NCBI GenBank assembly: GCA_963924565.1
Contig: OZ004609.1
Coordinates: 28,644,001 to 28,708,000 of the forward strand
DNA length: 64,000 nt
Source: Ascidiella aspersa
Lineage: Eukaryota
Direction: 5' to 3'
Shown here: one piece after another, positions 1-64,000 of the stretch
Layout: every line of letters begins with the position of its first letter
Position numbering within the stretch: the stretch's first letter is position 1
Program-made: the position numbers and the translations under genes
Notes under the pieces: model-generated
What the model saw: only the letters and a program-made list of their open reading frames with translations
Told to the model about the DNA's origin: nothing
Databases searched by the model: none

Positions 1-493
1 CACACGAATTACCATTTTAGAGCAAAATCGATATAAGTATCATCTGATGCAATTCATTCAAGCCATTGCTCACAATTTAGAAATAAACGTGGTTTGATAA
101 CTGGATTGATGTCCCTCATTTGTCGGCAGGGTTTTTGTTGTTTTTAAGTCCCTTTTGGTTTCAATCCTTTACTACTCTCTTATTTTTAGAAAAATAAAAC
201 ATGTTGAAGTCTTTTTTGGTTTCAATCTTTTACTGAGCTCTTGCTAAACAGTGTTTGGTGTGCGTGCTCCTGGCCATTTTTTTTGTTGTCGGATTCAATA
301 AAGGATTTTGGCTAAAATTGTTAAGTGAACAATGGGAAAAGTATCGTCATGGTGCTGTTGCGACATTCACCGATTTAAATTAACCGCTATCGCTCTATCG
401 ACAGTCGCCTTTTTAACGGGTGCTATTGGAGCCCGAGCAATTGCACATAACACGAGCTTAACTGTTATCCACGTCTTTGATGTTGTTGTTCAG

Positions 494-3043
494 ATTCGAC
501 TACAACAAAAGGCTTCCTGGCTGCTCGAAAGAGGAGCGGCTGGACGTTTACAGGACCATGGTGGAGGATCCGCGATGCGAGCTCCTTCAGCTGCTTCCAC
601 CAAAGAAGAGAAGGAAGAAGACCGGCCTGGTGTCGTTTCCCGGCTCCGGCAACACGTGGACACGCCATATGATTGAACTCGCCACCGGTTTCTATTCAGG
701 CTGCGCTTACAACGAGATTCTTCTTCACGAGGAAGGTTGGTTTGTTTTTTTTTCGTATGGAAAGCAAATAATTTTGGGTCAAGGTTTCCTGATTTGAAAT
801 ACACAGGGAATTTCGTTACCATAAGAGCCTGATCGGTATCCCATAAGCCAGCTGATTGGGTAACAAATTTAAGTCTTATTTAAGTAGCGTTTCGATTTTA
901 CATTAAGTTTTGACTAATTTTGTAGGATGTTTGAAGTTGGATCACAGAATTTTATTTTCACAAAAAAACGCATATGTGGATTTTAGAGATAGAGCTGTAT
1001 TTGCCCAAACTATATCTTGTTATTGCAGGTTTTCTTGGAGAGTTACTCAGGCCGTCCGAAGGGAGGACCAGGGTAATCAAAGACCACATCCACAAACTGG
1101 AAAAGGCAGAAAAGTACGATGACTACATTCTCATCATTCGCAATCCCTACAATGCAATATTGGCCGAATTCAACCGAAACGCAACGGACGGAAATCACAC
1201 CGGTTTCGCAACCAAGAAGCAGTACAGGGAAAGTAAGATGGGCATAACAATAATTGATATGCACCCTGTAAATACTGCATACAATGTTGGTTGTCTTTAT
1301 CTACTATGAACTTGTTCGGTCATGATAAGCACCTAGCCCACCACTTACTAAGCCTTAACAAAGAAAAAGTAGTTATAATAAAGATAAAAGTATAGCTTTT
1401 AAACAGGGCAAACTTACAGCAAATCCGTGTTTGTTCTGGTAAAGAAATTAATTATAATAATGTCAAAGCCCACACAGAAGCACGTAGCATATTTTAAACG
1501 TTTCACATAAATGTTATTTGTTTTCAACGTGGTTAAGATAGCAGTCCATATATATATATATATATACTGCTAAGGCAGACTTTGGATAAAGGGACTAGAC
1601 TATAGAGGATGAAAAATGTATCAAGATAACGATTTTCGGCGCGTTTCAACTAAACGTATTTGCCGTTCTGTAAGTCTCTATATTCAAGAAAGCTTTACTG
1701 CAACTCATCTGTAGCGGACAGCTAGTTTAACATCACGACAAGCCAACTGACGGCATTGGTTTTGACCAGTGTTTCTCAACCTTTTATGCTTCGTGGCCCC
1801 CTTTGAATGCTTTCAACCCTCGTGCCCCCCCTGCTTATAAAAATAACTAGCATTGTGTTTAACGTATTTTCACTTGTTCTACATCTTGACTTTAATAACA
1901 AATACAGCCATTAATCAACCAATTTAGAAAGTAAGTAATTTTATTTAAATTAACTTAGTTAGTCATTACAAAGCTTGTTATTGGACTCCCGCCATGTATT
2001 TTTTTATACTCCGCTCTGTTTTGTGCTGAGCCATGTCACTACATTCGTCAGGACGATTTCTCTATTTTCGTTTTATTAATGCGTTACTATTACTTAATAC
2101 GCTGTGCATAACCTAACTGAATATTGGCTTAAAATTGTCCTTGCGTAACTTTGCAGCGTCGTTTTTCTTTTTCAGCTGCACGCCCTTTAGGAAAATTGCT
2201 AAATCGGTGTACCTGGCATTACAGTTTCTCGCTCAAAGCATTTGTCGCACACATTTTAATGATTAGGCGAAGGATATCGGCAAGTAATTGGCCGCCCGAT
2301 AATGCCGAGGCCGCACTGCATGGTTGTACGTATAAAGCAGCACAGTAATTGTTTTGCCACAGCGACAGGCCTTTAATCAAATTTGCCACCCACTTGCGTA
2401 TGTTGAATTAGGGGTAACTTCCGCGATAAAACACACATGGTGTCAGAAAAATGTGTTACAAAACGTTACTGGAAAGTTTTACTGTCATAATAAAAAACAC
2501 AAATTTAAGGGAACTGGCAAATTAAAAAAAATAGTGACACTTTGGTTTTGCAATATCTAGCTAGAGAGTTATGCCCCGTGGCCCCTCAATGACCGCTCTG
2601 TGGCACCCCAGGGGGGGCGGGGGCCAAGGTTGAGAAACCCTGGTTTAGGCTTTTTCTAAACCTGTTTTGTAGAGTTTCTGATCGTATTTAGCGAACTGAT
2701 CAGCGAGTGGCGGAGCGTACCTGGGACGTTGCTGTCCAGCGGCAAGCCTTGCCTCATCCTCTTTTACGAAGATATGCTTCAAAAACCGCTAGAAAATGTC
2801 AATCAGATCGTCCACTTCCTCATGGACAAGCACCAGATGCCGAGCAACGTCGACGATAGGCTAGCCTGCCTCGGCCAGCAGCTAGCCGGCAACTATAAGC
2901 GCGACAAAGGAAAGGGTTTCGACCCTTTCACACGCGACATGATCTTGAGGCTGAACGGCGACATCAAGGCGCTTCGCGAGCTTTTAATTCGAAAAGGAGT
3001 CGTGCGAAGATTGCCCGATTACGAACGGGAACTGCCTTACTAA
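494..3043 (+). CDS. WSC-domain sulfotransferase (WSCD1/2-like), copy 1; 5'-partial, exons 494-735, 1029-1232, 2673-3043
   Basis: Phase-consistent GT-AG exons encode the PAPS-binding motif LVSFPGSGNTWTRHMIELATGFYSG, IKDH, and IIRNPYNAILAEFNR, matching WSCD-type sulfotransferase domains. Stop TAA at 3041-3043. Upstream exons lie outside the window. Confidence 0.88.
1767..2642. mobile_element. hAT-like non-autonomous DNA transposon (MITE), 876 bp, in the last intron of WSCD copy 1
   Basis: TIRs CAGTGTTTCTCAACCTT...AAGGTTGAGAAACCCTG; flanks GTTTTGAC/GTTTAGGC (6/8 match). The paralogous intron of copy 2 has an empty site with one GTTTAGGC. Confidence 0.85.
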
Positions 3044-3919
3044 CAGTTATATAAAGCAGGTGTCGAAAAACAATGACCAAGTTGCCGAGCACAGTTTTGA
3101 AAAAAAAAACTTCTTTAGAATACCTTTTTAAAGGACATTTGACGTTCGTCTTATGAAAACCTTACGCAACTAAAATAAGATGGATGCACACTTTGCACAG
3201 CAATCCACACATAGGAGTGTCATATAACTCATTCACTCACTCTACGTGGTTGGAAAATGTTCCACCTTACAATTTTACAAAAAACAGTTTGCTGCCTGTC
3301 AGTTTCGAAATTTGATACTGCGCACGCGTACTTGGGTTGTTTTACGTGGTCTTACTCGAGTCCCGACTTCGACTACAGCAAAACAAACTGACTCAGTCGA
3401 GTCCCGAGTTCGACTTTGACTCCGCAGCCTTGTGGTATACCTCACTGTTGAGGGATTTGAAATACTATCTAACAGGCTCGCCATTTACCTGCTCGCATGT
3501 GAACGATTACTTTGACATAAAAGTGACTCGGGTTGTCTGAATTAAGCGACTCGGGATGTCTGATTTTTTAATTGCTCACGGTCGTCTAAAAATATACAAA
3601 AATAAACACAAAATAACACGTTGTTTTTAATGGTATCAATGGGACGGATGCACTTGCTTCTTTGCTATCAGCTCGGCTATGTTAACCTATAACGAATCAC
3701 TTTATTTGAGTGAAGCAATCACGAACAGTTTTAACAGTGGCAGCGCAGCAAGCTGTAAAAACGTAACTTTCGTTAGCACATCGCAACACTATGACGTCAC
3801 AATAGACCATTTAGCGTGCAAGTGAATGAACAATGGTTTGGAAAAGTAAGTGGCCTGAAAAGTTTATTGCACAAAAAAAGTTCTTCTTCAGGAGCGTCAT
3901 ATTGTTTTTTGTTAGTTGT

Positions 3920-3986
3920 TGCGCGGTCCCAGAATATTGTCTCGCGGACCCCAAAAGGACCGCAGGCCCCAGTTTGAAAACCACTG
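3920..3986. mobile_element. Right-end fragment of a hAT-like MITE
   Basis: GC-rich subterminal motifs CGCGGACCCC...GGCCCCAG followed by the TIR-like TTGAAAACCACTG. No matching left end found. Confidence 0.5.
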
Positions 3987-5121
3987 GGCTAGTATAAGAC
4001 TGGAACTAATACCCAAGATCCACGTGGTAGTTTAGATGGTTCTTTGATTTTAGGGCAGCATCAGTGCTGAAGTGATATTATGAATTTAGGCAACACACAA
4101 CCTACAAAACAAATACTTAAAACGTTTAATTCTTAAGTATTTCGCTTGTTTGAGTAGATACATGACGTCAATTGGTACATCGAAAACATTTGCCCTAAAT
4201 ATCGCGTCTGTATTGGAACTAAATGTTGTAGGCTAATCTGAAAAAATGACCGATATAAAGAAGAGAAAAACAGCTCTTCAACGAGGTTTTCAGTCTGATT
4301 TGAAGCTCTAAATGTTTATTGTGCTAACCTAAATTACACGTCATGCCACAATGCAACAAACGATCTATCTGGTACGGGTTAGAGTGCGACGTTGTTTTAA
4401 TTAAATAGCCGCTATACAAAAGTCTGTATACCGCCTGGCGATATCCGGCAATAAAGAATTCGCAGTCCGTAAGACCGTTTCCTATACGGTTTACAATCTA
4501 ATTCAGATGTATACTGCAGATCAGTGCCGTTTGCGAATATTTTGTTAAGTCTATACTTCAACAGGTGTCAGTTTTGCGTTCTTTTTTGCTATTAACATTA
4601 TTTTAAGTTGTTCAATGACGTAACTGTGTGTTGCCTTGTTCTGTACTTTTAAAATGTGTTGCGGCAAAACTAGTTGTTTATTAAAATCAAAGTTGTTATA
4701 GATTTCGCATTAAATCAAAGTTGTAATAGATTTCCATTATTGAAACATTTGTTGTGTTTTCCATGTAAAGAAATTTCCAGTTTTTAACCGGTCCACAGTG
4801 CAAAAAGCAAAAAAGTTTGCAGACCGCTGATATAGATGAAAGGAAATGAATTGTAAAGGACAACAAATATAAATTGGACTGTACAAGTATACTGAGATAA
4901 CGAAGTTACTTTTGGCTTTCGCGAAAGTCAGCAAAATAATTTGGTTTTACCAATTTTCATTTTATCTATTTTTTGATTTGTGGAGAGAGCGTTAAAATGT
5001 CCTTTTTAAAGCGTTTTAAAGCAACAATTTTACTTTCTGTAAACAGATTGGTAAAAGCATGGAGGTATTATGAAACGATAATGTTGTTGTTTCAAGTTAC
5101 AGGTTGAGGTGCTATTCAGAT

Positions 5122-8100
5122 ATGATTAAGTATCACAGACTCCTTGCTGGTATTTTTGGGTTGTGTGTCATTTATGTTTTCTTGAATAGCTTGGGCAGCA
5201 GTCGAACACGTTACTTAAAACGTCCGAAAAGGTTGGTTAATTTAAAAGTGATTTTTTGAAAAAGCTGTTAAAACTATTTCTTTGCAAACAATTAGGCCTA
5301 TTTTCGCAATTTCATTGGCAAATGAAAATTGTCTTTTTATCATTGGTAAATGTCGAAATGTTACGATTTTTCAAAGAATCGAAATATATTATAAATATTA
5401 TCAATGTTGAGACCTTAACGGTTTTATGATATTCAAACTGATGAAAATGGATATATTTTTAATCAGGGGGAGAGTAGAATAATTTTTAGGGTGAAAGTAG
5501 AATAATTTTCTTAGCGTAAAGATAAAAAGATTTGTTACCGGAACCCATAAATTCTCAGACATGGTGTCACAAAAGTTACGTCATAAAGGGAACATTTTTG
5601 TAGATACTATAACTATACGTATACCAAAAATCAATTATTTTATCGAAACGCCGTTCCGGCTTATACTTTTACAACTGGCTTTAATTTAAATATATGTTTA
5701 GGACCCCACGAGTTTTCGAAGAAGAATTCGACCGCGTATGTGAATGTAAGTAGATACTTGCAAGTAAAGATGAAGAGGAGTGTTATTCAGGCCCACATTA
5801 TTTATACACTGGTTCATAAATATGTTGTAGTGTTTAGATTTACTTGCATCTAGCCCAAGCTTGCCATTTTTTAGAAACGTAAATACGGAACGCATATTGA
5901 AAACTGTAAATAAACTTTATGTAGACCTACAACAAAATTGCAAATAATTTGTGCTTATTTGAAGTGAAACGGCTAAATACGGCTAAGCACGTCAAACGTA
6001 TTTTACGTAACGAAAACCAGTGACATATATCAATAGGGAACCACTCACTAACGTGAAACCTTAAGTTGTATAGCAGCCATTGTTCGCATTGCGTGATATT
6101 CAGCAAATACGTAATCCTGGGTACCATTCTGCGTCCAACGTATAAATAAAATCTCTTTTGAAACTGAAAATTGGTTACTATTAAAACCCCGCATAAAATG
6201 CGAACTCTCTAAATTTTACGCGGTAATAGAGTAAACAGACATCAAGAAGTTTTTAAACATATAAGTCTTAAGTTGGAAACATTAAAACTTATTTATATTA
6301 AAGCAATCAGTATGTTATGAATTTAATTGACATCTATCTATATAGAATTACTAACAAACGTTAAACTTTAAGTTGGAACAGCAATTGTTTAGACGCGTAA
6401 TATTCAAGCAAATAATACCGGAACCAGACTGAGTCATACGTGAAACAAAATCCTTGAAAATAAAAGTTGTTTAACGGTGACCGGGTTGCGACGGCGCTCG
6501 CTTACTTTCCACAGCACCCGCCGAATAATATCCATTTAATTTTTTTACTCACCACACACACAAAAAGAAACTATCCCCAGCAACCTCACCCCCAGAAAAA
6601 TATTTCTTAACACCCGCTGGTAAAATAATTAATTTATTTAAAAACAAATTGCTTGACAGCCTTATCAACCAAAAATGAAAAGTAAAAAGTATTACTTAGT
6701 TTTGAGAAAGAATTGCTAAATGGCTAACTCAAAAGTTTTTACATTTTTTAATTTCTTTTTTTTTTGTAAATTTCAAATTAAAAAAATTGGGACAAATTGG
6801 TTAACCGGGCGGGACACCGGGACAAGGCCCTAAAACCGGGACTGTCCCGGCTAAACCGGGACGTATGGCGAGTCTAACCTAGCCGATAGCAATGCGTTGC
6901 CAACGCACAAAACTAAAAATAAAGAAAGCGAACCTTTGGAAATACAGGCTGCTTTTAGGCAAATAATATTCTGCCAAATCACATGCCATGTTCAAAGTAA
7001 TCATTTATTAGTTTATTAAACTTAACAATTTACCTATGGACTATATCGAGCCAAGTTTGGCAATTGACTTATTGTTTGCAAATATACTAATCTACTTTAC
7101 TGCATTAATTTGCAGACCGTTATCTGGGATGTCTGCCGAGAGCTCAGAAGATAAACGGGACCGAATTGGTTCGCTTCTCGGATCCTAAAATGACGCGCAA
7201 GCTTTGCATACGATTTTGCAACCTGAAGTAAGATATATCAAATTGTCACGTTTTTTTTTCAAAAACAGTGCAGTTTGCTCGCCAGTCTAAACAACAATGT
7301 TGTACAGCTGTCATTAATGGTGTACAGCATTATAGGAAGCAAAATGATAACATCACAAAAGTTTCCATCGCAGGCGACCGAAGTAGCTTTACAAAGCCTT
7401 TAAAACAGTGATTCTTAACCTTTTGGTCACGGCACCCTTCAAAATAAATAAATAGATTTTCGGCATCCCAGCTGGAATTTTTCGTTCAGTTTTTTACTGA
7501 AATGCCACTATAAATGGAACTGAAACAATACAATCAACTTAAAATATGTAGAAAATGTCATTTGATAGAATGGTCTCTCATCGTACACAAATGTGTGTAT
7601 CAAGAGGCTTACCAATTGAGCAAAAAACAGATTTGTAGAAATTATCAAATACCTGTCGGCACCCTTGAGCAATAGAAATGGACATGGCACACCATGGCGT
7701 CGCGGCACCGCTGTTAAGAACTTCTACTTTAAAACAACAAATTATAGTTTTTTAACCCTTATTTTTGTGACCCCATAGGAATGACACCTTTAAATAAAAT
7801 TTAATTTTAATTAGGTTGCATATACTTTTTAAGTTTTATCGAGTCCACCATGTTTTAAAGTTTAATTTAGGACACTCTTTGTTTTGTTGATTTATTTTCA
7901 AGTATTGAAGGGATATCTTAAGGCTAAATATGCCCTTATTTGTTTTTTTAAGGCAAAAGACCTACGCGGGAATTTACCAGGACACCAATTGCTTATGTCA
8001 TCGTGATATCAGAGCCTTTGCAGATTATCTCGATAAAGCTCTAGGATGCCAGGGGAAGTGCTCAGACATCTTAAAAGACAACTGTGAAACGGAGGGAGAA

Positions 8101-11100
8101 ACCGTGCAGACCTTCTTCGTAAAGCAGTGCCAAACAGGTAAAACAGCAAATATAAAAATAATGATGTACGATGACTTAAAGCAAACTTCTATATCAAATA
8201 TATGCGGCTAAAATTATAGAAGGTTCTTGAACTTTTTCAACTGGCGGACACATTTTGCTTTCTTGAAACAATACGAGACTCTATCCAATTTTCTAAAAAA
8301 AATCAAAAGCAAGGTGAAAGCATTAAATAAACAACTAAATATTGTAAACAACATGTATTTAATTATCTTTAAACTAGATAGAAAAAGGATGTGCTACTGC
8401 TTTTGCTCGAAACAGCTTTTCAGTCAAAATATTTAAAATATGTTTTCCATGCAAAAAATTGATAAAAATAAATCCGGACTTCAGTTGTAGAACTACTGAT
8501 TTAAGGCAATACTAACCACGCAACTAAGAAATATATGCTTATTACTGTTATGTTGATGGAATTTTTAACAGAAAAGTACTTCCCAAAGTCGAAAAGGTGT
8601 TGCCCGCCAACCTTAGACAGATTCACACAATCATAACTTGTTCGGGAGCGCATTGGAATGTTGGCAAGTTAGAATAACCTACCCTGGTATAATGCAACGG
8701 CACCAAATTGACTTTATGAGACATCTAAAAGCATGAGCTGCATTGAAAAGTTGCCTATAATTGAATGCTTTTTTTTTTAATTGGCGGAAGATTTTCGATA
8801 ACGATGGTGTAAGTATACCAGACCAAAATATAAATATTCTCTAAAACCAAATTACCCACTGATCGTCCTTTGACAACAAACATGTTTATTTAACAAAAGT
8901 TCGTCCTAATTTAAATGAACAGGTATCTCACAGCCACACAACAATGTACACTTTTGCACAGATAAATAAATACAGTTCCTGACTTTTGAGGGGTCACGGT
9001 CACAGTATGCGATTCCAACTTGTCTGAAGAAGACCTAACCCTGGATAAATTTAGAACAAAGTTGTTAGAAGTTCTTTAAACATTTCGGTGGATGCTTCCA
9101 GCATAATTAGTGCATTTATGGATTGCTTGCAACTAAGCACCACTCTGAGACTGTTAAGCTGCCCGGACATGTGCAAACGATAGTTAAAGTGGTATTAATA
9201 TAAGCCTTGCTTGCCCTCAACAGTGCCGCTGCAGGAATCATTCTTGTCCTCAAAACACATCGGCTGTTTTGGGACCGACGTCAACCCCCTTTCCCTCCGG
9301 CCGGTGAAGGCTCCCCTCTCGTCGCCGGCGGGATGCTGGCACGCTTGCAACACCAGAAAAAGGCCACTGGCGGCGGTACAGAGCGACACCGGGGTGTGTT
9401 TTTGCGGCCAAATGACTACGAGGTAAAGTGGGGTACAAACACTTACTTTTCAAATTGACTCGATTAACGTTCTAGTGACTTGCTATAAAGTCATACTCGA
9501 CAATTCGACATACATGGCCCCTTTTTATGCCCTTATATGGTGTTTAACAAGGCTTCGATGAAGTCGATTTGTTTAAATAGCGAATCTACTGAAATTACTC
9601 GGGTGTTTAAGAATGTAACCTGTAAAACTGATGTTATTTAAAACTAGAAAGATTTAAATGTATAACAACACTTGGCTGTCCATTTTTTGTAAAGTATCGC
9701 ATGTACAGTTTAGTTACAGCCCGAAAGTCAAACTGTTCCGAGAGCAGTTACAACACTATATAAAAAACAACATGCTGTAAAACAATATGTGTTAGATTAG
9801 TATAAACCTTAACAAAACTATGGACAAATTAAACTATAAATCCCTATAACTTGCTTTATTATTTCTAGGTAGGAATAAACTACGCAAAAACAAAAACTAA
9901 TCGGCGCAGAATATGGCAACCAAGGCGACTTTTAACCAAGATTGATATACACACAAGTCACACATAATAGTTTCATGAGCTCGACTTTTATCTACGTCGT
10001 TGACGTTTGTGTTCAGTTTTCACTACAACAAAAGGCTCCCTGGCTGCTCGAAAGAGGAGCGACTGGACGTCTACAGAACCATGGTGGAGGATCCGCGATG
10101 CGAGCTCCTTCAGCTGCTTCCTTTAAATAATAGGAGGAAAAAGACCGGCCTGGTGTCGTTTCCCGGCTCCGGCAACACGTGGACACGCCATATGATTGAA
10201 CTCGCCACCGGTTTTTATTCAGGCTGCGCTTACAACGAGATTCTTCTTCACGAGGAAGGTTGGTTTGGGTTTTTCGTCGTATGGCATGCGAAGACATTTA
10301 GGTCAAGGTTTACTGATTTGTAAATCACAGGAAATTTTGTTACTATATAGTTAGATCCTGATAGGTATCCCATAGCTAAAGGTAATGTTGTAACAAACTT
10401 AAGCGTTTAGAAGGCCTAGCAACGTTTATAATATACAATAAGTTTGAACTAGTTCTCATGTTGTTGGATTAAAGGATTTTGAATTTACAAACTACTATGG
10501 CCGCATAATAAATTTCCTCTAATGGCGACGCCTATTTTACTAGATTTAAAATAGTTAGCCACAGCTGTATTTGCCCAAACTATATCTTACTATTGCAGGT
10601 TTTCTTGGAGAGCTACTCAAGCCGATAGAAGGGAGGGTCAGGGTCATCAAAGACCACATCCACAAACTGGAAAAGGCAGAAAAGTACGATGACTTCATTC
10701 TCATCATTCGCAATCCCTACAATGCAATATTGGCCGAATTCAACCGAAACGCAACGGACGGAAATCACACCGGTTTCGCAACCGAGAAGCAGTACAGGGA
10801 AAGTAAGATGGGCATAACAATAATTGATATGCACCCTGTGAATACTGCATACAATTTTAGTTGTCTTTATCTAGTATAAACTTGTTTGATTATACTAAGT
10901 CTAACACACGGAAAGCACCCACATAGCACTTACTAAGCCTTAAAAATCAAAAGTAGTAATATTTAAAGATAAAAATATAGCTTTCAAAGACGACAAATTT
11001 ACAGCAAATGCGTTCTGGTGACGAAATTAATTACAATAATGTTAAAGACCACACAGAAGTTGGTAGCATATTTTATACATTTCGAATAATTTTAATTATT

Positions 11101-11821
11101 TTCAACGTGGTGAAAAAGCAGTTCATAATATGGACTGCTTTCTTCAGCACTACTAAGGCAGACTCTGTATAAAAAGGGACTCTACTGGAGGATGAAAAAT
11201 GAATCGAGAATTAATTTTTTTTCGGCGTGTTTAAACTAACCGTATTTTTGTCGTTCTATAAAAATCCTGTAGACAAGAAAACTTTACTGTAACACGTATA
11301 GCTAAACTGCCTAGCGAGCAGTTTAACGTCTAGCGGGCAGTTTAACGTCAGACAATCCCACTGTACGGCAGTGTATGGTTTAGGCTTTTTCTAAACCTGT
11401 ATTTCTAGAGTTTCCGGTCGTCTTCAAAAGACTTATCGGCGAGTGGCGGAACGTACCTGGGACGTTGCTGTCCAGTGGCAAGCCTTGCCTCGTCCTCTTT
11501 TACGAAGATATGCTCCTAAAGCCGCTTGAGGGCGTCAACCGGATCGCGCACTTCCTCGTGGACAAGGACCAGATCCCGAGCAACTTCGCAGAAAGGCTAG
11601 CCTGCCTCGGCCAGCAGCTGGCCGGCAACTATAAGCGCGGCAAAAGAAAGGGTTTCGACCCTTTCACACGCGACATGATTTTGAGGCTGAACGGCGACAT
11701 CAAGGTGCTTCGCGAGCTTTTAATTCGAAAAGGAGTCGTTCGAAGATTGCCCGATTATGAACGGGAACTGCCTACAACGACCAAGTTTCCGAGCACGGCT
11801 CTGAAAACAACCATTCCTTAG
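5122..11821 (+). CDS. WSC-domain sulfotransferase (WSCD1/2-like), copy 2; complete, exons 5122-5231, 5702-5745, 7116-7227, 7953-8137, 9224-9422, 10017-10258, 10599-10802, 11409-11821 (1509 nt, 502 aa)
   Basis: Type II signal anchor (MIKYHRLLAGIFGLCVIYVFLNSL), a WSC domain (YRYLGC...MTRKLCIRFC...YAGIYQDTNCLC), a second WSC-like domain (HIGCF...CWHAC...VCFCG), then the sulfotransferase domain. All eight exons join in phase at canonical splice sites. Confidence 0.9.
6425..6876. mobile_element. Degenerate MITE with CCGGGAC subterminal repeats
   Basis: Ends CAGACTGAGTCATACGT and ACGTATGGCGAGTCTA are imperfect inverted repeats, with repeated CCGGGAC/GTCCCGG motifs at 6806-6862. No clean TSD. Confidence 0.55.
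7406..7726. mobile_element. hAT-like MITE, 321 bp
   Basis: TIRs CAGTGATTCTTAAC...GTTAAGAACTTCTA, perfect 8-bp TSD CTTTAAAA, repeated CGGCACC motifs. Confidence 0.85.
8217..8498. mobile_element. Degenerate hAT-like MITE
   Basis: Imperfect TIRs TAGAAGGTTCTTGAACT...AGTTGTAGAACTACTG with subterminal GCGGAC/CCGGAC. TSD not evident. Confidence 0.45.
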
Positions 11822-12749
11822 AATACCTTTTTGAAGGACATTTGACGTTCATCTCATGAAAGCATTTTAAGGAGTTGTGTGATGTGTGGGAAGCGTCATT
11901 TTCTCTCCATACCTATTATTTATCGTTCTCGTTTTACAGTAATACGAACAAGGTAACTTAACGCACAAAAATACGTGTGTTTGTCGAACAACAGGTAAAT
12001 TAGACCTAGATTTTCTTTAATAATTTAACTATAGGGGATTTCTAAAAACTTTCGTCAACGTAATTCTTCGAGGTGATGGAAACTTGCAAGCTAAAGTTTT
12101 TTTCTGGCGTTAACCTTTTCAAACCTTCACCATTCTTAGAATTAGGAGGACTGGGGGAGGGTTACTATATAAACGAAATTTGGTTTGGAAGATTTTAATA
12201 TATTGCAGTCTGTGCTAGTAAAACGTTTTATCACAAATTAACCAAAAAAAAAAAACAATAAATAAATGAGGTACTATTTCGTTTGAATGCAAAACAACAT
12301 TTTGAATTTTTTTGGCAAAAACGACGATAAACCAAATACTTCATTTTCACAGCGCAACTAATCGGCACAATTCTTGCTTGTTTTTATTTACTAGCCGCAA
12401 GATCTAAATGGTTAAAATGAAAAAATCTTTGAGAAATCACCAACTACGAAGTATTGAAGCTGCTTAAACGAATACGACATAGAAACTGAAGGAGAGTTTG
12501 ATATACGGTTACGTATGAAGTCGAGTAGGTATGTCTGACACAATCGTGTGGTAAAATAAAAAAGTGTCTTTAGGGTTAGAAGTCCTATTCAAATAATATT
12601 TTCAAACAAATTTTCGTTTTAAAGGTAGAAAACTCTACTTTAGTTGGCAAAAACAACAAAGCTTAAATGCACAAAGTCATTTGGTAACGGATCGGCACCG
12701 ATACGTACCCGATATAGTATACACAAGTTGACATGAAGTCAAACAAGTT

Positions 12750-15700
12750 TTAACCGTTCGTCTCGTTCTTGCCGACAACCTTGTTCACGGCACGTTTCAC
12801 ATTGGAGAGCTCGAGGTTCTTGAGCTTTGCGGCGTGCAGCATTGCCTGTATAAAGCCGGTGCCTTGCTTGGCGTCCTCCTTGGTCTGCTGGAAGCGACTT
12901 GGAACTATCGAGGTGGTTGCCGCGATGGGAGCCTTGTTGTTGTCCTTGCTCAACATCTTCATTGCCTTCTTGCGGAGGATCTTCTGCGCCTCCGGGTAGT
13001 TCTTCACCACGTCGTATAGGTCGTTTTTGAGAAGCAGAAAGAGCGTGGTGTAGCCGGGGCTGTAGATGTTGGCCGTACGCCGGTTTCCTCCGCCGATCGC
13101 CAGCAGGCTGATCTCGCCGAACGCGGTGCCAGGGTAGAGCGACGCGAAAACTGTAGAGCGAGTGTCTCCCACCACCTGCACCGAGGTTAAAGTGATTTTA
13201 CCTCTAGACATACACCTTAGCCTGATTTCCGACTTGATTTGAGAAAATATTTAGAATTGGTTCGAGTTATTTGAACATGTAATTCGGCAATTTTTATTAA
13301 ACAAAATTTTGCTCATACTATAGTCTTATTTCTCCTAATAGATACCTTTTTGGTAATTTTGGTGTTCTTACCTAGGCCTACACGAATTTGGCAGATTTTA
13401 AAATGGGTAAAAAGTACTCGTGAGGCCCAACTGTCATATCAAAACAAAACTCAAAATATAACAAATATTCTATATATAGTAATTTATAAAATGTCTTGTT
13501 TACATCACTGACAGTGAATTACAAAACAGGGGTATCACTTTCCCCACAAAACACCGTAAGGTTGGACGCAGTAAGTAAACCGGCATCGCCAATTACATAA
13601 GATATTAAAACACCTACCTGCACCATTCCGTTAGTAATGATGTACATCTCCCTGCCCACCTCGCCCTTCTTGCACACGTAGTCGCCGGGCAGGTAGAGCA
13701 CCGGTTTAAGCTTAAGCAGCAGGTCATAGAGCAGCTGGCGGTCGCACTCCTTGAAGATCTCGACCTTGCTGAGCACGTCCATGTGCACGTTGATGGCGAT
13801 GTCGGTGTGCATCTTGTCGGGCATCTGCTTCAACAGCGCGTTTTCGTCCAGGATGCGCTGCGTGTTCCAGGTGTACTCAAACCAGAGCCGCACCTTTCGT
13901 TGGATGTCGACCGAGATGTGGTAGTTCTGCATGTAGCTGATGCAGGCGTTCTTGTGCGCGCGGTACGTCTCCTGCTCGGCGGCTGCTGAATGCACCGAGT
14001 CACGAACCTAAAGTGAAGAAAAAACTAATGTGTATGCTTCTTGTAGAGTAGAATATATACCAGTTGTCCTTTTTTGTAAAGTATCGCATGCACAGTTTAG
14101 TTACAACACGAAAGTCAAACTGTTCCCAGATAATTTGCTATAACCTGCTTTATGATTTCTAGGTAGGAATAAACTACGCAAAAACAAAAACTAATCGGCG
14201 CAGAATATGGCAACCAAGGTGACTTTTAACCAAGATTGATATACACAATGTGTATGCTTCTTCTACAGTTAAATATATACCGGTTGTCGTATAAAGTCAA
14301 ATAAACATCGGAAAAGGAAATATTTTTAAGCAGAAAACGATTCTGGATGGCAAAACAATGTATAAATGCACCAATTAGTTTGGTACTACGATACTACGAT
14401 ACTACCCTAAGTTAGGATATCGGCTCCTTTTAGATAATACTAGACATCTCTAGTATATACCAGTTGTAGCATATAGCAAAACATACATATCTAGTTCAGT
14501 AACAGGCATTGATTATAAGCCCAAGTTCTTAGTTACATTAAAATGCTATAGTTTTAAGTGTCTGGTTTTGACCCTATTACGACTATGATATACCATAGTT
14601 GTATTTTGGTCTAATTTCGAACTGTGTTGGACGATTATGTTATTCTAATTTGGGTATTATTCCTGGATTATTTTTAATTTCTAAAAACTTCTTATAGGGA
14701 AGTGTATCATGTATGAACAAATCGGCCCAAAATTTACTCATTTGATTAATTGACAACGATTGTTTGGGGTTGTAAATAATAAAAACAAAATTATTCTTGT
14801 ATATAAATGTATCTTAAACAAATAAGTAATATACAGCCTTTCGACTTAATGGTTATAGTTATATAAGCAGTTCGAGTTCAAACCGTCGCCGCTGCGAAAA
14901 AAAAATCTTGTAAACGCCAAATGTCACTGCTCATTCGGTTTCACGCTTAACGAACCTGTCCGATCACGATAGAGAAGATAAAAAGCCCGCAGAAGTAGTT
15001 GACCAGCTGTATGTAGTACTCAGTAGTGGTCACTGGCTCTGGTACGTTACCGATCGTCACGGTGGTCATGAAGGCCCAGAAGTAACACCTTATGTAGGCC
15101 ACGCCCTCCAGGTTATAACCCCACTCGCTCTTAAAGTCGCCCATATACGAGATGTAGTAGTAGAGGCAGGCGTCCAGGTGGATTGCGTACAGCAGGTAAC
15201 CAGTGGTGCGCACGACGCGAAAGATGTAGGCCTGCTTGAGAATCATCTCGAAGCGATTGTTAAACTCAAAGTACGAGTCGATTTTCGCGAGACGATTGAT
15301 TCTGAACACGGCCTTGACGCCGAACTTTAGATACAACAGGTCAGTGGGAAAAACAGCAATCAGGTCGCGTTTAAAGCGCCACGTCTTCAGATAGTGCGAA
15401 GAAGTAGCGCCTCGCTCGGTTTGCACGATTCCGCCCAGCAGGTACTGCCGGCGCGTTTGGAAGAGCGCGCTGTCGATTAGGTACACGGCGTCGGCCAGGT
15501 AATCAAGCACAAGCCAGGCGCCGAGGTTGTCCGGCGTCTGGTAGGGGAAGGAAACTCGCAGAGGCACGCAGAAGGCGTTGTACATAAAGCACACTGTCAC
15601 CACGAACTGATAGGCCAGGTACACGCCGTCGCTTTCCGGGTTGATGGTGGTAGGAAAGCGGTAGGCTATCAGGGTGGCCAAGAGGTTTTTCTTTGACGTT

Positions 15701-15915
15701 ACGTCGTGCTGGAAGACGGAGTCGGCGGGTTGGTGCTTACTCGCGTGGCCGTTTTCAACATCCTCGTCGGAACTGCTGTCGTCCTCAAAGAGGTGCTTCT
15801 CCATTCTCCTGGCTCGCTCGCTGCAACGGCGGTGCCAGTTCGAGAAGGCGTGCACCACCGCCGGATTCTGACACCGGTTCCGAATTAGTTCATCTTCTTC
15901 CGCGACCGAATACAT
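12750..15915 (-). CDS. Cyclic nucleotide-gated channel beta subunit (CNGB/TAX-2-like); exons 15915-14956, 14007-13618, 13175-12750 (~591 aa; start codon uncertain)
   Basis: S1-S6 transmembrane segments, S4 FRINRLAK, pore TIGNVPEP lacking the alpha-subunit Glu, C-linker, and CNBD motifs YLPGDYVCKKGEVGREMYII and FGEISLLAIGGGNRRTANI typical of CNGB. Both introns are phase 0. Confidence 0.92.
14027..14288 (+). repeat. Copy of WSCD intron sequence (9677-9744 plus 9844-9953) at 14065-14247, flanked by a 42-bp direct repeat (14027-14068 and 14247-14288)
   Basis: Near-identical text, e.g. TTTCTAGGTAGGAATAAACTACGCAAAAACAAAAACTAATCGGCGCAGAATATGGCAACCAAGG, occurs at both sites. Confidence 0.9.
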
Positions 15916-18900
15916 TTTTGAGACTCTCAGAGGCTACTAGACCAATATGCTCCTCAAATCGATTTAAAGTGCGACTGTAATGGCTATAGGCAGATAAAAA
16001 AGTTAGTTAGTACTGTTAAGTATAGGTGTAGCTGTTGTTAAACAGGTACACATACATCATACTTCAAACAGCCGTGCTGGCCAACTATAAAAATACTCAA
16101 ATTGTTGGTAGACCGTGTCTGGGAAGTTGTTGGGTTCTAATATCACCTTGGGCATTTTTTACTCTCGGTATCTTGTAAGCATTAAAATCCAAGTGTCTAA
16201 TGACATTTTTAAGGAAATATTAAAACGTAAAACTGATCCATAAACAGAAATATATCAAAACTTCCTCAATTTTCTTTTCTCATACCTTTTTCGGCCTAAA
16301 CTCGTCTTTAAACTAATGTTTTTAAATTTTACTTGCACTTTCAAACCAAATTTACTTCCTGATTAATAGCTACACGATTGGAAAACATTCCCTGAATACA
16401 CAATACATACAAAGATCCTACGTGTGGGACCGTATCACCAACAGTTGCTTATGCTGGGGTTCACGCCAGCCAAAACCAGATGTTAACACCAAGTCTTTTA
16501 AAAAACATTGATTAAGCATTATTAAGCATATTCGTATATCTATCACAACACTGTACACCAGCACTGTAAATACGCAATAGCTTTCAACATGGTAACAACA
16601 TCAGTGTTAAAAAAACGTTACCAGGCTTTCGTTGGGCATTAAATCCAAACAGCAAGAACCGCCAAACGGATTTTTTTATCCTTTTTAATCCTTTTGTATG
16701 GACGCAACGATGTCTGGCTTGGATTGGTTTCAGCAAGTGCAGATTAGAGGCGGGTGCAGTAAAATATCGATCAGATGAATGTGTTTCTTGATATACTAAG
16801 GTTTTCCTATTTTGATGGAATTACTTTACTGGTTATTTGGATAATAGCGTTACTTTTATGAGTCCATGTGTGCCACTAAGAGTCACGGCGATAAATTTAA
16901 TTTTCAATTTCCTCACATTGTCACGTGGAATGATTTAAGGAAATGGAAAATCGGAGTTTACAATAGGATAACCCAGAAAAGACGAGATGTTCCTAATTGT
17001 GTAGGTCCATTGCCCTACGCATTTCTCCTATTTAAACAACTGCGAAAATCCATTGCACCTCCAATAATTCTATCTACAAACCAATTTATAAAAAACTTTT
17101 GTTTGTAACATGCATGATAATTTATAGGTCTATTCTGGACCTGCGACAGATCCGAAATTCTGGACGCAAAGCTGTTTAAGATTTTCACACACAAATCCAT
17201 CTAGTTTATGTCAGAGATTGTCCCCATTTTAATTAATAGGGCCGGATTTAAAAATGACAACTCTAAACAGATTTTCCATTATATTTCGACCATTTTATAA
17301 CGCAATATGTTCTTCGCTAATTATGACAAGGATAGCAAAGAAATGTCAAACGCTACCACTGTTACTGCAAAACTGGACAGCTTAACAAAATTTGTTTTAC
17401 TACAACAGTTCTTCGGAAAACAAAACCCCTTCAAGTATCTTTTTTCAACAGTCCTTGTATTTTGATGTGTTAGGCACAAAACAAAACAAAGAAAACACAT
17501 TTAACTGGAAGTCGTATTCAGCAAAGAAAGCGAACAAATCAAAGCACAGACGAAAATAAAGGCCGTAGATTCATTTAGCGATTAAAGATTAATATTACTT
17601 TGGTTTATGTGGCACATGGTGGAGCATGACACAAAAGAAAGACGGGCAATAATGAAGGTTTTGGGAAAACTTTTAGACCACTGACGAAATGACAACGTTT
17701 GCGCAACGAAGTAAAACCTAATTACAAATGAGCTAAAAAGCGAGGTCGCGCGCTCCGCAAATGTACACCCTAAAGATAAATAATATCCCGCGACCAATTT
17801 ATTATTAATGTTAATACTTCGATTACCTAAAGTGGAACTTTTGGTTCGAACAGGGCCGCGTGAAACGAAGGCTGAAACAATTACTGAGAATATCGGAAGA
17901 GCAAATGTACAGAGATAGGAGGGTAATATGAGAGATAGAAAAAACATAAACAAAAGGGTTAAGTTTTCGTTTGTACATCGATTGCTGACGGAGACGATGA
18001 ATTACAGTGTAGGCTGGACAACGGGGGTGGGGCGTTCGTTAAGGGACACGCCCTAAAATTGTTTTAGGCCTACGATACACCTATGTACACATCACCAACG
18101 TGGGGGGTTCAGGCGCGCGGATTATCTTATCGTACAACCTAAAACGCGTACAGGTTAAAACTAGGAAGGAAACGTGTTACGACGAAAATGGTTAGACAAA
18201 GTGGCTGTACAAAGCACAGAAGGGGCTACAAGTACTCACAATCAGGCTGATTATAGGGAAAATTGCCGAGGCTGTTTTCATTTTAAAATCGCTAAACCTG
18301 AACAGCACACAGAGCTTGAAATGATGCTCGTCTACACGTACAGACGGCGGCATTTCGAGCCTTGTCGTGTGCCAAGGTACACGTCGACATGGCGGAACAT
18401 GGAATAGCAAGCGGCCACCGTTATCGTGTTATGTCGCATGATTCGATTAATAGCTGTACATGGCATATGGGGTGCTTGTTTGGAGCATATTAGGGGCGGG
18501 TTTTATACATAGTGAGAACGCCTTTTCGCATTCTTTACGGGAGGTCATTTAGTTCTTTGTCAGGAGAGTATTATAGGGTCAACGTTTCAATTGAAACTTG
18601 ACGCTTTCCCAGCACACGTTTGGTCAATTGGCTAGCGGGCGAAAATGCGCTCTAAATAAATTTGTCGTTACAGAAAATGTTGGAACTTTATGGATTGGTC
18701 TGCGTTTCGCTATACTAAGTAAGCAGGTGCGCAACAAATACAACGGCGGGTCGGTTTAAAACAAACCGTATTTACAAAACTTTCAAAGTTCAGAATTATC
18801 CGAATTTGAGCAACGGCACACAAGGCAAACGGTAACTTTGACTTTTAGGTGTTTTGGTTTCCGAAAAAAATAAAGCGACCTTAGTGGTTTAGGCAGATTT

Positions 18901-21900
18901 GAAATAGCCAAAACGACAATTGGCACTTTGCGCCTTTTTCATAGGAACCATTTTACTGTGTTTTACAAAAAAACCTTACGGTAATAGTTTCCTAAAACGC
19001 GTCACATTTTAAACCATCTTCGGGTTTCTAATAAATTCCGATGTTTTGCGAAATCAAACGATACGTTTAACTACCAATAGCTGTTATCCACCCCATTTAC
19101 GAAAAAAACGAGTGGTAAGCTGTGCTTTATTTCGCAAATCTCTGCGCGTGGACAGGAGACGGCTCAGATCCATGCATGCAAATCTGCAAATCTTGTCGTC
19201 ACGTCTCGACCTTGGGCATCAACTCGGGTTAATTCGAGTTAATAAATAGCGCTTCGAGTTTACAAGCTGCTGGGATACGGTCGCTCGGGTTTGTCGAATC
19301 GAGAAACAAGGGTCCGCCTTGTCAGAGACGGAAGGGAATTCGAGGCGCTGGTTTTTACCAAACCGTTGTGTCTGGACTTTCGGCTGGTTTTGGGAAGCGA
19401 TTTTTATGTTCTAAATGTTCGCAAATATCACGCGTTAAAACCCTGCAGTGGGCGCTTTTGGATGGAAAAGCGGTTGGTGATCTTGGTCGATAATGAATTA
19501 AACCTGTTCACTATCTTGGGGTTTTAAAGTGCATTTCTACAAACAAAACAACCGAAATCCGTACAGAAGTAAACATTGTGGACAATTTATATAAGCCTGA
19601 TCATTAACGTGTAAATCACACATACAAAGAGTAAAAAAGTCACGTTTCGGTTGAAACAACACAGGGAAGCCGCGGATTTTAACAGCAGATCGAATTAGCA
19701 ACCGCTACAGGCGACCACAATTCATAGAAGCGGCGTTGTTGCGAGCGAGGAGCGGGAAAAGAGGCGAACTCGTTCGGGTTCAAGCTGCCGAGGCGAACGC
19801 GCTGATTGTTTTCAAGGTCGAGCCGAGCGCGCCATCCTCGGTTGCTTGCCGCAGACGCGTAACCGTAACACGGCGCTTCGGCGGCTGTGCAACGGTGACT
19901 TGATTTCGCGGTTTTAATGCAAAGGCGGACCCATAGGACTTGTACTGCGCTTGTTTTTGGCTGGTTTATACACCGCCGCTTTGTACCAGACTGGATCCTG
20001 TTTTTTACACCTTTTTACCAGCAGGGTGACAAAAGGATGGTTGCTCCAAAACGCCCGTGCTAAATGACCGTCCAGCTTCAAAATGGGCGCTTTTTAAAAA
20101 TGACCACGTTAATTTACCGCAATGTCGCGCTAAATTAAATAAATCGTTTTTGGTGGCGGCGAGCTTTGCAGATTTTAGCCTTGGTTATATTTGGCACTCA
20201 TTAGATCCGTTCGACGTTGGGTTTAAAAGAACAGCTCTGGCGGGCGCTGCAGACTGATTTAGGCGCAAGCGACTTTTGCTAGTTCGAAAGGAAACTATAC
20301 GCTAAGCTACGGGCTACAGAACATTTGTGTTGTTGCGTTAGTGCCGACCACACGATTCTTTGCTGAACTTAGCTAAGTAAAGGATTTAATACTTTGACCT
20401 TAACCGGGGGTTCTTAACGAGCCAATTAAACCGAATACACAGCGACGGCTAAAAAGCGTGTTTTTACCAACTGGGAGATGGCACTTTGAGGAAGAAAAAA
20501 AGCTAAAGGATAGGAGCACCGCGTTGGGTTGGTGACACCACATTTTCGGGCAAAACATGAATTTTGTACAGGAAGGAGGGTGCTTTGCAAAACAGGCATT
20601 TTTCTAAGTAGGAAGCGAGATTCGCGTATTGTGCCCGCCGCTTCGGATTGACTTTTCGGCCTTGATAAAAATAGCGGACGATGCAATATGACGTGATTTA
20701 AACAGCCAGTGAATAAAAATAAAAAAAAGCCTGTGCGCCTTATGGCACACAACGGTTACGTCCAAAACCACTTAGTTCGCTGTTTTCGAAAAAAAGTACG
20801 TTTCAAAGCTGGATTCAACGCAAATAACGGAATACGATTTGTACAGCAAGGAATTACGGCGCAGAAAATGTGTTTACACTCTCGCTTTAAAAAGATTTTG
20901 TGATCGAATATCGACTTGTGGCTTACGTGCCTTAAAGACGCTGAACCGTTTGCCCGTCACAAAAATTACATTAATTCAGGCAACGGGGTTAAGTTAATCA
21001 CTATAGAAATATAGTTTGCGAAAAAATACGACGTCGGTTACAAGAATACGCGATGAGAAGGCGTAGTGAAGCGAAAAAGAAACATCAAAACACGTAACAG
21101 ACAGAAACTCAGACACCGAATTTTGGATATCAGGGTCTACTTTTAGACACTATTTAGGATGAGGAAGAACAATTATGGATCGAGAAGGGGTGGGACAATT
21201 TCCTGTGACCTATACGTTACTGTGAACGTTTTCCTATACGTTACTGTGAGCTATAGGGTGGGGATTAGCGGAATCAATTGCGTATCGGCGTGCTGTGCAT
21301 TTCTAAGCCACTCTAAAAATACCGGTATTTCAGGTTTGACTCCGTGAAAGATTAAGAGGTTGCCGAAAGTCCCAAAGCTGCAACCGGCTGCTTAACAACA
21401 AGCCGCGGTAACTACACTCGAGGCGAAAGGCGACGGTTCTGTTGAGAGAAAGTCGGTGTTTGTTGCAATGCGCAAAACTTTTTACCAACCGGCCTTATAA
21501 AAACGGTCGAGTTTAGTTTTTTAGATGCAAGTAATATACGCAGCACTTCTAAGGGCGAAGCAGCTATCGAAACCGTGTTTCGCAATCACGTTCGCAAAAT
21601 TAGCTACCATGCGCCTTTTGCAATTTTTTTGATCGTTGTCGTTCAAAACTTAGTGATGTCATCGCAATGGCGGAAGAGAATTGGGAACGTTGGAGAAAGT
21701 CATCAAATCGTTGCTGTCAACATGATTTATTCTAGTTTGTCGTGACTCAAAGATGTAAATACAACTTAAAAATGCCTCAAAAGAGGTTGAAAAATTTGCA
21801 GCACGCAAATAAACACCCTCTTCCATCTCAAACTTTAATCTATAAGACGCAATAAATGGGCTTTTAAAATCGGAGGCATCATAACAAGGGGCCAAAATCT

Positions 21901-22566
21901 TGTGTTGGGATGCTCTTGTCCCAATTAGTTAAAAATATGCTTAGTGAGAAACAGTGAAGAAGGGCCACCACAATCTTATCCTTCGCGAAGATCGTGATAT
22001 TTATTCAATACTAATGTAATTTAAGAACCGTAGGCAAGCAAAATTCGACAGGTTTCCTGCCGCAAAAGGACATCAAATTTTCATTTTGTATACTGCAGAT
22101 TGATCCGCATGGGCTATTTATAAATTTGCAATACCTTGTGCGTATTTGTTTGTTGGGCTCTGTTCCGTTTAGAATGACACAAAATAAAACACGACACATA
22201 CACGATTTGCGGCAGGTTAATAAAAAAGAACGCAAACTGACAATTGCTTTGGGGAGTATTTGCAAGCTCATGTGTGTGTCTTCTAAAACTCCACGTTACA
22301 GATAAGCAAATTTAGGCGAAACTTGAGAACGATTCAAGGCGACGACGGAAGAGCACAGTTTTGGCAGGCGAGGCGCTCCTGTTACGTCACAATCAAGGAC
22401 GCATCGTTTAAATTTAAAAACAAACAGGCTACGTACGACAGCAGAGCACTGTACACCGGAACGAAGCCGGAGCACGATAGGTTGTGTGGATTCACTTGTG
22501 TATTTCTAGGAGTGGTGTGTTTTTCTGTGTGCGCGAAGAGTAGAATATGAGAAGGAGTGATAATGC

Positions 22567-25500
22567 TCATCCTCCCTCTTCGTTGGAAAAATCTCGCTCG
22601 GCGCTGGCGCTCAGGCGACAGGCGACGGCGGTGACCAGCGCAGCTCCTTTGCCACTGCCGTCGGACGACTCGCGGAATGTGACGTCACAGTCGGGACAGA
22701 GTTCGTTGACCTTTTCGCTGAGCAGGTGGCGGAAGCTGGAAAGCGAGTGGTGGAAGATGTTATTGTTGTTTGGGGATAAAATTGGTAAGGGCTAGAAATG
22801 TGACCCAAAACGCTTCCAAATTTTAAATTAGATTAAGCTTAAACTTGAGCTTTCCATGATTTTTTTTAAATTAAATTTGAAATATTATTAAAGCTCATAC
22901 CAGAAGCTGGTAGCATATTTCTAACGTTTCGAATGATGATTAATTTGTTTTCATGACGCTAAAAACAAATAAGGAATTATTGGAAAGATTCAAAATATGA
23001 TATATACTTCTGTATGGGCTTTGTTATTTAATCTACGTTTAGCTACACCCTTCAGTCATTATGCTCCAAAAATAGGAATTAAAATCGAACTTACGAAAAC
23101 TTAAAAAGATTAAAAAACTTTAAACCATGAACTAGAACATTCTCAAAACTATTTAAAAAAAACTAACACATTGTTTCAAAGAAGTAAAACTCAGCGATAA
23201 AAATACAAGTCAAACAAGGAGTATACATTCACGGATATACACCTATTTTACAGTTTCAAAGAAGGTTCGAATTAACTCTTTTTAAAAAGTCTGGTTACGT
23301 TTTTAGCCAGTTACTAAAAATCAAATCGGTTTTAACCAGTAGATGAATTTACCGTCGTACAGGACTTTTTTCCTAGGCAGACTCCGGGTTAAATTTTTCT
23401 TTTGATTTAACAGCCGTTTGGTATTTTAAAACACACTTCGGTATGAACGATGTTAACATTTATGTTTTCACGCTCGTTTTAAACAGTTTTAGTACCGTGA
23501 TTTATTTCCACAAAAATAAAAAAAATATTACATAAATGTTTTTTCATTTAATTAATCCATATTTTATTCCAAAATTTAACCAAAATTATTCCTTCACGTT
23601 CTAGTGTGCATTAGTTATTTAACGCAAATTATTCTTGTCTTAAATACCCCTTGTTTTTTTAAAAACAATTGTTTTTGGGAATAACACACATTTTTAAGCG
23701 ACCTTCAACAGTTCACCAGTGGGTTGTGAAGTGCTGCAAAACAACAACAAACTCCGCAGGGTATACTCGCGAAAACAAGAGGCAAGACTGATGGAACAAC
23801 ACGCGTGTCAAGTCGGGTCACTTCTTACACGACACCCTGCTGGCATGCCAATAAAAATGACATTGGGCGGCCAGGTTAGGGAACTTTGCCCCACTGCAGG
23901 CCTGATGCACGCCCGAAATCGACTTTAAGGTATTTGTGCAACGTGGCTGTGGCATGTTTACTACGACGTATAATAAGCTTCACGCGTGGTCGCTTTGTTT
24001 GTCTGCCGCAAACAACCCCGCAAAAAGACGCAGTGGAAAATTTCGCCGACGCAGTAAAGTTTACCACGCTCGCTGGTTGAAGTTTCGAGATCGAATTTGC
24101 GACGCCAAACGAACTTTGACAAACATCGTAACTCTTTTGCTTGCAAAAGTATAGTGTATAGCTTACAAAACGTTTATAAACGTAGACGCCTTCATTCTGT
24201 TGTCCTAGATCAGTTTAAATATTACTCAACATTCGTTTGATCGTATTTACTTCTTAAAGCCAATTTGTTTTACAAGTGCGATTTATTCGCCAAGTTTTCG
24301 GTTTAGTATTCGCTTGTTTAAAAATATATGTAACCACAGCAGAAAAAGTATTTGTTTTAAGCTAAAAAAAATGCTTGTTCGTTTAGGCTTTTTCTCCAAG
24401 CTTTAAAAAACGATTTCAAACACAACACACAGTAGCAAGTTTACTTCGCTTGAGCTGTTTTCTATTAATAGAAAGATTTTTTTTTAAACTGCAACGACTA
24501 GAACGCAGTATAAATTTTACAAAAAAATAATTACAGCTGTTTGTTCCAGGGTGCGACGAAAGACCATAAGGTACATCGAGTCAACTGCACCTTCTCAAGT
24601 CCATTTTTGTGCCTTTTTTAGCACGGTTGTTACCCCGGTTTGCACCCAACAAACACGTCCGCGACACAAAAGGACGCAGGCAAAGCTTCGTAAAAGCGAA
24701 TAAAACGGGCCTAAAAATCGCGTCGATTCGCGGAAAATCGTGCAACGGCAGGTGCTACAGCGCTATCGGCGACTGCACAGGGCTCGATAACGTGCGGCAG
24801 TATTGCGAGAAAACGTGTGGCGCACAGAACAGTTCTTGGAAGTAATTGAGCCCCGCAGCTAGGCAGCTTGTCAGCACTTCAGTCCGGCTAGTTTTGTAAG
24901 CGTTCTTGACGCTCGCGATTAAATCGAGCCTCGAAATTCGGATTGCGATGTGTTTGCTTTTATATTGCTACGTTTGCCGTATCTGTTTTTGGTGCACGCC
25001 CAAGTCGGTCGTGTTTTTTTGCCCGCGTTATTTTAGGCTACTTTAGGTAAAATAAAATTACTAAGCTCATTTTGGTTATATGCCGAAAAGCATTTTAATG
25101 CGAGTTTTGCATAAATTTAAGCTTATATGTTAAATGTAGAAACACGCATAATTTATCGCAATTCAGCAATATGTTGCCATCTTATTATTAAATACCCTTG
25201 GACATATAACCTGCTCCAAAAATGTGAAAGCAATTAAATGCTATTTTATTATGACAAATCTATTCATCGAAATTCGCTTCTTATATTATGCTATTTTTTA
25301 CAAAAAACGGCTTTAACAGCACTTCAACAGTTGCCCTATACAAGGTCGGCTCACTGCGCAAATAGAAAAACGACCGCGACATTACGGGCGGTTGCTACTG
25401 TCCAGCGCGCAAGCTAACCTCACAACAAAAAGGACTTGGCCTAAAGCTAAAAGAGAGAGAAAAAACGCGCCAGCCGTTCTCCGGCCTACAGTAAGGAAAC

Positions 25501-28500
25501 GGTAGAGCGCCGTCACGCTCAGCGAAAACAACACGATAAAAAGACAAAGGGCAAAACGATTTGGAAAGCTGCGCGTAGAGCGACCGAACCACTAAAAAGT
25601 GGGAAACCGCGCCCAAACCACGCCCACCCACCTCGGGTGTTTCTTGTAAACGGTGCCGTCGACTCCGACTGTGATTCGGTAGCGTTGGGAGGGCTTGGCA
25701 TCATCGCTCTGTTTCCTTTCAATGTCGCGCGAACGTCGAACCAAAGCGGCTACCCCGGAGGCGCAGAGATGGGCGGCTCGTGTGCTGACTGTGGTGCAGG
25801 CTTGCCTTACTGTAAGCCGCTCGTCGAGCGTGGCGTTCGGGTAGCTGAGGCTTTCCAGGATTTGCGAGCAGGCCTTGAGCTGCGTTGATCGGTCACTGTT
25901 CGGACGAGAGGGAGGGAAATAATTAGCATTGCCCAACAAAATGGGAACCGAGAATGTTTCTCAACCCCTGGGTCGTGACCCAAAATTGAGTCGCCGTTTG
26001 ATTTGGTTGGGTGGTCAACTGAAGTAGTTTTACATGCTTTTTTTGAGAAAGGCTTCTCAATAAAATTAGAAAATTGCGGAAGGCATCAAAAACATGATCA
26101 TGTTAATTAAATTCGAACTTATTTATTCTATTGTCATCTGTTTCGTTTGCTTACAAAATGTTCAGCGATGAGAAAGCTTCCCAGCTATACTTAATACTTA
26201 GTATTTGGTTTGCCGCGAATAAAGGTTCAGAAACACTGCAAAGCCCTATGGGAAGTGGTAGCATATGCTTCCGACATCAGGCTTCTAAAAGTTAAAAAAA
26301 AATTGATACACATTATATCAACTAACACAGCATATTTTTATGCGGTATACGTTTTAGTCGGTGTTTTTTATAATAACACATGCGAAACATGCTCAGCAAA
26401 ATTTTCTTGTTACACCAACCCGTGGCTTTAAATTAAGCTTTAATAAAAAAATCCAAAAGCTTCAAGTTGGATAAAAACATCTGGGATTCTTCGTATTTTT
26501 GTAGTGATTAAAAGCGCTGTGATGGCGGCTTGGACTGTGAGAGGTCAAAATCACAAATTTAAAATTCCAGGATGGATACAGGTAGCCAAAACGGAAAAGC
26601 CAAAGTATGCAAAGGAGTAGATCTAATTCTAAGCGAACTACCGCTACGTCGCTAAGACTCGTATATAACCGATGGATTGAAAAGAGGCAGTCGGTTTTAA
26701 CAGTTGTACTCGTAACCAGCCGACCGAGCGACCGCAGACTGTGCAGTAAAACGTGACCCTTCTTTTAAAGTTTAAGCCGATTACATGGGATCGCGCCTGT
26801 GCAAGGATCCAGTTTAACTCGATTAAATTCTTAATTGTTTTAAGCAAATGTAGATTGTGTAGTGAGTGATGCTACTACTGAGTCAAAGCAAATGACGGTT
26901 TACGTGAATCTCACTAATACCTTAGGGTCCAAATTTACCGTATAAATCTGAGTTAATCCTCGGTCACTCAATGTGAAAGTAACAACATTACTAAATATAA
27001 ATGATACAAACGATTTCGATTTTTTGATTTATATCGACAACCAAAAACTTCAACTAATTTTGGACTTGTGTTTTTTTTTGCAAAAACCTGAAATCGCTTT
27101 TGTCAAATAACATATGTTTATACGAACATGACATTTTTGTTAGCGTAGGTTGCAAGTTTCGTTTCCAAACGTAAATGCTTACCTAGATGAAACACGCTAA
27201 AACAGCCAAATAGTCAACATAGTCGTTAAAGCCAATAAAAACTCGAGCTAAGTGTTAATCGCAAAAAAAGCACGCAAAACGGCGTCCGTACAGATTCGCA
27301 TAGTTTTCGAAAGACTGGGCGGAATGCGCAATAGTAGAGCAGCGAGTGCGTTTAAGGCCGTTGTTGAAGTACTTGAATGGTTAAATGGTGCACCGTAAAA
27401 CAGGGGTTAGGTGAACTTGACTGCCAAACAGCGCTTTATTGGTGTGTAAACGTAGACTTAAACGAGTCGTTTCAACCATAGACAGATTGCCTTTAAACCT
27501 ATAATTTATAAACACTTTTTTTGCACGGAGGACGTTTCATCCTGGTTGGGCCTCTTCGACTATGGAAAACATAGTTTTAAAACACTATACCCTGAAACAG
27601 TATACGTTGTACGTCGCAAACAACAAGAAGTGGAGATAACCTTTGCGGCCTATAGTGAGCCCCTTACAATACACTGACGGGTGTTGTTCTGGTAGTAAGA
27701 ACTACTACTGGGAAACAGCGATCGGGTTACGTTGCATAACAAGGACAAATCAAACAATTGTTCACTGGGGCTGTATACTGAGCAGCGACTGATATAACAA
27801 AGCATGCCAAGTTGTTATGTGAGGGAGAGAAGCGTCATAATACTCTATGGCGTATTTCAACGAAGTTAAGTCAAACAGTATTCAGACGTAGGCCCATTTT
27901 TCCTTTGGCATGTTTACATTCTGGGACCAAGGCAAACATATCTTACTGGTTAAAGGAAAGGCAGAAGGTCTTTCTGCAGCACGGTATAACAAACCAAAAG
28001 TTTGTTAGGCAATTTGGCCTTAATTACGTTTGTCACTGCAAAAGAAAGCATTACATGAAAAGTCATATAATATAGATACCAACAGTTCTCAAAAAAGATA
28101 ACATAAATTTGGTTACAATGGTGACATCAAAGTCAACATCGATATATCAAACAAACAAAAAAGTAGAGCGCTTTAAAAAGCGTTTAAAAGATCAGTAAGA
28201 TACACATTAGTTTATGATTTTTTGCTCATGTCAGTATCATAATACAGAAAATTTAATTATCAGCCGTTACCCATATATATACCAAAAAAATGCATCCACA
28301 ATTGGCTGGCTGTCATGACAGGGTAAAATAAGGATGGTAAACAGAGTAAAGACAATTAACAGCGTTTACAGTCCATCAAGCAGTTATTGCTAGCCAAACA
28401 TGCCATAGCGAACTAACAAAGCAAAGGTGGCCTTGAATTGATTAAGTTATGCTTAAACACACCTACGATTGTTGTACTATGCTTCAGTTATGTTAAGTAA

Positions 28501-31212
28501 ATTGACATTAAGTTTGTTAAGCAGCCCAAATGCTGTTTAAACCATATAGGTGGAAAACAACTCGTTAAAACCAAACACATGCTAAAAACATTTTGTTTTC
28601 TTGTGCTTTTATGGACAGAGAAGTCGAAAAATATAATATATCACAAATAAAGTTGACCATAATTCATTCTCACCCTTCTATTTGCGTAACAAAGGCGCTG
28701 AGAAATCTTCCTTTAGTTGCCAGGTCAGGGGTGACCTTTCCCCCAAATAAAACCCCAGCATTGACAAGGTTAAGGAGAAGATAGCGAACCACCTCACCCA
28801 TGTACATTCCACTTATCATTTTTTCGTATCTAAAACAAAAACATTTGCACAGGATTGTGTGAAGTAGTCTATAGTGTTCAGAATGCAGTATTTTGCAAAA
28901 ATCAGTAAAACAATGGATGAATTATGACACATGTTTTTCATTTTTTTATTTTATTTTTTTTTTTATTCGAAATGCTGTAGAGGTGTTAATAAATTGTTAC
29001 AGGTGAAATAAAAAAAAATTTACATCATGCATCCAGGGTTAATTGATTCCCTGTCCACTGCCTTGTCACATTCGGTTCTGATGCTGTCTAAACTTCCATT
29101 CTCCCCGAATCCACCCCACTCCGTGTTAATGCACATGAGGCTGGAGTTCACTTTTGTGGATTCGTCCAAAGTCTCCATGTCAGCCTCGCGTTCCATGTAG
29201 CAAGCATTGGTGCCGGTGCCTGACACCCAAAGGTATAACATGGATTAATGCTTGAACACATGTTGCCAAATATTAGTGCATGCATGTACTTATTTCAAAA
29301 CAATTTTAAACACAGTAATCAATAAGGTGACATCTGGAAAACATTTAACTTCCGTTAGGCTGGCGAAAACAAGTGGTGCCACAAAATGGTAATAACTTGT
29401 GATAGTGCCTATACATGATATTATAACAAAAGATTAGAGATTAAAGATTGTTAGTACTAGCACAAGTATAGGGGCTACAGACTGACCAACAATTATCCCA
29501 ATGGTGCACTGTTGATCTTGATAGGCACATGACATCATTGTTCCTACTGTGTCGTTGATGACAGCTTTGACGTTAATGTTGTAAGTCAACCCGCTCTGAC
29601 GTTTTTTTCTGTCCAAAGCCTGACAGAGTAATCCCACCAGATCCTTGCCTATGACTCCTGCAGCACTGAAGCCTTTGGTCCAACGCAGAAGACTTGCCTG
29701 AATATTTCAACAATGTAAAAGCTCTAAAATAGCGTTCACACTGGTATTATATATACAGCAAGAGTGTTATACTTACATCACTTAGTCCTTTTTGTACACA
29801 AGGAAAAGAGAATGTGAAGCCCAATGGCAATGTTGCGTCACTGAGATTGTGCTTGGCGAGAAAATCTTCAATGCAGTTTGCGATGTGGTCAAATAACTAA
29901 AGCACAATAATACCATCTAGGTATAACTTGTACCATAATTATTTTTTTTTCACATAGGGCAATTTTATTGATAAGTCTAAACGCATTTTTTGGTATTTAT
30001 ACAGGTTGTTTATAAAACATTAAAAAATTAGAGTTGTTCAAAATTAGAAAATGAAATAAGTAAAAATGGATAAAACAGCATTCAAAATTTTATAAAAATA
30101 ATAATGCGATGAGAAAGGAAATATTGGTATGAAGTATGAACAAAAAAACCCTGATAGTCTGTTCAGCATACAAAAACGCCTTCAAATAACCAGATATATA
30201 CCTCAACACCTGTTGATGTCATATAGTGGCTTGGAACGATGTAGACTTGGCTGTCTACCTCCACCCTGCTTCCTTCTTCTTGGCCTGGCAACTTCACTCT
30301 TAGTACTCTAAAGTTTGTGCCGCCGAGATCCAGAGCAAGAAAATTGCCATGCTCTGTTTTAAATGTTGGCAAAACAAATCACTAAAATGTAGGTTGATTT
30401 GGAGCAACAAATAAGTGTTCCGATTAACAGTAATTTCCCATTGTATAGCATTTTTAAAGAAAAAGTGTGATTAAAAATGGACCCTTGCTGCTTATATAAT
30501 ATAGGGACTATTAACTTTAAATATATGGAGAGTTGAGTTGTAATAATAACGAATAAATATAAAACTTACAAGATAACGAGGAATAATTTATGCCCATTTT
30601 ATTAGTATTGTTAAAACAGTTTGTACTACAAAAACACAATCAAAACAAAAATCCTCCATCTATGTTAGTATTATAGCGCGGAAAATGGTCACTTTTCATT
30701 GTACTAACAATTAGTTAAATTGTCAAGAATATTGAAATTTTAATTTTCACACTTTTTGACACATATTTTGGTCAAATTACGGATTAAAGGTCTACGATCA
30801 GCAAAATAAAAATTATAAGTTCTTTTAATTTGCCATAATTCCTACTTGAAACAACAAATCTTACAAGAATAATTTGAATGAACCTATGTACCTTTTCCGT
30901 TAGGGATTCCTCTCACAAAAGATGGCAGCATTTTAAGTGATGAATCTTTTCCCTCGATTCCATTCAGCAGATTTGACATCATTTGATCTCTGACATATTC
31001 CAATTGTTCATCGCTCAACTTGTACCTGGATAGAACTTCATCTATCTGAAACAACGGCAAAAACGACACATGAAATTTCTGAAGCACTTTGCAAAATTTA
31101 ACACATTGCTGCAAAATTGGTTTAAACAAGAAAATCGTAAAACCAGTAAAAAAACATCACAAAGTTTCGCAAAAGTATGCACCTGGTTTGTAATAATCTG
31201 CTGCTGATCCAT
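22567..31212 (-). CDS. Single-domain (~50 kDa) hexokinase; exons 31212-31183, 31045-30892, 30353-30202, 29896-29777, 29697-29487, 29219-29024, 28829-28674, 25895-25632, 22735-22567 (483 aa)
   Basis: Motifs [88 protein letters not shown] and [13 protein letters not shown]. All junctions are canonical and in phase. The first 30-nt exon ([10 protein letters not shown]) is less certain. Confidence 0.95.
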
Positions 31213-31861
31213 ATTAGTTGCCGTTGAATTTGGTCGTTAGTATATTAAACAAATAGCCTAACTCCGGTTTTGCTACAACCTTGGCAAGCTATTGTCAGTT
31301 TTAATCTGCTGTAAAAAATAGAGGTTATAAAACACAATCTTCTGCTTTTGCAAATATTCTTGTTCAGCTAAAAAAAGAGCAACTGCAGATTACCAAACTG
31401 CGCTTTTAAGCGAAAGTTTAATCATCGCATCTCGGCCCTGGCATAATTACGCAAACAACCTAACTAGCAAAGCAGGCATTGCACGACGGCGAAAATCTTG
31501 GAGCCATTCATTGGCGCACTGAGAGGAGCCACGTTGAAAGAGAGGCACGCTTGTTTCTTTTAGTAAACTTCCTTCGTTCGTTGCCAATCCGGTTTTACTC
31601 CTAACGTGCGCGAGTTCTTTGCTGAGCATTGCCGAGTTTACGTAACATGATTATCGGGGTTGGTGGAAGTTGCGGCCTGAGGGGGGATAAATCGGCACTT
31701 GGGGTTACCTGGCGCCGGGACCTGTGATAGGCGATTCGTTGGGGATATACGACGCAAAACACATTTGTTCGCCGCATTTACGATGTTGTACGTCCAGCAT
31801 CGGCGTAAATGCACTGTCGTTTGCAGAATTCCGACACTTTATTTGCAATCAAAGAATTTAT

Positions 31862-32123
31862 GGCGCTCTTTCACTCTTGTACGTAAAAACTAATAAATTT
31901 TTTTTTTCTTCAAATGCCGCTTACCACAACGCATATTGTTTGGGTTAGGGTTAGCGTTTGGTTGAGGGTGGGTCAAGTTATTATTAATAATAAACATAAT
32001 ATTACTTGACCCACCCTCAACCAAACGCTAACCCGCACCCTAACCCAAACAATATGCGTTGTGGTAAGCGGTATTATTATTTTTTTTTGCATAACTTTTC
32101 ACGTACAATAGTGAAAGAGCGCC
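31862..32123. mobile_element. Palindromic (foldback) MITE, Merlin-like, 262 bp
   Basis: Nearly whole-length inverted repeat GGCGCTCTTTCACT...AGTGAAAGAGCGCC, perfect 8-bp TSD GAATTTAT, internal GGGTTAGGGTTAG. Confidence 0.9.
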
Positions 32124-35100
32124 GAATTTATATATTCTTTTAATGAATATTATTAACTCACAAGTCAGCTATACAAAGGTGATTTATCAAAAACACAGGT
32201 TTTTAAGAACATTTTTCCCGGTGAACTGTGAGCCAGTTCGGCAACAAAATGAACACCAGCCAATTTGTTCCGCAGTGACATCTAGCGGTAAAAAATAAAA
32301 ACTATACCCTTGGATGAAGCTAAACTAGAAGCTGGACTTCTCAACCTAGCATCTTCACTTAAAGTAGGGGTTATAAAACTGGGGTCCATGGACCCCTTAC
32401 GGGAACGTGAACTAGTTTTAGGGGATCCATGAAGGCCTAGTTGAACTATTAGTTTATATTCAAGCAATATATTTTCGAAGAAAAGAGTAGGATATAGTAA
32501 AAATCAAACGTTTTTTTACTGAATATACTTAGACTTAATTTTATTTCTGATTTTCTAGACCGGAAACAGCAAATTTCTGAAGTCTGTTTGTATTATGACG
32601 TACATTTATGACGTCATCTCTTATAGTTTCTTTCCTACACTGGTCCATGCGAAGCAAAAAAGTTTTTTAGTGGTCCGCGGTAAATCACCTAAAAATTTGG
32701 GCTAAAGAATATCACATAATATGTTGTTTATTTCTGCCAAACAGTCGAAAACTACTAATTTTAAGTTTGAATTTATTATACAACGTCTGGATGGTAAGCC
32801 TTTTTGAAAAAAAAGACTCCTCTCAACACTATAAAAATTATCCAAACAAAAGATTTGTTTTTATTATATTGATTAGTTCATTTGAGATATTCAACTAAAA
32901 TACTAGAGAACGGTTAACCGATTATGTGTAAAAAGCTACGGTTGTACTTTATAGCTAGTTTTTAAAATGATATAATCCGGAAAGCCCCTGGGTCGTTCTT
33001 TGTATGCTACCAGGTAACAAACAGATCGGGCTGTTTATTCTCAAGCTATTATAATAAACCAGGGAGTCCGCACCGCGGTATATCGCTTCGGTGCTCCTAA
33101 ACGGTTAGCATATGGTGCGGCAATCAGAGCTGGGTTAGGCGCGCGTTCCATGCACAGGGTTACTGGAGTTCACCGCAATCACGCCATCCGTATTCTAACT
33201 TTGCCAGGACTTGTCTTAACCAATCGGGTAGCCTACTTCGTTAAGGCAGCTATGAAGATAATTAACCCAATTTAAATCTGGAGGACTATGTAAATATATA
33301 TTTACAAAATACCAATCGCCGAAGGCTCTAATAAACATATCAAAGTTTTAATGATGATTAGCAAATATTTTTAGACAAACCACTTGACTAACATTTAAGT
33401 CATTGAGTCGAGTTTAAATGAAAAGTGTTTTTGTTTAACATTTTTTGTCACTTTGGTTATTTGTCCCAAGTTTTGCACGTAAAACAAAATGCTTAATATA
33501 TGCTGAGTTTCTGGTATTTTTTGGTTTACCAAATTTTATTATTTTCATTTTTATTGGTTCATGTAAGGTCAGCACAAGTTGTCATACAGCTAATCGCGTT
33601 AATCCCAATAAAAAGTCATGTATAGTAAAACCTACATTTGAAGAAAATTCTACCAGGCAACAATTTCCGGAAATGTAAGGAGAAATCTTTATTGGATAGG
33701 TCAAGTATGTGAATGCTTTGGAATTTAACGTTTTAAATAAACCCAGCTGATCACGTCAAAGCTAAAATCCATGCGTCATCAGGTGAATTGCATTTGGAGG
33801 CCATTAGAGTTCGTAGTTATTTATCAAAAGTAATAAATGACTTGACTTCTAAATAAAGAGTAGTTTCGAATTATCTTAAGGAAAATATAATTTGCCTGTA
33901 GGTGTTTTTGTTTTGTGTTTTTCCCAACAGGTTACGAACTAAAATTTTGCAAATTCTTAATACATTTTTCAGACTTAATACATTTTTCAGATTTAGTTCC
34001 ACAGTAAAAAATTGTAGCAATCTGGGCCAGAGGTAAAGCTTTGTTTTAGAGGAACCCTTTGTCTGTCAGACCCAATTCACCTGTTGCGCAATCCACATCA
34101 AATCCCTGTACGGACCTATATATACGACACGTACAGCCTTACACCGATCGGATTTCGCTTTGCCAGCGAACGTTATCCACCTTGGATCAAATTTCGCCGG
34201 TCACAATAGCCATAGACGTCAGCAAAAGTGGTAAAAAGGAAAAGCTTTGAAACCGGCCGCGATTACCCACAGCCGGGTGGCGAATCATCGGGGCGACGTA
34301 AAAATAGCCTTCGGACTTTTTAAAATGCACTTTGTCAGATCTGTGTGGGCGTGTCGACATAAGACCCCGCATCCAGCTCCGGTGCTTTGTTTAAGCTCAC
34401 GCGATTGCGATGTGTACTTTAAGTACAACGCCAAAAAAAACTTCACCCGTCAGCATATTTCACTTGGAGGTGACCCGCGCTCGCGCTCCGACTGTATCTT
34501 GGCGTTGGCATGCGCAGAAAGCACACACACGCGCGCGTTTTACCGGCGAGTGCCGGCTTGAGTGTGTTCCAACGCGCTCAGCAATGCCATTGGACCCGCC
34601 GTCGCGCTCTTCGCTGTTGCTAAGCAAACAGGCGCCGGCTTTGTTTGCTCGTCGGCATTTTGCAGAGCTCAATAATTATGGAGCGGCGCTGGAGCAATCG
34701 GCATGTTACCGGGTCCAACCGACTCCCTACTGAAAGTGGGCCAACGTTTGGTTGTCGCGACTGTGTAACGAGTTGAAACGGGGTCGGGCTGACTTCGGCC
34801 CGTCCCAAGTTAACAACGGCTTATTTGTTGAGCAATTACCCATGAGTTCGTTGGCGCTTACATTTTCAGTAAATGTTACGCAATCTTGATGACGCTTAAC
34901 CGCTTACTTCCATATAATTATACTTGCTTCATTTTATTTAAATTGATTTTATATTTTTCCGCTTGGTTTTTTCTCAAAAGATTAATCAAAACACTGTCCT
35001 AAATGTTATATTAATATGAATGCCAGCATATACTCAGATCAAACCTTTCAGAAAACAAAAATGCAACCATATAGTGGGGCTTCTGGTTAAACTTTAAAGC

Positions 35101-37201
35101 GAATCGATTTTGTTGAGTCAAATCAATTTTAGGTTATTTTTAATTTTTTGTTTTACTGGTACATATTCTCTGCGAATAGTTAAATAAAAAAATCCTAACC
35201 AAAAAGTTCGATATGCCTGTCACCTGGTTCAGTATTATGCAATTGCAACTTTGTGTTTTGTCCTATTCACATGACTAATACCAATTGTAATTTGCGCAAA
35301 TATATTAAAATTGCCCAGTTTAGTCAGTGGTCGGGTCTTTGTTTAAAACTAACTCCTTTATTTAATTGAAACAACAGAAAAGTCGAACAGATTTCGTATT
35401 GTGTGTTTGATTAGATAGTGTAAAAGCAAAGTGACCAGGAGTGATTTATGAAGGCCAGATATACCACCCGGTATCAAGGTTGCCTCACAATGGCGGTTAA
35501 ACACAGCGGTTTGGCTTTGCTGAACGCAGAGTCTGCCTCGTGGTTAGATACTGTCTGGTTTCAAGAGCAGCAAAGCGCAAAAAAACTCAGCTCAGCTTAA
35601 GCCCAGCTAACGCAGCAGCGAACGGCCGCTGCTGTAGGCAGGATTCCGACAACGTGCATTTGCAACAACTTCCTGAACTCGCGAAGCAATACGATCAACT
35701 ACCAAGGGCATGGTCTAGGCTGCTGTCAACCGGTATATAGGCTTACGTCGGCATAACGTGCGGGTGGCGATTCTGCAATGACTGCTGGTTTCGCAAATTA
35801 CCCGTGTTGGACACACGTTTTTTTGGAATACATAAGTTCTACTCCAGTCATATTTTTTGGAAACAACTTGTTAAAATCAAAGTTGTTTTCAACAAAAAGC
35901 AAGTCAAGTATAAGGCCATTAGTAAAATAAGTCAAAGTCAAAAGTCATTGCTGCAACAAGTCATATCCAAGGCGCGTCATTATCATTCAAAACAGCAATC
36001 TTTCGCATAGCGAACATAAAAACATAACAAATAGCACAGCTAAGATTTTTACATTTACTAAAAATTGACATAATAGCCGAACGTTACTATATGTCTTCAA
36101 ATAAAGCAATGAATTTTAGATCATTTGCGAAAAGGACTATGTTCTAGTCAAGTCGTACATCAAATCGGCTCAATTTAAGTAAAACAATTTTCCCGAAAAC
36201 AATTAAGGGCACTTATGTCATAACCACACTACAAATTGTAGTTGTCGGCCTTGAAGGAAAAAAAAATCTATTTGACGAAATCCGGCATTCGTTTTTGCAA
36301 ACGCATTCGATGTTCGGCGTCAAGTCACGCGCGTAGTTTAAGGTAAACAAGAATAATATATCTTGGGCAAAGTGTTACCTTTTTTTGTTTTCGTTTGGTC
36401 TTCGAACGTTTTTGTAGTCATGGACATATTTCGGAGCTTTATATTTTTCGGAACTCTTAGGCCACTTAACAGTTTTATTACAGGCTTTAAACATTCATTT
36501 TACAAAAAGTACAACGTTTATAAATGTTTGCCATCTTTAAATTCTTTATTGTATTCGAATTAAAAAAATGTAAGCATTTAATCGTGTACGCTATCTATGA
36601 TTTATGGCATACTTAATAAATAAGTTGATATTTGTCCAAAAACACTCACGGAAATATTTTGTCCAAAAACACTCACTTTTTCTGAACCCTGGTAGGGAAC
36701 CACTAGTTTAACATCAGCAACTGGCTTGGTTTATTTTCTGCCTTTAGTGATCCGTCTGAGGATTTGTGTTATTATTAGGGAATTTATTTAGGGCGCTGGT
36801 CTTTTAAACAGTTGTTGGTTAAATGGGTTTAAATACAAGGTAAAAATAATTGCAAAAATAACAAAGACCTATTATATTATCCAAATCGGAAAGAGATAAT
36901 CGCAAATCCCAACCTAAAGAAACACGGTAAATGTTGTCGAATGCATTTGCCGAGACCAAAGATCCACAACTTTCAAGCAAAATCGAAGTTAGTGCTCATT
37001 GCTCAACCTAACACGGTAAACATGCCGGTGTGATTAATTAGGCCGACTCGCGTACAATTTAATGAAGATACAATGCAATTAAAATGTTATTGGATCTAAT
37101 TAAAACTACACTTTGATAAAATGTTTAACTGAACGACAAGTTTGAAAAGGTGTTTACATTTTTCCTTAGTTTTGTAAGCCATTTTCGTGCATATTTTAAA
37201 C

Positions 37202-37659
37202 CAGTGGTCGGCAACCGCCGGTCCGCGAGGAGTTCGTTACCGGTCCGTAACAGGGTTGCCAGATTAAAATTTTGATTTAAACCCAAACCGTGCCGAAAAA
37301 ACTAAAAAGTAAGTCAAAAACAATTACATGTAGTTTTCTATTCAATACACATTAACTTTCGTTTTATCATACTCCATGATTGATGGATATGATAAAAAAT
37401 CTCAATTAGTATTAAGCACTGGTGAGGTTCAAAACAAATCAGTGTGTTGTGACCATATGAGATGCATTGCAAAATGATTTATTATTTTGATGTTCATGCA
37501 GGAAAGTTTTTGAAACAAACGTATACATTTTAATTGGTTCCTTGAAAAAGGGGTTGTAATAAATTGCCTTTTTGAACATTTGTTGTTTTTTAAAGCCGGT
37601 CCGCGGAAAAAGTTTAGTTTCCAACCGGTCCGGAGGGCCAACAAGGTTGCCGACCCCTG
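37202..37659. mobile_element. hAT-like MITE, 458 bp
   Basis: TIRs CAGTGGTCGGCAACC...GGTTGCCGACCCCTG, perfect 8-bp TSD TTTTAAAC, CCGGTCCG subterminal repeats, and an internal CAGGGTTGCCAGAT end at 37251. Confidence 0.9.
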
Positions 37660-38465
37660 TTTTAAACGGTTTTGGCCCGACATAATTTTGACAAATTGTG
37701 ACCCGACGTGTAAATTTTGACAACTTTTTTTTGCCAAGTCAAAAATATTTGTCCTATTTATTCCGGACACGGTCAAAGGTGCTTTAACGTGGTGGAATCA
37801 CGCGGTGGTTACGTGTGGCAGATTGTCGTTGCTAACAACAAACCCGGTTCTACGAAACGACGGTTTTGACCGAGAACGCCGCTCCCGAACGGTTGACAAA
37901 CCGCAAAGACACATGAATGCATTACATAACAGATTTTGGCCGAGCTTTGAGTTCGAGTCGCCCCGAGGCCTCGATCGGCACGGTCGGCGAAAATGCAGCA
38001 AAACAAATTTCGTCACCATCAACAGCAGTCGAAACAGCGTTAGCGTGCCCGCTTGCACGTTCCAGATTGTTGACCGTTTGTTGAATCTCAAGCGTCGAAA
38101 ACACCTCGCATTGCTAATCCGCGCGCATTGTGTCTCCGCGCCGTGTATTCCGCCCGTTTGCGCCTTTGCCGTCGAGTTTTCGGCTCGTGCGCGGCGAACC
38201 CTATCAACTCAGACGACTTTTTGACGAAAACAAGGAGTGGAGTTGACAAAAACGTGCGACTTGCCACGTTCCGTTGGTTATGTGTTTTTACCCGGAGTGC
38301 AAATATGCTTTTTTGTGTTTTTGCAAAAGCTGCACGATACCGGTTTGCAGTTTACGTACAAATTACAAGTAAATTACCAATGTTTATGAACTTCTAATAT
38401 TGCCAAGCGAAAGTCAAATCTGTATCCAAAAAACCGTTTGCTCTAGATGCCAAGTAAAATATCTA

Positions 38466-38841
38466 CAGTGTTGTTGAGTCAATGACTTGAATTAAGTGCT
38501 CTTAAGTCACTGTTTTCAAATAACATGACTTGACCTAAGAGATTTGGATAAAGCACTTGGGTTGAAATGAAGTGTTTTCGGTAGGATTTTTTCTTAAAAT
38601 GGGCTATTTATATTTGTTTTTGCACAGAAAACAATTCGCATGCTATATCTTGCATTTTTTATATTTTTATATTGTTAGTTGCTCAAGTTATTGCTTATCG
38701 TACAAGTTCCAATATGTACAGTTGGACTTCACCTAAAATTCACTTGCTCGAATTATGACTTGACTGGGACTTGACTTGCTATTTATTCAAAATACTTGAC
38801 TGGGACTTAAGTTCTTTTAAAATAACTTGACTACAACACTG
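38466..38841. mobile_element. MITE rich in GACTTGA motifs
   Basis: TIRs CAGTGTTGT...ACAACACTG and many GACTTGA/TGACTTG motifs. Similar motif clusters near 3355-3530, 33385-33410 and 35900-35965. TSD unclear. Confidence 0.65.
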
Positions 38842-40055
38842 GTAAAAAGTAAAAAACAAAATCGACATACCCATTTATACTTCTCGTGATAAACGTTAAA
38901 ATAAAATAGAACGCAATTCATGGTGTGCATTTGAAGAAAGTGACAATATTTCAAGTTTTGTTTCAACTAAAATTACTTAAAGCAAGTCAAGTGAGTTATT
39001 TTTATATAAATTGAGTGGAGTGAAGCACTTTTCAAGAGTGACCTTGAATTAGTTTACTATACTTTTAGGAACACTTGACGATGTTTGACCTTTACAATTG
39101 ACGTAGAATGGAACTTTCAAATCTCATCGAGTCTGTATGGAAAGTTTAAGAACAACAGGCTTGTTGTCGCGAAGCCTTTATGTTTCTCGACCAGCGAAGG
39201 CCTTTTCTCCCTTTTACAACAGTATGAGTTCGTTGACGAAATATAACAGCTTGACGAGCAAACAAATGACGCACGGCGCCTTTCTCTTCGCAATTTTAAC
39301 AGCGATTTTTGCAACATGTTCCTGCACGCGAGCAACAATAAAAATGATTGTAATTTAGTTAGAGTTTAAAATAGGTCTGTTGTTATAACCGTTCAATAAT
39401 TTGTAAAGCTACGGGTTGGGTTCGAAAACAAACGTTGACAAGAGTTAGACTTGCGTGTTAGTCCACATAAAAATCCATATTTCTATCTGTGAAAGCACAG
39501 AACGCGACTTACAACAAACTGTCCCGTAAGCTCAGAGTTATTATGCATTGAACTTATTTTCCCAACATTGCGCGAAGCAAGCTCCGTGATTTTTTCGCCC
39601 ACTGGCCTACTGCTCGCGGGTTTTCCGCAGAAGGTCAGGCAAACTCGCCCAGGATCAGGCCAACAAAATGCATAACCTAGTCATTGGCGTCTGTACGTTT
39701 AAGCCTTCAGCAACATTCCTTTTGCAGGTTTGTGCTGTCAGCAATGCAATAAATCACAGCGCAGCGATTTTTGCAAGCCAACTTTGATCCTTGTATGAGC
39801 ATTTCGAATGCGTGTTTATTCACGATGGCAATAAACCGCAACATGTTTGCCGAGTGTTTTTCCAGATGCAAGGCCGACCTAGATTTATCCTGTATAGCAA
39901 GGTCACGTACACAATATCATCGAAGGCCTTGGTTTCTGCGTGTTTTAAATACTTAGCACACATGTAAGCTCTTTTGCGGGCGTTTCACCCAATCGCTTAA
40001 CTTGCGTCCAAGTACACACTCGTCTGAACAAACGACCATTATCCAACAACTCTTG

Positions 40056-40430
40056 ACTACGCTTGTGTCATCATTACAACATTCTGCCTTGTAGATCCTC
40101 TATCGCAAATCGCCTGGTATTAAGGTACACGATCTACCGCAATAACTAAGAATTACTTTGACTGGGGACGTTTGAAAATCCGGATTAATTGCCTATCCAA
40201 TGACTACAACAGCTAAGTTTCAGCACATAGTTTTGACTGCACTTGTGCCATGATTACAATATTCTGCCTCGTCTATCCCTAATGGCTGTACAAATCGCCT
40301 GGTCCTAAGGCACCAGCTTGCTATACAGTCATAACCAAAAACTATTAAACACGAATAACGATATAGAAATCGGGACTAATTGCCTGTCCAATAGGAAATC
40401 TGATTACAGCAGCTAAGTTTCATCACATAG
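40056..40430 (+). repeat. Diverged tandem duplication, two units of about 180-195 bp
   Basis: Shared blocks CTTGTG.CAT.ATTACAA.ATTCTGCCT, AAATCGCCTGGT, TAATTGCCT.TCCAAT and CAGCTAAGTTTCA.CACATAG each occur twice in the same order. Confidence 0.8.
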
Positions 40431-41970
40431 TGACACACATTTAGTGTTTTCGAATCTATTTGCGTTTTTGGTCGCGCGAATAGAGCTCGTCGCGAATTTT
40501 CAATCCAAGCGAACGAACGAAAAACAGAAATAAAGAAGGCGCCACTTGGGTGGCCGAACAAAAACATTATTCAGTACGAATAGAACGAAGGTTATACCAC
40601 GAACAGAACAAAGAAAACTGACACGTTTTTAACGTTTACGTATGCTGAAAAAATGACCCTCGACAGGTTGGCCGGGAGATTAAGAACAAAATGTGTTTCT
40701 ATTGACGAACAGGGGCGGATTTGCGGAATTACACGAAACCCAGTTCAACGTAAAACACGTAAGTCTGAAATGCGGAAATACAAACGTTTAAAGCACGGGG
40801 GCTTCACTTGAGGCTACAAAGGAAGAACTAGTTACGGTGGTTCGGTCTTTGCCCTTGCACCGTTTTCTACACCTTAACGTTACACGGAGGTTAGGCGAGT
40901 ATAGCAACACTGAAATCCATCTGTTGGATCGGGAAGGAGCGCAAAAACAACAAGTTGTTCGGGTCGGCGAGCGAACGCGATTTGGCGGGCAAACATACAA
41001 TGGCTGGTGGCGAATCGTGGATGCAGCAATGCGTTTCCAGCTTTGCTACAAACAACGCTCTCGAAGGAAAACTCTTGTTTCGAGGTACCCGGTATAACGC
41101 CGTTAAGCGAAACAACGAAAGAGAAATTAGGCGAAAAAAAAGGAGACTCGTTTTTGCGCCGGACCGAATGGCGAATTCGGAATTCCGCTGCGTTTTTACG
41201 AGTCGGGCAAAATGGCAGTTGAAGGAGGAGTGGGCGAATGGAACTTTCGCGAACAGTTTTTTCCGCGGTCGGCGAGAACGAACTAATTTCAGGCAGGCGT
41301 CGAAAAAAAGCAATTAAAAAGCAAAAGAAAACGACTGGCTGTTGGCGTTTTTGCGTCACAGCGAAAACACTGGCACCGAAAAGTACAGTACTCATATACC
41401 ACGGGTTTCGTACGAACGAAGAACAACGAATGCCAACAAAGAAAACGACCACCATAAAAGAAATAGAGAATACAAGGTTCGAAACCACTCAAATTAAGAT
41501 TTAAGCGATTTTTAAGAGATGGGTAAAACGTAGAGATCACGTTGTTTCATATATTCGCAGGTTTCATGAACAATAATTTGGAATTATCGCGGTCAGCGCC
41601 GAATTAAGTATGGTAAGAACCACAGCTTTTAAATTTTAAGCCTTGCGAGCGCGTGTTGCGCTAAAACGAAGATAAAATTAGGAAGCCAACTTGGCGGAGA
41701 ATATAAACCCGTTAGAGGTTTGGGTCCAACCTTAACCTTTTAGGACCCTTTGAGGTTACTTACACAGTTACGTCGCACGTTCAAGTTAAATAACTAAAGC
41801 ATAGGGCCCAAAGCGGAACCCTTTATCGCCCGAGCAAATATAATTAAACCCCTGGGCCGCCGAACGTACGTATTCGGTACTAAGCAAGCCTCGCTTTTTT
41901 TCGGTCAAAAAAAGAGCGAAAACAAATTTTGGGTGAAGGCCGTTGCGAGGACCAAAGCATCAGCTGCACT

Positions 41971-44900
41971 TTAATCCACGTCAACCTCGGAAAGGGCTAG
42001 TCGCGAGCGCATCTCGAACCACATGCGCTTGGCGGGCACGTATTCGAGCATGGGTAGGCGGTGAGGGCCGGTGACGGCGAACACGCACAGGCACCGACGA
42101 TCCGGGGCGGCAGCGTCGCCGTTCTCCTCGACCCCAGTGGTCCGGAGCGCGGCGTTGAGTCGCATCGTAGAGAGGAAGGGCTGTACAGGCAGCACCTGGC
42201 CTACGAAGCCCCATGTTTCGTCTTGTGGGCAAAAGGCCTCCACTTCCCAAACGTTGCGGCCTGAGAAGGGGTTGTCGACACCGCCCACCGCCCAAAGGCG
42301 CCCGTCGTGCCCTTGAACCAAGGCGTGAAAGCCGCGTTCGCACATCATGGAGGCTTGCACGTCGTTCCAGCAATCGGTCGACGGGGAGTATCGCAGCGTG
42401 CAGTTGACCGTCTCCCAGTCGTTAAACCCTCCGCACACGTAGATGGCGTCATCGCCGTGACTGGCGCCCGACGACATGTAAAGGCCCTGCGCGAACAAAA
42501 AAAGCGGGTTTACAAATAATATAATAAACTATTAATTTGCCTAATTTCGAGCTCGGTAACTGAAGCGTCCCTGGGCTACATTTGCCTTATTATGTATAGA
42601 TTTGACATTCAAGTGACACTGTTGACAAAATATGCTACCTGAATCACAGTTTACAGAAACGAGTGACTTTTAACGGGAACAGTTGTAAGTATTAAAACAT
42701 TCATTACACGAAATGCGTATTATCTGTGACCAAGCTCGTCTGTAGTCGTACTGACCGACTATAACGGCACGGATGTGCATTATTAACTTAAACTTGGGTG
42801 TAACTTTATTTTCATGATTGCTTAGCATTGTAAGGATTTCGTACAAGGAAGCTGTATGGATACAATTGTTATGATCATTTAAAAGATAGGATTCAGAATA
42901 TCTATGGTGTATTGGCAAGTGCCTGGTGGTTGTCAACCACAGCCTTTACTGCCGCTAAGCCCTTTAATTTCAAAATCGTTAAAACGCACTTGGGAATTTC
43001 CAGACCTTATTGACTGCCACGATTCACGAAACGGTCAACGTGTCCTTTAAATCGTAGCAAACAACAACTCCAAAATGGCGCCCAATATTCGTTACGTTTT
43101 CCATAGGAGTTCCCAACTCAAACGACCAACATTAACAACGATTTTTTCGCAGTTTTTACCTGCGGCAGGTCGGCCATTTTTTCCCAAACGTCGTTTCGAA
43201 TGTCGTAACGCTCACAGGAGCGGAGGGCGCCGTGTCTGTTCCGGCCACCAATGACGTAAATATGTGCGCCAAGGACGCAGGCCACGAAGTCGCCCCTCTC
43301 GACGGTCATGTCGGCCAGCCTGGTCGTGCAGTCCAGGCGAGGATCGTACCGCACCACTGTGCGCCTGTAAGGTGTAAACAGTTTCGTCATGAAGCGTAAA
43401 CTATCTTAGCAATTTAACGTTATAAAATCTACATATAAGTCCAAGTTCGGGTTCAAAACAAAATTCGAAACGGTACGTATTATGTAGGGCTAGATTTAGG
43501 CAAATGGTATGCCATCGGCGATAGAGTCTTGCATTTTGAGGCCGATTGAAACTATTTATAGAAAGAACGATTTAAACTGTGGATATAAGTCAAACTTAAA
43601 AATTCAACTATGTCACTACCCCGGCCCCAATTCCTTTGTACAACAAAGACAACGGCCGAAGCACGGCCAAATTGTCATCATCAAAATAGAATCGCTAGTG
43701 CGCATGACGATGGCGTTTACCCATTGTTGTTTATGACTAACGATTAACGCCGGGAACCCTTTGTTCGTTGTACACAATGCGCTTAACAACACAATGCGCT
43801 TGAATGTAAACTCACGTGTAACTGCAGTTCGCTTTCCGGGTCGAGCCGAGCGCGAAAAGAAAGCCGTTGTGCTCTACCACATTGTGGTAAGGGTCGCGGA
43901 TCGGCTGTTTGCACGAATCTCCGTTGTCGGTCGTCTGCACGGGCGCCGGGGCGTCCTGGATGCCAACCGTGATCCGACGAGACTGCGAAGGCAGCAGCAC
44001 CGGGTTCTGGGCAAGGACGCCGTCGATACAAGCCCACTGCGGCTTACAAGCGCGCAGCTGCGTCTTGGCGGTTTGCAGAAGCGGCTGCTCGAACACGCGC
44101 CTATGGTAGTCCAACGCGGCGCCCAAATGACGTTTGAACACCGGACCATACGCTTCAATGAAGTCGTCCTCCTCTTCACTGTTTTTGTTGTTGTTTTCTG
44201 TCGCGAATTCACGTACGCAGGACAGAATCTCGTCGGCTGGGATCAACGCGAAGCGCACCTCGGTGAGGATGCGATCTAGCTCGACGTCGTCGCACTCGGA
44301 GCGGTTGGAACAGAGCCAACGCAGGAGGACGCGGAGGATCGTGCGCTCGGCGGAGGAGCCGGACGCGTCGCCGCCCAGACGCCCGTCGGCAAGGCAACGG
44401 AGCAGATCTTCCCCGCGGAGAAGCTCAACCTCGGAGTCGTCGGCGTCCAGCTCGAGGAAGTGCTGGAAAACGCGCTCGCAGCAAGCAAGCGCAAAATCGT
44501 CCAGGGCAAGGTCGCGCGCAAGACAGGCGAGGTAGCAACAGTTGTCAGCGTTCAGCTCTTCAAGCAGGTAGGCCTGGCAGCGGTTGATTAGGGGCGCGAT
44601 CTGGTAGTAGAGGGCGACCTTCAGCAGGTCGACGGCGTCGTTAAAGTCAAGGCTCACCTCGGCGGTGTACATGAAGTCGACGACGCGTCGCAGCTGACCG
44701 GCGCCGACGCCGCGAAGCGTAACGGTGCGGTCGGCGGCCTCGCGCATATTCGACGTGAACATGGCGCGGAAGTAGTCGCTGCACGCGGCAAGGACCACCT
44801 TGTGCGCATCGCATCGGATCTCGTCGGCCACCAGGGTGACGTCACAGCAGCAGTGGTGCAGCCGAAGGTCGTTGAGCGCGCCAAGTCGCTCACCAAGGCT

Positions 44901-45236
44901 TTCACGTCGCGGCCCGGCGCAGTTGTCATCGCTTTCGTCACCGCTGTCTTCAGCTGAGGATGCCGAGGAGTAGGCTTGCTCAACGAACACGTCCTCCATC
45001 GGATAATCGACGTTGGTCACTTGATCGGTGGCAGAGGAAAGGCTTGAGCAGGAAGACCCGTCTGAAGAGGGTCGAGCGCTCATTAGTACGATCCGGTGGG
45101 CGTCTACCACGTGCAATTGGCCTGGGACCTGAACGTCGCAGAGGATGCCCACCTTCTGGAACTTGCTCATCTCGTTAAAGAGGTAGGAGGCGTGCTTGCA
45201 CTTCTCCTGCTCTTGCGATAATCCACACAGCACCAT
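41971..45236 (-). CDS. Kelch-like BTB-BACK-Kelch protein; exons 45236-43816, 43364-43160, 42486-41971 (~713 aa)
   Basis: BTB (CDVTLVADEIRCDAHKVVLAACSDYFRAMFT), BACK (ILTEVRFALIP) and Kelch repeats (VVRYDPR, IYVIGGRN, IYVCGGFN, LWAVGGVD). Junctions are in phase. An acceptor AG at 45273-45272 precedes the ATG, so the N-terminus could be longer. Confidence 0.92.
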
Positions 45237-47914
45237 TTTTGTTTGTTGTAGTTCTCTCTTCGTGTAATTCCCTGAGTGGGAATTGCAAAAGTCTAGGTTG
45301 TCATGAAATTAACTCTGCACACACAAAAAAGCAAAAGACTAGGTTAAAAAGACGCCATTTTTGGCCTGCACAAGACAAAAAAACTCACAAATACTACTAA
45401 ATAAACCAGTTTTCTAGTGCGATATAAATATGTCTGAACACGCACAAACTAGAAACTACCAGTCATTTTCCAGGCTGACAAACAACTAAATTTTAACGCT
45501 ATTTATTAACTTATGTTCACTGCGGAAGACCTTAAATTGGTTATTATAATACCAAAAATCAACACTTCGCGTCATTATCCATAACTCGTTCTCTCTTAAA
45601 ATCGCACAACAACCAACAGATGCCGGTATTTATCTCTTTCAGTTTGCAATTGCGCAAGAAATAATTGCCGCGGCCAGACGCGAGCCGCGATAAATAGCAC
45701 AGGCACAGTGCAAAGTCGCTTGCCGCGACGCTCCTTTTTTCCCGAACGTTCAGCCGTCCAATGCTGCGTGACGTATGACCTCGAGAGCGCTGTATCCTGT
45801 TGCTGGCGCTTATTCGCCGGCGATTTCTTTCTTCTGCGCGGAGAAGAAGGCTCACAAAGAGCAGCGCGGCGCGCAACGACAATAGCAAAGCGCAGTGAAC
45901 AAGGCTGGTAACCGATCCCTGTTTGACACTGCGAAAACAATGCGCGTTATACCGACCTGCTACGTCGGCGGCTAACGAGATTGCGACTCGGATGTGTTGA
46001 CCAGTTCACGCGAGTTCGCGCGAGCTTTGGCACGCGAATTCGGTCAACATGTTTTTCTATTGCGGCCATACTGATCTGACTGCTGCGTTTCGCTCCGCTA
46101 CAAACTTCTAAAATCGCCCACCGCAAAAGAGATAACCGTCGTATATAAACGAATCTAAAGCTATCAAGCCTACTGGTTTGGCGTTTTAGTTAGACGAATA
46201 GGAATACCAAAGTCCATCATGTTGAAAATGAATCAAACGTTATTTTTATTCGAAACGTTTAAAATGTTACCTACTTCTATAATATAAATGTATTATATCT
46301 ATATTATGTATTATATGGGCTTCCATATTTCTACAAAAGCTTTCGACATCAGCTTGTAACCCAACGCCTGTACACTTGAGCGCCCGTTCGAGGCGGGACA
46401 AAGCAAACATTGCAAGGACCGACTGCAATCTCCTGCACAACGCCTTGCTGCCGGCTTTCCGATCGACTTAGTTTGCGAGACGCGGCACGCTGGCGACGCG
46501 TGATCGGTGCGTGATCAGCGAGCGGACTTATCCATGAGCTCAGCACCATCTGCCGGGCTGTGGCCGCCAGACCTATTTTGGTTTTACTGTCGTTTTGCCA
46601 CACATACATAGACTTACAGGGAGGGCGCGCATGAGGGGGACATATAGGCAATAAAAACATGACTAAATGCGCTTGCCTATTACACGAAGCCGGTATTCCC
46701 ATTATGTGCCATAATCAACGAAGTTTTGAGACCTCTGATGCACTGTTTCTGCACTAATTCTTCAAAACGTTTAGTCACAAGACAACTACCTTACAAATCA
46801 ATCAGGGCAATAAATATCGAACGAAAATCCACTAGGTTCAATATGAACAAATAACCGTGTACTCGAACTCAGAAAGGTCAGCTAACAGAATTGTACTGAC
46901 TCGGCTTAAGCTTTGGTTAACCATTAACAACAACCTGCCTTCTCGGGATTAGCTTGTCTGTCTCCTGCTGCTTAATAACATAACCAACTGCACTTCAACA
47001 TGCTTGCCACGCAAATGCAGTCAATGCAGTGCGACCTAATTCTCGAACAACGCATTTCCTTTGTGATGCCGGGAGTACAGCAGACTGTACTCTTATATAT
47101 ACTCGCCAAATCACAACAAAACGCGTGATTTTCCACCCGACGTTGCGTCATCCACCTTATAGCATGAATGAAATTGCTCGGACTCACGCCGGTAGCTACT
47201 GGCGAGCCAGAAATGAAAACACAGGGAACTGGTCACGTTGCGCAACAGCAACATCGCTGCACCGACGCGCTCTCCACGCACAATGCAGCCGGCTAAGCGC
47301 TTGATTTCACGCAGTTTTGCGCACGTGGTGCCGGGTTGGCACGCCGTGTGCACGCCGTGTGCACGCGGCGAACGCCTGTTCCGCGCGTTTTCGCTATGAT
47401 GCGCGATTCCGTTTTGGCGGTAAACACATTGCTTCGAGGCGCTGGCTGGTGAACCGGTCGGGTTCAGAGGTGTTGGCGATTTCAAGCGTCCATGCAAACA
47501 AGCCAGCCGTCATGCGCAGCAACACGTCCACTCTGCCGGCAAAGTGTTGATGAGAGCCAGCACTGACGTCTGAGGTGAATCGTGTTTTGAAATTACCTGT
47601 CCCGTTGAGGTTTGGAGTTTTAAAGTCGACGCGAGTTCAGAGAAACGCGATTTCTTATGTGCGTCGCAATCCGTGCGAAACAACAAGTCATTGCGACATA
47701 ACGTTTCATAAATTCGTTCTTTTAACAGTTTCAACCCGTTTTAGATCAGGATGTTATCTGTGTGTATTCCGTATCGTTAATCAGGGAAGTCTTTTCATAT
47801 TATCTCGAATACGTCAAACGTATCCGCTACATAATCGCTGATATCTTTGTTACCAGCATAAACTAGGCAACGCGTTTATTATTTTGCCATCAGAACAAAG
47901 GAGAGAAAAGTTTA

Positions 47915-48547
47915 GGCGCTGGTCTAGAATCCTACCACACTTTCGTAGACTTTATATAATATATTTGTAACATTAAATGGGTTAGGGTGCGAGGGGAACA
48001 CATATAAAGACCTAAAAGGAACAACACCTGAAGTGGAAAAAAACATAGTATTAAGACAAATGACATAATAAAACGAAATACGCAGTAATATTCACTAAAG
48101 AATAATAACTTAATCGTGTGAATAAGGCATAAACCTGTCGGAATTAGACCTAAATGGCCAAAAAATAAGCCCGAAACTGTAGGGAGAGGGTATGGGACAA
48201 TCGGGGGCCATGGGTCTGGCATAGGTAAAATGTTGTGTAGGCCTCATTCTGGTCAATTAGGTCTCATTCCGACGGTTTAGGACTTATGCCGATTTAGACG
48301 GTATTACGACCACTTATAGGTATTAGTCCTATTTCGGTCTTGTTCCGATCTGTGTTATATTCCGACGTTAAGGTTGTTCTTATATCGATATTATGCCTGG
48401 AGTCCGATGCGAGTTAACTTTTGGTTTGGGTGGGTCAGGTATTATTATTATATTTATTCTCCTATCTTTATTTCTGACTTGCAATTTCAATTTTGAAAAC
48501 TCATTTCGTTATTGTTAATAAAAGTTGTAGGAATCTAGAACAGCGCC
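47915..48547. mobile_element. Merlin-like non-autonomous element, 633 bp
   Basis: TIRs GGCGCTGGTCTAGAATCCTAC...GTAGGAATCTAGAACAGCGCC, flanks AAAGTTTA/AAAGGTTC (6/8). Shares GGGTTAGGGT and TTTGGTT..GGGTGGGTCA motifs with 31862-32123. Confidence 0.8.
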
Positions 48548-50447
48548 AAAGGTTCTATTACTTAATTAAAAAACCACCACAGACCAAAACTGCCTAAAAA
48601 TTAAGAGTTTAAAATTTCGCAAAACGTCCTAGCTAGAGAAAGATTTTGGATAAAAACTGAAATAAAAAAACTAACCAATGACATCACGAGGCGATACAAA
48701 AACTAGCTTTTTGTGAGGCTAATTGTTAAAGAAATGAGGTTTAACAAACTTTAATTTTTGTTCGTAAGTCTGCGACCCTACGTCCATGCCCACTGTAAGG
48801 AGTTTTGTGAAATTCAATACTTTTGACCTGCCTGTGCTATTCTCAATACATCTATAATAATTCGCATGTCATGTACGAAGTCGTGGCTTTGCACGAAAGT
48901 CACACGAATCTGGCATGCGCCCGTCACGGAATTTTCACGCGGTGTCTTAAGATTGGGGAAAGTTATTCTGAAGCACACATTTAAGACATCTGCAGTTACA
49001 TAACTCTGATAACAGTTATTTTGACTATCTAGTGGTGTTAATATGGAAGTTTACAACTATCACTCAAAATACAAGAAGCTAGCCAACAAGAACAAATCGC
49101 TGTCCAATTTAAATTTATGCTCGAGTACATCAGTGTTTACGCTACTTCATAAAAAACCTGGTGCTTTTCATAATGCACAGCAAGTAACCTCAAGTTATAG
49201 GCTAGACAATTTAAAAAAAATCTCTCTTTGTTCTGCTTGCTAAATTATGCGTAAGGTCTAAGCTCAAAACAGATAATTAACATTAGCACAAACTCTTTAA
49301 TATATATAAGCTCGTGTTTAATTGTTAAGAAATAAAGCAAGTGCTATAATGTACGCATAGTTCTAAAATAACTCCTTGTGACGTAACATGAAGTCAGACG
49401 TTCAGCTGCTACGCCAAAGAAATTATAACTTATAATCTCTTTGGCTACGCTTACCAATATAAGTTTTTTTATGAACTCGAGCAATAAGGCCAAAATTAGA
49501 ATAACATTATCATTAGGGCCATTTTTATTTAAACTAAAAAAAAAAAAATTTCTAACTTTATTTTTATCAAATTTCAACTTTATTTTAACCTAACGTAATT
49601 GCTTGTTTGTAGAGGCTACAGTTCTTCCGCCAGTTACCCAAAAATAATATTTTGTCGATTTCAGACCCAAACGTGATATTTTGTCGCAAAGTCAAGGTGG
49701 TATATGGATTATAAACAGTGCATCGTTTTTTTTTGGCGATATAATTAGCTTGCTTAGGCATTTTCGTATTACAGAATGTCAGTAGGCTTATTCTAAAATC
49801 CAAATTGTTGATCTTCGAAAAGACCACGTTTATGAAGATAAAGTGTTTTATAAAAAAATTTTAAATACGTAACAATAAAGAAAACAATTGACAATTTGCG
49901 ATAAAAGTTACTGCTGATCCAATTGGCATTGTGACATTTTTCCTGCTATTATGGGTTAATATGGTTTAATTGTGTCGCAGTTCCTGATTTACAATGCTTC
50001 CTCGACGATTTTTACAAAAACTACTCTCAAGAAACACAAAAACTTTGTCAAAGGCTATAATTTGACAAATTTTGCCTTATTAATAAATTTTAACTTTATT
50101 GTAAATTTTGACTTTATTTTAACCTATAAACTTCTTAGAAACAGTCCCCTAGGTGCTAAAAACAACTTTATTATTTGATTCGTGGACAGACGAGCTCCTT
50201 AAAACATTTTAACTTTATTGACTTTTGCGGGCCCTAATTATCATGTAACACAGTACTGAATTAGACCAAAATAGGACTTATACTTATTGGTCGAAATAAG
50301 ACTAAATGGCCAGAATAAGATCTAAACAGAGCAGCGGCCTATGCAAAAAAAACATCTCAATCTGATACAAAATGTCGACATTACTATTCTTACTCAAGCA
50401 AAAATGATGAAATTGAAATGTTCAATGGAACTTTTTCAGGTTATTAG

Positions 50448-51107
50448 TAGGGCAATTATTTTTTGACTTGTCAAAAAAAGTCAAAATTTTGTCAAAATTT
50501 ACATGTTAGATCAAAATTTAAAGTCAAATTCGTTCATTTTTTTCAATTTGTTGTTCAATTTAAAAAAAATAGTTTTTATTTATATTCAACGAGATTTTAA
50601 CTGTATTATATCTTAATTAGAACGATATACGGTATACGAAAGCCGGCAGAATTAATCACCCAGGCCTTTCTGATTTGGACAAAAGTATTAAAAAATATTT
50701 GTTTTATTTCGCTTGTGATTTGAAATTATCCCGTTTCCTACTTCAATTGGTCGGTCCTTGTTAATTTTCTGCAAGTATTTTTACGTTGCTTTTCAACTGT
50801 TTACACTACAATTTTCTAAATAACCAGCGTCTTGGTTTCTTTGGCATTTTTATAGTTGTTTGAGTTTTTTTGTAAATGACAAAAATATTTTCATGAGTTT
50901 TGCATAAACCCGAAAAAATAACTGATTTGTGTTGAAAAGCATGTGGTTGAAGACAGCACTTCAAACAATAATAAGCTATTTAAATCAATGTATTTCTAAA
51001 TGGTCAAAATTTGGTCAAAATAAATTATTTTTAGGTCAAAATTTGTCAAAATTTTAATTTTTCAGGTCAAAATTTCTTATTTTTAAGGTCAAAAATTAAT
51101 CGCCCTA
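50448..51107. mobile_element. hAT-like MITE, 660 bp, with GTCAAAAT subterminal arrays
   Basis: TIRs TAGGGCAATTATTTTTTGAC...GTCAAAAATTAATCGCCCTA and perfect 8-bp TSD GTTATTAG. Confidence 0.9.
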
Positions 51108-51260
51108 GTTATTAGAGTAAATTTAGCTTTAGTGTTTATAAGTTGGTAACCTCAAGTTGTCAGCCTTCTATTTTTTAATGAATTTACGTAAAGGTATTAA
51201 AAAAGGTACAGATTTCTACGTTTGATGACAAATCATTGCTAAATCCTATATTAATTTTGT

Positions 51261-51360
51261 TATCGGATCGGCACCGATATAAGCTTTGTACTAAACGACT
51301 ACCAAAACTACTGCTTGGCATCGGATATCGGCTACGATCCGATTTTATCTGACATCCCTA
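51261..51360. mobile_element. Right-end remnant of an ATCGG-motif DNA transposon
   Basis: ATCGGATCGGCACCGATA...ATCGGATATCGG...GACATCCCTA terminus. The ATCGGCACCGA motif recurs at 12691 and 54241. Confidence 0.5.
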
Positions 51361-51836
51361 GTTCTAAACACGGCGTCCAAATTTCGATTCCAGAACGGCC
51401 GATGACAGAACAGCGGCGCCAAATCGTCTCATATCCTTTCCCAAGGGCTTGAGATGTATTTAACCCATGCGGATTTATTCTGAAGAAATTAGGCCTTCTT
51501 CCGACAAGTTTAGGGTCTATTCCATGAGAGATATTATTTTATATTTAGTTAAATTATGTCGCGGGTCTTATTACTAGTGCATTATAACTTATTAGTGTAT
51601 AAAGTTTTGTTTTAGCTTTTAGTAAACGGGTAATATTTACGTCACCACGCCTCTGTAGAGGGTAGAGAGCTTATACAGTGGCAGCTTGGAGGCAGTAGAG
51701 AGACAGAATTATTCAAGATAGTTTTAAGGACAATTGTACAATCAATTTATAAATTTTGTACACTTAAATAAAAAAACTTGTTCTAGGTATAGGTTGCCTG
51801 TGATGAGACACTATTTTATCAATGGCTATTTCTTAT

Positions 51837-51905
51837 GCTTGCCATTTTTTAGAAACGTAAATCCGGGACGCATATTGAAAACTGCAAATAAACCTAATGT
51901 AGACC
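51837..51905 (+). repeat. Dispersed repeat shared with 5859-5927
   Basis: GCTTGCCATTTTTTAGAAACGTAAAT.CGG.ACGCATATTGAAAACTG.AAATAAAC.T.ATGTAGACC occurs at both loci. Confidence 0.85.
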
Positions 51906-54900
51906 AAATACAAAATAATTTAATGCAACTAATTAACTTAACAGGGTTGCGGTTGTTTTATATTTTGCCAGGAGGATATTTTTCAGGATGGTTTGTCTAA
52001 GTAATTTAAATTGTAACCGAAAGAAATGTTCTGTGTTGTGAAAAACATGAGTCCGGTAATTACTTTCTACAATTTTAGTAGTATGCGGCCCTCGTGAAAG
52101 CAGCAACAATATTAGGCCGTACATTGGCAAAGGCGCTGTGTCCATAACAAATTCGTATTACCCTGACCAAATCATTCTCAAGCATATGTTGAACAAAATG
52201 CAAGATTCCATCAAGCTGGCCTCTTGAGACTATTGCATATTGTACTTTGCGTCATTAGCTTGAGCCGCGTGTTATTGCCGATGATTTAAAAAGGTAATTT
52301 ACCATGTTACTAAAAAGTAATGTTACGCATAGCGTAATATCCTGGCTTGAGTGATAAATAGTGTGTAAAGTGGTAAACATTTTAATTTTTTCTAAATAAA
52401 ACATTTTAATTTCTCCAATCGTAAAATCGTTAATTGGTATACAGTATATATGTTGGTCGTCCCTTGACTATATTGTATTTGCTTTTTTTTTTTTTTTACT
52501 ATATCTCTAAATTATAATAATGATTTCAAATGATATCATGCCTCCTTTATACCTCTACCATGAAGATTTTTCAACACTTATAAGTTTGCCTCTAGCTTTT
52601 TCAACTACTTTTTCAACTATATTAAACGGTCTAACAACCGTTAATAAAAACAAAGTTTAAGCATGAAAGAGTGTACGTTATTTTAAGCTGATCAATGAAT
52701 ACCACAAGTATTAAAAACAATTTGAATTCCACTCGCCACAACAAATAAATTTAAACTAAGGAAACAATTTAAAAAGCATTTTTTTCAACTTATAAGGACA
52801 TTGTTGTTTGTAATAACGAAAACGTAAAATTTTTAAATCTTTAATTAATTTTAAATCTTTAAAGTGCAACTTACGTGGATAAGTCACTTGCAAAGAGTGA
52901 ATGGTTTGGCACACTGTAGTTGTGTGCCCATTATTTACATTGTTTTCAACTTTTATCACACAAGACGCAGACCGATCTTTTCTGCCTGCTTGTTTAATTT
53001 TGAAAATTAATTTTGTTTTGATTTGTATAGGCTAGTCACTAGTGGATTAGTGGTGTGTTTTACCAGCGCTTATATTTTTTCTCACACACATGTTGATACT
53101 GTGTTCCCTTTTAACTTGGTGTATAACTGGGCGTTACAACTTATTTTATTGTTAGGGCAAACGGATGGAATTCTTTATTTATACTTCGAAACTATAATCA
53201 AGCAAACAGTATTAAGGTTTTGCTGATTAATAACTTGTGAAAGATATTTTTTATGTAAAAATAATTAATATGATGTTTGTTGAAAACCTTCGTTTTAAAA
53301 GTAATCTTTTTCAACAAACTTAATCACAACACTACAAGCACTACATTACTTAATGGCGTTGCGTTTCGCACTTTAATGGGTTTACATTTGTTTGTTTAAG
53401 AAAAGTAATACAATTTCACTAACTTTACGTGGTATTATTTTTTCGGCCAATGTTGTAATTTTATTAGGGACGTTATGCTTTCTTTTGTGCGTATTTTCAA
53501 GCATAACCTTACCCCACCTTATCCCTATGTCAACAAAAATCAGTGCACGAAACCTGACCAACCGGTTGTATGCTAAAAATAAAAATTATTAGCCTGATGA
53601 ACATAACAAGTTTCTTTTTATAGCGGCATAAAACAATATTCCTGCATTACAATCATGTCTGGCAAGCGCGGGAATGCCCTGAACTGAAATGCTTCGTCCT
53701 AAGTAGCCAATGAAGTCCCTCCTAATCTTAATTTAGTGCAATATTATTACGCTGCGCTACTAAAAGCCAAAAAGCGATGTATTTCGTTAAAGAAGTGCGT
53801 TCTACGAGCAACGTGTGCAAGCAAGTATATAATTTCCACAAGAGGTCGGTAAAGAGTCACATTTGCGTACTGATTGCATGGTAATGGGATACTTTTGCGT
53901 GTCTCTTATTTTTAAGAAACATGATGAAGCTGGTTGATAACGAAGTAAAAAAACAAAACTATAACGATGTTCGATATTAGGTAATCTGATTCGATAAATT
54001 TGTTCGATACTTCCAGGAATAACATTGCGATCCGATCTGAGAGAAAAAGTCTTTAGTATCTTCATATAATCAAAATTTATAAACTTATACGTGCAATGGC
54101 AGTGATTTGTCAGGGTGAGACCAACTTTTGCTTCGTTAGAAACCTATTTATTTGCGACCCTAATACAATATTGTCTTCGAAATTTAACATCCATGACTTA
54201 AGAAACTCCACATTGAATCGCAAAATATGTTTGATATTAGATCGGCACCGACACAGCTCCAGTAACCGACCAGTCCCAATATGGTGGCCGGAATTGCATC
54301 TGATGCGATAGTATTTGACACACCCAATTAACCGATGTGTCACTTCTTATTGTTCTCATCGCAACAATTGAAGACATTCAGAGCGTAAGGGATAGAAAAC
54401 GATCTACACCAGTTTTCTTTTACTGGTGAATAAAATGTGATAAATTTATTAAAACGTGGTGTTAATACGCATTACCAAACTGTTTAAAATCTACAGCAAG
54501 TACCACCAGCCGTGATTAGTATTCTATTTCGGCATCTAAACCATAACAAGTATTACTCGTGCTAACCAAATGCATATCACAATACATTTCTCATGCTTGG
54601 GTAAGCAGAAAATTAACAACACGAAAAACTCTTGAATCGCTTGACTTATTAACTGAAGTGGCATATAAAAAGTAAATTCAATCGCGATTTGAAAATAAAG
54701 TATAGGCTTCGGAACAATCTTATCACCATGTCGTAATATTCATGTTAACTCCTAATTTATTGATACGTTCAACTTTTACTGATTCTAATACTGTTGAACG
54801 TTGTTCTTTATTAAAGTAGATCGGGTCACTGTACCCATTGCTTTCGTAGATTTGCATCCTTCTAACTAGAGATATGGAGGAGGATTTTAAACGAATAGCT

Positions 54901-56383
54901 AAATAGATATAAGACAAGGCAAACAATCATTTCAAAAGCACTATGACACTGACGTTCTGAAACTTATCACACATTAGCCGATCCAAAGCTCCATGAGTCT
55001 ATGCTTAACTTCTGACGTAGGATTAATAACAAATTCTTGGTATCGGTTGTATATCAGATGTGTGAAGGCTGATTTTAAAACCGAGTACTGAAATATCAAT
55101 GTATAGTTAAAGTTCTTTCAAATATAGTGCTGTTCACAATAAAACGGACAATAGGCTTCGAGTTTCTTGAAATGATTTAAAAAATATTTGTATCCAGAAT
55201 TGATATATTTTGATTACACAGTAGTGAACGGAATCAGGGGGGTTTCAAAAAGGCGTTTCGGCAAAATAATGACTGACCGTAGCCTACGCCGTATACAGTT
55301 AAAAATATTGTTCAACACAGCCAACCGAGTTTTTCTCGGTACGTGATCTACTACACGATCAGGTAGCAGTCTGTCGACTATACCGACCCGGACTTTCAAC
55401 CGCCAGTTCGTTTGTGTTGTGTCTAAGCTCAGGCTCTTGCCGCAGATAAGAGTAAAGTCCAGGTTTCGGTTGCGGGAGTGAAAAAGGTCGTCAGGTCGTG
55501 TCAAGTTCGCGTTGCACAGGCCGTGTCAACTTTTTAATCTTGCAAAATCCTGCTTAGCAACTGGACTTTCGCACTTATGGTTGCTGTGTACATCCAAATA
55601 TTGCCCTATGGCGAAAACTAATTTTCACACTACCTAACTTCGAATGATCAGTACGCCTGGTGGATTTAGCAAAACAAAGGTTCATATAGGTACAGCATAC
55701 CGGAATGCTTTTTTTAGAAAAAATATTAAAACAACCCGTCACTTTAGATTTAGGGTTAAGGAATACGATTTATTTGCGTAATATGGTTGCACAGTTTATT
55801 TGTTTTTACGTTTTCCCCTGATATCCTTTTGTCATAAGTTACGCTGTTCACCCCCAACACTTGCACTTGTGCAAAAGATTATTGAGAAATTCGGCACTAC
55901 AACTTCCAAATTGACTATAGGCCTCTAAGACATACAGTTCCAGTCGTTGGCCCCCAACATTTGCTATTTGTGTCAACGTTTTTTTGGGGGGTGCGAGAAC
56001 TTTTCAAAGGGGGTACGGTGTTGCTGGATCAGGACACAGAAAATGTATTACTGTATTTTATTTCTCTGTTCAGCTAAATGTAAAACTAACTCACATTTTG
56101 TTATGGCGTTGCCGCGTTATCTCTTACTTGTATCAAAATAAAATTACAATGGTTTTGTTATTTAAGCAAATCTGAAAGGGGTTCGAGAATTGGTTGGTGA
56201 TTTAAAAGAGGCGCAGCAAAACGTTAAAAATCACCGCGACCAGCCACCCGACAGTGGTTGTTACGTATAGAAAACCGAATATACTTGGTGTAACATTATT
56301 TCTTATTACTACGACCCAGGCTAATAGAAATTGGCATTGACTCGTAACAGCACAGGAAAAACATTTTATTACAGAAAAAACTT

Positions 56384-56389
56384 TTTATT
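56384..56389 (-). terminator. Candidate polyadenylation signal of the TGF-beta-family gene
   Basis: AATAAA on the minus strand about 510 nt after the stop, with a second one near 56365-56370. Common by chance in AT-rich DNA. Confidence 0.35.
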
Positions 56390-56612
56390 CAAAGTTGTAT
56401 TTACAAATAAATACAATTCTTAAACGACACATAGAAAATAGTGCGGATTATTTACCCGACTTCCACAGTGGCGAATGCGCCATAAAAAATGAAATCGAAT
56501 GTCGAGTTCAATGACGAGTTTAAGGTAAATATCATGAAATGTGTTACGCCAACGCCCCACTAAAATGGGTACGGGCTTTACAAAAAGTGTAAAACGATTG
56601 AATGGTGTAAAA

Positions 56613-56791
56613 CAATGGTTCCCGACCTGTGGTACGCGAAGGTTGTTCTACAAACAACGTTGATTAATGCCAGTTGTAAGCTAAAAATAGATAAAAACAT
56701 GATTCGATCAAATTAGTTGTTCTACAAGTGATACGCGTTGGCAGTACAGAGTGTCCAAGTAGAGCGACAGCGCGAAGGTTGGGAACCCATG
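56613..56791. mobile_element. Short hAT-like MITE in the presumed 3' UTR of the TGF-beta-family gene
   Basis: TIRs CAATGGTTCCCGACCT...AGGTTGGGAACCCATG, flanks GTGTAAAA/GTGGAAAA (7/8). Confidence 0.8.
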
Positions 56792-56899
56792 GTGGAAAAG
56801 GAACGGAGTCATACACGGCGACAAAATAATTTGGACAACGTTTCACTGTCAAGTAAATGTATGTTGTGGCAGCTCTGTGTCCCACGCAATAAATAAGCT

Positions 56900-59800
56900 T
56901 CAGAGGCAGCCGCAATGGCGAGCCACCTCGTCTTCTAAGATCTCGACGGTTATGTCTCCGCCACTGCCGTACGTCATCTGGTAGAGGGACTGGTACGCAA
57001 TGGGCACGCAGTCGACGGTGGGTTCGAACGGCGGGTGGCGGTTGAAGGTTTTTTCCTAAAATGCGTCGCGGTTAGTAAAAGTAACAGAAACGCAATAAAA
57101 TACTTGGTTCCAGTAATAGTGAAATTTAATGTTAGCTTGTTAATTTTGGCCTTTTAATCCATTAAGGAAGGCATAAGTTATAATTAGGATACATTAGTGG
57201 TTGCCCAAATCCAAGTCTAACGATGCAGGTAAATTCCTAATTTTCACCAACTGCTTCTTTAAGTGTTTTTAGTTATCGTGTTTTATGATGGAAATTTTTT
57301 TTAAATGGGTGTATTTTTATGATGTAATGTATTTACAAGGTTGTTCAAAATACGTCGTATTACGAGACTATTCCTCGTTCGAAGATTTCGAGAAACAAAA
57401 CTGTTTGTTTCTCTATAAACATTTAATAAACATCTATATTTCTTCAATTCAAATAGTCATTCGCTTAGGAAAACGTAGCCTTGTTCAAGTTTAGTTAAAA
57501 ACATTATAGGTGCGAAAATGGAACTACTGAACATACCAGGGTCATGGTCAAGGCGTGGTTGGTGGTGTTCATCTGTTCAGAAAGCGGATGACTACAGCTG
57601 CCATAGCATTCGCCCACATCGTATTTTGATGGGTAGGTCAGCTGAAGTTGCTGAGTGTAAATTTGACGGGTTTGATTATTATATGAATAGCTATGAACCT
57701 CTTTTGACTAATTTCCCATAAAAAACAATAGTCAAACTATTTAATTTGTAATAAAATTCGTGTTGACATGGTAGAAATATTGTCATTAAACACTAATTGC
57801 TAATAATTTTTTTTACACAACAAAGCCTAAAGTAACAAGAACAGATCGATTGGCATTACAAATATGACTAATTGAAAATCAACACCAATGGTTTGATGTA
57901 AAAATCATACACGAAATGGCTTGACGCAATTAAAGTCCTTACCCAGGGCTCGACGAAATTGACGTGGTAACTCATTCGTCTGCAAGTCAAGCTGTTTCGC
58001 AATCCTGTGGCACGAACTGAAGGACTGCGGCGTTGTCTTACGTGGCGCCGGTGATCTAAAAGAGCAACAAGGTTCCACGAGCATGTCGACTTTTAAGCCT
58101 ACCCAAACCGCAGAAATTTAGAGGCTTCTACTGATTTCGCAAAAGTGCAGACATCTGGCAAGTTAAATTCTTCTCAACATCCTTTTTCGCTTTGGTGTGA
58201 CATATTGGGAGTTTGGCCAACGCTGCTGATTTTGGTTTATGTCACAAGGAAAAACCTAAAACATTCGTTGGTCTTTCATACATCATCAGCGCTGCACATT
58301 GCTATCATTTCTGTTACGTATAACGCCACGGTTTTAACACTCTTGTATATGGCATATTACAATATGCTGTTGCTACCAGGCATAGCATATACTAAAAACA
58401 AGTTCTCTGAAATTAAGTTCACTATTTTTTTGTGCTAAAAGACACAACTAGGTTGTTTCGTCGTCTTATCGTTTTTTATTTATTTTTTATTTGTGTGTGT
58501 CATTATACTTCGCGTGTTCTTGGGCGGGTTGTGTACATTCCCTGCTGTAGGCTTCCCGGATAATTAGCCGAAACGTCGGACAAATAAATAAATACCAGAA
58601 TAACTCAATTTTGAGTATATTTCAGATATCGTTTGCCAAAATGCGAATTGTGAAATATAATTATAATATCATACGCGCTTACTTTATTTTAAAATAAGGT
58701 TTATAATTGTGGCTAGAATTTTGGGCTCGAAGTTAAATATTGATTACATTTTATTACCTTCACTTATAGTGTTATCTTCATTAGCTATCCTTAACTGCAG
58801 CCGCATTAGTCTGCGTGTAACTAAAACACAGGCCAAACTCAGCGGGGCTTAAAAAGTGAGTGCAAAGTACATTACAAACGAGCTTCGCAACACTGGTTGC
58901 CTTTGTCTCGTGTTTAGCAAACGTTTGAGCGCTGCGGACTTAAAGTGCAAAACAAAGCGTTACCCACCTCTGACGCGCTTTGGCTGAACCGCAGAATTCC
59001 GGTACAAGTCGAACCTGGGTCCTCTGCTCGCCGGCGAGCTGGGATCCTTTTTGCAGAAGAAAGTCAGCGACACCGCGCGCCGCAAGATGCTTATCCGATC
59101 GTCCGTGCTGTTTCCTTTGTATACACACGGATAAAGATTAAAACAAAGCCGAAACCGGCTGGAACGCTGTGCGCCAGACGTCTGCGGAATTGCAGGTGCC
59201 AAAGGCGATGTCAGCCTGTCAGTCACCGGGAGCCACGAAAGGTTTACGAGATACGAGCCCCGCTGACGAGCTGGGAAAACTCCCATTTTGCAGCAACGGG
59301 CCTGGGAATGGCCGCCGCGTGTTTAACAAATGCAGGTGTGGCAGTGAAAACTCGCGATTAGGTGCCTGGCGTTCAATCTAACGAGCTATCGAAAAGTCAA
59401 CAACGAATGCTAATGAAGCTCAATGTTTAAAGCGTTATCGAAGTCCCCCTGTTCCGGATGTCCTGATGTAAGATTCACAAGCAAGGGGTAGAGCTAACAA
59501 AACAAGTATGTGTGAAACGCACATTTAATAAAGCGGCGACGGGGCCTTCGAACACACCAATTTAAAAAATACATTTTTTAAGTTGGTCATTAGCGTGCTT
59601 TATTTTAGATAAATTTCAATTTATTTATTTTTACTTTACACAGGGGCCTTCGTATTGAAATTAGGGGCTGTATAAAAGAACGGAAAAATAACGTGTAGAA
59701 ATTTCGTTGTTTATTTAAGAATAAAACGTATTTAAAATTAAAAATATTTAAGAATAAAACGTATTTCAAGTTACGTAGAAACTTCCGTCCAACGAATCAT

Positions 59801-62800
59801 GCCAGCAAACGAATAACAGCAATCGAATAACAGCAATCGAATTGTTTACTCCTTACAGGCGCATTGCGCAAACGAACCTGAGATGAAGAGTTGCCTTCGT
59901 GGTCGAACGCTGACGCGCAATGTGAGCAGCTCGCCGCTTGATCTAGTCAGCCATCTCCACAACTCGAGTCTTTTCAGGCTTGCGATCATCAGACCGCCAT
60001 CCACTGAGGGACAACTTGCCTGGAAAATACGTCATTTTCAGTGCAAGGAAAAGCGTTATAATAATAATCCCGCTTGCCAATGTAGCTCTCCGTATAAATA
60101 AACTGTTTCATAGCTACCCGTACTTCACTTCTGTTTAGTGGTACAATTCACAAAGGCTGGAACCGAACATATCGATCGTTTTTTACTGGCGAACGATTGC
60201 AGAAAATGCATGATTGGATGCCAAGTCTTTCAGTGGCGTGCAATCTGTTTTCCGGTGATTTTATGTTTATTTTACGAGGTTTACCGAGTACGATGAAAGA
60301 TCGCATTTTGTGAAAAACATAAACATCTTAGTTTTTATGTACATCTTTAATGTTAAGGCAATAGTCAAGAACATTAAAAAATAGCTGACCTAGTTTTAAA
60401 TTAGAAAACAATCTAATTTAAGGAACTTCTGTCTGTAGAGAATTTTATATCCATTTCCCTGTACAGCATTAGAGCATTAGCCTTGCTGATAAACCCAAGC
60501 AAATCCTGCAAGGTCCCTGGTGCTGCAACGAGCGAGCCCAAATTGTGGTTTAAAGTCTGTTTGCCCTAACAGCTTCGGAAAAGTACAAGCTTTTTGCAGT
60601 TCTGCTCGATCGCTAGGTTGAAAACAAAGCCAGCCACGCACTCGGCGACATATGCGCGAGGACTGTAAATTTTACCCAGAACTCAAGTAGCCTCCTGTTC
60701 ACCGATTAAAGTCGTAAATTTAAAATAGCTGTGGTGAAAATTAGCAAACAAGGTAAAATCGGCGCGTGGGAAATTGCAAGGTGGAATGCCGGCCACTCCT
60801 ACAGCTGCAAATAATGACAAAACGCGAGATGTTTATTTTAAATACTTTTAGAGTTTAGGCGAAAATTGCCAGCGGATCAAAACGACGTTATAAAAAAACA
60901 GAGAAAGGTCAACTTTGAAACAAGTGAAATGCGGGTAGTTTTGAAACGGTCTTACTTTCCCTATCGAATGTTACAGAAAGTCGAGCGAAGAATACACCAA
61001 GTCTAAATTATATTATTCGCAAAACACAAATTTTTTTCTTTAACAAATACTACGACAAATCCCTATAAAAGTCCTAATAATAAATTATATTATTCGCTGA
61101 ACACAAAACCAGCTTTTTTTTGAAATAACACGTCATCTCCCTATCAAAGTCATTCGTTACCGAAGTCAAATACCAGTCCAGAGTACGGGAAAAGCAAGTC
61201 AATTTATAGGTATCGCAAAAAAAATATATATAGTTATTATGACCCGAAGAGAACTCATATCAAGCAAACTCTTTACGTTTACCCAAAATAAAATAGAACA
61301 TGTCAAATCAATTTAAGTTGATTGAAACGCACCTGTTCGGCGCGATACAACAAAGTCGTGGTTCCGTTACCAATCGCCTCTACCAGCACTTCGTAGAGGC
61401 CGAATTGCTCTTCAAGCTCGCAGGGACGGGCGCGCTGTAAAACCAAGTCCACCGCCTCTGGCTGACTTCCCTGACACTTTGCGCTACATAAAGAAAAATA
61501 CAGGTGTCAATAGTTGCCCTTTGGTTCAAACCAAAAAAGTTAATTACGCCTAGTATTAGTCTGTTGTGTAAAAAATGTGTTGAAAAATCGTCAATAACTT
61601 CTTTGAAAAAGTAATTGGGCGTTTGTGAGGTTTTGACAACGATGTGTGACGAAAGAAAAACGTGGTATCGTCCCTTAAATTGATAATATTTTAAATTGAC
61701 AAAGGAATATAAATCATCATAGCACCATTGTGTTGTTTTCTGACGATACTTAATTTCCGGGTGAAAAATGTAAAAAATCAATAATCAAGTCCTGTTTAGC
61801 GTAAAGGAGAGAAGGAAGTTTGCAAAGCACTTGTTTGAGGTTTTTGGCAGGTGTTTATTTCAGGTATATGCAACGTGCGGCCAGACAGTGTCGTGTTTTC
61901 CTTTTCCGCAAATTTAATCTGTTCATAGTTAGCTGCACAGATCGTTCGTTTAATTTGAATGCAAGCTGCAATCACTATACGTTCGAGTTTGAAAATATGA
62001 AAGAACAACTGAAGGACAAACCGACCATCAGAATATTTTATCGGTGTTCTTAAGCAATTTCCAAAATTGCTTAAGAACTAAAATGTATTTTCAAACGATT
62101 TGAATCACTGTTAATTTCCTTCAACTTTGGAAAGTACCGATTCCGAATCACTGACAATTTTTCGGTGCGTTTTGAAATCACGTAACATGAATAAAGCTTA
62201 AACCCAGCTGAACAAGAGAAACCCCGGTGTTTTCCCAATCGTGTCGGGTCAAGGTTCTCTAACTAACAAAACGCGGTTTACGGTTCCAAATTAATACAAG
62301 GTACTAACTCATATCTCATATATGGTGTTTCTTGAATAAAGAAGGTTTAATCATAAACTTAACCTAAAGCAGGAAAATTAAATAAATTAAAATATGTAGT
62401 ATTAGCTACTTTTATTATATATTTTTTTAATTTTACTGCGGTATATGTAGTACCATTTTCCCTTTTTATGTTATTTTTTTGCAATGGACCGCAAAGTAAA
62501 TATTGCAAGCAGTTAGCCACATAATTTTTTTGCAAACAAGTTATTTTGACCGCAAATCAAATATTGCAAGCAGTCAGCCACATAATTTTTTGCAAAAAAA
62601 TTACCGCTTCATATCGAAGTTCAAAACCGGTTGACAGAACCAAAAAAAACCGTTCTCTTACATTTTTCCTGGGTGCCGAAACGAAGCTAAGATGGTGTCA
62701 CGGTCAACGTGTTCCAGCGAGCGGTCGACCGGGACCCTCGTCATCCCGCCAAGGCCCGCGATGCGCTTCAAGTAGAACTGCTGCAATTGGTTACGGACGC

Positions 62801-63380
62801 GCGACGAAAAAGCTGCGCAGGTCGCAAACTGAGCCGAGTTCGCCCCGACACCGTTCGCTTCGTCGATCAGCTCTGAATAAAAGCGGTACACGTGACGTAG
62901 CTATTGCCTTGTATATTTGCATTTTGCGGTGTGGCAGCCGTTTGACACATTCGGTCTAATGCGATATTGAAAACAGCACACCTTGGCGTGAATAGAGAAG
63001 GCTGCTGTTTGTCGCAACTAACTTTCAATTGTTTCCGAATATTTATTTTCTTAGCAAACACTGCGTTGTTTCTCGTATAATTTAATTAACTGTCAACGTT
63101 TTTATTGATAAAATATTATAATTAACAATTTGAAGTCACTATAGTTGTACGCGTACGTGCCCTAAACATGTTATTGTGCTATTTCCTTGGGTATGTTTTA
63201 AAGGTTTTATTTTGCACGTTGGTAAATAATATTAAGTAAAGTGAAACCATCGCTTGATCAAAATCGGTAATAAAATAAACAATTAAAAACTCTAGTAAAA
63301 GCAGAAAAAATATTCATATTACTGGTCTGAAAGATAGTTATAATACGTACCTCGTTCGTAAGTGTGCAACATACGATCAC
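56900..63380 (-). CDS. Divergent TGF-beta/BMP-family ligand precursor; 5'-partial, exons 63380-63351, 62872-62662, 61483-61333, 60019-59878, 59114-58968, 58055-57943, 57641(or 57650)-57537, 57055-56900
   Basis: The spliced frame gives a prodomain (DTILASFRH, LWRWL, VSLTFF), a furin site RQRR, then CRRMSYHVNFVEPW/LTYPSKYDVGECYGSCSHPLSEQMNTTNHALTMTL/EKTFNRHPPFEPTVDCVPIAYQSL...EDEVARHCGCL*. This is the cystine-knot pattern C...CxGxC...C...CxC with the BMP NxTNHA helix. All exons are phase-compatible; the prodomain exons are less certain than the mature ones. Confidence 0.88.
58539..58592 (+). mobile_element. Decayed Penelope-like terminal repeat with a minimal hammerhead-ribozyme-like motif
   Basis: TCC-CTGCTGTA-GGCT...AGCC-GAAA-CGTC-GGA followed by AATAAATAAA. 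The core deviates from CTGANGA at two positions. Confidence 0.5.
62487..62597 (+). repeat. Tandem duplication of a ~50-bp unit
   Basis: GACCGCAAA..AAATATTGCAAGCAGT.AGCCACATAATTTTTT(T)GCAAA occurs twice. Confidence 0.85.
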
Positions 63381-63576
63381 CTGCAAAATGTTGAAATTTT
63401 GTTAAGATAAAAATAGAACTTAAAAAATTACCTAAACTAAGTACCGCTTAACATGTTGAGTTACACGGCGTAATTCAAAAGCGTAGTTTTGGGCAAGTTT
63501 TAACATATTTCTTACCACGTGACATGTAGTGTCAATTTTTTTATGGTTTCGTGTCATTAGAAACAGTCGTATAGAG

Positions 63577-63995
63577 CAGGTAACCCAACATTTTTTTCAC
63601 CGTGGACCCTTTTAAAATTTTGAGAAATCAATGTCCCACTATTTTTTTTAACCGTTTGAAAAAATTAATCAACGTAATTTTAGTTAAAAAAAAGCTGGTT
63701 TATAGTGTAACCGGTATTTAAAATGATAAATTGATTTGAAAGCATTTAATCATTTTATCAAATTTTAAAATATTACAATTAATAAATCTAAAAGTAAAAC
63801 GAAGAAAGTTAGCTCAAGATCAAGAAGTAGCTTATTGCTGTACTAGTATTTTTAATAAATTTGAATTTATTGTTATAGTTATAAGTACACTTTTAGTTAA
63901 GTAGAGATGATAAATTAAAAAAATTATTGTTTCAAAAAAATAATTGTTTGAAAATGGCCCCTAGGGGGACATGGCCCCCAGGTTGGAAATCCCTG
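63577..63995. mobile_element. hAT-like MITE in an intron of the TGF-beta-family gene
   Basis: Ends CAGGTAACCCAAC...GGTTGGAAATCCCTG with GGCCCC subterminal motifs as in 1767-2642. The right flank is cut by the window edge. Confidence 0.7.
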
Positions 63996-64000
63996 GTAAA

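What the first reader, a model, noticed from the sequence alone, without database searches (positions are those of the whole stretch)
56900..58055. Hidden divergent BMP/TGF-beta ligand lacking the dimerisation cysteine (CCVP becomes DCVP)
Seen in sequence: three short minus-strand exons absent from the ORF track splice in frame to a ~114-aa mature domain after RQRR. It has six cysteines (C, CYGSC, DC, CGC), and Asp sits where the interchain Cys normally is. Established: only a few family members (Lefty, GDF3, GDF9, BMP15) lack this Cys, and they act as monomers, non-covalent dimers or antagonists. The PL...NTTNHA...TL helix is BMP-like, not Lefty-like. Inference: an independently evolved non-covalent ligand, heterodimer partner or antagonist, possibly an undescribed lineage-specific signal.
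Basis: partly seen in the sequence, partly recalled or inferred. Interest (0 to 1): 0.85.

Follow-up and report, generated by a model that had tools for sequence, protein, structure and literature searches.

The report
Sea-squirt orphan BMP-like ligand, Cys-to-Asp
The three hidden exons are real and end a nine-exon sea-squirt gene for a secreted BMP-like signal from an ascidian-only family already seen in Botryllus and Ciona; here, as in Clavelina, an aspartate replaces the cysteine that normally cross-links the two halves of such signals.

Summary
Three minus-strand exons (58055-57943, 57650-57537, 57055-56900) have canonical splice sites and compatible phases. They encode a TGF-beta cystine-knot domain after RQRR, and GAC (Asp, 57013-57011) sits where the interchain Cys lies in ten paralogues.

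They are the last three exons of an intact gene of about 8.8 kb, nine exons and about 426 aa. Its first two exons lie beyond the window end. All nine exon translations align in order with a 441-aa Clavelina lepadiformis protein ("uncharacterized LOC143449278"), which has the same PTVDCVP.

By eye against a published alignment (PMC4828856), both belong to the ascidian-specific orphan clade of Botryllus Tgfb-f and Ciona "TGFbeta not assigned 4". Tgfb-f is a marker of gonad follicle and support cells whose function has not been tested. Those two keep CC, so the Cys-to-Asp change is a new variant inside a described clade. None of the 115 family members in that alignment has Asp at this site.

Most likely it is a furin-processed, glycosylated BMP-class ligand that pairs without a disulfide, as GDF9 and BMP15 do. 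Its type I receptor site is degenerate. No RNA evidence could be obtained. No earlier scan finding on other DNA reported this gene.

The parts
56900..57055 (-). Last exon (E3): finger 2 of the mature domain, with PTVDCVP and ...HCGCL plus stop TGA
   Evidence: Translation. Pfam TGF_beta 22.3 bits, profile 66-104. 22/51 identical to Clavelina P0003 residues 391-441, 0/500 shuffles reach the score.
57011..57013 (-). GAC codon: Asp in place of the interchain (first) Cys of the CC pair
   Evidence: Sequence. Alignment with 11 paralogues. In the HMMER alignment of P0003 to GDF5, Asp lies under the first Cys of CCVP. The predicted dimer puts the equivalent D405 in the interface.
57537..57650 (-). 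Exon E2: end of finger 1, the CYGSC knot motif, the pre-helix loop and the wrist helix (PL..MNTTNHA); a second in-frame acceptor at 57641
   Evidence: Translation. Pfam 21.8 bits, profile 21-55. BMP6/BMP2 about 27 bits. 18/35 identical to P0003 residues 354-388. Splice sites.
57561..57569 (-). N-T-T sequon before the NHA helix, at the position of the conserved BMP N-glycosylation site
   Evidence: aligned with N-A-T / N-S-T of BMP6 / BMP2.
57943..58055 (-). Exon E1: end of the prodomain, the furin site and the first knot Cys (CRRMSYHVNF..W)
   Evidence: Translation. Best local match to P0003 residues 330-352, 8/500 shuffles reach the score. Canonical AG/GT sites, phase 1 in and 0 out.
58027..58038 (-). 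RQRR, a furin-type R-X-K/R-R cleavage site
   Evidence: Clavelina has RRNRR at the same place.
58968..59114 (-). Prodomain exon C (..ILRRAVSLTF..)
   Evidence: In-order match to P0003 residues 276-294, 10/19 identical, 16/500 shuffles reach the score. Phases fit both neighbouring exons.
59878..60019 (-). Prodomain exon B (..GGLMIASLKRLELWRW..), the block that the published alignment places under the W..FDVT..V..W motif of other prodomains
   Evidence: tblastn E 9e-8, 20/45 identical to P0003 residues 230-274. Own-genome search E 4e-4. The donor matches the Clavelina exon end seen in fragment P0008.
61333..61483 (-). Prodomain exon A (..AVDLVLQRA..)
   Evidence: tblastn E 3.5e-4, 16/44 identical to P0003 residues 186-229, 0/500 shuffles reach the score.
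62662..62872 (-). Putative prodomain exon Z
   Evidence: Open frame with AG/GT sites. Local match to P0003 residues 122-172, 15/54 identical, 0/500 shuffles reach the score. Phases fit. The two first exons lie outside the window: ATG exon at extended coordinates 65725-65571 and exon 2 at 65274-65183 (= L015:9571-9725 and 9183-9274). Both are inferred only.

Best explanation
This is an intact, single-copy gene on the minus strand, about 8.8 kb long with nine exons. It encodes a secreted TGF-beta-superfamily preproprotein of about 426 aa.

It is this sea squirt's member of the ascidian-specific orphan clade that holds Botryllus Tgfb-f, Ciona 'TGFbeta not assigned 4' and Clavelina LOC143449278 / LOC143450705.

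Shown:
- The exon structure, the six knot cysteines, the RQRR site, the N-T-T sequon and the BMP-like pre-helix and helix.
- Asp at the interchain-Cys position, also present in Clavelina.
- Loss of the second Trp of the W-x-x-W finger-1 motif.

Inferred:
- After signal-peptide removal and furin cleavage, a glycosylated mature domain of about 117 aa is released that cannot form the usual disulfide-linked dimer.
- It most likely still pairs through the wrist helix and the fingers as a non-covalent homo- or heterodimer, as GDF9 and BMP15 do.
- With its degenerate type I receptor epitope it may signal weakly or atypically, or modulate other BMP or activin-type ligands.
- By analogy with Botryllus Tgfb-f, the likeliest site of action is the somatic support cells around germ cells.
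For: Gene and family:
- Pfam hits fall in profile order on E2 and E3.
- BMP6 and BMP2 are the best solved relatives of E2.

Clavelina orthologue:
- A phmmer search of E3 against 1.84 billion representatives finds one TGF-beta protein, Clavelina P0003 (38.6 bits, E 9e-5). It is annotated only as uncharacterized.
- P0003 scores 48.7 bits on TGF_beta and about 50 bits to GDF5 and BMP2.
- All nine exon translations find their best local match in P0003 in the same order along the protein. Five of them are reached by 0 of 500 shuffles.

Gene structure:
- All 16 splice sites are AG/GT, the phases fit, and the CDS is 1281 nt with no internal stop in any exon.
- Two Clavelina exon ends (P0008, and isoform X2 lacking residues 82-90) coincide with window junctions.
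- There is one copy in the genome.

Placement:
- The alignment and tree put the window gene with P0003 (support 92/91).
- Clade assignment rests on motifs shared with Ciona NP_001093599.1 in the published alignment: VDLALLRV / VDLVLQRA, GYMMVASLD / GGLMIASLK, Y-D-[VI]-GEC, NHAL..T.E, PT[IV].CVP and HCGC.

Pairing and expression:
- The homodimer model of P0003 residues 331-441 scores ipSAE 0.52 against a best control of 0.00. Runs agree in at least 87% of contacts, pLDDT is 76, and D405 lies in the interface. That mark was reached by 21 of 30 solved homodimers and 0 of 23 solved monomers.
- Tgfb-f expression in follicle and support cells is reported in PMC4828856 and PMC10615308.
Against: - There is no RNA evidence for any splice.
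- Exons 1, 2 and Z are inferred. Exon 2 alone is not significant: 412 of 500 shuffles reach its score.
- Clade assignment to the Ciona and Botryllus genes was made by eye from a trimmed published alignment. No tree was computed with those sequences.
- Ciona and Botryllus keep CC. The shared Asp of this genome and Clavelina therefore needs either homoplasy, hidden paralogy, or a close kinship of the two species that I could not test.
- The dimer model may score from memory of the many solved BMP dimers, and it was made on the Clavelina protein, not on this one.
- Two Asp residues facing each other on the dimer axis could disfavour homodimers.
- Expression in the gonad is only an analogy.
Confidence: 0.7

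Rival explanations
1. The mature protein is a monomeric inhibitor or ligand/receptor trap that works like Lefty or GDF3. Without the disulfide, and with two like charges at the dimer axis, it stays monomeric. It would bind a type II receptor, a co-receptor or another ligand without assembling a signalling complex.
For: - Asp replaces the interchain Cys.
- The second Trp of W-x-x-W, part of the type I receptor epitope in BMP2 (established knowledge), is lost here and across the clade.
- The C-terminal residue after CGC is aliphatic instead of Arg, and finger 2 is strongly diverged.
- Antagonist ligands exist in invertebrate deuterostomes, for example sea-urchin Panda (PMC11239237).
Against: - The homodimer model passes its controls (0.52 against 0.00).
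- The wrist helix and pre-helix loop, which make most of the non-covalent dimer contact, are the best-conserved part.
- GDF9 and BMP15 lack the same Cys and still signal as dimers (established knowledge).
- Panda itself keeps its dimerisation Cys.
Confidence: 0.18
2. It is an obligate heterodimer partner of a canonical ligand made in the same cells (BMP2/4-, ADMP-, BMP5-8- or Nodal-like). Asp prevents covalent homodimers and biases pairing.
For: - The genome holds a full set of canonical ligands.
- GDF9:BMP15 heterodimers set a precedent (established knowledge).
- The helix-to-finger interface is BMP-like.
Against: - No co-expression data exist.
- No partner was tested.
- A canonical partner would be left with an unpaired Cys.
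Confidence: 0.09
3. Artefact or dead gene. Either the Asp codon is an assembly error, or the locus is a decaying pseudogene.
For: - No reads could be laid on the locus.
- Each exon alone falls under the Pfam cut-off.
Against: - TGC to GAC needs two base changes.
- The same Asp is present in five Clavelina protein records from two loci.
- Nine open exons, 16 canonical splice sites, all six knot Cys and the furin site are kept at about 43-50% identity to Clavelina.
Confidence: 0.03

Closest known systems
Clavelina lepadiformis LOC143449278 / LOC143450705 (XP_076805514.1, XP_076807472.1, CAK8690898.1; P0003-P0007)
   Same: - It aligns in the same order over all nine exons and has the same PTVDCVP with Asp.
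- It shares Y-[ND]-V-GECYG.C, the PLS..MN.TNH helix, HCGC plus an aliphatic C-terminus, and a furin site.
- Two exon boundaries coincide.
   Different: - Identity is only 43-51% in the mature exons and 24-44% in the prodomain.
- Clavelina has two near-identical loci, whereas this genome has one.
- Clavelina has lost both Trp of W-x-x-W; this gene keeps the first.
- It is annotated only as uncharacterized, and nothing is published on it that I could find.
Ciona 'TGFbeta, not assigned 4' (NP_001093599.1) and BAF49747.1
   Same: - By eye in the published trimmed alignment it shares prodomain blocks (VDLALLRV, GYMMVASLD, VLSLGF) and mature blocks (YPS, Y-D-I-GEC, NHAL..T.E, PT..CVP, HCGC).
- By exclusion it is the only Ciona ligand left once the other eleven loci of this genome are matched one to one.
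   Different: - Ciona keeps CC (PTICCVP).
- Mature-domain identity is about 40% by eye.
- No computed tree was possible because I had no reference to those sequences.
Botryllus schlosseri Tgfb-f (Langenbacher and De Tomaso 2016, PMC4828856)
   Same: - The paper groups Tgfb-f with two unassigned Ciona homologs (it names NP_001093599.1; the other is presumably BAF49747.1) as a tunicate- or ascidian-specific group outside all major subfamilies.
- It has a furin site of the same type (HRRNRR), has lost W-x-x-W, and has a G.C.G.C context.
   Different: - It has seven cysteines, so the interchain Cys is kept.
- Identity to this gene is only about 30% by eye.
- Its expression is known (gonad follicle and support cells, and cells that travel with germline stem cells) but its function has not been tested.
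Vertebrate GDF9 and BMP15
   Same: They work alike: both lack the interchain Cys and are thought to act as non-covalent dimers. They are gonad-associated and fast-evolving. The two Clavelina paralogues also differ mostly in the mature domain (15 of 26 changes, p = 5e-4).
   Different: - They are not orthologues.
- They carry Ser or Thr at the site, not Asp.
- They keep W-x-x-W and lack the N-x-T-NHA helix signature.
Lefty
   Same: It also lacks the interchain Cys.
   Different: - Lefty lacks the wrist-helix region, has a CC at the first knot position and has a long finger 2.
- This genome has its own Lefty-like gene on another contig (L011, C6:2.908 Mb).
BMP2 / BMP6 / GDF5 (solved structures)
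   Same: They are the best sequence relatives among solved chains. They share the pre-helix P-L, the N-glycosylation sequon, the NHA helix and the knot spacing.
   Different: About 30% identity. This gene has no interchain Cys, no second Trp, a diverged finger 2, and a mature domain split by two introns where the canonical paralogues here have one exon.

Membership tests
TGF-beta superfamily (Pfam PF00019) | Six cystine-knot cysteines in the family's spacing | tested here: met
   C...CxGxC...C...CxC lie in register with 11 paralogues of the same genome. Pfam alignments fall in profile order on E2 and E3.
TGF-beta superfamily (Pfam PF00019) | Profile match at or above the curated cut-off (27 bits) | tested here: inconclusive
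   Searched exon by exon only: 21.8 and 22.3 bits, each below the cut-off but in order along the profile. The Clavelina orthologue scores 48.7 bits over profile 1-104. No joined model was scored.
TGF-beta superfamily (Pfam PF00019) | Signal peptide, prodomain and a dibasic furin site before the mature domain | tested here: met
   RQRR at 58038-58027. Prodomain exons align in order with Clavelina. The ATG exon with a hydrophobic N-terminus lies 1.7 kb beyond the window and was judged by eye only. Pfam TGFb_propeptide is not detected in P0003.
TGF-beta superfamily (Pfam PF00019) | Seventh cysteine for the interchain disulfide | tested here: not met
   Asp (GAC) lies under the first Cys of CC. 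This Cys is not universal in the family: GDF9, BMP15, GDF3 and Lefty also lack it.
BMP/GDF subgroup | Closest to BMP/GDF rather than activin/TGF-beta/Lefty sequences | tested here: met
   E2 gives BMP6 and BMP2 at about 27 bits and GDF5 at about 20. P0003 gives GDF5 at 49.8, BMP2 at 43.9 and inhibin beta A at 21.9 bits. E3 alone is uninformative.
BMP/GDF subgroup | W-x-x-W motif of finger 1 (type I receptor and core contact) | tested here: not met
   The window has W-Q-L-Q. Clavelina has neither Trp, Ciona has W-F-R-H, and Botryllus has a gap.
BMP/GDF subgroup | Placement inside a named BMP clade in a tree | tested here: inconclusive
   In a tree of 13 domains from this genome plus Clavelina, target plus P0003 get 92/91 and adding L013 gives 98/97, but the backbone is unresolved and long branches meet. 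No vertebrate references could be included.
Ascidian Tgfb-f / 'TGFbeta not assigned 4' clade | Clade-specific shared sequence blocks in prodomain and mature domain | tested here: met
   By eye against the alignment printed in PMC4828856 supplement 2, compared. The blocks are listed under Best explanation. This is not a computed test.
Ascidian Tgfb-f / 'TGFbeta not assigned 4' clade | Monophyly with Botryllus Tgfb-f and the Ciona genes in a computed phylogeny | not tested
   Those sequences are available only as text in a paper.
Ascidian Tgfb-f / 'TGFbeta not assigned 4' clade | Seven conserved cysteines, as described for Tgfb-f | tested here: not met
   There are six here and in Clavelina. Ciona and Botryllus have CC.
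Ascidian Tgfb-f / 'TGFbeta not assigned 4' clade | Expression in gonad follicle and support cells | not testable with these tools
Lefty | No wrist helix, CC at the first knot position, long finger 2 with the ..C[IVA]..E..LP.. motif | tested here: not met
   The target has the full helix. The Lefty-like features are in L011 on contig C6.
GDF9/BMP15 | Orthology to the vertebrate oocyte factors | tested here: not met
   By eye in the published alignment: Ser or Thr at the site, W-x-x-W kept, a different helix. The resemblance is functional only.

The most novel reading that the evidence does not exclude
The interchain Cys was replaced by the same unusual residue, Asp, more than once (in this lineage and in Clavelina, but not in Ciona or Botryllus). 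This happened inside a fast-evolving, ascidian-only ligand clade tied to the germline niche. Two Asp residues facing each other on the dimer axis would make pairing depend on pH or a bridging cation, or would force heterodimers. That would be a new way of tuning a TGF-beta signal, and a parallel to the vertebrate oocyte factors GDF9 and BMP15.
Probability: 0.15. Interest if true: 0.6.

Novelty: new variant of a known kind. Interest (0 to 1): 0.4.

Why it matters
TGF-beta ligands without the interchain disulfide are few and behave in special ways: GDF9 and BMP15 in the ovary, GDF3 and Lefty as antagonists.

This gene shows that a chordate-invertebrate orphan clade, whose only studied member marks the somatic cells that accompany germline stem cells in Botryllus, contains both Cys-bearing and Asp-bearing forms. 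That gives a natural pair of variants for testing what the disulfide contributes to ligand stability, range and receptor choice.

It also corrects genome annotation. The gene is missing from the public protein sets I could search for this species. Its relatives in Clavelina and Ciona have no function assigned.

The finding is of moderate rather than high interest. The clade is already described and loss of this Cys is recurrent in the family.

Tried and rejected
No splice and no GAC-versus-TGC check by reads was possible.

Homologue searches:
- The search for homologous proteins was run three times: P0003 whole, P0003 residues 335-441, and a profile of P0003/P0006 plus four window exons. It returned only Clavelina records and a 48-aa Clavelina fragment.
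- The phmmer search of E3 gave two stronger hits (P0001, P0002). They are multi-stretch repeat matches, not TGF-beta proteins.

Joined model:
All searches were exon by exon, by reference.
- Only inside local scripts were the three exon translations laid end to end, to align them with paralogues and draw a tree.
- Structure and complex predictions were therefore made on the Clavelina protein, not on this gene.

Other attempts:
- AlphaFold2 on P0003 with a six-row alignment gave mean pLDDT 38. It is unusable and no fold search was run.
- Pfam on ten upstream minus-strand open frames found nothing relevant. Rfam found nothing in 55000-64000.
- MAFFT with all nine exon fragments scattered the short ones, so I used local pairwise alignments with shuffles instead.

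Species identity:
- Earlier notes say only 'sea squirt'.
- A literature search by assembly size found no match. Ascidiella aspersa at 306.5 Mb in 1,411 contigs is near in size but untested.
- I therefore cannot say whether the Asp shared with Clavelina is one event or two.

Rejected readings:
- A frame-2 reading of 61784-61383 that looked prodomain-like overlaps exon A in another frame.
- A 30-nt mini-exon at 63380-63351 puts a stop in frame.
Full report
WHAT IS THERE. E1 runs 58055-57943, with acceptor ...cttttag|AT, codons starting at 58053 and donor TGG|gtaagg. It ends the prodomain with HRRHVRQRR and carries the first knot Cys. E2 runs 57650-57537, with acceptor ...actcag|CAA and donor CTG|gtatgt. 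It carries CYGSC, the pre-helix P-L, an N-T-T sequon and the NHA helix. E3 runs 57055-56900, with acceptor ...attttag|GAA. It carries PTVDCVP and ends in HCGCL plus TGA. E2 has a second in-frame acceptor 9 nt further in, at 57641. The mature part after RQRR is 117 aa, or 114 aa if the inner acceptor is used.

IS IT MORE THAN CHANCE. Pfam TGF_beta matches E2 (21.8 bits, profile 21-55) and E3 (22.3 bits, profile 66-104) in the right order. A six-frame scan of the whole 308.6-Mb assembly with PF00019 picks out the same two exons among 14 matches. Among solved structures, E2 is closest to BMP6 and BMP2, at about 27 bits and E about 3e-5. E3 alone is uninformative there. In an alignment with the genome's other TGF-beta domains, the six knot cysteines are in register. 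Asp (GAC, 57013-57011) lies under the first Cys of the CC pair in ten paralogues, and the Lefty-like one has Gln. By established structural knowledge of BMP2, that first Cys (Cys78) makes the interchain disulfide. The stretch is single-copy, with no second haplotype contig.

THE WHOLE GENE. A phmmer search of E3 against 1.84 billion cluster representatives gave one TGF-beta protein, P0003 (38.6 bits, E 9e-5). P0003 is a 441-aa Clavelina lepadiformis protein annotated 'uncharacterized protein LOC143449278'. A second, 94%-identical locus is LOC143450705, and there are five records in all. It has the same PTVDCVP. tblastn of P0003 on the window plus 22 kb fetched beyond its end revealed upstream exons in the same order. 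Reading the splice sites placed them as follows:
- A: 61483-61333
- B: 60019-59878
- C: 59114-58968
- Z (putative): 62872-62662
- Exon 2 (putative): 65274-65183
- ATG exon (putative): 65725-65571

The last two lie outside the window, at L015:9183-9274 and 9571-9725. All 16 splice sites are AG/GT, every phase fits, and the CDS is 1281 nt, or 426 aa. Each of the nine exon translations finds its best local alignment in P0003 in the same order along the protein. For Z, A, B, E2 and E3, 0 of 500 shuffles reach the score. For E1, C and exon 1 the counts are 8, 16 and 24 of 500. Exon 2 alone is not significant, at 412 of 500. Two Clavelina exon ends agree with window junctions. Fragment P0008 runs into an intron just where exon B ends. 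Isoform X2 lacks residues 82-90, where exon 2 meets exon Z. The upstream part of the model is inference, and no RNA data could be obtained.

WHAT FAMILY. P0003 scores 48.7 bits on TGF_beta over the full profile. Its mature domain is closest to GDF5 (49.8 bits) and BMP2 (43.9 bits), and far from inhibin beta A at 21.9 bits. In that HMMER alignment its Asp lies under the first Cys of GDF5's CCVP.

The genome holds about twelve ligand genes. By eye they match the Ciona set printed in supplement 2 of PMC4828856 almost one to one. The set comprises BMP2/4-like, ADMP-like, BMP3-like, Nodal, BMP5-8-like, TGF-beta, myostatin/activin-like, Lefty-like (L011), an orphan like Ciona NP_001071837 (L013), and others. 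The Ciona genes left over for our locus are NP_001093599.1 ('TGFbeta, not assigned 4') and BAF49747.1. They share clear blocks with the window gene and with Clavelina:
- Prodomain: RRKWK.FFD, VDLALLRV (window VDLVLQRA), GYMMVASLD (window GGLMIASLK), VLSLGF (window AVSLTF).
- Mature domain: Y-D-[IV]-GEC, NHAL..T.E, PT..CVP and HCGC.

Langenbacher and De Tomaso (2016, PMC4828856) found that Botryllus Tgfb-f groups with two unassigned Ciona homologs, outside every major subfamily, as a tunicate- or ascidian-specific clade. They name NP_001093599.1, and the other is presumably BAF49747.1. They also note gonad ESTs for the Ciona gene. My small tree puts the window gene with P0003 (92/91) and these with L013 (98/97), with an unresolved backbone and a long-branch warning. 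I could not compute a tree with the Ciona and Botryllus sequences.

THE CYS-TO-ASP CHANGE. Ciona (PTICCVP) and Botryllus (..KACCYP) keep the CC pair. This genome and both Clavelina loci have D-C.

In the full 115-sequence alignment of that paper, the first Cys is missing in:
- GDF9 (Ser or Thr), BMP15 (Ser) and human GDF3 (Val);
- the Leftys (Gln, Thr, Lys, Met, Ser and Asn);
- zebrafish Ndr1 (Ser), one amphioxus ligand (Arg) and one Oikopleura ligand (Lys).

None has Asp.

TGC to GAC needs two base changes, and the same residue appears in a second species. Both facts argue against a sequencing error.

In current tunicate trees Ciona and Aplousobranchia (Clavelina) are closer to each other than to Ascidiidae or Stolidobranchia (PMC13746493). 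By eye the Clavelina prodomain is also nearer to Ciona's than to the window's. Unless this species is itself close to Clavelina, the shared Asp therefore means parallel change or hidden paralogy. I could not identify the species, so this stays open.

OTHER FEATURES. The second Trp of the W-x-x-W motif of finger 1 is lost here (W-Q-L-Q) and throughout the clade. In BMP2 these Trp residues belong to the type I receptor ('wrist') epitope (established knowledge). The pre-helix P-L, the N-x-T sequon and the NHA helix are the best-kept part, at 51% identity to Clavelina. Finger 2 and the C-terminus (Leu instead of Arg) are strongly diverged. Mature-domain identity to Clavelina is only about 43-51%. 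By eye, the BMP3-like gene of this genome is nearly identical to Ciona's. Between the two recent Clavelina paralogues, 15 of 26 differences fall in the mature quarter of the protein (binomial p = 5e-4). This mature domain therefore evolves fast, unlike canonical ligands.

HOW IT PROBABLY WORKS. What is shown is a secreted-type preproprotein with a furin site and a complete knot but no interchain Cys. The rest is inferred. The mature, glycosylated domain pairs non-covalently through the helix and fingers, as GDF9 and BMP15 do. It engages receptors atypically because of the altered wrist epitope.

A homodimer model of the Clavelina mature domain (residues 331-441, two copies) scored ipSAE 0.52 against 0.00 for the best of three controls. 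The runs agreed in at least 87% of contacts, pLDDT was 76, and D405 and V407 lay on the interface. That mark was reached by 21 of 30 proteins solved as homodimers and 0 of 23 solved as single chains. The tool warns that a pass for a family with many solved dimers may be from memory. It shows that a BMP-like dimer remains plausible, not that it forms.

The rival readings are a monomeric antagonist, an obligate heterodimer partner, and an artefact or pseudogene. They are scored in their own sections.

By analogy with Botryllus Tgfb-f, a role in soma-germline signalling is the best guess. Tgfb-f is expressed in follicle and support cells around oocytes and testes, and in the cells that travel with germline stem cells. 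Its function has not been tested (PMC4828856, PMC10615308). That analogy is untested here.

LIMITS.
- The three capped protein searches found only Clavelina.
- AlphaFold2 on P0003 with a six-row alignment was unusable, at pLDDT 38.
The exon translations were laid end to end only inside local scripts, for the paralogue alignment and tree.

VERDICT. It is a BMP-class ligand without the dimerisation Cys, evolved independently of the vertebrate cases. But it belongs to an already described ascidian-specific clade, and the same Asp form is already a predicted though unstudied protein in Clavelina. Novelty: a new variant of a known kind. Interest is moderate.

Noticed in passing
window 57641-57650 (minus strand): E2 has tandem in-frame acceptors 9 nt apart (..actcag|CAACTTCAG|CTG). 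Using the inner one would drop Q-L-Q from finger 1, which is where Clavelina is three residues shorter in the alignment.
   Followed up: partly
L001 and L002 (G000:C1:31223589-31223891 and C1:31253338-31253640, same strand): The BMP2/4-like and ADMP-like genes lie only 30 kb apart on the same strand.
   Followed up: no
L013 (G000:C2:17694168-17694278 and the exon about 450 bp upstream of it): A second divergent orphan ligand whose mature domain is split by an intron. It keeps CC. By eye it is the counterpart of Ciona NP_001071837.1 (..W.E.G...WDIS.C.G.C..), and it is the nearest paralogue of the target in the tree (98/97, with a long-branch caveat).
   Followed up: partly
L011 (G000:C6:2908388-2908651): A Lefty-like gene with Q-C at the CC site, no wrist helix and a long finger 2. 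The genome therefore has at least two ligands without the interchain Cys.
   Followed up: partly
L008 (G000:C8:2228494-2228793): A complete but divergent TGF-beta domain (83 bits) for which I saw no obvious Ciona partner in the published alignment.
   Followed up: no
window 41974-45236 (minus strand): A BTB-BACK-Kelch gene (BTB 105 bits, BACK, Kelch repeats) in a GC-rich stretch (up to 54% GC), downstream of the ligand gene.
   Followed up: partly
window 12750-15915 (minus strand): Exons of a cyclic-nucleotide-gated-type channel (Ion_trans 70.8 bits; a weak cNMP_binding hit).
   Followed up: partly
beyond the window end, extended coordinates about 74029 and 75466 (L016, minus strand): Two tandem open frames with a short-chain dehydrogenase glycine motif (..VVTGCTDGIGLAFAK..). 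By eye they look like HSD17B12. They are the upstream neighbours of the ligand gene.
   Followed up: no
Clavelina proteins P0003-P0007: Clavelina has two loci, 94% identical, and both carry Asp. Fifteen of the 26 differences between them fall in the mature domain (p = 5e-4). Isoform X2 lacks residues 82-90 at an exon junction.
   Followed up: partly
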